Part shown: positions 1-64,000 of the stretch, one piece after another
Position numbering within the stretch: the first letter of the stretch is position 1
Layout: the number at the start of each line of letters is the position of its first letter
NCBI GenBank assembly: GCA_976226885.1
Contig: OZ320316.1
Coordinates: 66,464,001 to 66,528,000 of the forward strand
Length of the DNA: 64,000 nt
From: Iphione sp. A-MEVVRFRX5
Lineage: Eukaryota
Reading direction: 5' to 3'
The notes under the pieces: generated by a model
Database searches by the model: none
Told to the model about the DNA's origin: nothing
Seen by the model: the letters and a program-made list of their open reading frames with translations, nothing else
Translations under genes and position numbers: made by a program

Positions 1-348
1 ACTTATTTATATTTCAAAGCATGTTTATGGAAGTTGTATGATCATGGAACACCTTCACCCCTAGAGGTCTCAGCCTTTATAGGTATAAAAGACTAACATT
101 TGTTTAATGAGACTGTCGTATGTAGTATATGCATGCAAATATATTTATGTACAGCCTCAAATCTAGGAAAATGATGGGCTATGCCCAAGCAATCACTGAC
201 GGGAAACTCGGCGGGAGTTTGAGTAGGCGAGTTAAACGAGGCTAGATCAAATCCGGTTTATTAGCAGAGGCGGTGAAGTTGTAAAGTTTTCCCCATCTAC
301 GTCGTGTACATTTGTTAGAAAAGTAAAAGCACAGTTCAATTTCTGGCG

Positions 349-377
349 TTTATTTACATTACATAATACACTTTATT
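349..377 (-). terminator. Possible polyadenylation signals for the SLC6 mRNA
   Basis: Two AATAAA hexamers on minus (354-349, 377-372), about 1.45 kb past the stop. The context is AT-rich, so chance occurrence is likely. Confidence 0.25.
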
Positions 378-764
378 TACTATCTATAGACAGTCGATTA
401 AAAAGTAGATTTTTGAAATTTCAATCTAAAAATCGAATTACTGACATATATACACATCTGTTACACCAACCGCTTTATCAATACTGCATGACAAGTTCGC
501 ACATACTTTTCAATACCAGGGGAAGGCAGGAAAATAATGATAAAACCGCACAACAACTGATTTTGCTCTAAAGAAATGAAAATCATTTGCCCTACATCCT
601 CAAGCATGATTCCTAAACGGAAATGCATTGCTAAATCGTACAAAAAAGTGAAAACAGTAACCCACATGCAAAATCCTAACAAATGTAAAAAAAAACAAAA
701 ACATATCAATGGTGACTTGTTCAGCGCAATCTAATATTTAATTTGTTCTCTGTTGACGGACTTA

Positions 765-1126
765 GGGGCTCTTTCCATGTGTACAAAAAATACGCAGTCC
801 TGATTTCAGATCCAAAAAGTATGCACGACTATGCACAACACTGACTAGACCTTTCCATGCATACATAAGGAATATAATAGACAGAGACCCCTAGGGGGTT
901 GTTAAGGACTAATTTAGTATGTTAAGTACCAATCACACACCATGCACACATATCTGGATGTGGGGGAGCCGGTATCTATGACAAAATGACACATATTTCA
1001 CATCCCACAGTGCATAAAATATGCACAGATGAGTAAGGTACATTTGAATACGTGTAGTGAGCTTGTATTTCACGCACTCCTGGAACTGTGTCTTGGTGTG
1101 TAAAATACGCACACATGAAAAACTGC
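765..1126. mobile_element. Degenerate Tourist/PIF-Harbinger-like MITE downstream of the SLC6 stop
   Basis: TTA|GGGGCTCTTTCCATGTGT ... ACACATGAAAAACTGC|TTA: imperfect TIR sharing the CTTTCCATG core with the 21617-22266 element. Confidence 0.35.
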
Positions 1127-1818
1127 TTAAGTTTTCTATTCTGTTACCACATACCATTCAGTTCCTGGGCTGACTGTATGATCCAATGGCCATCAGTACA
1201 TTAAGATCTCTTTGAGAGCTTTGGGGGAATATTCTTACCTACTTTATCTGGTTTATGTTACATCAGAACACCTGTCATATCATTTAGTTTGCTGCCAAAG
1301 CAATGATTTTAATACGGACTTGTCACCTGTAATTTTAACCAAATCTTTCTCAGCATGTTTCAATTTCCTAAAGAATCTGAAGACGGGATGGTTATTATAG
1401 GTTTTTCTTTTGGAGGCTTAAGTGTGAATATTACATCTTCATGATACAACAAATATGATAAATGCTAAGTGGTTAGGGTTATTTTAAACAGGAAAGTATG
1501 AGTATATGTACATTTCAATTATACTATTTAAATATCAATACATGCTCCTTAAAGAAAGAAATAAAAGTCACCTTATTATGTAGATGATTATAATTCCTTG
1601 TGGATGTGGTCACTATGTCGTTTGTCTCTTGATTAAGTACGATCTGGCTTCTATTTGTACATTCAGTGACCTTTGACATATAGTTTTCACATGAAATATA
1701 TTTGTCATACACACACCCTTTCCCGGAGAGACTCCCAAGCAACCACTTTCGCCATTGCACGAAAAAAAGACCTTTTACTACGTCATGTAGTCATGAATCT
1801 TGGAAACAGCTTCGATCA

Positions 1819-2136
1819 TCAGACATAGGTCGGTGCGTCACTGCTACCACGATTCGTCAACGTCGCTCCAGTGGCCCGACCATTCGTCACCTCAGCGCTG
1901 TCGTCATGATTTTGTTTTATTACGTCACTACTGGGAAGCATCTGTGATTTTTCGTCCTCAGCGTTGGCTGCCTGGTGCGCCGCCGCCGATTGAGCGTTGA
2001 GAGGCAACCGTTCGCATTGCTCCTGCCCCTTCTCCTCATCCAAGTCAGGGTTGATTGATGTACACCGGTTAGCGATCATGTCTGGTTGCACTAGTTGATG
2101 GGGCTTTAACTTCGGAGTAAGAAGCCTGGCCACCCT
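1819..2136 (-). CDS. SLC6 exon 13, coding part (RVARLLTP...SDAPTYV*; cytoplasmic tail)
   Basis: Acceptor TGTTTTCAG| at 2137, phase 0; R...LLTP start typical of SLC6 last exons; TGA at 1821-1819. Confidence 0.85.
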   Translation of the reverse strand, partial: RVARLLTPKLKPHQLVQPDMIANRCTSINPDLDEEKGQEQCERLPLNAQSAAAHQAANAEDEKSQMLPSSDVIKQNHDDSAEVTNGRATGATLTNRGSSDAPTYV

Positions 2137-5100
2137 CTGAAAACAGTTTCATGATTTGTTTCTTTCACATCATCCCTTGACTCCACAAAAGTCAATATTA
2201 CTTCATGTAAATAATATATTTTTGAAAGCCATAGGGCATTTTAGTTAATTGATGTACATGTGCACATGTAATTGTATCCTGAAATGAGTTAACACTAAAC
2301 ACACTTCATGAGGAAAGATTGGTAAATGCACATTATATAGCTATGTACTGCAGTCCTGAATAAGCCAGATCTCACAGTCAAAAAAAACCTGGTAACTAGA
2401 GAAGAAAAAAAGAGACACATTTCTGGGAATGTTTTTACGGACCTAGATTCTCCGCCGCTCTATCTTTTCGTGACCCCATTCCCAGGGATGAGTTACTCAC
2501 CTCGCTGAAGGAACCGCCGTTCCTGGCAAGCTTCCAAATAGCGACGATAGGGATGAAGACGACCGAACTGCAAGCGAGCATCCAGCCGAACACTATCCCC
2601 CAACGTGGGTACCTATATGTGCGATTATAGGTCAGCTCCGAATAGCTGTAGATGCACAGGCCGAACATCACCTGGGAACGGAAAGAAATAGGGTAGATTA
2701 AAAATTACGCTTGCGAGCATTGGTGGCAGAAGAAGAGGCGGGAAGGATTTCACCCCGCAGAAGCTAACCTGTCGTAGAAACCACCTGGAAACGTCCTTGC
2801 AAGTTAAATATAGAACAAAGCACGGGATCTACGCAGTCTATTATTTCCCATCAGACATTTAATCAAGTGAAACTGATGAGTTCTGCCCGAGTCAGCAGAC
2901 TATGACATACCTTGAAATCTACAAACTAACTCGCTATGTATACATATATGTGTGTCTGTGTACAAATGTAGGCCCCCTATATCAAAACACATTAATCTGA
3001 CCTTAGAATCAAATAAAAATAAACCAAAGGCAAGAGTCCATTGTGGAGAAACGCCACATTAAAAAAATAGAACATCTTATATAATAGTTTAGCCGGAGAT
3101 AACCACACAAGATCATGATGGAGGGGCGGAAAGTCAGAAAATAGCATTCCCCAGCCCCCCCTTCCTCGGGGAGGTCGGGGACAATGACACAAAGTAGTCA
3201 AATTAGAAAAGAGATTTTGAAAAATCAACATACAGATTGCATGGTGCATGCCAAAATCAGGTAATCTCCAATTCTGCCAAATTGAGAGGATTAGAGAGTT
3301 CTTTACTTATGTCGTATATATACATGTATATGCATAAGAGAATACCTAAAGAATCACAAACATCCACCGCGCATGTTTAAACTGAAGATATTAAATGAGT
3401 AGATGCCATTCATTAATTCGATTCATAAAACGGTGCGGGTTGCTTACTCATATTATAACAAAAAAAAATACCTTTGCAGGAAACATGTTCACGTATTCTA
3501 TAAGCCCGTATTAACTGGCAGGTGGTGAGTTAGCAAAACATAATAATGACACTTACGATTGTGAATGTGGGCGTTATAAACATCCACCAATACTTGACGA
3601 GTGACGGCATCCGGTATCCCAGCATGACTGTCAGGTTATCGGAGAATCGATTGGCACCTAGCGGGAGTATATGATCTCGTTATAGGCAAAGCGGCGACTA
3701 TGGGCATTGACTGCTGGTTACATAAGACACAGGGGCAAAGGAGCAGCGATTGGCCTGAATAAGAAGCAATCGGAGGATTCCAGGGTTACGTGCGCGGGAT
3801 GTATATGTTTCTCATAAGAGGCGAGGTTTCTCTTGTTTTCCAGACGTTCAACATCAGGGAAGTCAGTATGTAGGGGTCTCAGGATATTGAAGAGGCACAA
3901 CTAGCATGACACATAGACAGGCTACCGCTCATAATGAAATACCCGAAGACACCAGTCTTGCGGATTTGAAACAAAATGTTAATACAAGCAAATGGAACTT
4001 AGCTGCAATTCTTTAATATTTCTGCACTGTAATCTTGCGTGCTAAGATATAAACAGGAGAAACCTCCATGCCACGAAAGGGTTACAAACGCAACGGAACC
4101 TGTCTGTATAATGTGGATCACTTTCCACAGGAGGCTATAAACTGGAATGACAGCGTTTCTATTTTGATATCCAGAAACCCTTTTATTAATTAAGGGCAGG
4201 CCCCCAAGGCTCACGAACAATAAAGAGGAGGGATTTTTTTACGGGTAGGCCCCCAAGCTGACAAAGTATCAGTAAGAAGGATTTTTTTTTCTAAGGTGAA
4301 GGGGTCCGTCGATCGCTGCTCTGTCTAACGAAGACGACTTACCCTGGCGCAGTAAAAGGCATGTAAGGCGGCAACGGTCGCTGCCATTGCTACTGCCTTA
4401 TCGTTACCTCTGTAAAACAAAAGTAGGAGATTTGCTCCGAAAAACTCGGAGTGAGTATGGTGCATCTCCCTCTCCCACAACAGCTCATTTATCCCCGGTT
4501 AGTCTTTGATGGCACAGCTCTCGTCAGCATAGGAATGGGCAGCTTACCGTAAAGCCAGGCCACAGCTAGGCACTCAAAGAAAGCGACAACCAGGATGATG
4601 CGGCTTCCCGAGTAGTAGTCGAACAGCTGGAAGATGTACATCCCTCCCTATAAAAAGAAAGGTTGGCCAGGTCATTCCTAGAAAAACATATTAGCACTAC
4701 ATGTTATAATGACGATGGCTGCAAAATTTCACCGAGCTCCAGATTGAACTTGCAAACTGCCACTAACACTCTATACCGGTTGGTATATTTGCCCGCATTC
4801 CCTCCGAACGTTACTTTGAATATTTGAATTGATCTAAATCTCAAAGTGCAATTCATATATCAATATGTTACTGACGTTTGTCACCATGGGCAGTCCGATG
4901 AGGAATGACAGGACACAGACACATCCGATGAAGAGCTCTTTACGGTGTCCCTTGCGGAACGTTCTTGGGAACTGGTCAACGAGGGCGGTGACGAAGCCCT
5001 CGACACCGACAAACTAGAAACACAAAGCTAAACGTTCACTTTCGCTAAAAATGACCAGTTGCAGAAGACTTGGCTTTTGTATGAATAAGTTATTCAACAG

Positions 5101-5927
5101 AAAAGGCAAGTCGTCATCCTTGGATTAAATTTTCCCCCTGTAGGACTTAGATGTCCATGCAACTGGCAAAAGGAAAATGACTAACTGGCAAGTACGCTTG
5201 TTATAATTCAACGTCAACACCCAATATACATTAACCTACATGTATCTCCAGACTTCAGACAGGAATATTTAAGTGAAAAGACATTAAAAAATGATAATTA
5301 CTAACCTGGCTGTCGAGACCAAGTAGGATGATCATAAAGAAGAACAGGACGGACCAGAACGGGGCGATTGGCATTTGGGCTACTGCTTTTGGGTAGGCAA
5401 TAAAGGCTAGCCCGGGTCCTGGTAAAGACACGCATAAAACTTTGTTAGCGATAATCTACCAGGGGATGAAAATACTCAATCCAAGAAGTATAGTTCATCG
5501 TGATGGTTGTTAAAACACGTACATTTTCCACTATGCAACCTGCTCTGTCACACTAAGAGAGAACAATAATGGTAACGAAGGTTTTAAACTGACCTGATTC
5601 TGCTACATCACCAACGCTGACACCTTGTTCGTGGGCCATGAAGCCGAGAATGGAGAAGATGACAAATCCAGAGAAGAAACTTGTCCCAGAATTGGCAAAG
5701 CCAAATATTACGGAATCCCTTGAAGAGACAAACAACAGGCTAGTAAAACAATGGTCTTAACTAAAATAGTTCTCAGTGGAAGTGAGAATCTGGTCGTAAA
5801 CAGGTTATGTAGTGCATCGATCAACTACAGCATGTTATTGAATATCAGCATAATGCTTGCAATTGCGAATATTGCCACACGAACTATTTGAATATGTGCC
5901 AAGAGAGATCTATAATATCAAGACAGA

Positions 5928-6001
<74 letters not shown>

Positions 6002-9000
6002 ACGAAGAGGAACAGAGGATTACGAAGAGGCTGCTTTTAAAACCTCAATTTGTTCAGACTTAGAAATTTAAATCCCCCTCCCCAAATACCTGCCCCTGAT
6101 CAACACTACTTGCCATACAGGTATTGCCTTAACTGCTAAATTGTGGTGCACTACTTAGCCGCTATTTCACTATATATCCTTGGCACGTTACCTGCTCATG
6201 TTTGTTACTATCTATCCCTATACTACTCTACCTATCGTCCCTTTAATACTGCATCTCATATAGGTCATATGATACATGTAATAAACAGCAGGGTTCGCTT
6301 CAAAATCGGTTTGACACATGGATACGAATGTGTTAAATTGGAAGCCTTATCTGAATAGAAAAAAATATGATCACCACCTGTGACTAACTACAACTCGGAC
6401 AAAACATATCGATCCACACTGACAATAGGTCACTGGGTGAATATTAGTTCACACTCCGGTCTAAGTATATATAAAGTCAAATGACAAACATAATAGACGA
6501 AGTTATACATGCCATCTTGTTTAACTACCAACGGAAGAGGAAATTTGTCTGAAAAGTTTTTATTCTGTATTACGCACTAATCAAGCAGCTCGGCTAGTTT
6601 AAACACACACACTTTCGAGAATGTCCCATATTTTTCATTTCAGATTATTCTGTCGCTATCAACACTAACGATGATACAAGCCATGTCATCGTATTTACAG
6701 GCGAAGTGCTATAAACTAGTTAGTTGGAGTGTTATTTTGAAAATACAGCCCCTGCACATATCAGAGCTGTTGGTATAAGTCAATTACTACGTGAGACTCT
6801 AAAAATCGCCCCTACCGAGTCGACCAGCCTTTCATTCAGCCTACCCTGCTGAGTCCTCCTGTCCTCAAATTGGCATTTAATGATTTATATAAATGTGAAA
6901 ATGTGATAACATTCTTTAGTGTTACACGTCACCCAGTTAGTATCCATTTGCTACAACTAACCTAACACTGAATGGAGAATGTACGTAAAAAGTCTGTTCA
7001 CAAACGAGCACTTCAGGAGTGCCGTATCTTCTACTATTGCTTGGTAGAGCTTTGCGTTTTTTTTTGACTGCCAGTACCACCCATGTATTCTATGTTTTAG
7101 TATGTGTCAAATTATATACTCAACGCACCGTTACACACAGCATGACTGAATATTTGCATTTTGTCAATTAGTTCTTGTTACCATATACATGAAATAGTAC
7201 CCCTTTGAGCATAAAGGGCTCAGTCGTAGTAATGTTTGCACATAACCAAAATTTTTACACTTCTTACCCAGCTAACACATATTATAAAACGTTTATAGAA
7301 CCTTTTGGTTTGGTGAGGTTATAGAAAAACCTTTGCACAATGTTTTATATATGTTAAATCATAATATACCGGTAACACTAGAATGAAACACCATTGGAGC
7401 GTTGTAGTTTAGTAATAATTCTAGAACATTGTAGTGTGGTTACCCTGGAGAACGCACATTATCCCTGTCTAATGATACGATCTATTCACAGCAAATGAGG
7501 ATATATATTATATATACTGAATTGAAATGGCAAATAGATTTGAAGACTTTATCATCTATGGATATCAGGACGTAGGGTGCAACATATATGCAATCCAGTC
7601 AATCCAAGACTCTGAAAGAAAAGACATGTGTTAAGACTGCTGTTCGAAGAAGCCCTCATGGAACAACGCTTGCTTGTTTCATAGATGATGGATATCAATC
7701 CATTTGTCTACAAGGAGAGCGATTTCGACAGTAATCGCGTGTAGCATGCAGATTTCTTTGCCAAACAAACTTCCAGAATGACAGAACACTGTTGACATCA
7801 ACCACATAAAATACATGAAAACCACACTAAGAACTCAACATTTCTGGGTGGGAGTAAAGGAGACGACTGGTGTTCTGAGAACAAAAGATCGCCTGTGATG
7901 GCGGTTATGATCAGCGTTTGCGCAAACAACCAAGAGAATCTTACGAAACAAATCACGTTATAAATGATTATATGGTCTGCTGGCTGCAAATAAACGCAGA
8001 TGTAGCAGCTGACTATTCATGTCATCGATACGGTACCAGCTGTGCTGATGCTGGTTTAGCAATTAACCTATTTACCGAGCAGTGATGATAATGGTGTATA
8101 GATATACATGTATCTATATTCAGGCATGGCTCAATTCTATCTTACCAGTCCCACTATAGATTACTAAGCCCGCCATTTGACACTCTCTTCATCCCTTCAC
8201 CTAAACCAGTTAGTCCCTCCGGTTGTATTTTGTCGACAATATTTAGGAAAAGTAATTAATGAACTACATGTAGTTCAGATCAAAGAAACGTTTACGAGCT
8301 GGATGTCATTTGTCTAGTTTTGTTTTAATAAGTCTAAAAATAAAAAATACGAAGGATAATCAAGGTTGTTTATCATTAAAATTTCTTATCTTCATGTACA
8401 TCACCCAATCGGGATTCCAATTGAATACTATAAACTACATGAACATGTCAATATTTGGAAGGCACCTATGTACAGAAGACCAAGGACAGGATACGACTGC
8501 CACAAAACCCCCCAACATCACCTGTCCCAAAAATGAAACGAGTGAACTCTTAACCTCATAATATACATATCTATTTAATATGTTCAAAATCACTAAAGTC
8601 ACCCTTGTCAGAATAGAAGTAAATGTACATCAAACCTGGTAAGGGCCAAATTAAGTCCTGAAATACTAAGTCGTATCTACCTAACAAATATAATCCTATA
8701 ACAATAACCTCGGACCATGAGCAATCAGACCGAGTATCTTGCCATCATCACATGCACGTGTATGTTCACATGTCATGGTTCTATCCATTACGGGGTATGA
8801 TGCCTAAATGAACTAGACGAAAGTGGTCAAGAAAGTTTTGTTTGCTAACTACTGAAACATTTTAACGCGCACGTTCAAGCCGCTATTCCTTATGGGCCCT
8901 TACATAACTACAAGAAAAGAAGCAAAAGCAACAACACGGACACCCAATCGGCAAAACCAATCGTAGCTGTCATGTAACCTTTTCAAAGCTGTAGTTATTT

Positions 9001-12000
9001 CGGACAGAGCGAATACCACGACACGCCTACTTACGGAGATGACTGACAATATTAATGGCAATAGGAATTCTATATTAATAGTTTCAATGTGGTCTTAAAA
9101 ATCTCTGCTTACCTCCAGCAATTATGGTTGAACTTGTTGTAGCTACCGAGTGCCGTCAGCGTACCAAGACTTATGGAATATGAGAAGAAGATTTGTGTGC
9201 CTGCATCCACCCACACCTGAAAACATGGCCACATGTGAGGCATTAGAAAGGCGAGTCTTCATCTCCGGGTCAGTTGAAGCGGAGCAAAATCGACTCAAAA
9301 TTTTTGACTGAGTTGTGAATTCGGCAGGGACGCTACATTTCGACAATGAAGGTTCTGCCACACGAAATAGTTTGGGAGGGGGTTTCTGCGCCCTGAAAAG
9401 AACCAGGGGTATGACCTCTCCGATAGTCAGGTGCGAAAAACACATTTGGCTAGGGTCAGAATCTTCATTGTCTGTCGCTGAAAAAAGAAAAATAATGTCA
9501 AGATATCAGACTGACTTTTCAAGACTAAATTTATACTTTTAGCTAAAGCTTTAGTAGTTTATGCGTTATTTGTAAGAAAACTCATTTCCTTTTGTCAAAA
9601 TATGAGGACCGATTAAGCCTTGTAGTGTTTTGGTGCAGATATAATCAGTGTTATCTAGATATACTAGCCTTTATTCCATTTCCATCTCTTCCAACTGTCT
9701 CCGCAAATGTGATTACTGCTGTCTTTTAATTTTGATCTTTGTATACAGTGAAGACTGTTCCACTTTTCTCATCAAGTTGTTGTTCCGGTCCTTAATGTAC
9801 ATGCCTTTAAAACAGACAACTCGATCATGTCCTTGATGGATGTAAGACGGAGGAGTTCCATTCATTGAGTGAGGTGAAGGCCATTGTTAAGGGTGTAGAT
9901 TTTAGGCGGGTGTTGCATGTAGACGGGAACAACTTTCGCAATCGCATCCAAACACAGGAACTGCCTAACAACAGATGTCCGACCTGTCTCCCTCACTAGA
10001 AAAGCCTATGGGTATTGCATCCAATTTTGGGAGAAAGCCATCCTGGATGGGTTGGCGTAACGCAATTCCAGGTGAGAGTGGAAAAAAACGTAGATATGTG
10101 AACATCTCTATTGGTTAAAGATGTCCAGCCAGAAACCGTTTACTGCTGCTGGACGCGAATGTGAAGAAAACCCCATCTACATGTAAAACCCGCCTTAGTC
10201 CTCAAGAACCGTGTATGGTGCGCACGTGGCGAGCCTATTTGTAGTGTGGACGTCCGGTGCATGTCAGTTTAGCGGAGCTAAGAATTTGTGCCACTGTATC
10301 TACCCGTGATTTTCTGGTCTGATTTTGATATGTAATATATGCCGATGGGGGGACAAACTTATTTTTGTTACACGCGTCTCGGGCGTACTCTTCCATACAA
10401 ATCTACAGTCAAATGCGCCTGTGTACATATGTATGTACATTTACTTCAATATACATTTGTATACAGCTGTAGACCTAGGCTGGATGAGAAACGTTTTCAC
10501 GTGCGCATCTGAAGACAAATTAATCTTGTGTTCCCATGGAAACAACCAGTCACGGACACACATACGTATATCAATGTACATACAAACATAATTAGACAGC
10601 GACACACACTCTCTCCATCCACTTCATTCCAACGTATACTGAGTGGTAGCTTGCACGCAATATGTAGACGGCCAGTACTGCTGAAAAAAGAGAATCTTTT
10701 GGCATGAACCAAATGTAGGTGCCGATGTGCCCTCCATACCCGGTCGGTGAGGATTAATATATGCAATTGTCAGTGAGCGTCTATTAATTGGATAGAGAGT
10801 GGGAATACATAACTGATGCTCATCTTATTCTAGAGCATAACTATTCTGCAAGAACAATGCTTAGCTTGTTTACGCCCCTTTTGAATAACCTTAATTCACA
10901 TTAGTAGTTCGAGGTTTAACGTGGAAACAAGGGCGTCTCTTGTCAGCAAAAAGGCGTGCACGGGCTATATGAATTACGTACTCTGTTCAAGCTTATAACG
11001 TTGACGAACTCTCGATGGACTAATACGAAGACTTGATAAATATACTCATGTGGATTGGTATTTTTCAGACAGGAGCTTGTTAAGTATGATGTCGGTTTTC
11101 CTTCTGTTATGACTAACAATCGAAATGAAGTTCATACAAGTGCAGGTCCTGTGTTAGATAATTAAACGAGTGCACATTTTACTTACAACTTTTTTTCGAG
11201 CAACTGACATTCACAGCTTATCTGTTTATTTTTACATGGTCCTTACTGCTGTGTAAACATATCAGATTATCGTGCTGTTCGGTGTATTCCCTGCTCGCAC
11301 AGATCGTCCACTCGCTAATAATCATGAATAAAGAACTGTCAATTTCGACGCTGAAGAACTTTTGTCAAGCTTCCGGTTAGTTCTTAAAGATACACGTAGT
11401 ATCCCAAATCATTGCGGGTGCTTTTAGCATGGTGCTAAAGATAATGCAATGGGATGCTCAACATTTCGAGTCCGTTTTTTGCCTGGCCCGTCTATAGATC
11501 TCTGTACGTGTTGGTTGGAATGTGCTTCCTGTCGTACATAGGAGCCTCCTGTTTTTTTTCCACAGAATCTTCCTTCACATGTTGTAAACAGGTAAGCTAC
11601 AAATCAGACAGTCTTGCCTCGGTATTGCTCCAGAAAAAGTGCCAACAGAGCAGCATCCATAGCCGAGAGGGTAACGGACACCTCAGCGTTCGCTACTGTG
11701 TCTATGACGTCAGATTCCCGCCTCCCACCAGCTGAAGGGCGCAGACACTCTTTACGCACCTGTACACACACGTTACCACACACATAAAGATGCAGCAAAG
11801 TACAAGCAAAGTATGTGCGCCCACATTTCATGGTCCATATTACAGAGCATACTGAGAGGCAAAGACCAAAACATGATGCATATCTACGCATTTCCGTGGC
11901 TCCCTGGTTTATATTTCCTGGGTATCACGCCACAAAATGGGTTCCTTTTACGCAGTGTTTTTAGTACAAATATAAATCTTATTGTTCCATCATTGGCTGC

Positions 12001-15000
12001 CTTTTCCCGTGAAGTCCGGCTCACGATTCAACAGAAGATATAGTTTCGCATTACAAGTTACGACTGCCGCTTAAGAACTCGGCTGGCTAATTTATTTTAT
12101 GAATGAAATAAATGCTCCAAAATGGAACTTGACCTTCATCCCCTATTTTTGGATGTGCACCATACATGAACGATGGCGTAGGCATAGTTTCTCACAGTTC
12201 CTCAGTTTCAAAAGATTACACAAGGGTGCACATTCTCTTCACCTCAGTTGTGGAACCAAGGTAGAGATGAATTTCAAAATAAAGTTGGTCTCTCCGCTAA
12301 GAAGAATAACGGGAATCTTTTCCTTAGGATATTATTTCTTTGTCTAAATTTTTACTTTAAAAAAGAAAAGAAAATGATGACGGAGACGAAACACTGTTTC
12401 GCAAAGATGCGGGGATCAGTGGCTGACATCTGGCAAAGAACACATCACCTGGACGTCTGAAAATATAAGTTACATAAGTACATGCATACATTGTCGCAGG
12501 CAGCACCTGAAAGAAACGGTTAGACAAGTAAATCAACAGGTGCGATCTCCGCTTTACTTACGGTGCAATTCTACATTTGGTATTTGTCTTATTGTTTTCT
12601 AGTGTAATATTTCGTCAAAACATAGCGAAAGCTTGTGTATTTTAGGGTTATGATTGGTCATTTTTGTGAGAAGTTTGCAAGTGTTCTTATTCACAGGCCC
12701 ATTTTATTATATACCATTTCTGACATACATATAATCTAATGTTTGCTTTATATGAATAAAAGCGTATTCCACATATCACAATGCAATAAACAGTAAACAA
12801 AAGGGCTGTAAACGGGTAAATAGACAAACGGGGATGCACAAACAATAACCTGCACAAATTGAAAAGGTCCGTCATATTTTGGTAACGATGTTAACAATCG
12901 TTGCAATTAAAAGAGGAACGCCAACTTCAAGAAACAATTCAAAGTTTAAATGTTTACTTAAATGTTTGATCATAGCAGTAAAATGTAGATCATCATTTTT
13001 ACGTTTTACTGGCCAAATGAAAAACCCTTTCTCTTCTGCAGGTTGCACTTCAATAGTGAGACGAATCAGTTTAGATGTACTGATTGCTTTACATTAATAT
13101 TTGTAATGAACAGAATCGCCATGCTGTAGCTAAGCATTGTTTGAGGCATAGCATACGGTGGCTCAGACTTGAACATCTAGTCAGAACCTCCCATGGAACC
13201 ACCGGTGTAAACAACTAGGTGACCTGATGCATCTTTTGATACCCGGCAGGGAACAAGTATAGCTATAGGACGATGCCCTAAATGTAAGACTGCTATCAGG
13301 TCATAGAAGGAGGGGCGGGGACTAGGGCAAAAAGCTCTTTATATCAAGCAGTTGTGAAATGATTTTGAAACAACGATCACCACAGAGGATCGGGTGAGCC
13401 ACAACCAAGGTAAAAGGGGGGAGGGGGCTTGGTGCATTAGCCATGCAGAATCATTGAACAAAAGGCGAGATATATCCAATAAACCTCTGTTAAAGGGATA
13501 CTAATATTAATTTATGAACAACCGATCTTGGGAGGTAGAGTTATTAAATGCGTGCAGTAGAAAGAGATACTTCAAGTTTCCATTGGAAAAAAAGTAGTGA
13601 AAACATGACACTAAATTTCAAGAGAGGAAAAATCGTTCGGAGGTCAAACTTAAAATTCCGCTGATCTTGTACCGCGGTTTAAGAACAGGAGGATGCTCAT
13701 AGTATGATCGCGTTTTTGAGGTTACTTGGAAGTAGCTTCATTATATAGACCACACCAGAAAAGGTCTTCACCGTGTACATTACATGCGGAGCCAAATGGA
13801 TACTTACCTGTGGATCAGCCAACTTGTTCCAGTCGGGGATTATGTAGAATTTTATGCCTTCTGCGGCTCCAGGTAAGGTGACGCCACGAATAAGCAGGGT
13901 TAACATCAGGATGTAGGGAGATGTAGCCGTGAAGTACATAACCTACAATGAAGGAGCCCATTCGCATTCAAGCACTGGACAACGTGATACGGGTATTGAA
14001 CTAACTGTTAGTGATAGTGCAGGGAAAGTTTTATGCATAATAATTCCAAGAGTATATTATTTAAACAGTTTGTCTGATGGGACATTTAAAGGAAGGCTGC
14101 ATGATTTCAAGTTACTTATGCACAGCCTTAGATGCTATTTCGACTTCAGAAAATGGGATATTCGTTACATGTTAGTACGGATAGAAGGGTTCCGTGAATG
14201 AATCAAATACGAGGAGAAGAAAATTTGTTAGTATTGAGAATGATTAGTGCATTCTTCATACAATGCTTAAGTTCCATGAGTAAATAAAAATATATAGGCA
14301 ACAGCTGCAATAATATTAATTCATTAACAGGTTATAACACAAATTACAGACATCATCAATAACAATATAATAAACAACATCGTCATGAACAACAATATAT
14401 AGACAGGCGAATATTACTTCCCCCCAGTGTTCATTAATATTTTTTTCACTTTAACGTTTGCTTTTAATCCGTCTATATATCTAAAATGGAGCTGTGCTCC
14501 ATTTATAAATACTCTTAGCAATTCATCATCAACATTAAAATTACAGGCGATATATGCTGAAAAAATAGGTAATGAGACAGTCAAATGATAGGACAGGAGC
14601 ACAGCTGCGCATCATAAAATACAAAAGAAGTTTAATGTTGTCTCTATATTGTCCAATCTCACTCACTTGATCCTCCGTGAGTAACACCTACAATCAAGCT
14701 AAAAATAGGTTTATGCCGAATCTAACCCCACCCCATTTTTGTGTTTTTTTTCTGTCGCTCTACATCCGTGCCAAGACTTGGATATGAATCGTTTGGATAT
14801 ACCACAGTACGGTGCTACGTGGACAAATTAAAAAATATATATATATATAGGGAAGCAAATTCAAAAAACCGTAAATGGTGGAATATAAAGGGTCTTACAC
14901 AAGGTAAAGACCAATCTTCATTCCCATTATTTCTAAATGAGTTTTTAGAAAATGAATCGCCTTAAATGGTGGAAATATAAAGGAGGGCCCTACACATGGT

Positions 15001-18000
15001 ACAAGCCCATCTTCAGTCCTAGTGGACATCTTTTTTCACCTTTCCAGAGGTTTTAATTCCTTTCCAAATGCAGAGGTAGACGACGACCCATGCAAGCAAC
15101 AGGCAGAGGGCCAGGTCCCACTTGATGGTGCCCACATCGTCGATGCCATTCGAGATCTGCAGTACTTTCCGCCTGCAGTAAAATGCCACACTGAATACAC
15201 TGGGCTCAACTGACAGTAGCCTTGGGTGTGTTCTGCGTCATAAGCTCATGACTTGTTTAGTGCTCTTGAGTCAGTAGGAATCTCTACGCATGCGTGGAGA
15301 CGCCTAGCGTCGACGTCATGCCAGAGCTCCTCGCTGACATGCTCAATGCATGAAAAATAGCAGGGAGACGGTAGATTAGAAAAGGTAAGCTGCAGGTATG
15401 CGTAGAGGAGGCGTTTGTACTCTATATGTTTGTCTGCGATGTCTTTTTTAATACAAAGAACAGATAGGCCTTTAATGTAGTGAAACGTGGTGCACCTACT
15501 GTGTTCTCACGTCATACCACATTACCTGACCAGCTTTAAGAGAAAACGGAAAATAGACGAGGCAACCTGATGTAATCCTCTTTGCTGGGAAACCAATATA
15601 AACTGGGCCTATTCCTCGGAAGTCGGACCAATGCCCAAGGGAGACGAGGAGAGTGAATAATGTACTTTATACTTTGTTAAAAAGGAGTCACAAATTATTC
15701 AACACAATCGCACACAGTCATGTCGAGAAGGAGTATATGAATTGATGGTGGTCGTCAGAGGAAGCCGCTTATTTCTATTTTGATCTGCACCTAAGATAGT
15801 ATTGTTGTGTTCACTGAGTATGCGTGTACTCTACTTGTATGAAATAATTTAATATATATAATTGGTATAATTTGAAATATAATCGTTCAACCTAGATAAA
15901 ATACATCTCCTTGAACGATACTTCTATGCTTTCATATATTAACAATAAATTGTAATATTGCAGTATTATTTTTTTCTACTAAAAACAAAATTGAAGCCTT
16001 ATACGAACTATCCATATAAACTGCCATCAGAAAAAGGTAATATATCTATGAAATCGTTGTTCATCGGTATAGTATATGATCCGAATTTATCATTTTGAAT
16101 GAGAAAATCACTCCTGGTCCTTAAAAATCTCACAGAAAATCTTACCTTCAACTTGTACCTGAAATTCTAAAGGACGCATTGCCATGCAAATGCATGAGGT
16201 GATTTGTTGTTTGTATGAAAATGTCTACTGTGTGAAGCCCTTATTTCACTCTCCTCATCCAATAGCTAAGGGACGAAAGGGTCTGTACCTTACATGCTTT
16301 AAGAATTGTACGAAGGTCACCATATTATGTGGAAAGCGTATCGTTCGTGAGAAGAGTAAGGTGGAGGAGGATAGGGAAATCGTTGATTCTTTCTTATGTA
16401 CAGTGGACATTTGATGATAGAAGTCTGCTCTAAGTTCTTAGTACATCGGGGGCGGATTCTTGGTTCTAGAAATTGAGTAGGGAGGAAAAGCTTTGCGTGT
16501 GGCAAGCACTTGTCGACGAGGTTTCCCATTCAAAAAAGGGAACACGTTTGATTAATGCGCATGGTCAAATTCTTCAAATCAAACGAGGAGCAGTCCTCTG
16601 AGTCAAGGAGGAACAGGTCTGTAACCCTCTAGCCTCTGTGCTGTCCTTTCTTTTCAAAAGAGAAACATCACAAAAAGTACTTACTCCCAGAATTCTGTAA
16701 CAGGGTCGAAGCCCGAGACGGCGTACGATGTCATGTTACTGACATCCGGCTCAACAGCAGCAGCAGCGACGCTTAGGCGTGTGATGTTCACTGTATCGTC
16801 AGTGTTGTTGAGCTCTCCTGGTGGGTGCGACTTGATGTAACAGAAGGGCGTGTTCCAGTCATTGTTGCACTTAGACCAAGGCAAGGTGCCGGTGAAGGAC
16901 GAGAACAGGTAGTAGAAGGCCCAAGCCAGGATAACGTTGTAATAAATGTTGAGCAGGAATACGATCACCGTCGTGGCGAAGCCAATGCCTAAAACACAGG
17001 GTATGCTTTTGCTGTCACCAGAAACCGTGGCAAAAATTCACCAGAACTTACTACAAGCACACTTTTTCAAATGGTTAGATAGGGATGCAATGGGAGATAT
17101 TTTTACACCTACACAAAGCTGTAAATAACACAGATAAATGTACCGAATTATATTTTAAGTAAATGTGCACCACAATATCACCTTTTGCTGTCAGATTATG
17201 ATTCATTATTGAGACGTTGCTGTATTTATCATGCTGTTGAAAAAATAGTATTTGCATTCGAGGCCAACGCAAGGGGATGGTTGAGAAAGTCTCGTCTGAA
17301 TATCAGCAAAGTGGCCCAAAGATGAAAAAGCGCATAACATACTATTGGGTATGAAGGATTTTAATATTACTGCCCCGGCTAATGATTATCATAATTATCA
17401 TAAGTGTATTCCTGATTTTTTAAAACGAATCACATGCTCCTTACACTGCTCCCTCTCCTCAACATTAACAGTCTATTTATACAGGTACATAGCAGACGAC
17501 CTCACCTTGAAGCAGAGGACAGATTGCCCACGTTCCAATACCGCCCACAGACATGAACTGGCCCAGCGCTACCTCCAGGAAGAACATGGGGATGCCTCCC
17601 AGTATCACGCAGATAAAGTATGGGATGAGGAAGGCACCTGCAGAAGAGATCAAATAGCATGGCTGTATACAGACTCTGCTAGAAAAATCAAAATCTCTCA
17701 GTGGGTTTAATTAGGTGTTTGCACTAAGGTGACATATTATCTTCTTGATCCCTTACTGAGTGATTATGTGTTCTTCTTGCAAACAATTCCCAATTAGGAC
17801 CATCCCGGAGATGCAGATAACTTTGAAGAAATGGAAAGTACAATAAACTCATGATTAAAGGATGATATCTTTCACCGATTGATAAGACCAGGATGCCTCC
17901 ATAGATATGCTTACTGACCACATCCGCGTCTAAGATTTGTTTTTATCAGAAAACCACATGAAGTTTTACTTGGTAACCTATGAACAACACCTATCACACG

Positions 18001-21000
18001 CTTGCAGTATGAACTCTCTACTGTAGTTTATGAATCACAGCTTAACATGGCAATCATTTCAAATTCTATACCTATATATGCTATTAAATCGCACCCAAAA
18101 TAAACGAAACACGAGAGTTTCTGTCTATGCTGTTTTGGGAACTGGTGTGCATCTCTCATGTGTAGCCCCTATAGCTATCCAAGATGTGTACTAAAATTCC
18201 AAAGGCTCTTCTATCTTTACCGATGCACATGGTGTGAAAACAAATTAATAGTTTCGCCTTTAGTAACATACCAGGCTATAGGGATAAAACCGGAATGGTT
18301 CAATATCCAGGCATTAACAAAAACATTCAGTCGTGGAAATAAAAAAAAACAAACTAGCTACATGTCTTATCGCCAGACGGTCTCGTCTCGTTTGACGCCT
18401 GTAGTCAAGCATACCCAGGCTCATACATACGTATAAAAAGGTATGAAACGAAAAACCAGCAGCAACTTCTAACAGTTGGAATCTGAAGTGCCAGCCATAG
18501 TGTACGTGAGAGGTTCGATAGATTGCTGCGGACCTGGCATGTATGGCATCTGGCTAGTGCGTCTCTCACTTTGTATGTGCACAATGTCCATGTTATTACG
18601 TTTTTCCTATGATGTTTACATGTTCAGGACAAAAATTAATGTGCCGTAGTGACAAAATAACAGTGCATCTTCAACATGGAGCTTATGGCAGCTGTTATCT
18701 GCGTGATGTTATTTCCATTTGGTTGTGACATTTCACCCGAGTATCAGTGTATGTATTTAACTAGCTTCATATCTTATCGTTACACTCTCCTTCAATGGGT
18801 GGTAGTAATATTTCCTGACACTGATAATCACTCCAAACATACTTGACCGAGAGATTAGTGTTGCACATCTTTCAGCTATCTATGCTCAGTTCTATACATT
18901 CATCTTTAAATCGAAACATTTGAACAAGTGTAATCAATGACTGAACAGTCATTCAGTCAGCCGCATCCTACTGCTCTATCTTAACGTCTTACAAATACTG
19001 CGCAACCTGAATGATACTCGAAACTATTCCGCAGACATTTGATGACGAGTTAAAAACATGGCACCAATGTGTAGTTTCACGTTGGTCTATCACATTGGCA
19101 CGTAACACTATTTATAATTGTCGTATAATGTCATTCCATAATGATGCATTTGACCAATCTTAATTTGATGCACACTGCTTTTCCATAAATTTTCATGTAC
19201 GTCACATTTTGCGAACCTTGCTTCACACAACGGTTTATAGGGATTTACATAGCACTTAGGACCAACACACCACCTCTACATGTCGTGACACATCTCTTAA
19301 AAAGTAGGTGCCCCTCAGCAGGAACACACATACATGTCAACAAGAGTTGCATAGGACTCGACTGGAGAAGTCTATGCTACCAATCCCCTTTCCCATGGTT
19401 GGAAATAAGAGTCAAAGCACCCCAGATAAATATGTTATAGTGCGTATATCTATCTCTCTGAGACGCAACAGAGAGTCTGACACGAACATGGTCCTTCGAA
19501 CTCGAACCAGACTGGGTCAGAGATCTCCTGCTACCAGACTGCACTGATTATTTACATTGATGTCGACGCCTTTGACTTCTTCTGAGTTTAAAATCTCTCA
19601 GGCCCTCTCTTTGGAGGCCAGCTTCCCGGGCTTTAGTAGCCTCAAACCTGCCAGCATTGTTGACCATACTGTCCTTCAACGTGATCACAATAACAATCCA
19701 ATGCAGGTTCAATCGCCAAGACACCTACACATGAATACCGGGAATACGGCGAGTGCCCCGGGAACTCTGATCATACTGCTGCAGAGTGTGCAGCTGCTAG
19801 CCGCTCCTACCGGTACGCCATGATGCCACTCAAGACAGGGCGCGTTGACACAACACAGATGTAATATGTGCTACTTTCAATGTCCCACGCTTCACCTGAA
19901 TAACTCCCCTGTGGGTAGCACCTTTCCCAGACCTACAGTCGTCCAAGTAATTTTAAATGCTACTACAAAAGTTAATTATGACCGCCAGCAAATAGGATGT
20001 AGTGGTGTTAGCCTACATCTGCTAATAGAATAGGACTTCCTCTTGGTAATACCAGGCAATCCTAAAGTTGAAACTTTGATGCAATTGGCCCACCATCCAA
20101 AAAGTAAGGCACTTTATTAGCCTAAATCCCCAGTCTGCAGTCCCCAGTCTTCATGGAAGATGCATAAGACTGTGTTAATTCGGGTTTATTTGTAGCCGTG
20201 GTGATTGGCTACACTGTAAGCTACCTTGCATATGCTCCCTGAGAAAATCAGGAGGGCGTTGATGTTAACTACAGACTTGAGGCCTCCGTACAAAGATGGA
20301 CATAAGATCAATATATACTCATGTTGCAACGCCGACACATTAGTATATTAATCATTTCTTCAAAACGTAGTACGTTTTAAGGCAAGATTGTCGGCATTAG
20401 ACTAAACACTATATATATATATATATATCTAAAATGACCATGAACTGCAATGCTGTCATCCTGGTGACAATCACACACTTCGATAGCATATTTTGGCATT
20501 ATTTTGCTTATCTGTTTCTGAGTTGTACTGCACGAGTAACTACAGTGTATTATAAATTCAGCAAAAAATGACCGAGCTTTAATAGTGACCCCCCCTTCCA
20601 CCCTACCGCCCATCATCCAGCAGGAAGGTAGTTCCCGAGCTGACCATGCTTGGGTCTAGATTCTCCTCCCACCCTGCCAGCACGGGGGTAGTTCCGGAAC
20701 TGATTGAACTTGATGCAATCCCACCACCCACCCTGCTGCCCACCCTGTAGCAGGGTGGTAGCACCCAAACTGACTAAGCTCTTAGGTTGTGATCCCCCCT
20801 CACCCTGCTGCATGCTCTCCAGTAGGGAGGAAGCAGGTGCCACCTAAGCCACTTGCTGTACACCCAGGTTTCAACAAATGGTCTGTCAGTTCTCAGCAAT
20901 CTTATGTAATAGGTCCTAGTGCTGGCTTACACTTCAAAGAGAAAAATCTACACCCTCTCGAGCCCTTGTAGAAGTGGGGGTCAAATCACCCTCTCTAAAC

Positions 21001-24000
21001 ACAGCACTATATGAAGATCTGAACCTCTAATGATTATATTTAATGAAGCACCCATTATATGGACCCGTCGATTGAAGTCAAATTGAAGACAGATGGCGCT
21101 AGTGAATATGACCTATATACGCTGGACCTCGGCAAGGGTTTCCAGTCTCTACCAAATCCTATGTAAATTCTGTCACTTTGACCTGCTGCAGCTGTCTTAT
21201 TTCTTAACAGAAATCTCTTAAAATTTGAACGAATAATCTTTAATACCTTATCTATATATATGCCAAACCATTTCTTCCTACCTTACAGAGTTTTTTCATG
21301 GCGACCTGAGAAAGATCACCCTCTTTCTTCTAATATGTCAGCTAAGCCATGTGCTCAATGTTTGCCGAGGTAGGACTGTCACTGCCCATGCGCAGAGCCC
21401 TAGTTACTATGGCAACAGGCCACACCTCTTCCGAAAGGGTAAAACATGCCTTGTAGTAACTTGAAAATCGACGGGTCCATTCAGTCACCGCAGACAACCA
21501 AATATTTTAAAATTTTAAAAAATTAAATACTGTATTGCGTCTTGGATTTGAGACTTGTCGCTTGGCCAGCATTTTTTGTTAATGCCAGTCTCTGTGAACC
21601 ATATGTATCAGAGTAAGTTTGGCTTTCCATGCACCCGGAAATGGCCTATGGAACACGGATGCAGAGGTCTGGAAATAAACAACCCTATGGTCTTCAATGT
21701 GAGTCTTTCCATGCGTCCACATCTATGAGTCAGTGTTCTGGGTCCAGAGACAAAAAACGGCCCTGGGCCGTAAATTTCTCCTGATTCCAGACCACAGACA
21801 CTCACACATACCAGTAGGATGGAGAGATGGGGGTTTTCAGCTGGATAGACACTGTCTAGCACATGATAGATGTTGTGAAATTTTTCATAATTTGCATATC
21901 ATTTGCATTAAAACTGAATGGTCAGAATTTTTTCTGACTGGTCCCAAAAACACAGTATTAACAGAATTGGGCAGAATTCTTTCTGATTGATAAAAAAAAA
22001 CACGCAGTTTTAACAGCACTGGGTGGAATTCTTTCTGATTGGTCACAAAAAACACACGGTTTTAACAGAATTGGGCATAATTCTTTCTTTAATGCTACTG
22101 ATATGCAAATAAAATATTTCACATCATCTAACATGTTAGCCAATTGTTTCCTCTCTCTATTTTCTGTACACATGGAAAGCACCTGTCGGGAGGGTCCATA
22201 AAATCAGCCGATTTCCGGACTGACTATGCTGTGTGGAGAAATCTCCGGATGCATGGAAAGCCGGCCTAAAGCATGACATCACTGGCCTCGGGGAAGACTC
22301 TGAGTAATTGTGATTTTTTTTCCACTGGGTGAAATATCAATTGCCATTTACATGTTGGATTTTAACAAAAGAAGTCTTCTACGGATCACCGGAAGAGTTA
22401 GCTTGGACCACAACAGTGGTGTGTTACCTGGGTGTCGGCAATAACTGTCGCCCTTTCTCCCCACCCGGTACACCTCGATCTAAATAACACCATACTGCGT
22501 AGGAACAATCCGTACTGCCAAATATACAATCTCTCGAGAGCTACACCGACCAGGACTTACATCAGCAGCAACCCTAGGTGCTGCCCAAATATAAGCTTGT
22601 TAAACAAAGCCCAAGAATGCCGGTGGGCCATTCGGGCTTCTTAAAAGGCGAGCACTCAATATTGTCTGGCAGACGCAGGGCCGCGCTGCAGTTACCGGTA
22701 ATCGACCGAGCCCCGCCGTATGCAGGCTTGAGTGCAGATATTGAAAAGCCTTGGGACTGCTAATATCAGCGGTTATATGACCTGGAAAAACGGCATGTGC
22801 ATGAGAAAAGAAACAAATTTAAGCTGTCACTGTCGCTGTAAATTCCTGAGGTGATTTAGGTAACAGTAAAATATTCATTATTTAATTTATCCGTCCAAGA
22901 ACATCTTAAACGGGAAGATTACCTCGCTCTTTTGTTATAGCATAGAGATGGGTACTTTTCTAATAACATGCAAATTTATACTTTCATATTTGAGTTGTTT
23001 ATAAGGAAGAAAATGCTTTACTACAGAACACTGACTTCTACCTGTGGCAATAACAGTACCTGTAAATCCCACACCGAATCTGCCTGGCACGGCCACAAAA
23101 AAAATAACAAAAACCCTTCATATCGAACCCTGGCCGCCCACCCTCAGGGCCAGTCGTCCCTATTGAAGACTACCCATTTCCGACCCTGTGTAGCCCGATG
23201 AAGGACACTGATACAGCGCTCTGGCAGCAGTGGAAAATTCCACGCGTTGTGCTCTACGGATCCGACCGAGTGTCGCCATGCGCACGCTGCACGCGCAGTC
23301 ACAGAAGCCAAGGGGAGCTGCCGTTTTTGTCTCAAGCCAGCATGCAGCGACGGTTACGTGGTTGGGGGCCTATTAGGTGGCCACAGAGAACCGATACTGC
23401 TACTGTTTGCTAGAAATAGTGTCACAATCACTTGGCAAAACATACCTTGCGTCCTGAGAGAAAAAGAAAAACATTTCATAGGGCAACTTGAATATGCCAA
23501 ATAACTGACAGAATAACATGCTGAATGTGCGCAAGCACTGCTGATATTCAGTGTTTCAATTACGTCTAAGGCACGCTAAGGAGATTACCTACGTGCATGG
23601 ACATGCACGTGATCGCACTGGGCGAAAAAACTGACGTCTACCGCGAATATTTCTTGAGAACATATAGGGGCCTACATGTCGTTTTACAATACAAAATAAA
23701 ATCCTTGACGGTCTCTTAATACTCAATATTCAACTCGGGCGATCTATATGTATAAATCACATAAAAGAAATGTCATAAGATATGGTGAGAAAATCGTGGA
23801 TATTCTTATAAAAAACAAAAGGTTCCCTGAAACATCAAAGCCAAAAATCCTGACAAAACAGAGGAGAAAGCAGTAGCTTGCGGGCAGAAGAAACATGGAT
23901 TCTGGCTAGTGATGACTCACAGACGTCTACGTAGACAATGCCAGATTCAGCATGTTGCCATGGCAACCGAGCCTACTGAACACAGTCGTCGTGCGCACTC

Positions 24001-35268: not shown

Positions 35269-36217
35269 GGGTAAATTGGACCACTATAGGGAGGGTATAT
35301 TGGACTACTGGTCAAACTAACTGACTCAGTCCAATCTACCTACACAAACATTACCTTTTCTTTTATCTGTTAAGCAGGCTTTGGAGAAACCTTAGGGTAT
35401 CCGTATTTGTCTCAACATGGAGCTATCATATGAAGACAATCTATTTTGAACTAAGACAGTAAATTTAGTGCAAGTTTATGAAACTCCATGATGTACCCTT
35501 TTCTACTGTATTTTTTATTGAAATGAAAAGCATTATTTAAAAAAATAAATAGAGAAATATTTATTGGTTTTTATTTATTTACTTTTGGTTTTAACATATT
35601 TTGGACTTTTAATGACAAGATAACTGGTATAGATGTGTGGTAATTTGCCCGGGTATTCAAGAAAGTCATCAACAAAGCTCCTGTCACTAGTGCAAGGAGC
35701 TTTTTAGGCATGAGAGGTTATCTTGTCAAATCAATTTTTCCAGTTTTTAAAATGTTTGGTGAAACATTTTAACTATACATGTACACAGAGTTTACAAAAC
35801 TGCAGCAACATGTATGAAAGGAATCTAATACCCCAGGAATGCAGGTCCCATTCTGTTGTACATATTTTGATGGTAGAAGTCACAAAGTCCATTGGCATTA
35901 CAACTAATAGTGACCAAAACCTTTCAAAGCCATGCTGTTGTTCATGGGACTGACAATTCTAGGACCTAGATTCATTTTACACCTGACTGTTCAGACTATG
36001 GTACCTGGTCCAATTTACCCTCCCTGTTGGGTAAACTGTACCAGTCATCAAAACTTTTCAATTGCATTTTACTCAAAGACTAATCTAACTAAAATTCCCC
36101 CAGTTTGTTAAAATATGCTGCAGCCCCTATTGCTTCAAATTAAGCAAAGTTTTTGGACAGGGGCTTAGACATTTTGATTTTAGAGCATGTTTCTCTTAGG
36201 GGGTCCAAATTACCCTA
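35269..36217. mobile_element. Non-autonomous DNA element with repeated inverted GGGTAAATTGGACC motifs
   Basis: GGGTAAATTGGACCA (35269-35283) is the exact reverse complement of TGGTCCAATTTACCC (36006-36020); further variants at about 35289-35307 and 36201-36217. True ends not found. Confidence 0.45.
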
Positions 36218-36339
36218 CCTTCAGCAACTTGGAATGAATATAACATGAACCTTGATAGTGGTCTTGAATTTAAAGAATTCGAGAGGGAAGTTTACTGATT
36301 TATATCTGACAGTGGTGATATTTCTGTCACAGACAAAAG

Positions 36340-37997
36340 AAGCATGTACACATAAAAATGAATTCTGAGCCTTATATATCATAGTTACAATACCAGCAGT
36401 CTCAGCTGTATTGGGGGTCAGTGCCTCGATGTCAAACGGCTGACCAACTTCAGCCCATTCTTCTAATCTGGGGGAAGAGGCTACTTTTATGACCTCCTCC
36501 ACAGAATATGTGTTGAACTTACTTGCCATTTTTGTATCCGTTTTACATCCTATCGTGTCAATGTCTGGAAGCGTGATCCCAATCCTTCCCCTAAGGGCAC
36601 CATTCAAGATGCCCACATCCAGTTTCCTCTGGTTATGCCAATTCTCTTGGCGTTCTTTATTACGCTTGTAACTACCCTCAAGTAGAACTTGAATATCCCC
36701 CTTGCGTCCTCATCGCCTGTTCTGCGCCAATCCATGAGTATTCTAGATTCTGCATTAGCTCCTTCATCTGCATTAGTTCCCCCGTACCTTCATCGATGGT
36801 ATAGCCCTCATAGTTCTTCTTCCTCATTCGCACCCTTGCTGGACACATTTTTCATGTAATTCCTTTTCAAGAGATATGTCCCAAGCCTCATCCGGTTTCC
36901 CCTTCATTTCGATCCCTTCTCCATCAGCCGGCCATGTAGGTCGTCGACACCCAATTTTTCCCATTGTCTGAATGCAAGCTGATGCACCTTTTGTTTCGTG
37001 GTGCCGTTCATTAAGACCATCAGGCCCCCCAAAAAATAAGGTGTGTTTCTGGTAACGGCCACCCAAAAACCTAAGTAGGGAGGGGGGTACCTTTTTTTTA
37101 AAATTTTCTTTCTACTTTCTTTCTCTGGTTTTTGATAATGATAAAGATAATATGAAGAATTTTGACCAATTTATAGTTTTTGCTGAATTTCCATGGATTT
37201 TATTGCTTTTCTACTGAATTTACAAAAACTATGTGCTGGTAAAACACACATCTAAGAAAATTCAGCCTTGGAATCTCTTTGGGGCCAAAAAATTTGTAGG
37301 TAGGGTGAGGTTTTACTAGGTAGGGGGGGGAGTTTACCAGAAACATGCCTATTGTTTTGGCCTCACCCTAGGAAGGTGGTCACTCAGTTGCCATGTCTTG
37401 ACTGTTACCACTCTTCTGCTGTCAAAATTCAACCAGATGTGATCCGGGCATGACCTCAAGCCCACAATTGTTGATTCATTTACTAGTTGGACAAAACAGT
37501 GGCTACCAAGGAGACTGCACAGTCCATACTCGCGCCACCTCCTTCAGCGAAATTTTAGTTGAAGTTGCCCATGATGGCAACATCTTTATGTGCCTACCGC
37601 TGCCTGCATAACTCTGATTCAGGCAACCATTTTCACATTTGGTGGTCGATATACCACAATCAAAAAGAGCGGTTTCCTCTTCCCTATTTTCAGATCTATG
37701 CCCAGTATTTCACACTCTGAGATTTGTTCAGAGTGGTTGGTGACTTGTTGGATGACCACTGAAATCTTTCGTACACACGAGGATCCCTCCACCTCTCTTC
37801 TTACTGAGAGATTGGCGATCCAGCCTGACTAGATTGTAGCCAGGTCGTCTCCACGGTCCATTGCCATGACTTGCCGTTAACCACGATTCAGTCAGACAGG
37901 CAATGCCAATGTCGTCCTCGATTAGGTGGTGACAAAGCTCATCCACCTTCTTCACTACACCCCTTATGTTGTAGTGTAGCAGGGACACACCCTTCAT
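36340..37997 (-). pseudogene. Decayed LINE (CR1/L2-like) ORF2 5' part: APE endonuclease plus linker, interrupted by a MITE
   Basis: Across frameshifts: HYNIRG, CLTESWL, DR...GGG, VVYRPP, IMGNFN, QLVNEST..DHI, LSDHLP; then FRQWEK..DL, KMASKFNTY and D-I..L linker motifs. RT core is missing. Confidence 0.85.
37023..37362 (+). mobile_element. 340-bp MITE (GGC termini, 3-bp TCA target duplication) inserted in the LINE ORF2
   Basis: TIR GGCCCCCCAAAAAATAAGGTGTGTTTCTGGTAA vs TTACCAGAAACATGCCTATTGTTTTGGCC; TCA at 37020-37022 and 37363-37365. Confidence 0.88.
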
Positions 37998-38611
37998 GAT
38001 AACTCTCTTGCTGACTTCCTCAAATACGAGTTCATGCAGTCAAGGACACAAGGACTAGAGCTGTAGTATTTTGTAGTTGACGGCATGACCACTGAATCTT
38101 TCGTATTTGAACCATAAACCCTACTCTTCACCGCTGTGGTAAAAACATTCGTTAGCCTATGTTAGTACTGGTTTCCTTAGTTGCAGGCCATGTGGAGACT
38201 TGCGGGCCCAGTATAGGTCCGTCACTATGCACTTCTTATTTTCTGGACCCTCGTGCAACCTAATGCATTATCAAGCATATACTGCAGATAAGAAACAAAC
38301 CTCCATAGATTCAACATGATCTATGAAAACACACTGCAATGCAACAGAGACTAGACACAGGGCTGGAAACCGGGCCTTATTTGTATTTCAATGGAAACTT
38401 GCCATGTCTAATGGTCTTCAATGGGCTATAGGCTCCTTTGCATGATAGAGAGGTGGGGGAGAGAGAGTAGGAAGGAATGACATGCTCATTTTAGATTTTC
38501 CTTTCTATATGGACTGAAACTGGTTAAATGAAAATATCGGGAAAATAAGGGTTGGCTGTTCACCTTTGTAACAATGAAGCTAGCTGAAGTCATTGCTGAA
38601 GTCATTGGTAA

Positions 38612-38883
38612 GGCGTAAACCAAAAATATCTGTTTCTAGTAAACTGAATAACTTCAGAAAGGATAATGATACAGAAATGCTCTATACCAAATTGATCCTT
38701 AGATCACTACCTTTCATTTGACACGGGTTTCATTAATATCTAAGCAGTAAAAAATGACATTTCCATATACATTTCCTTTTTTTAAGATACTTTAACATTG
38801 GAAAAGAATTTAAAAAATGGGACCTACCGACCAACCCTATCAATTTTCAGCATGTTACCAGAAACACAGATATTTTTTAGACC
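38612..38883. mobile_element. 272-bp MITE related to the TTTCTGGTAAC family
   Basis: TAA|GGCGTAAACCAAAAATATCTGTTTCTAGTAA ... TTACCAGAAACACAGATATTTTTTAGACC|TAA. Confidence 0.65.
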
Positions 38884-39222
38884 TAAAATACAGTGTTGAT
38901 TCTGTCCATCCTCCCACTATATTTGTCCAATACGTTGCTATTATTATATATCACTTTTTGGTGTATCATACTTGAAATGTGTCAAACATATTTTCTACAT
39001 AGGTCAAGGACAAAGTTTCACACCATAATTGTTTTCAGTTTCACAGGGTTTGAACTTAACGTTCATCTACTGACCATTATTCAACCGTGTTAAAGTACAT
39101 ATTGCTCCCATCAACTTGCTTGGGTGTATCATGTGAGCTCTATTGTTTTCAAATCGTCTGGCGAAGTCTTTGACTGGAAGAGGATTCGGGCTTACGCCGT
39201 CAGCTGTTTAACATATACATTT

Positions 39223-39568
39223 CAGGCCCATAGCCAGCAATTTTTGAGTGGGGTATCTCAAATTGGAGAGGTGGACCTCCTGGTTAGAGAGGTGGAACTC
39301 CTGGCGTGTGTTTTGCAAAGAGGAAAATTGGGTGCGAAATAGCATTGTTGCCTATTTGTTATGTAAAAATCAACTGATTTTCTCACATTTCCTCAGTTTT
39401 CCTCACTTCTGGTCACCAATGTATTTTTTCTCTGAGTGGACCTAATGACCCTTGTAGAGGTATTGGTCGATACTCCAGATATCCTTTTGGCTCAGGCCTG
39501 TCATTGTCACCGAGGTGGAACTCCTTGCCTTTGTGGGGGGTATCGGATGTTTCTTGGCTACGGGCTTG
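39223..39568. mobile_element. Non-autonomous TIR element (CAGGCCC(A/G)TAGCC termini), copy 1
   Basis: CAGGCCCATAGCC ... GGCTACGGGCTTG; internal GAGGTGGAACTCC repeats shared with copy 2. Confidence 0.65.
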
Positions 39569-39770
39569 TATTTCATGTATTTGTCCATTTTATAAACCTT
39601 CGTTTACCCTTCTTTGGGCTATTACTCATAACCAAATATAGTTGTCTCGGCGTTCGCCTCGCAGGGGAAATACACTTGAAGCACCATCTAAGTCAAGCCC
39701 GTAGCCAGGAAGTCTTATGGCGGGTATCTCAAATTAAAGAGGTGGAACTCTTATCTAGAGAGGCGGAACT

Positions 39771-39918
39771 NNNNNNNNNNNNNNNNNNNNNNNNNNNNNN
39801 NNNNNNNNNNNNNNNNNNNNNNNNNNNNNNNNNNNNNNNNNNNNNNNNNNNNNNNNNNNNNNNNNNNNNNNNNNNNNNNNNNNNNNNNNNNNNNNNNNNN
39901 NNNNNNNNNNNNNNNNNN
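39771..39918. other. Assembly gap (148 N)
   Basis: Direct reading. Confidence 1.
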
Positions 39919-39931
39919 TCATGATATATAG

Positions 39932-40230
39932 GGCCCCCCCCAAAAGGTGTGTTTCTGGTAACAGCCAGCCAAAAACCTAGGTAGGGAGGTTTTTTTTTTT
40001 AATTATTTTCTTCCGACTTTTTCACTGGTTTTCAAAGATAATAAAGACAATATGAATAATTTTGACCAATGTGCATGAGTTTCACAGTTTTTGGTTGAAT
40101 CTCCATGGATTTTATTGATTTTCTACTGAATTTAGCAAAAATATACAGCATGAAAACACATATCTAAGGAAATTCAGCTTTGCAAACTCTTTACGGCCAA
40201 CCAGAAACACACCTATATTTTTGGGGGGCC
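39932..40230 (+). mobile_element. ~300-bp MITE, same family as 37023-37362
   Basis: Colinear similarity through the body (AAAAACCTAGGTAGGGAGG, TTTGACCAAT, CCATGGATTTTATTG); TIRs GGCCCCCCCCAAAAGGTGTGTTTCTGG vs CCAGAAACACACCTATATTTTTGGGGGGCC. Confidence 0.85.
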
Positions 40231-43200
40231 TGGCCTAGAGGGGTGGAACTCCTGGCTTTCCTGGGGGGTATCGGACGATACCCCTGATATCCCTTTGCCT
40301 ACGGGCCTGTAAGCTCAACCCTCTCGAGGAAGTCGACAAATCATAGAGTCGTGAGAGGGGGAGGGATTTTAAATTACATAAAATCCTTGTATGTACGATT
40401 ACAAATTCAATAAACCTATTGGCTGGGTCCTTGTAGTTTATAATTTCGTGTAATCGTACATACCCAGACTTTGTCTAGGTGTCAATATACATGTATTTGT
40501 AAATCCAAAATAGTGTTTCTGGTTATTAATAGATAGTGTAGGCTGGTATGATTCCAGCTTAATTGACCCAAATGGTTAACGTTCAAATATGTTAAGTTTG
40601 AACCAAACTCTCCGGTGAAAGATTCTTAAATGGAGAACACTGGAGGAAATATTTGGCACTGTAACACAGAGGCAGCTTATTTTAGCTTGAATGCACATTA
40701 CAGCGAAACATGAACGGCGGCGACAGCAAATTTAGGCATGTAACCGCTTCTGTGTGTCGGTCTACTTTGCAGAGTATTGATCATCGTACCCCGGATCCAT
40801 TTACCCGAACCGTATCGGGTTGGAAGCGCAAAGCACTGTCTACTACGAGATGGCGCCTCCTAGTTCCATCAATCGCGGGTCTACATTTGCATGCAAACAA
40901 CGTCGAAATGTCGGAAGCAAAAATGACGTCATGGAAAATACCGAACGTTTTTACACGGGAGTGGTTACAGACAGTAAACCTCAGTTGCGTGTAAGATCTA
41001 TTTTCCGTAAAGTGCGTTCCACGGATGAGGATACGGATACGCCGACATAGAATTACATGAAGCAATGAAAGAATATCTGCGGGTACTCCTTTTCACGACA
41101 GAAACATTAACGATTGCGTATATAGTAGATCTAATCATTAGGTCTTCAGAACAACAATATCCCATCAAATTCTTTGAATAATGACTTTTACAGTCATAAC
41201 TAGAAAAGGCAAACGTCATCGTAGCGCTGTAAAAACTTAATAGTCATGTTTCTTGCAGAATTTGCTGCAGATATGACTCATACAGGAGACACTCATGAAG
41301 TGTGTATATCTAAGCATATCGATCGGTTCACGACAAATTTATTCTTGCCAGCATGGACTGAAAATAAAACTGCATGCGGGTATCACAATAAAAAGTTTAT
41401 CGTCGGAATCTAACGTTTCCGGAGAAAACACAAACACCAGATAAACGATCTGTAGGCTTTAGTGGATGAATAAAAATCCAACATCTGAAAACATCGAATG
41501 AGAGGCTATCCTGCCCTTGAAATGCTGAATAAGTAATAAGGAATAGTAAATAAATTCATGTGATACCTGATATAGTTTATGACATGCACATTCCGTGTAC
41601 CTATAGGATGGTACAAGATCTCGTGCCAAGTGCTTTCCGTTGTATACGCCCAACCAGGTAGAACCCCAATTTATTGATCTTCGCTTGGCGTGCTCTCGTA
41701 AACAGCATCAGGCGATTCGCCCACGTAAAACTATCATTACGCCTTTTGGTTTACTTGATTGCACGGAATAACTTCGTGGAAAGACGAATGTAATTGTGTG
41801 CATTGTGATTATTGACGTTTCCCCGACACACACATTGCATCAGTAACAAAAACCTTAGCCGAAACGGAGTCGGGCACACAACTAGCCCTGTGGCTTGTGG
41901 GAGGGCTAGCGAGTCTGTTCTGAATTCAGGTGGATCTATTCAGTGATAAGAGCTTAACAGTTCTACGTCTTGAATTACATGTATATATATATCACTATTA
42001 CAGTGTAAACTATCTGTAAATTATACAGGGCTTGGCTTCCAAAGAAAAGTTGTAGCACTTCCTAAAGTGTGTAACAAAGTAGCAAGTCATTTCAGCACTG
42101 GATCAGTGTGTCGCGAAACAAATTTGTTGCATTTTGTAATGCCTATGTCGCACCTTTTTTTGTGAAATGCGCCAGGTTGCCCAGCTCTGTTATAGCTGGG
42201 AAATTCATATATAGTGTCGGATTATAGGTTAGGCCTAAAAGAAATACACTATGTATCTGTATTTCCAGTAACATGCTAAGAAAATGTACGGTTGATAGGT
42301 TTTTGTTTATTGTTTCTTTTTTTATTGTTATGGAACCTGAAGACAACTATTTGGTCTTTCACTGACACTTCTGCTGCTTCGATCTTAATGATACCTGTAT
42401 CAAATGAAAGCTAATAATGTAAGTCTGTAGAATTATTCATTAGAAAGATATTGACGAAACAATTATGAAATGAACTGTTTATTCGATTGTGTATATGTAG
42501 ACCTTCAGAAATAAATAAAATAAAAAAAAAGTTGCAATACCGCCAAGGCCCACCTTCTATGGGCACGGACATTTCCCCCCGGCTCCGCGTAGATGTGTAC
42601 GGGAAATTACTGTATAAGGACAATCTCCACAAAAACCATACAATTTCCACCGGTATACTTTAATCTTCACGAAAAATGCACCGCTTTAATCTCCTCCTTG
42701 ACAGTGCTTGATTGTCTCCTGGCCATTCACCTGCACCCATACACCTGTGCCCGTACACATGGAAATCGGGGCTCATGAAGGCTCTGGAAAATCGGCCAAA
42801 ACTCTCCGGACTCTTCTGTATATGGGAAAAATATCTGGACATATGGAGACACCCAACCTAGGGGTGGTCGGTCTATCAGAAAATTTTTATAGTAGGCCTT
42901 ACCAACATCTCTCTGAAGAGAATGGCTGGGGGGGGGGGGGGTCGGAAGAGCCTCTCCACGTGCCCTGCTCACCGGTTGTAGACATGCAATGTTCATCTCA
43001 AAGGATGTTACGCGATTAATATTCAAGGGATGTCTAAAAAAAAACATATAGTGAGGGTCGGTGGCTACCAGATGATGACAGCCACAAACAGCTGCACATG
43101 AAGGCTGCCATAGCCAAACATATCATGCACGATACTTCAACCGGGCTAACGTTTATTTTGTAGCGCAAACACGATCCTGAAATGCTCAAAGACATATTGT

Positions 43201-43459
43201 CGTAATAGGTTCACAGTATTTTCTCCCTGCCAGTCTATTCTGTTCTCTTGCTTATATTTACATTTTTGTTTAAATATGTAGCGTTTACCTCAGCCTTTAA
43301 AAACTTCAGGGGTTTTTATATTAAGCTGAGAGCATTTGCCAGTTGATATTGAGTTTAGCCAGCATTATAAAAGGGTCTTGCTTAAAACATTGGCTTGAAC
43401 AGGTTTTCTGTTTCCCAAACGAATGAAATGAGAAATAAAGAGCGTCATCGATTCCAGTT

Positions 43460-44460
43460 CTGTAGATTCCAAACAATGCTTAGCCCCGAGGGAATAGCCA
43501 TTTATAATCGTTGAATCCATCTCTTTTACACCATTTCCCTTTCTTTTTGATAATCCATTAATGGAGGGGTTCTTAGGAACTTTATGATTGAGATGGAGAC
43601 TCCATTCCATCCTGCCCCTTTCGCGGGTGGACATTGATTCATGTGTTGCACTATAGTCGTATCTGAATGGTGAAGGATATCATATTTGTGGTTACTGAAG
43701 CATTCTGCAATGGTTTGTTGTGTTTGTCTGTACTGGGTACCGCATGTAGTGCAAGTAATCAAATATATTAAGTTGTTGCTCCTGCAGCTGACATTGTAAG
43801 TGTGTATCGGCTCTTTGGTAGTGCGGCATATGCCTTGGCCACTTCTATTGAGCTTGAGGCAGTATTTGCAATTGGTTTTTGATTTGCAGGGGTTTGCAGG
43901 GCCCTTGTGAGTGGTGTTTGTCTCATTAGTGAGTGTTGGGAGTTTGGCCCATACTAGGCTATCACTGATTTTTTTGTTCCGGCGTTTGCCAAAGATTAAG
44001 CGGGTTTGTGTTAGAAACGGAGTCCCCTTCACTTTGTTCAGGTCTTCCCAGTGTTTGGTGATAATTCTTTGGAGTGGGGGATTGGTTGGGTTATGGTCAA
44101 CAATTATGAATAGTTTTTGTTCCTCTTTTTCTTCTCCTGTATTTATGCGGCTTTTTGGTTGTAGTAGGCTTGCTCTGTTAATCATGGCTACCCGTAGGAT
44201 GGATTTCTCAATAAGGTTGGAGGGATATTCTCTTCTGGATAGGTCCTAGTACAGTAGCATTGCATGTTCCAGAAAGTCCTCTTCGCTGCGGCAAATTTTT
44301 CACAGACGTAATAGTTGTGAGTATGGGATTGAGTTCTGACAGCTTGTTGGGTGACATGATGTATGTAATAGGTAATTCTAGTCCGTGGGTTTCTAATAGA
44401 CGGTGGTGTAGATTTGTCCCTGGTTGCTGATGCGGACTCTCGTTTGAGAGCTATGAGAGC
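43460..44460 (-). pseudogene. Penelope-like retroelement 3' fragment: RT thumb, linker and GIY-YIG endonuclease
   Basis: GQIYTTVY*KPTD*NYLLHTSCHP..CQNSIPYSQLLRL*KIC; KR(G)YP-like; PCKSKTNCKYC; VSCRSNNLIYLITCTTCGTQY; H..DI; HMN; KRE...WIQRL...PSGLS. Several stops and frameshifts. Confidence 0.9.
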
Positions 44461-46888
44461 TTGGTGGCAGTGCAATCAAATAGTCGTCGATCGTTCTCGT
44501 AAACACTGTAATGCAAAAATATATGGTATGGATTGAAACATTTGAGGTTCATTATCCAGAGGGATGATCGTATCCATCAGCTTCATGGATTGGCAAACAT
44601 TTCACCTTATATAAGCACCGCTTCATTTGTCAGTCGGTTGAACGATTTGAATGCTCGTGTGCTCTCATCTTGGAGGCTTTGCCCTTCCATTGTGGACGTT
44701 TGAAACAATAACAAACACATCACACATCTTAAAATAATGAAGACATTGATTTAGACAATGGGCATGAGGCTAATCCATGCTTCAACCCTCCGATAACTGC
44801 GCGTTCATGGAGTGTTCCTTGCCCAAAGAAAATTAAGGTATTACTAATTCAATCTTATCCACATTTCAGTATCATGATAAAACCCAGTGGAAGCATATGA
44901 GGAGAGGTGCGTACCCTTAATTTATTGCATCGGTCATATGTATGTGGGTGTATTTTATTTCTGTGCTTTTGCTTTTGTCTGCTGAAATTTGTATTCAGAA
45001 GGTACATTTACTTCCCTTAATACTACGCAAGATTGTAATGATGAAAAGTTTGAGGGTAAAGTCAATATATTGTTTCGATTTATATGATTAGCTAGTATAT
45101 TGCATTTCCTTCACCGAGAAATAATGAGTGGCAGGGCTGTTTTAATCAAAAGGCAGTACACGTGCACAGTTTCCAATCAAATCTTGATATAAAACCATAT
45201 ACTCTGCTCATACTCTCGCCCCCCCCCCCTCCCCCGCAAGAACTTTTGGCTCCTCTGCTGCTTTCCTTATTTCCTCTGTTTCACTCTCACTGTCTGCCTG
45301 TCACCTAGTCTGCCTATCTCCCCTTCCCCCTTACACACGCACCGGCCTGATGTCTAGTTTGTTGATACACAGACAAAGCCCTTCCCAGTCTCTCCTTGGT
45401 GTTGCCTGACTGTTTTTTTCAAACTAGGGTCCTTTTCTGGCTTATCAACGCCATATATTGCTGGTTCAAACTATGACCAGATCACTCTGTCTTGGTACAC
45501 GAACTGATGTAGACTGCATGTGAAGCTTGTACCAAAATGAACCTTTGGGAAACGGGATGGTGTTAAACATATCTCTAACTGCTGAATGGCATCACATGCC
45601 ACAGTCTTCCATTCATCGTTGCCTTCTCTCTTCACCAGATCGCCCGTATTGTTTGCGTTCTTTTGTTGTCTGCTTCTCTGTGGCCGACTTCTGGATGAGC
45701 GTGTACATATGGGGCCTTTGTTGTATCCTTTTTGCGGATCATTGTCTAATACAACCTGTAACACATCAAGATTTTTGACAAGCTATCAGGTTGATCTCGC
45801 TTATCATTATTCCTCGAGTTTCCTTGACTGTATGCCTATGTATGTTTGACACTAACATGTTCAGCACTCATGCAAGCATCATAAATCATTTTACAGGGTA
45901 TGTGTCTAGTTCAGTTTATCGTAAGAGTATAATTACAAAGTTTACAAGGTATCTAGTGTGAAAAAATGCTCATTGCCCCTGATTCATCGTTCTCTAAGCA
46001 TGTGTCTATGGTGGGATTCGATTATGACATTGTCAAAGAATTAGGGGCGTCTTGGACGATTAATGTCGGCTAGCGAAGGCCCGACATCTCGCGAGTGCTT
46101 CAACCAGCTGCCTGCAGATTGATCGCGATGGTTAATCGATCTAACACTGACAGAATTCAGTAGGCAAGTAAATTCCTATCTATTACAAATTTCAATGACA
46201 CTCACACAGACATACACAAATTATAATGGCAGTCAAGGGTCTCAATAGAAGACACACTGAGTTTGGCTTGGATCTTGTTTATTTGCCACAGTTCTCACAA
46301 ACCCATGCATATGTCTCCATGAAAACTATAATAAAAATAAAGAAATACCCTGCTTAGAATTCTGACTAACACAAATGGCCAAAAAGGTTATACACACTCC
46401 AAGAAATTACAGACTTGGGGCCTCACTACCACTAATGGGTCATACAATTAAATCTCTTGGCAGGCATACAAGTCAAACTGACAAGTTTAGAATCAAAACC
46501 TGAAGGTATACATAGTCTAAAACATAAAATAACTATACATGCATGTACACTACAAGTTCATCTAACATAAGCATATGTTTACTTACCTCCTTGGTCCTTT
46601 CTTGTGGTTGAAAAACATCAATTGACCCATCGCTGAACGTCGAAGTAGCAGGTAGCGCGGACGTCACTTTTATGTAATTGCGACATCGTCTCAATTTTAA
46701 GCAATCTGATTGGTGAATTATCATAATGACGTCACAATTTGTAAAAGTGACGTCTGCAGTACCTGTTACTTCAGCCGCTGGCGATCGGCTCATTTGGGCA
46801 GAGAAATCCACATGAAGTCAGTTCCTACTGGCTGCCATCTTGTTTCTGCCTCAATCCCAGAATTCCTTGGGAACTAATTTACATAACT

Positions 46889-46904
46889 GCCACTAGAGGG
46901 CAGC
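46889..46904 (+). promoter_or_regulatory. CTCF-like motif GCCACTAGAGGGCAGC
   Basis: Close match to the CTCF core CCAC(C/T)AG(G/A)(G/T)GGC(A/G)C; function not demonstrable from sequence. Confidence 0.4.
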
Positions 46905-46952
46905 AACTACATGCCTACTCTTACACAAATTAACTCCCTTGGTCTTATATGT

Positions 46953-49900
46953 GACATGTTCTGGTGGAATGAGTCGGAAGTCACAGGGGGTGAAACCAAG
47001 ATATGGGCCTCCAAAGTCGGATGTCGGTCAAATTATTGAAATGGGTTTTCATTGTTTTCATATCTATCATGTCTGGAGCTTATTGTGTGTAAATATTAGA
47101 CTCCTACAATGACTCTTACAATGACTATAAGTGCCTGGTGGACGCTTGAGTGCACAATGACAAAAGAAGCCTTGCTCAGGGCTATTTTTTCAAACTTCAG
47201 CAGCTCGCCTTGCTTTCTTCCCATCATCCTAGGCCCACTTCCAGGGTTCCTGCTGAAAGGGCGCATAGTTCTCTAGCCAATGATGTCTTCAGATTTTGAA
47301 AGTGCATTCTTTTGGACCAATGACCAGGCATTTCAAACAAAGCTGTGATGTAAACAATCATTGTCAATTAGGTCATGTGTAGTGAATGCAGTGAGCTGAT
47401 TGGTCAAGAGCCTCTCGCATGCATTTGTTTGGATTAGTTTAAATGTCTAGCTTCACGGTGAGTGGGCTTGAGTCTCTGCTCTAGCCAAGGATAATAATTG
47501 ATAGAGATGTGAATTATGTAGCATTTAGATAGCGAAGTGTCCGCCAATAACAAGGCACGGCCATGGATAAGGCTTAAGCCTTGGTGTATGCTTTAAACAA
47601 CATCAGGATGTTCAGGAGGTGGAAGAACAATCTGAGGAAGAGGTGGAACCTTTAGTGGAGGTTGATGATCCACTGGTAGTCACTGATCATGCAGAAGAGA
47701 TCCTGAAAGATGAGAGGACACACTGCAAAAACTTCAAGTGAGGTATTTGAACCTGCCATAATGGTGACTTGCAGTTGTTTTCAACATTAAAACATTGTCT
47801 CTGTAGTTGTAAATCCCCTTGCAGATTCTGAAGTATCTTGTGAACATATTAGAATTTATTTTTCTGTTTTATTTAGGGTCATTCTAAAATTTTTTAAACT
47901 ATGGAAAACTGACCATGTGACTGTGAACATTTCCTGTAGGTGTTCTTGCAAACACTACAATGATGACAATGGTAGCAAAGAGTTCATGGCTACTGAGTTG
48001 GCAGACAGATGGCAGGAAGTTTTCCAGCTGTCCTCAGTGACCATTTTCTGAAGATCACTTTGTTTTAACATTTGCCAAAATTATTAATTTATTATTACTA
48101 TTAACTTGTCAATTTCACCTTACCAGAAAAAACAATCCCATGTCAATCCTATTCATCTTGATGAGACATTATATATACCCATCTCTTCTAGGGGAAAAAG
48201 ACATGCTACTTTAAGGCATACTAAGCACAGTTACAGATAAGTGCCATGACATTAACGCGGAAGAAGGGGGAAAAGGGGAAGCATGAGAGATGTGCTCCAT
48301 GTAGCCACTATATGATTGGTTCCAAGGTCATTTGCAGGGATACCTTTAAGTTTATGTATGTGTGAGTATCCCTCATCCTTGTACTTTTTTCCTTCCAGAT
48401 ACCATAATGCTAAAATGTAATTTCCATGTATTTATAGTAGTAATAGTAGTATTTCTAAATAATAGATAAGTATGTCAGAGAGTCATGGATTTGGAATATG
48501 TAACCATCCACCAATTAGATGGTACAACCCACTTGCATTGATGGCCTTCTGTTTTGGTTAAATATTAATGGTGTTTCACTTTACCTTCCAGCATGAACCA
48601 AAACAAACTCACCAACATCATTCAATGGTATAAGGAAAACAGCATTATCCCCTGTGTCAAGAGAGCTGGTGGCAGACAGTCCAAAACCAAGATCCTGCAC
48701 CTCACTGACATCCAGAGAGTTGCAGGGTTCATCACCTCATATGCAGAGACCAACGCCTTGTCCTACCTGGCCATGTAGCTATCCACAGGTGTGATGATAT
48801 CCTCCTCCTCCCCTCATCTACCACTAAGTCGGACATCTACAAACTGTATCATGCAGCTATGGAGAAGTCTTAGTACAGGTGTGTAGCAGATTCTACATTT
48901 TGGAACCAGTGGCTGCAACTTCTCCTTTGTATATTTTGTTCCCAACCCAGAACTGACCTCTGTTGAGAATTTCCTCATCTAGTAATCTCCCCGAGGTAGT
49001 CAAGGCAGCAAAACTCGAGAAGCAGCAGAAATATCTGGAGTAATAGCATGGAGGATGTTTTATCAGAATATGGTGAACAATGCCAAGGCTGCCTATTGGG
49101 AAGCCAATGCCTCTACCCTTGATCCACACCCACCATATCCTGTTGACATAGCTACCCACATCAGTTTTGACTATACCCAGCAGGTCCACGTACCTACCCT
49201 CCCCTCCAATGCAGCCAGGTCCACTGTATTTTCTAGTCCCATGGAAGATGGGCATCTTTGGGGTGCGTAATGAGGCTATTCCATAGCAGGTCAACTATCT
49301 TATAGATGAGGGACACTGTGGCAGTAAGGGAACCAATTCTGTAATCACCTATTTGTGCCACTCTTTTGAGACATTTGATCTCAGGTCATACTCTATTGAC
49401 CTGCACTGTGACAACTGCAATGGCCAGAACAAGAACAATCATGTGGAAGGTCCTGACTGGTCATAACCAAACAATCACTGTTAACTTTCTTATTACTGGC
49501 CACACAAAGTTTTCCTCAGACTGTGCTTCAGTTTGCTGAAATAGAAGTTTCAGCATGAGCCTGTCTCTAGCCTAGCTGAGTTATCTCTGACAGTAGAATG
49601 GAGTACTTGGGATCAGGTGAATATTCCCCAGCTTGTTGGCAATGAGTCTGAGAATGTTCAAGTGCCATCCTATGACCGACAAGCTTCCTTCTCACCTTTT
49701 GTCTGATGTTTGTAAGGTATTAAGCAATATCATTGTTTTGAGTTCTCAAACCGGAACCCTGGGGTTATTTCCTTCTGCCAGTATGCAGACAGCCAGCCAA
49801 ACACTTTCAAGATGCTAAGTGTTAGCACCCAAACTGTCACCAGGGACCTTCTCCTACCTGTTCCCTCTCCTGGTTTGTCCACAAAGAGACAGTGGTACCT

Positions 49901-50744
49901 CTTCAAGAACATCAGAGACATGTGCACAGAGGAGACCAAAGACATCATGTGCCCGAAGCCCTCTGTTCTTGAGCTCACTGTGACAGGAGCAGAGTAGGAC
50001 ACAGAGCCAAGACCAGCTCCAGACCCATCTCCAGGACCTACTGATAAAGGCCCTAAATGAGGCAGGGGAAGGGCCAGGGGCAGGGGCAGAGCCAGAGACA
50101 GAAGTAGAGGTAGTGGCAGAAGCAGAGGCAAAGGTAGAGGCACTGTGCCAGGACCCCAGACACTTCAGAGGAGGAGGAGGAGGAAAAGATATTCAGACAA
50201 ATGGAGAGCATAACTTCCAAGACTATGCTTTTAAACAGCCCAAGAGAATCATGAACACTTACACAGACTATTTTTCAAGACTAGGGTCAACCTACAGCTG
50301 CTTTTAAGCTTTTAGATGGGGGTACTGTGAAACTTTGTACTTGCCTTTTTAGGTTAAGTTTCCATTCCGGAGTGAGAATTTGTCATGTTTTCAGAGGCTG
50401 GCATGAATAAAATTTCATCTCTTAAAATGCATGTTTCTTTGTAATTTTGTAGCTTAGTGTAGATAGATTATGTTCATTTTTAAGATGATTGAGAATCAAG
50501 TTGCTATGGTTATTCTAGAAGACCGTAGTAGAATGCACCTACCATAACGTCAAAGGCCAACATCTCAGTTTCTCATTTGCAGTTTACCACAATACTACAT
50601 AGCTTTGTCGCATCACAATATTTTGCCTTATCATGGTAGAAAGACATGCTATACCTCATTAGAAAGCTATGCAATAGCATATTTCAATATGTGTAAGCAA
50701 AATTTGATTTTTTTGACTTCTGACTCATTTTGCCAGAAAGGCTC
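46953..50744 (+). mobile_element. ~3.8-kb TIR DNA transposon with a decayed, intron-containing Sola-like DDD transposase
   Basis: TIR TTCTGGTGGAATGAGTCGGAAGTCA (46959-46983) vs TGACTTCTGACTCATTTTGCCAGAAAGGCTC (50714-50744). Transposase motifs are listed in the next feature. Sola subgroup not assigned. Confidence 0.72.
47590..49995 (+). pseudogene. Sola-like transposase pseudogene (exons about 47590-47741, 47940-48050, 48590-49995)
   Basis: GCSCK; FITSYAETNAL.LPG; LLPSSTTK; HISFDY (D at 49169); YLIDEG..KG.NSVI; LHCDNCNGQNKN (D at 49410); FLITGHTKFSSD (D at 49519); GIKQYHCFEFS. Many stops and frameshifts. Confidence 0.78.
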
Positions 50745-51779
50745 AAATATATAACATTTTTTGTTTTTAAAATAAATCTCTTTATAAATGAAGTAAGTAA
50801 TACAGCAAAACTCTAATCCGCCCTATAGTAAGATTTATATATAGGATGTTGAAAATTTATTTGCACCTTACCGTGACACTGTCATATTTTTCCAGCATGA
50901 AGATACTTCTTCACGTGCTGTCTTTGGTATGAATAGCTAGTTGCTGATGGAGGCTGTTAACAAACTGATAACTAATTTCTATGTATATATAATCTGAAAG
51001 TAGTTCATAAAAGAATACGTTCAAATTAATTCTGCGTAGGAGCGGTCATACTCCTACTGGATACTTCCGTATGTAGTTCTGACGCAGATCTGTTGGTGTG
51101 GTTTTTCTGCAGTGTGAATACCGCGCATCAAACTGCATCTCTTCGTATCTCTACGTGCACAACTAGCAACCATTCTGTTACTTTTGCGCTCTTCGACTGA
51201 CCTATTATATATTTTGAACTACAAAATTGATAAATCATTTCTCTGGTCTTTGCCGAATGATTTATTATGCCCGCACGTCTATGCAATTTAAAAGTTCCTA
51301 TTAAACAGCTTTTTCCCCAGTGGATGGTAATCATCTGGACGCAGGCTTTTTCGTATGAGAATTTAACATTTGATTTTTGAGAATTGTTTGTCTGTTCGCC
51401 AGCTACATGATCATCTGTAAGCACGGTACGACTTAAAATAAGGTTGTACAATATGATGATTTTATTCTGTAGTTGAACTAAATCAGCGTGCATTTCAAAC
51501 TGGTATGTGAACGTGTGAACAGGTAGTGCATATAATTTTAGACATATTTTCCTTCCTCATTGATGCACAGCACGATTCCATCATCTCACAGTCAACCGTA
51601 AGACAAGAAATTAATTCTCTGCACATTTCTTTTAGAGGGCTCTTGGCGACAAACTTGAGTTTAAATGCATGAGAACAGACATCTAGACACCAGAACCAGA
51701 GGCAGGAGAAGATTTGAACCATGGTTTGGGAGGAAACGCTAAGAGGCAGATCAAACAGCTGAAAGATGAGATAAAGCGA

Positions 51780-52812
51780 ATGTTGGCTTCAAGGTCGTCC
51801 ATTTCATCTTCCGGATCTCACAAAGGTGATTGGAATAAGAAGCAGACCAGGAAATGGCTGTGGTCAAAAACACTGCTGAGGGAACGTTTGTGTGCTCGAA
51901 CTGTTTCCCTGAGGACCATTTCAAGTGAAATTACCCGTCACTTCCTAAGACCTCTGTTGCAGATAGAGGGGTGGTCATGTCTAAAAAGGTGATAAATGCC
52001 AGAGTGCCGACATCCAGGAACAGCGAGTAGGTGTGGTGGCAGGCCGAGGTTTGTACCTTCAAACGAATTTAGAAGGACATTGGACACAAATGGCATCTTC
52101 ATGAGGAAAAAAGAAGTGCACTGAGTATAGCTTGACTTGATGACAGATTTATGTAGTTAAAATGTTTGTAAGATGTTTCTAGCATTTCAGAATTAAAGTA
52201 TGATGGTATGAGTATTTTTCTGAAATTTTGGCCCACAAATGTATGTCTTTAGTATGTTTTACAGGTCAATTTATTCTCCATGTATTTTAATTAAATAAAA
52301 AACTGAGATTACCTCACCAACCTAGTAAGGATAAAGAGGCTGAGTGGGAGTCAAAGCTGGTATTGTACCAGGATGAAATGGCCTGGTGTGACATATTGAT
52401 GACCAATATGCCAGGTATCCTTTTTTTGTATCTTATCCATTGCAGCTGTATATGATGTACATGTATTAGTTAAATTTGAATGACGTGCATGTCATATTTT
52501 CTATATTCTGTATGAGTTTGTACAATCTTATCTGTGGTGCGGGTGCCTTATGTATTTTATATGTACTCTGTAAGAGATTGGTATTGTATTACGTCAGTAT
52601 GGGAAATTTTGATATGTAGGTGATGGCAGTGGTGTTGATGAAGGCAATAATCCCTGTGACCAAATGGAGACTGATGCTAAAGGGCAGGACATGGATCCCC
52701 AGAGCCAGGAGGGAGAGGAGGGCACCCATGCAGATGAACAGGCTGAGCAAAAGGATATGGAGCCCCAGCGCCCAACTGAGGTCAACATGGCACCACTGAC
52801 TGTGGACCCTTA
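51780..52812 (+). pseudogene. Possible decayed companion DNA-binding gene of the Harbinger element (weak THAP-like traces and an acidic exon)
   Basis: Fragmentary FHLP / RKW / FVCSNCFPEDHF at about 51800-51930; open acidic exon GDGSGVDEG...LTVDP* at 52620-52812 after a TAG acceptor. Convergent with the transposase, as in Harbinger elements. Confidence 0.3.
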
Positions 52813-53014
52813 GTGCCAGTGCCAGAAGGAGCAGGAGGAGGACGTCCCTTGAGGACTTGAGGGCATAGGTCAAGCAGGCTCTCGGAGATTGCCCTCCCTA
52901 GAGGAGACCTAGCAAAGATCCCGCCATCCCTCTTCTTTCCACAGTGTCCGATGTCAGTGTAGGTGAATTGGTAATTAACATCAAAGGTTACCATCAGCAC
53001 GGTACTGAAGGTAC
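52800..53014 (-). pseudogene. PIF/Harbinger transposase exon fragment (DDE_Tnp_4/HARBI1-like)
   Basis: (G)TFSTVLMVTFDVNYQFTYTDIGHCGKKRDGGIFARSPLGRAI matches FS.VL.A..DA.Y.F...DIG..G..SDGGIF; preceded by acceptor TTGTTTCTTGTAG at 53015. Confidence 0.82.
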
Positions 53015-53030
53015 CTACAAGAAACAATAT

Positions 53031-53341
53031 TGTAACGTCCGCTCCGCAAGTACGACATAACTCCAGTTAAGATAAAGAGGTTTATTCAGTAAGAACAATA
53101 TGAGCATAAGCAGTGAGCACCAACAGTGAGCACCAAAGGTAATCTGAACTGCCCGGGTGGGCCAACTCCCTTATATACCCACCCCCAGTCTCCTCAGCAT
53201 CCGGGTACCGGACCCCTCATACTCCGCAGCACCCCTTCGAGTGCTGCACGGGGGCGTGCCACTGCACCCCACCAGTCCAATCCACTGTGTCGCAGCACCC
53301 CTGGTGTGCCGCGGTGCCGCAGCCACGCAGTGGCTCCAACA
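53031..53341 (-). repeat. 3' LTR, 311 bp (TGTTGGAG...GACGTTACA)
   Basis: TGT...ACA termini; directly follows the PPT; TATATAA at 53177-53171 and AATAAA at 53086-53081. The partner LTR is outside the window, so it cannot be confirmed. Confidence 0.82.
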
Positions 53342-53355
53342 TTGCCCTCCCCTTA
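53342..53355 (-). promoter_or_regulatory. Polypurine tract (TAAGGGGAGGGCAA)
   Basis: Purine run abutting the TGT start of the LTR. Confidence 0.8.
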
Positions 53356-53532
53356 GAGGTTGCTTGTCCCCAAGCAACTCGCTTCCCAACCGTAACTGCA
53401 ACTGTAACTGTCTGTAACTGTTCAACACTCTCAAGTCCTAGGGCGGTCTGGCGTCTAAGTCCGGTACCACATTCCTCGTAATGTCGCGAATCCAGGGGCA
53501 GTCCGATCATCAGCTATACCCGCTACTCCGAA

Positions 53533-56500
53533 TCACAGGTAAACCGTCCATGACTCGCGGATGTGGACTTCCACGTTGCCCCCGGCGGTGGGCTCCTCCC
53601 GCCACGTGGACAGAAGCCGCACTGGACGGCCCCGCGTCAGTACCGTCCCGTAGTTGGCGTACCATGTGGCCAGCTCGCTGCCTGGGACCGGCACCCCAAG
53701 TCGTCGGAAGGTGACGGTCTGCCGGAGGACGACCTTCACCTGCCCGGCGGTGAGCACCTGCACATCCAAAGCCGAGGAGTTAGAAATGACCATCCACCCG
53801 GGTGGTAGGGTGGATTCTGGTGACACCAAACGTGATGCCGCCCAGACGTACACGGCGGCCGGAACCTCTTCCTCCGCTCCTGACGAGCCTGACACGTCTT
53901 GCAGGGATGCTCCCGTCCCAGGGGTTGGCCAGGCCGACCAAGGTACGCTGGGAGGTGCGGGCGGGCCAGAGGGGAGGTTTGGCCGCGTCCCCCACCCCCC
54001 CGGCCCCGGGAGCGCCGGTGGCCCCAGCGCAAGGGAGGGGCCCGAGGGAGGGCGTGCCCCGCGGCCAGGGCCCGGTGTCGGGCCGCGCGGACGCCCTCCT
54101 GGCGATGCTGCTGCTGTTGGATCCTCCCAAGGTCTGACGGGGGCCACTCCGCGGGGGCTCGCTCTTCCCTCGCCTCCTGAGGTTCCCGGGGTGGATGTGA
54201 AAGGGGGCCCCCGTCCGCGACCCCTTGTGGTCTCTCCAGCCGTCACAGGCACGCCGGCCCCGCCTTGCTTCTTTCGGGGTCCTTCCGGCCGAGTTATCCC
54301 CGGTACTGGGGACGTGCCCTGACCTCGGGTCCGCCCTGCGGACCAGCTCCCTCTCCCTCGCGAGGGCGGCGGCACCAGCTGGAGATGAAGTGGAGGGGCC
54401 CGACGCACCCCCTCCGCCGGCCCCCTAGGCTCTCTAGGCCGCTCTGGGCTCGCCGTCACTTCGGTGGCGTCTTCTTGTCGACTTCCAGTCGGTACTTCCT
54501 CGGGGGTCGTGCTTGTGGCTGGGCTGGCGGCGGGGCTGGTGGCTGGCCCAACCCCTTCTGTTGTGGCTACCTCGTCCCCTGTCGGCCCACTGGGCTCGTG
54601 TGTCCGCCCTGGGCCCGGCGTCACCTCTTCGCCTCTCCGCTCCAGGGTGGTTGGAATGTTCCGCTGGCTCTCCGCTGGCGCCTCTACGATGATCGGGCTC
54701 ACGGCTGAACTGGCCGTGAGGTCGGGAGTTGGGCCGGCCCCCTCGGTGGCAGTAAGGTTGGGTATCACGCCGCCACCCGGGCTCTCCTCCGTCTCCGCCT
54801 CCTTCTGCGTCACGGAAGTTGGGACCTCTTCCTGCTGCGGACTCTCCGGAGGTCTTGCCGTGATTCCCACTGTGTCTGCGTCGTTGGTCCCCAGAGGCAC
54901 CCTCGGTTCCGTGGGCATGGTTGGCTGGGGACCCCTGGAATCAGTGTCTGGCACGGGTGAGCTGTGCGGGCGCAGGGCCGTGCCGTCGGAGGGGGGCTCC
55001 GGCTCCTCCTCGGAGGATTCCTCCTCAAAGAGGGTCTCCAGCTCCTGGTCCTCCTCACCGTCGTCCCCGGGGGCCTGCCCCTCACTCGAGGACCCGTGTG
55101 TCATGGTCGGGCCTGTGGTCAAGGGCTCCCCGGCTGGGTCAGCCTCCGCGGCCCCCCCCAATCTCGGCTTCTTGGCTGGCGACGGTGTGATGGACCCAGG
55201 CGGTGTTACAAGGTCTACCACGTCTCCCTCCACCGGCCGTTCCCAACCTACGCCTAGGCGTTCGTCCAGCCGACGTTCGTCTTCTTCCCACGATGGCGCT
55301 CCACTCGGGGTCCCTGGCCTGGGCTCCCTGCGACGGTCGGGGGCACCCCTGCCCATGCCAGGGAGGCGACATGGGGGTGACAGCCCGACAGACCGGGCCG
55401 TGGGGGAGGCCCGGAAGGTCGCTCGCACTCCCACCTGGCGAGTCCCCGCTGCACCGGAGAGTCCGGACAATCCCTCGGCCCTCGGCTCCACGGTCGTTAC
55501 CCGGGGCAGGGTCACCTGCAGTTGTGGGGGAGGCTCGTCAGCCGACGTCTGGCTAGCTGAGTCCAGGAACAGTCTGTGTCCCTTGTAGTGCGACGCCCCG
55601 GCAGGCAGGTCTATGTTGTCGGGCGTGGCTACCTCTGGCCATGGTGGGGGGGCGTCCCGTCCTTCTTTTTCTCGGGAAGGGGGGCGGTGCGATCTCGCAT
55701 ACGTGCGAGTGGCCAAACGCTGGTCCAAGCGGGGCGGGGATCCCGATCCCCCACTGCCCTGACTGTCTCCCGTCGCGGCTCCCGTGGAGCCAGTGTGCTG
55801 GCCTAGGGCTTCCTGGGGCGAGGGCTCGGCCGTGGAAGGGGTGCTGCCATCCCCCGCCCCGTCGGGGGTTCCTGTGCCGCGATCCGACGTCTGACCGGAG
55901 ACGGGGGACCCCCCTCCCTTGCTGTCTGGCGGGAGATCGGGCATGGCCGACGCTGGAGGCCCGGGGGCGCGATGGTCAGGCCCCTCCTCGCGAAGGACGC
56001 TGGCCGCCCATTCCTTCACCAAGCGCCGCGCCTCGTCTGTGGAAGAGTCCCGGCCCGAGCTGCTACTAGGCGGGGGACCCGGTGGGGTATGCGGTCCTTG
56101 GTGTGGGGCATCCTCTGAGCGGCCCGTCCCTCGTCCCTCCAGAGCAACAGTAGTACCCTCGGCGCCAGGAGGGCGTGGCGGTGCCCCCTTATCCGGTTCC
56201 GGTGCCCCTGTGGTTGCGGGCGGTGGGGGGGGTCCGGCGCAACTGCTCCCACTCTGGTCGGCGTCCCCGGTCATGGTCTCCTCCCCACCCAGGGGGCCCG
56301 ACGACACTGTCCGGGATACCACTCCCGGCGCCCGGGCAGACGGCAGGGCACTCTCCTCCGACGAACTGGGAGGGGGATCCCTCCGTTGTCGGGTGGACGC
56401 TCCTCGTCGCCGTCGTGCCTTCCGGGTCCCCCCGATTGCTCGGGGTCCCGACGGGGTCGACGCGCCAGTAGACGTCGACGGCTGCACTGGCGGTGGCTCC

Positions 56501-57087
56501 GCCCAGTCCTCTGGCTGCTTGGCCGATGGACCGGCTTCGGGCCCTTGCTGCCGCTGGGTTGCAGCCCCTGGGATGGCTGCGGAGGGTCCCTCTGCTCGGT
56601 TGTCGCTACCTTCTTCCGGCGTAGCGGAGCGCCCTCTTTTCTTACTGCTTCGCTTGGAGGCCCCTCTATGCGTCGGGAGTCGGCCCGCCGCCCTGCGGGC
56701 CCGGGCTCGCATCTCCACCTTATCGGCCGGGCAGAGACGCGGCTCCCCGTAGGTGGGGTTGAGACCCCAGAACCGCAGGTACTGGAGGTCCACTGTCAGG
56801 GCCCAATCGTTGGGTTCGTGGACCCCATTCAGGTGCCGCTTCCAGTCGGTGTGCCGGTGGAAGGCTTGTTGCTCACACTCGGGGTCGGGGCACAGCCAGC
56901 CCAATCCCTCAGGCGCGTGCACATCTTTCAGGTGGCGGTGCAGGTTGGACGGCTGTGTGAACGTGGACGCACAGCGGGAGCAGCGGTGACGGCGCTCCTC
57001 CGGGGCACCTGGTTCCTCCTCGCCAGAGGACCCCGAGTCATCGCTCCCAGCGTCGGGTGGGGGGGCGTCCTCTGGTGCGTCAGCCAT
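53533..57087 (-). CDS. Retrotransposon accessory ORF3, 1184 aa: two C2H2 zinc fingers, long P/G/S/T/E-rich disordered region, unknown C-terminal domain
   Basis: Uninterrupted 3555-nt frame from ATG 57087 (GACGACATGG; the track starts at an upstream GTG). Fingers CSRCASTFTQPSNLHRHLKDVH and CPDPECEQQAFHRHTDWKRHLNGVH at 56982-56818. No signal peptide or TM segment. Confidence 0.85.
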   Translation of the reverse strand: MADAPEDAPPPDAGSDDSGSSGEEEPGAPEERRHRCSRCASTFTQPSNLHRHLKDVHAPEGLGWLCPDPECEQQAFHRHTDWKRHLNGVHEPNDWALTVDLQYLRFWGLNPTYGEPRLCPADKVEMRARARRAAGRLPTHRGASKRSSKKRGRSATPEEGSDNRAEGPSAAIPGAATQRQQGPEAGPSAKQPEDWAEPPPVQPSTSTGASTPSGPRAIGGTRKARRRRGASTRQRRDPPPSSSEESALPSARAPGVVSRTVSSGPLGGEETMTGDADQSGSSCAGPPPPPATTGAPEPDKGAPPRPPGAEGTTVALEGRGTGRSEDAPHQGPHTPPGPPPSSSSGRDSSTDEARRLVKEWAASVLREEGPDHRAPGPPASAMPDLPPDSKGGGSPVSGQTSDRGTGTPDGAGDGSTPSTAEPSPQEALGQHTGSTGAATGDSQGSGGSGSPPRLDQRLATRTYARSHRPPSREKEGRDAPPPWPEVATPDNIDLPAGASHYKGHRLFLDSASQTSADEPPPQLQVTLPRVTTVEPRAEGLSGLSGAAGTRQVGVRATFRASPTARSVGLSPPCRLPGMGRGAPDRRREPRPGTPSGAPSWEEDERRLDERLGVGWERPVEGDVVDLVTPPGSITPSPAKKPRLGGAAEADPAGEPLTTGPTMTHGSSSEGQAPGDDGEEDQELETLFEEESSEEEPEPPSDGTALRPHSSPVPDTDSRGPQPTMPTEPRVPLGTNDADTVGITARPPESPQQEEVPTSVTQKEAETEESPGGGVIPNLTATEGAGPTPDLTASSAVSPIIVEAPAESQRNIPTTLERRGEEVTPGPGRTHEPSGPTGDEVATTEGVGPATSPAASPATSTTPEEVPTGSRQEDATEVTASPERPREPRGPAEGVRRAPPLHLQLVPPPSRGRGSWSAGRTRGQGTSPVPGITRPEGPRKKQGGAGVPVTAGETTRGRGRGPPFTSTPGTSGGEGRASPRGVAPVRPWEDPTAAASPGGRPRGPTPGPGRGARPPSGPSLALGPPALPGPGGWGTRPNLPSGPPAPPSVPWSAWPTPGTGASLQDVSGSSGAEEEVPAAVYVWAASRLVSPESTLPPGWMVISNSSALDVQVLTAGQVKVVLRQTVTFRRLGVPVPGSELATWYANYGTVLTRGRPVRLLSTWREEPTAGGNVEVHIRESWTVYL

Positions 57088-57463
57088 GTCGTCGATGCGG
57101 CGATGCGGCACCGGTGAGGCGCAATTCGCAGGTGCAGACGGCCGCTCGGTGACGAGACAGCGAGGGCCGCAGCGGCACTGCGGGTCTGAACTGGTTTCGG
57201 TGGGGCACGGTCGGCCTCTGCGGCGCTGCGGGTCTCCTCGCGTGGATGGCTGGTTGCGGTACTGCGGCGATCTTCTCGCTGTTGGTCGTCACCGGGTAGT
57301 GCCGCGGCGGTGCCCTGGCACCCTGGCTGCGGCGATGCGTCTGCTAGATCGCCGCACAGCGGCAGGGGTGCGTCGACTCCACTGGGACGTGCGAGCCTGC
57401 GGCCACTACGTCGGAGGGGGATGGTGCGGCTACAGTCCACCCCCGCGCGGCACGCCAGTCGAG

Positions 57464-57476
57464 CTGCGGAAGAAAG
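57464..57476 (-). promoter_or_regulatory. Candidate splice acceptor for an ORF3 subgenomic mRNA (CCTTTCTTCCGCAG|)
   Basis: Pyrimidine tract plus CAG ending at 57464; no ATG on minus between 57463 and the ORF3 ATG. Confidence 0.5.
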
Positions 57477-57752
57477 GTACCCATGAGAGTAACGGTTCCA
57501 GGTAGTTCCCTCCGCAGCGGCGACAGGTTTACCACACATTTCATCGAAAAACAAGGGTGCATCACGACCTTCGCCGCTCACCCAGCGCGGCTTTCTCCCG
57601 TTACCCCGGTTATCGCCCATGTGTGCTGCTACCAACGGTAGGTTCCTCACCTCGTGCTGCCGCGGCGAATCCCTCGTCGAAGTCAGACGTTGAGCGGCAG
57701 CGGCTTCTCTTCTGTCGCCGCGGCCCCGGGTCGATGTTCTCTGGTCGGTGGG

Positions 57753-60700
57753 CTAAGGTGCGTTCTGTCGGCGCTCGACACGTGTTGCGTGGATCACGAC
57801 GCTGTGGATCGTGTGGTGTCGCTCGGGTGCAGCTTCCTGCGGCTCCCCTGGCGCCGCCTGGAGACTAGCGGTCGAATCACGCGGTATTGCGGTTGACGGG
57901 GTGGGGCCCAGCGCGCTGCCTCTTATATGCTGAGATGCGGCTGCGGCGCCCTCTATCGGCATGGCGTAACTGTGCGGCCTTGCGGCTTCCTCCTGGGCCC
58001 GCTGCACCTCGTCCTGTGCCGCTGCGGCCTCCTGAACGCCGCACGTTACTTGGGGGTCGAGATGGGCGATCTTCAGGCGATCTGCATGAACTACTCTCTG
58101 CCGATGTCCACGACTGACTCGGTACACCACTTCGGACAACGCCTTCTCCATGGTCCAAGGCCCCTCCCACCAACTCTGCAACTTCGGGGAGATTCCCTTC
58201 TTACAGGCCGGGGTGAAAAGCCAGACTCGGTCGCCCTCGGCGTACCGTTGGTGCCTCACCCCTCGGTTGTACCAGTCCTTCTGTTGTGCTGCCACACGAC
58301 TCAGCTTCTCTGCTACTTTCTCATGCGCCCGGCGGACCTCTTCCGCTATCCGGCTCGCGTATTCCCCACGATCCACCAGGGGTGGGGCCGGGCCACCATA
58401 GCGCAGCTCCACTGGCAGCGTCACCTCTCGGTGCAACAACGTCTGGTTCGGTGATTCCCCCGTGGCGTTGTGGGGGGTGGCCCGGTAGGCGGCCATCACG
58501 AACGGCAGGGCTTGGTCCCAGTCCTTCCGGCGCTCCTCGGCTAGCGTGCCCAGCATGTTCCCCAACGTGCGATTAAATCGCTCGACTACCCCATCACTCT
58601 GGGGGTGGTAGGGGGTGGTGCGGGATTTCCACGAACAGCGCCGCCTCAAAATTACGGCCCTGGTCCGAATGGAGTACCCGTGGGGGGCCGAAACGGCAGA
58701 CCACTTCCCTAACGATGATGTCTGCTGTGGCCGCCGCGGTGGCCTCTTCAAGAGGGAACCCCTCCGTCCACTTCGAGAAGTGGTCGGCCACTACCAGGAT
58801 GTACCTGTTTCCCCTCTCCGTCACAGGAAGCGGCCCCAAGATGTCTGCCGCCAGCACTTCCCATGGCTCCGACACGGGGCGTCCTTGCAGGTGGGCCCGG
58901 TGGCGCCTCCCCGGCCCCTTCCTTTGTTGGCATGCCTGACAGCACTGGGACCAGCGTGCAACGTCGCGCGACATCCCGGGCCAAAACCAGCGCCGGCGCA
59001 GCGCTGCTCCAGTCTTCTCTGGACCAAGGTGGCCACCCACCGGGCCTGCGTGGGTCTCCTGCCAGAGGCTCTTCCGTATGGCCCGGGGGACATAGGTCTG
59101 AGGGAGCCTCTGCCGGTCCTCCTCTTCCCAAAGGCACACCAGTGCTCCCGATCGGAGCTCGAGTCTCGGGCCTTCCGCTCTGAGCTGTCTTTCTTCCCAG
59201 GTCAATCCAGCCCGCAGTCCAGGGAGGGGCCCCCCTTCCTCCAGCGCTTGGATGAGCTCGCCTGTTGCCGGTTCCATCCTCTGCATCTGGCACACATCTG
59301 GACCACCCTCCACTCCGGCGATGCCTACCGCCTCCGCACTCTCGGACCCCAGGTCTCGCCGGCCGCACTGCTTGCATTCTTGCCGTGATAGTCCGTCTGC
59401 GTTACCATGGCGTTTCCCTGGCCGGTGCGTGATCCGGAGGTCATGACAGAAGACCTCCTCCAACCACCTGGCCAGCTGACCCTGTGGTTCGTGGAAGTTG
59501 CACAGCCAGCGCAAGGAATCGTGGTCGGTGCGGATGTCAATGGCCCGGCCCCCCACATAGCATCTAAACTTCCGGAGGGCGAACACCACTGCCAAGAGTT
59601 CCTTCCTCGTAACGCAATAGTTCCGCTCGGGGCGGGTCAGTGTGCGGCTGGCGTAGGCTAGCACCCGCTCACGCCCTTCCTGCACTTGAGACAACACCGC
59701 ACCGATGCCAGTGTCGGAAGCATCGGTGTCCAGGAGCAGCTGCCCCACGGGTGTCGGATAACCCAGGATGGGGGTAGTGGACAGCCGGGCCTTCAGCTGT
59801 TCGAAGGCTTCTTGACAGGCCTGGGACCACTCAAACTCCCGCTCTGCTCCAGCCAGGGCATGCAGGGGTGCCGCTAGGGTGGCAAACCCTTCCACAAAGC
59901 TGCGGTAGTACGAGCAGAGTCCTAGAAAGCTTCGGAGTTCTGCTGCACACCGAGGGCGGGGCCATCGCGAGACGGCCCTGATCTTCTCTGGGTCGACCCC
60001 CACTCCTTCCGCCGAGACCCGATGGCCCAGGTATGCCACCTCTCGCTGGAATAGTTGACACTTGGATGCTTTGACGCGGAGTCCGGCCCCAATCAGCCTC
60101 TGGAATACCGTGCCGAGTCGGGTGCACATCTCCTCCACCGAGCGGCCCAGGACGATCACATCGTCAAGGTACACTAAACACTCGGTGCCCACGAGGCCCC
60201 GCAGTACAGACTCCATAAGCCGCTCAAAGGTGGAGGGTGCGTTGCAGAGACCGAACGGCATTACCCGGAACTGGTAAAGGCCGTTCGGGGTGCATACCGC
60301 CGTCTTTTCTGCGTCCGCCAGCTCCATCTCGACCTGCCAGTAACCGCTGGCCAGGTCGATCGCCGAAAAATACTGGCTACCCTGCAGAGCATCGAGGGTG
60401 TCGTCTATCCAGGGGAGGGGGAACGCGTCCTTCTTGGTGATGGCGTTGAGTTTGCGATAGTCGATGCAGAACCGTAGACCCCCATCCTTCTTTTGTACGA
60501 GCACCAACGGAGATGCCCATGGACTTGTGGAGGGCTCCAGCACCCCCTTCTGCACCATCTTGTCTACCTCCGCGCGAACTGCCTCCCTCTTGTGAGGGGG
60601 GAGGCGCCTTGCTCGTTGACGAATGGGTGGGAGACCCTGGGTGTCGATGCGATGTCGGACTTCCGGGGTACGGCCGAGCGGACCGCTGGCTGTCTGGAAG

Positions 60701-61603
60701 ACCTCGCGATGGCGCCGTAGCATGGCCGCTGCCGCTCCGGGTCGGTGGTCTCTACCGGTAGTTGCCCTAGCAAGTACTCTACAGCTTGCTCTTGCTCTGC
60801 CTCCACCTGCTCCTGGGGAGCCTCGGGTGGTCCAAGCACCGCGGCGACCTGACGGAGCTCGGCCAACCGGGTTCCCTCGAAGACTCGTGTCGCCTGGGAG
60901 CCGGGGTTCCACACTGGAACCCACACCCTCCCCTCCTGAGGTCGTACCAGCGCGCGAGCCACTCGTAGCCCCGAGCGTGACTCGAACCTGGCGTCAGGCT
61001 CCGCCAACCCTTCCAAAGAGTCGACCCCTCCTTGACACGCCTTCGCCTGAACCCAGCCTATTCCTCCCGCAGGAATCTCTTGACTGCCGCTGGCTCGCAG
61101 GGTGGCCGCCCATTCACGGTTGCCGGGCCAAACAGTGACCGTGGCCTCCCTCGTATCTACTGTTGCCGCCCACCGATCCAGCCAGTCCAAGCCGAGCAGA
61201 CCCGGTATCTCCATCTCTACCACGATGGCCACCACCTGTAGGGTGACCCCTGCGAACCGAACTTCGCAATCCACCAGCCCCAATACTTGTAGGGCGCTGC
61301 CATCCACTCCGAAGACTCGCGCCCCGCCGGGTCCAACGACACCCCCTGTAGTTCTCGGTAGGTCCGTGCAGAGAGGAGGGAAGCGGAGGCTCCTGTGTCC
61401 ACCAGCCAGTCCACCACCTGTCCGCCGACTTCTCCCTCTAGCAATACTCCCCGGCACCCCGTCCTCCTCCTTCCCTGCAGTACCCTCCTTGGCTCCCCCT
61501 TGACGGCAGCGACCATCGCCTCCAAGGGGGGTCCCAGGCCGGGTGGTATGGAATCAGAGGCCGCCCGCCCTACTGAGCCGGGGCGGGCGGCTTCTCGTTT
61601 TCC
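57753..61603 (-). pseudogene. Gypsy pol (PR-RT-RNaseH-IN), copy A, disrupted
   Basis: LVDTGAS; PWASPLVLV, RFCIDYRKLN, MPFGL, YLDD (60171-60160); DTDAS, NYCVTRKELLAVV, TDH; HHCC zinc finger, ADILGP, SDQGRNFE, SDGVVERFN, WEGPW. Frame broken by a 1-bp deletion (~61322), a 7-bp deletion (~60730) and a deletion in IN (~58610). Confidence 0.95.
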
Positions 61604-61973
61604 GGCTGCACTAGAGCAACGTCGGCGGTGTTCTCGGCTGCCTTCCGTACCTGGCAGTCCCGCTTGAAGTGCCCGGGCTCCTTGCAGTAAAAGCATCCTT
61701 CGTTGTTCGCGCGCTTCCCGCCTCGCCTAACGGGGGAAGCGGTTGTTGCGGGCTGCTCCAGTAGCTTGGACAGGAGCTGCTCAATGCGCTCCAATCCGGT
61801 CGTTGTCTTGGCGTCGTGGCTGGCCACCGCCACCTCTTGAGATTCGGCCTGTGCCGCATAGACACGCGTCGCCCCAGCCCCCGGGCTGCGCTCCTTCTCG
61901 GCGTGGTGGTACGACTCGGCCAAGAGCGCCTCCGAGATGGCTGCCTGAAAGGACCGGGCCTTAGCTTGCACGA
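61570..61973 (-). pseudogene. gag C-terminal part with CCHC knuckle, copy A
   Basis: GCFYCKEPGHFKRDC (CX2CX4HX4C); stop TAG at 61572-61570. Confidence 0.9.
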
Positions 61974-63284
61974 CGTCTTTTCTGCGTCCGCCGGCTCCAT
62001 CTCGACCTGCCAGTAACCGCTGGCCAGGTCGATCGCCGAAAAATACTGGCTACCCTGCAGAGCATCGAGGGTGTCGTCTATCCGGGGGAGGGGGAACGCG
62101 TCCTTCTTGGTGATGGCGTTGAGTTTGCGATAGTCGATGCAGAACCGTAGCCCCCCATCCTTCTTTTGTACGAGCACCAACGGAGATGCCCATGGACTTG
62201 TGGAGGGCTCCAGCACCCCCTTCTGCACCATCTTGTCTACCTCCGCGCGAACTGCCTCCCTCTTGTGAGGGGGGAGGCGCCTTGCTCGTTGACGAATGGG
62301 TGGGTGACCCTGGGTGTCGATGCGATGTCGGACTTCCGGGGTACGGCCGAGCAGACCGCTGGCTGTCTGGAAGACCTCGCGATGGCGCCGTAGCATGGCC
62401 GCTATCTGCTGCCGCTCCGGGTCGGTGGTCTCTACCGGTAGTTGCCCTAGCAAGTACTCTACAGCTTGCTCTTGCTCTGCCTCCACCTGCTCCTGGGGAG
62501 CCTCGGGTGGTCCAAGCACCGCGGCGACCTGACGGAGCTCGGCCAACCGGGTTCCCTCGAAGACTCGTGTCGCCTGGGAGCCGGGGTTCCACACTGGAAC
62601 CCACACCCTCCCCTCCTGAGTTCGTACCAGCGCGCGAGCCACTCGTAGCCCCGAGCGTGACTCGAACCTGGCGTCAGGCTCCGCCAACCCTTCCAAAGAG
62701 TCGACCCCTCCTTGACACGCCTTCGCCTGAACCCAGCCTATTCCTCCCGCAGGAATCTCTTGACTGCCGCTGGCTCGCAGGGTGGCCGCCCATTCACGGT
62801 TGCCGGGCCAAACAGTGACCGTGGCCTCCCTCGTATCTACTGTTGCCGCCCACCGATCCAGCCAGTCCAAGCCGAGCAGACCCGGTATCTCCATCTCTAC
62901 CACGATGGCCACCACCTGTAGGGTGACCCCTGCGAACCGAACTTCGCAATCCACCAGCCCCAATACTTGTAGGGCGCTGCCATCCACTCCGAAGACTCGC
63001 GCCCCCGCCGGGTCCAACGACACCCCCTGTAGTTCTCGGTAGGTCTGTGCCGAGAGGAGGGAAGCGGAGGCTCCTGTGTCCACCAGCCAGTCCACCACCT
63101 GTCCGCCGACTTCTCCCTCTAGCAATACTCCCCGGCACCCCGTCCTCCTCCTTCCCTGCAGTACCCTCCTTGGCTCCCCCTTGACGGCAGCGACCATCGC
63201 CTCCAAGGGGGGTCCCAGGCCGGGTGGTATGGAATCAGAGGCCGCCCGCCCTACTGAGCCGGGGCGGGCGGCTTCTCGTTTTCC
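61974..63284 (-). pseudogene. pol PR plus RT N-terminal half, copy B (frame intact, truncated at ...EPADAEKT)
   Basis: Open frame in the 61611..63377 ORF; RT is cut at the junction 61973/61974 and runs on into out-of-frame gag. Confidence 0.92.
63241..63284 (-). promoter_or_regulatory. Candidate gag-pol -1 ribosomal frameshift signal (also at 61560-61603)
   Basis: pol is in the -1 frame relative to gag; G GAA AAC heptamer, 5-nt spacer, perfect 11-bp stem GCCGCCCGCCC/GGGCGGGCGGC with a 10-nt loop. Confidence 0.7.
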
Positions 63285-63654
63285 GGCTGCACTAGAGCAA
63301 CGTCGGCGGTGTTCTCGGCTGCCTTCCGTACCTGGCAGTCCCGCTTGAAGTGCCCGGGCTCCTTGCAGTAAAAGCATCCTTCGTTGTTCGCGCGCTTCCC
63401 GCCTCGCCTAACGGGGGAAGCGGTTGTTGCGGGCTGCTCCAGTAGCTTGGACAGGAGCTGCTCAATGCGCTCCAATCCGGTCGTTGTCTTGGCGTCGTGG
63501 CTGGCCACCGCCACCTCTTGAGATTCGGCCTGTGCCGCATAGACACGCGTCGCCCCAGCCCCCGGGCTGCGCTCCTTCTCGGCGTGGTGGTACGACTCGG
63601 CCAAGAGCGCCTCCGAGATGGCTGCCTGAAAGGACCGGGCCTTAGCTTGCACGA
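63251..63654 (-). pseudogene. gag C-terminal part with CCHC knuckle, copy B
   Basis: Identical to 61570-61973 at a 1681-bp offset. Confidence 0.9.
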
Positions 63655-64000
63655 CGTCTTTTCTGCGTCCGCCGGCTCCATCTCGACCTGCCAGTAACCG
63701 CTGGCCAGGTCGATCGCCGAAAAATACTGGCTACCCTGCAGAGCATCGAGGGTGTCGTCTATCCGGGGGAGGGGGAACGCGTCCTTCTTGGTGATGGCGT
63801 TGAGTTTGCGATAGTCGATGCAGAACCGTAGCCCCCCATCCTTCTTTTGTACGAGCACCAACGGAGATGCCCATGGACTTGTGGAGGGCTCCAGCACCCC
63901 CTTCTGCACCATCTTGTCTACCTCCGCGCGAACTGCCTCCCTCTTGTGAGGGGGGAGGCGCCTTGCTCGTTGACGAATGGGTGGGTGACCCTGGGTGTCG

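Follow-up and report, generated by a model that had tools for sequence, protein, structure and literature searches.

A candidate self-encoded C2H2 zinc-finger regulator in the Pol frame of an animal Gypsy retrotransposon lineage

Background

Transcription of LTR retrotransposons is generally assumed to rely on factors of the host, and C2H2 zinc-finger proteins are usually pictured as host weapons against such elements. Elements that encode a sequence-specific regulator of their own are found among complex retroviruses (Tas) and plant DNA transposons (VANC). The foamy virus protein Tas (Bel1) is described as a DNA-binding accessory protein encoded near the 3' end, which acts on repeats of both the LTR and the internal promoter that drives it (PMC13220597), and VANC of the Arabidopsis VANDAL elements as an element protein matched to the short repeats of its own family, both changing together, with demethylation shown (PMC5735166). 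CERV of the C. elegans element Cer1, which has a cysteine loop (possibly a C4 finger), is spliced from gag exons and exports RNA (PMC10309623), the Tor elements of Oikopleura carry a third gene under an internal promoter in or behind pol (PMC4402516), and other types of non-env ORF3 are listed in PMC5408684.

Here we describe a zinc-finger gene in an Iphione sp. Gypsy element, part of which lies in the window (the whole 64,000-nucleotide stretch of DNA analysed). A sequence-only reading had taken it for a third ORF encoding a nuclear factor in the env position.

Results

The element shows the hallmarks of Ty3/Gypsy, having LTRs of the form TG...CA, a target duplication, a primer-binding site, a polypurine tract, a gag CCHC knuckle and the order protease-RT-RNase H-integrase with a GPY/F module. 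Its parts are:

53027..53030, minus strand: target-site duplication ATAT, 4 bp; an identical ATAT lies in front of the 5' LTR
53031..53341, minus strand: 3' LTR, 311 bp, TG...CA, 97.4% identical to the 5' LTR
about 53180-53341, minus strand: U3 of the 3' LTR with a GC-word cluster; TATATAA near 53177
53342..53354, minus strand: polypurine tract
57756..58790, minus strand: end of the integrase core with the GPY/F module (Integrase_p58_C); in the window copy a break separates it from the pol frame upstream
58594..60993, minus strand: RT, RNase H, integrase H2C2 and start of the integrase core
60298..64000, minus strand: three 1.68-kb units arranged head to tail, made up of the gag end (with its CCHC knuckle), protease and the start of RT, extending past the window
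G000:C10:66530368-66530678: 5' LTR, beyond the window

The head-to-tail 1.68-kb units are private damage or an assembly feature of the window copy. The zinc-finger coding region comprises:

53533..57087, minus strand: CDS of the 1,184-aa zinc-finger protein, continuous with the pol frame where a copy is unbroken
56917..56982, minus strand: C2H2 finger 1, whose helix has Q(-1), N(3) and R(6) and predicts the triplet GAA
56818..56892, minus strand: C2H2 finger 2, whose helix has R(-1), D(3) and R(6) and predicts the triplet GCG
56728..56817, minus strand: folded extension behind finger 2, then a basic helix; D, F, G, N, P, C and P invariant in 13 rows
53902..56680, minus strand: low-complexity region, predicted disordered, with short conserved motifs, dN/dS 0.17-0.37
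53536..53901, minus strand: conserved alpha/beta tail domain of about 110-120 aa, without homologue or clear fold match

The 1,184-aa frame is real and runs from ATG to stop. Both fingers that had been read from it are classical C2H2 fingers (C36-x2-C39-x12-H52-x4-H57 and C66-x4-C71-x13-H85-x4-H90 in the window translation), with the spacing C-x2-4-C-x12-13-H-x3-5-H, an F plus L/W core and the finger fold, and both finger helices are present in the predicted structure. The top Pfam family was zf-C2H2 for all 13 aligned finger regions (best E 1.3e-7), the window copy's own match, at E 0.002, missing the Pfam cut-off. The linker between the two fingers is longer than canonical. The base-contact residues are invariant or almost so across the 13 aligned rows. 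An element-encoded DNA-binding factor, as first proposed, is supported as a prediction. The patch KRSSKKRGRS, earlier read as NLS-like, is not the conserved basic element, which is instead the basic helix following the finger extension; the window copy lacks 12 residues of this helix, as the only one of 27 scored copies to do so. The long disordered stretch and folded tail were borne out, residues 136-1062 being rich in P/G/S/A/T/R/E and the tail being predicted to fold with a pLDDT of 88. There is no hydrophobic stretch that could serve as signal peptide or membrane anchor (maximum Kyte-Doolittle hydropathy over 19 residues 0.89, and -1.09 at the N-terminus), and the coding region shares the GC bias of the rest of the element (60-71%, compared to about 40% in the host).

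Purifying selection acts on fingers and tail much as it does on RT, dN/dS being mostly 0.02-0.09: finger dN/dS was 0.02-0.06 for 8 of the 11 pairs (a ninth gave 0.22 and two were saturated) and tail dN/dS 0.03-0.14 in 9 of 11, with RT-RH-IN at 0.03-0.14 in the same comparison. Both accompany this pol clade through eight subfamilies, whose RT-integrase regions differ by 15-45%. This selection and subfamily-wide linkage support the proposal of a native, conserved, non-env element gene rather than a recent capture, and no env features were found.

At the DNA level the finger gene is not a free-standing third ORF. In unbroken copies (21 of the 39 fetched) a single frame of 2,370-2,740 aa runs through protease-RT-RNase H-integrase, the fingers and the tail, and the frame is open from integrase to fingers in 22 of 30 unselected copies; in all 11 subfamily representatives one frame is open from integrase to tail, and the other two linker frames carry 7-21 stops. 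The window copy is decayed, its finger frame (1,251 aa from stop to stop) being severed from pol by two lesions of this copy, one a stop (near 57.75 kb) and the other a frame break (near 57.3 kb), and the same linker offset was found in 1 of 29 sibling copies. Pfam detected no chromodomain on the extension. No conserved env-type splice donor was seen in the 5' leader (10 of 12 fetched 5' ends were read), and candidate acceptors behind the stop codon, by which the whole extension would be spliced out, were not conserved in place and were rejected.

The linker between pol and fingers has a layout of its own, with a TATA box, a conserved GT-AG intron and an ATG-free leader:

57101..58043, no strand: TGCGG[CA] word cluster, with 18 of the 25 sites found between 53031 and 58200
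57464..57650, minus strand: predicted GT-AG intron, 187 nt (GAG/GTGAGG ... CTTTCTTCCGCAG/)
57922..57927, minus strand: TATA box of a predicted internal promoter
57946..57954, minus strand: AGAGGGCGC, a CTCF-like core located 27 nt ahead of the TATA box

The donor position is identical in 27/27 copies, and in 25/27 the first ATG behind the best acceptor shares the frame of the fingers; in the window copy it is that of the 1,184-aa protein. At this ATG dN/dS falls from 0.52-0.62 upstream to 0.14 between ATG and finger 1 (4 pooled pairs). A separate third product is thus likely at the protein level, since the ATG is both the first after a conserved acceptor and the point at which dN/dS drops. Likewise the claim that introns are absent stands for the coding part and fails upstream of it, where the conserved intron interrupts the predicted leader. 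This leader holds no ATG in 2,082 nt compared to 30 in 2,703 nt for the rest of the linker (7 copies), a count that is partly circular as two of the seven had their start defined by ATG absence. A TATA box lies 190-330 nt upstream of the donor in 16/27 copies and at no place in 51 kb of control coding sequence; it is absent in the other 11 (most of subfamily D and all of E) and is patchy in F. The CTCF-like core was seen in 22/27 copies. No consensus intron was found in subfamilies G and H; in H, CCAAT and TATATAAG lie about 300 nt upstream and the first ATG is at the fingers (4/4 copies). From these signals an internal promoter in front of the finger gene and splicing of the intron are predicted. 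No intron-less genomic copy was detected, 31/31 matches to the exon end running on into GT, as expected of an RNA without a primer-binding site. The intron length is constant modulo 3, which follows from the open pol frame and so is not independent evidence. A KPRW motif encoded within the predicted intron varies at third positions.

Clusters of a GCGG-core word occur in the linker and the LTR U3 but not in RT-integrase. The top 5-mer of U3 is TGCGG (33 occurrences compared to 6.5 in shuffles; 9/9 copies), dense upstream of the TATA box and hence in promoter position, and the top 6-mer of the linker is TGCGGC (80 compared to 13.9), whereas RT-IN is flat (18 compared to 17.6). Linker words are often palindromic (GCCGCWGCGGC). 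The helices of subfamily H, RKANLIR and RRDDFRR, resemble the designed helices RSDNLVR and RSDDLVR, which are assigned to GAG and GCG in the tables of PMC5260015 and PMC7317221, and thereby predict GCG-GAG. GCGGAG ranks first in the H U3 (3 in 70 nt) and in the H linker (13 compared to 1.5); the GCG-GAN prediction was on record before subfamily H was fetched, but the GCGG repeats of earlier subfamilies had already been seen before it was derived. In subfamilies A, B, C and E, the window copy included, the helices call for GCG-GAN, yet the word commonly found is GCGGC instead of GCGGA, so that the finger code matches four of five bases. Subfamily G fits in U3 (GCGGA, 3 compared to 0.2) but departs from the prediction in the linker, where the top word is GTGCGG/TGCGGT (one copy). 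In subfamily F, where finger 1 has changed (no N3, no R6), U3 lacks TGCGG and has GTGC[AT] repeats, a change that represents a single lineage event. The word tracks the finger helices, and the fingers are predicted to bind it, although GC-rich words of this type may also be sites for host factors.

Searches beyond this genome gave few leads. A single-query search with the finger region gave 41 candidates, none at E<=0.001, and of 4,056 candidates for the finger profile 26 were hits, all of them generic C2H2 proteins; the Atlas search with the fingers gave generic C2H2 clusters and that with the tail gave nothing at 0.9 or above. Two matches of the tail profile among 1.84 billion representatives, both repeat proteins with multiple weak stretches, were deemed spurious, and a weak match to a lipase among PDB sequences (E 0.005) was rejected. 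The tail fold search had no match at E<=0.001, the best structural match, a phage tail-completion protein (Z 7.3, rmsd 3.8, 94 aligned), being within the range of common arrangements. Scans of metagenome and viral contigs contained no relatives. A finger extension was seen on Gypsy Pol proteins in other assemblies, in 21 of the 120 listed (e.g. P0056, P0063, P0100). Like the present one, it lies behind integrase and has a KPxW motif, a Met, two zinc fingers, acidic disorder and a beta-rich tail, but its first finger is C2HC, it is 225-450 aa long and its tail is not alignable with ours (hhalign probability 1%). RT-integrase trees split this group from the present lineage (AU p 1e-4, from quick trees in which the tested group was named after the first tree and 9/120 proteins with short alignments were dropped from the first), and as the trees separate the two finger-bearing groups a second origin is likely. 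Among the papers listed by full-text literature searches, Repbase and Dfam apart, none dealt with a C2H2 regulator of an animal Gypsy element, and targeted look-ups in PMC13524379, PMC13228809 and the preprint 10.64898/2026.08.24.746577 gave nothing on one.

Discussion

On balance we favour, with no great confidence, the view that the finger protein is a sequence-specific, internally promoted autoregulator that probably activates its own LTR and promoter in a Tas-like feedback. A short RNA would start at the predicted promoter behind integrase, its leader intron would be spliced, and the finger protein would be translated from the first ATG after the acceptor. The two fingers would then bind the GCGG-core word in the internal promoter and the LTR, and the bound protein would likely switch on transcription of the element, closing the loop; we infer this effect to be activation (or anti-silencing) rather than repression. 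Of the three roles first proposed, LTR trans-activator, anti-silencing factor and integration tether, the activator is best supported, the predicted word being clustered in U3 and the internal promoter and changing with the helices. As the linker stays in open frame, translation of full-length, unspliced RNA would give a Pol-finger fusion as well, and the mild constraint on linker codons (dN/dS 0.29-0.67) suggests that this fusion is used too; our preferred guess is that it carries the factor along with the new DNA copy.

The word and promoter evidence would serve equally for a protein that binds its own word but represses the element, as copy-number control, or shields it from silencing as VANC does, without direct activation. 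The word contains CpG in a CpG-poor host (observed/expected 0.63, compared to 0.82 in the element), and VANC targets are repeated element-specific motifs (PMC5735166), but no repressor or chromatin-enzyme domain was found and the evidence reads alike for repression, activation and anti-silencing; we regard this as unlikely, if the strongest of the alternatives. That the fingers are a chromodomain-like integrase appendage, steering insertion or holding the LTR ends of new DNA, we consider improbable. The frame from integrase to tail is open in 11/11 representatives and 22/30 unselected copies, the extension sits behind the GPY/F module where chromodomains lie (PMC2774666), and the word occurs in both LTRs. 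Against it, target duplications are plain xTAx at 18/20 sites, and the flanks are AT-rich, with the word at 0.29/kb within 100 nt, 0.26-0.67/kb farther out and 0.31 in host DNA (35 flanks); nor would it explain the TATA box, the intron, the ATG-free leader and the step in constraint at the ATG. The integration tether of the sequence-only reading thus gains no support from flanks or target duplications, the in-frame integrase fusion being what still leaves room for it.

A CERV- or Rev-like factor acting on RNA, protecting or exporting unspliced genomic RNA with the palindromic GC words as RNA structures, seems very unlikely to us. Such words are frequent in the linker, C2H2 fingers can bind RNA (TFIIIA), and the Cer1 ORF in the env position, in the polyprotein frame and expressed by splicing, exports genomic RNA (PMC10309623), but the helices show the DNA-reading R/D/R and N/R pattern, matching the word in subfamily H, and within U3 the word is concentrated ahead of the TATA box, where a promoter element would sit. 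Least credible is a functionless decayed env gene or recently captured host zinc-finger exon: the env position and the generic similarity to host C2H2 proteins would fit, but it is largely refuted by the lack of any signal or membrane segment, by strong purifying selection, by presence in eight subfamilies 15-45% apart in RT-integrase, and by database matches limited to the generic finger pattern.

The autoregulator that we favour would work like the foamy Tas system and is not a member of it. Both have a 3' regulator, an internal promoter, a target word in both promoters and a transcript with an intron (promoter, intron and recognition of the word being predicted here), but foamy viruses are Retroviridae with the promoter in env and Tas as a separate ORF, and here we have a Ty3/Gypsy element without env, with C2H2 fingers in the pol frame and a feedback that is conjectural. 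Cer1 is likewise Gypsy/Ty3 with a non-env ORF at the env position in the polyprotein frame, its CERV being a nuclear regulator made from spliced RNA, but it uses gag exons, a cysteine loop and RNA export, whereas the present element has C2H2 fingers and lacks a conserved 5'-leader donor, and the evidence favours DNA. The third gene of Tor encodes a membrane Env glycoprotein rather than a zinc-finger protein. Chromoviruses also have an extra module in frame behind the integrase GPY/F (PMC2774666); here there is no chromodomain but an extension of 1,200-1,550 aa with start signals of its own, and no targeting signal was found. The VANC likeness lies in an element-encoded protein paired, here by prediction, with a repeated motif of its own family, but VANDALs are DNA transposons and the protein is unrelated.

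Conclusions

More tentatively, and we hold this to be doubtful as a whole, an animal Gypsy lineage may have arrived independently at a two-promoter switch of the foamy-virus kind, based on a C2H2 factor of its own, with fingers co-evolving with the promoter word and the factor kept in the Pol frame so that each new copy brings its activator, a second Gypsy clade elsewhere having converged separately. If this is true, the regulation typical of complex retroviruses would have arisen without env, the common view that C2H2 proteins are weapons of the host would be turned round, and one genome would offer eight natural pairs of fingers and words that are directly testable.

The zinc-finger region and its element

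The zinc-finger coding region belongs to a Gypsy element with the pol order PR-RT-RH-IN (protease-reverse transcriptase-RNase H-integrase), LTRs of 311 bp that are 97.4% alike, an ATAT duplication, a primer-binding site and a polypurine tract. Its named relatives, among the long Pol proteins listed, are animal sequences; the element is a member of Ty3/Gypsy and not an env-bearing Gypsy, a chromovirus or a foamy virus.

Features of the window copy
53533-57087, (-) strand: zinc-finger coding region, translated to 1,184 aa
residues 36-57 of the 1,184-aa protein: C2H2 finger 1
residues 66-90: C2H2 finger 2
after the fingers: folded extension, 30 residues
before the tail domain: low-complexity part, ~930 residues
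C-terminal end: tail domain
donor 57650, acceptor 57464, (-) strand: predicted intron

A Pfam scan of the whole 1,184-aa protein gave no match; zf-C2H2 was found in 13 of 13 finger regions when each was scanned alone. No signal or membrane segment was seen on a hydropathy check, which upholds the sequence-only reading in calling the protein non-env.

Also in the window are a 239-aa open stretch without a Pfam match (43526-44245, (-) strand), presumably the terminal part of a Penelope-type element, bearing a GIY-YIG-like motif; 148 bases of N outside the element (39771-39918); and small host repeats, comprising three 52-nt tandem copies (21946-22101) and two dispersed direct pairs (37038-37232 with 39944-40144, and 39222-39299 with 39693-39770).

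Frame continuity with pol

The window copy is decayed, with a threefold 1.68-kb repeat across the end of gag, the protease and the start of RT, interruptions in both protease and integrase, a stop at about 57.75 kb, a shift of frame at about 57.3 kb and a conserved basic helix 12 residues short (in this one of 27 scored copies). The three tandem units, 98-99% alike, run from 60298 to 64000 and on to G000:C10:66529336 of the host contig, and could be a true tandem duplication or an assembly artefact.

A finger search of the 1.18-Gb genome, in which 150 of 2,778 candidates were scored, gave many open frames of >2,300 aa. In all 39 copies fetched, which were picked for long frames, the integrase GPY/F and the fingers share one frame, and in 21 of these 39 that frame, 2,366-2,742 aa long, stays unbroken between protease region and tail; among the 30 nearest copies, not picked by length, GPY/F to fingers is open in 22. 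In all 11 subfamily representatives, the two other frames of the linker between pol and fingers are closed by 7-21 stops. The finger region is therefore an extension of Pol at the DNA level, and the separate third ORF proposed from the sequence alone is a product of damage to the window copy, as intact copies have a single frame with pol. The region is real and functional, but organised otherwise than was first described.

The linker of subfamily E (L048, L060, L124) has undergone tandem expansion in units of ~50-60 nt with the pol frame kept open. Immediately before the gag stop, most subfamilies carry G GAA AAC followed by GC-rich stems (window ~63270-63285, (-) strand; L101-L112), with GGGAAAC as the subfamily D variant; we take this to be a likely -1 frameshift site for gag-pol.

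Linkage and selection

Among 16 extra integrase matches lacking a finger match in the finger search, fingers were present in 15 and the tail in 14. A GPY/F family search, with 150 of 5,681 candidates scored, supplied 20 copies; all of them had fingers and 19 the tail. We labelled eight subfamilies A-H, the window copy being A. Over 11 pairs, dN/dS was 0.03-0.14 for RT-RH-IN; 0.02-0.06 for fingers plus extension in eight pairs (0.22 in one, saturated in two); 0.03-0.14 for the tail in nine (saturated in two); 0.17-0.37 for the disordered part; and 0.29-0.67 for the linker. Consistent linkage to pol and purifying dN/dS, the comparisons that the earlier reading had itself proposed, bear out its claim of a native functional gene.

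Finger helices and a repeated word

Among the U3 5-mers of nine A-E copies, TGCGG ranks first (33, with 6.5 in shuffled sequence; 9/9 copies). TGCGGC is second among U3 6-mers (23 against 2.6) and first in the linker (80 against 13.9), but flat within RT-integrase (18 against 17.6) and scarce in host DNA, at 0.12 per kb. All eight subfamilies retain R(-1), D(3) and R(6) in finger 2, and all but F retain N(3) and R(6) in finger 1. In the tables of PMC5260015 and PMC7317221, the designed helix RSDDLVR is paired with GCG, RSDNLVR with GAG and QSSNLVR with GAA. The resulting GCG-GAN prediction was made after the A-E repeats were known and before F, G and H. Subfamily H, whose helices RKANLIR and RRDDFRR predict GCGGAG, has this as first 6-mer in U3 (3 within 70 nt) and linker (13 against 1.5), and not top-ranked in RT-integrase. 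The G U3 has GCGGA (3 against 0.2), one G linker prefers GTGCGG/TGCGGT, and F, without the finger-1 pattern, has GTGC[AT] repeats and no TGCGG in its U3.

The main misfit between helices and word is the fifth base, mostly C rather than A in A, B, C and E (D is mixed), and the clusters may instead be sites for host factors of similar specificity. We consider it quite probable that the finger protein binds the element's own word, whatever the sign of the effect. In a small sample, confined to one subfamily, neither duplications nor flanks gave support for word-directed insertion: the 4-bp duplications at 20 insertion sites have the form xTAx in 18, and 35 flanks are AT-rich with the word at about host density.

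Predicted internal promoter and intron

All 27 A-E copies have a consensus donor 400-670 nt before finger 1, with an acceptor 148-487 nt downstream of it; subfamily F shares this layout, with CAG|GTAGG (7/7 copies). In 25 of 27 copies the first post-acceptor ATG lies in frame with the fingers, and in the window copy it is the ATG called from the sequence alone. From this ATG to finger 1 dN/dS is 0.14, against 0.52-0.62 in three upstream linker parts. A TATA box precedes the donor by 190-330 nt in 16/27 copies and has no counterpart in 51 kb of control coding sequence; its lack in most copies of D and in every E copy counts against the promoter. A CTCF-like core is present in 22/27. Not one ATG occurs in the 2,082 nt of predicted leader, against 30 in the 2,703 nt that make up the remaining linker, a comparison partly circular in 2 of 7 copies. 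Subfamily H carries CCAAT plus TATATAAG at ~300 nt upstream and lacks a consensus intron; in G, CCAAT and a TATA-like word were picked out by eye.

The 5' leader, inspected in ten copies, holds no conserved donor. All 31 exon-end matches run on into the intron, as expected if spliced RNA lacks the primer-binding site. Intron length modulo 3 is constant in 26/27 copies, as the open pol frame requires, and so does not independently speak for splicing. Variation in the intronic KPRW motif falls at third codon positions, indicating that unspliced RNA is also read through the predicted intron. In subfamily D the frame continuing from the donor stops at a codon overlapping the finger ATG (10/10), which hints at a short integrase made from spliced full-length RNA. 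At 19-37 nt past the donor, 14/14 copies checked retain TG[AG]G[CT]GATA (window ~57605-57620, (-) strand), even where the protein motif is gone; it may be a GATA site or an element used in splicing.

Relatives and proposed mechanism

The fingers matched only generic C2H2 proteins, and for the tail neither a homologue nor a clear fold match turned up. An in-frame extension of similar plan (KPxW, Met, C2HC and C2H2 fingers, acidic stretch, beta-rich tail) occurs in 21 proteins, from other assemblies, of the best 120 among 374 long Pol relatives; their tails do not align with that of the Iphione element. Trees separate these relatives from the Iphione group (AU p 1e-4), subject to composition bias and to the group having been named after the first tree. 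Two other related Pol proteins differ: P0113, encoded in another assembly, carries an in-frame extension of another kind, presumably resembling a macro domain, and in P0145 Pol continues into an env-like stretch.

No C2H2 regulator of this kind was found in the literature searched. Precedents are Cer1 CERV for an env-position regulator retained in the polyprotein frame (PMC10309623) and the Oikopleura Tor elements for an internal promoter behind pol (PMC4402516). Foamy-virus Tas acts on repeated elements in both an internal promoter and the LTR and raises transcription (PMC13220597). The most likely mechanism, to which we give slightly better than even chances, is Tas-like feedback. The sequences show the coding region, its constraint, its linkage to pol, the continuous frame and the promoter and splice signals, from which we infer that the promoter is active, the intron spliced, the word bound and transcription activated. 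Basal activity of the internal promoter would yield the finger protein, which would bind the clustered word in linker promoter and U3 and raise transcription of its own gene and of genomic RNA. By this analogy the element likely works like the Tas system, without being a foamy virus.
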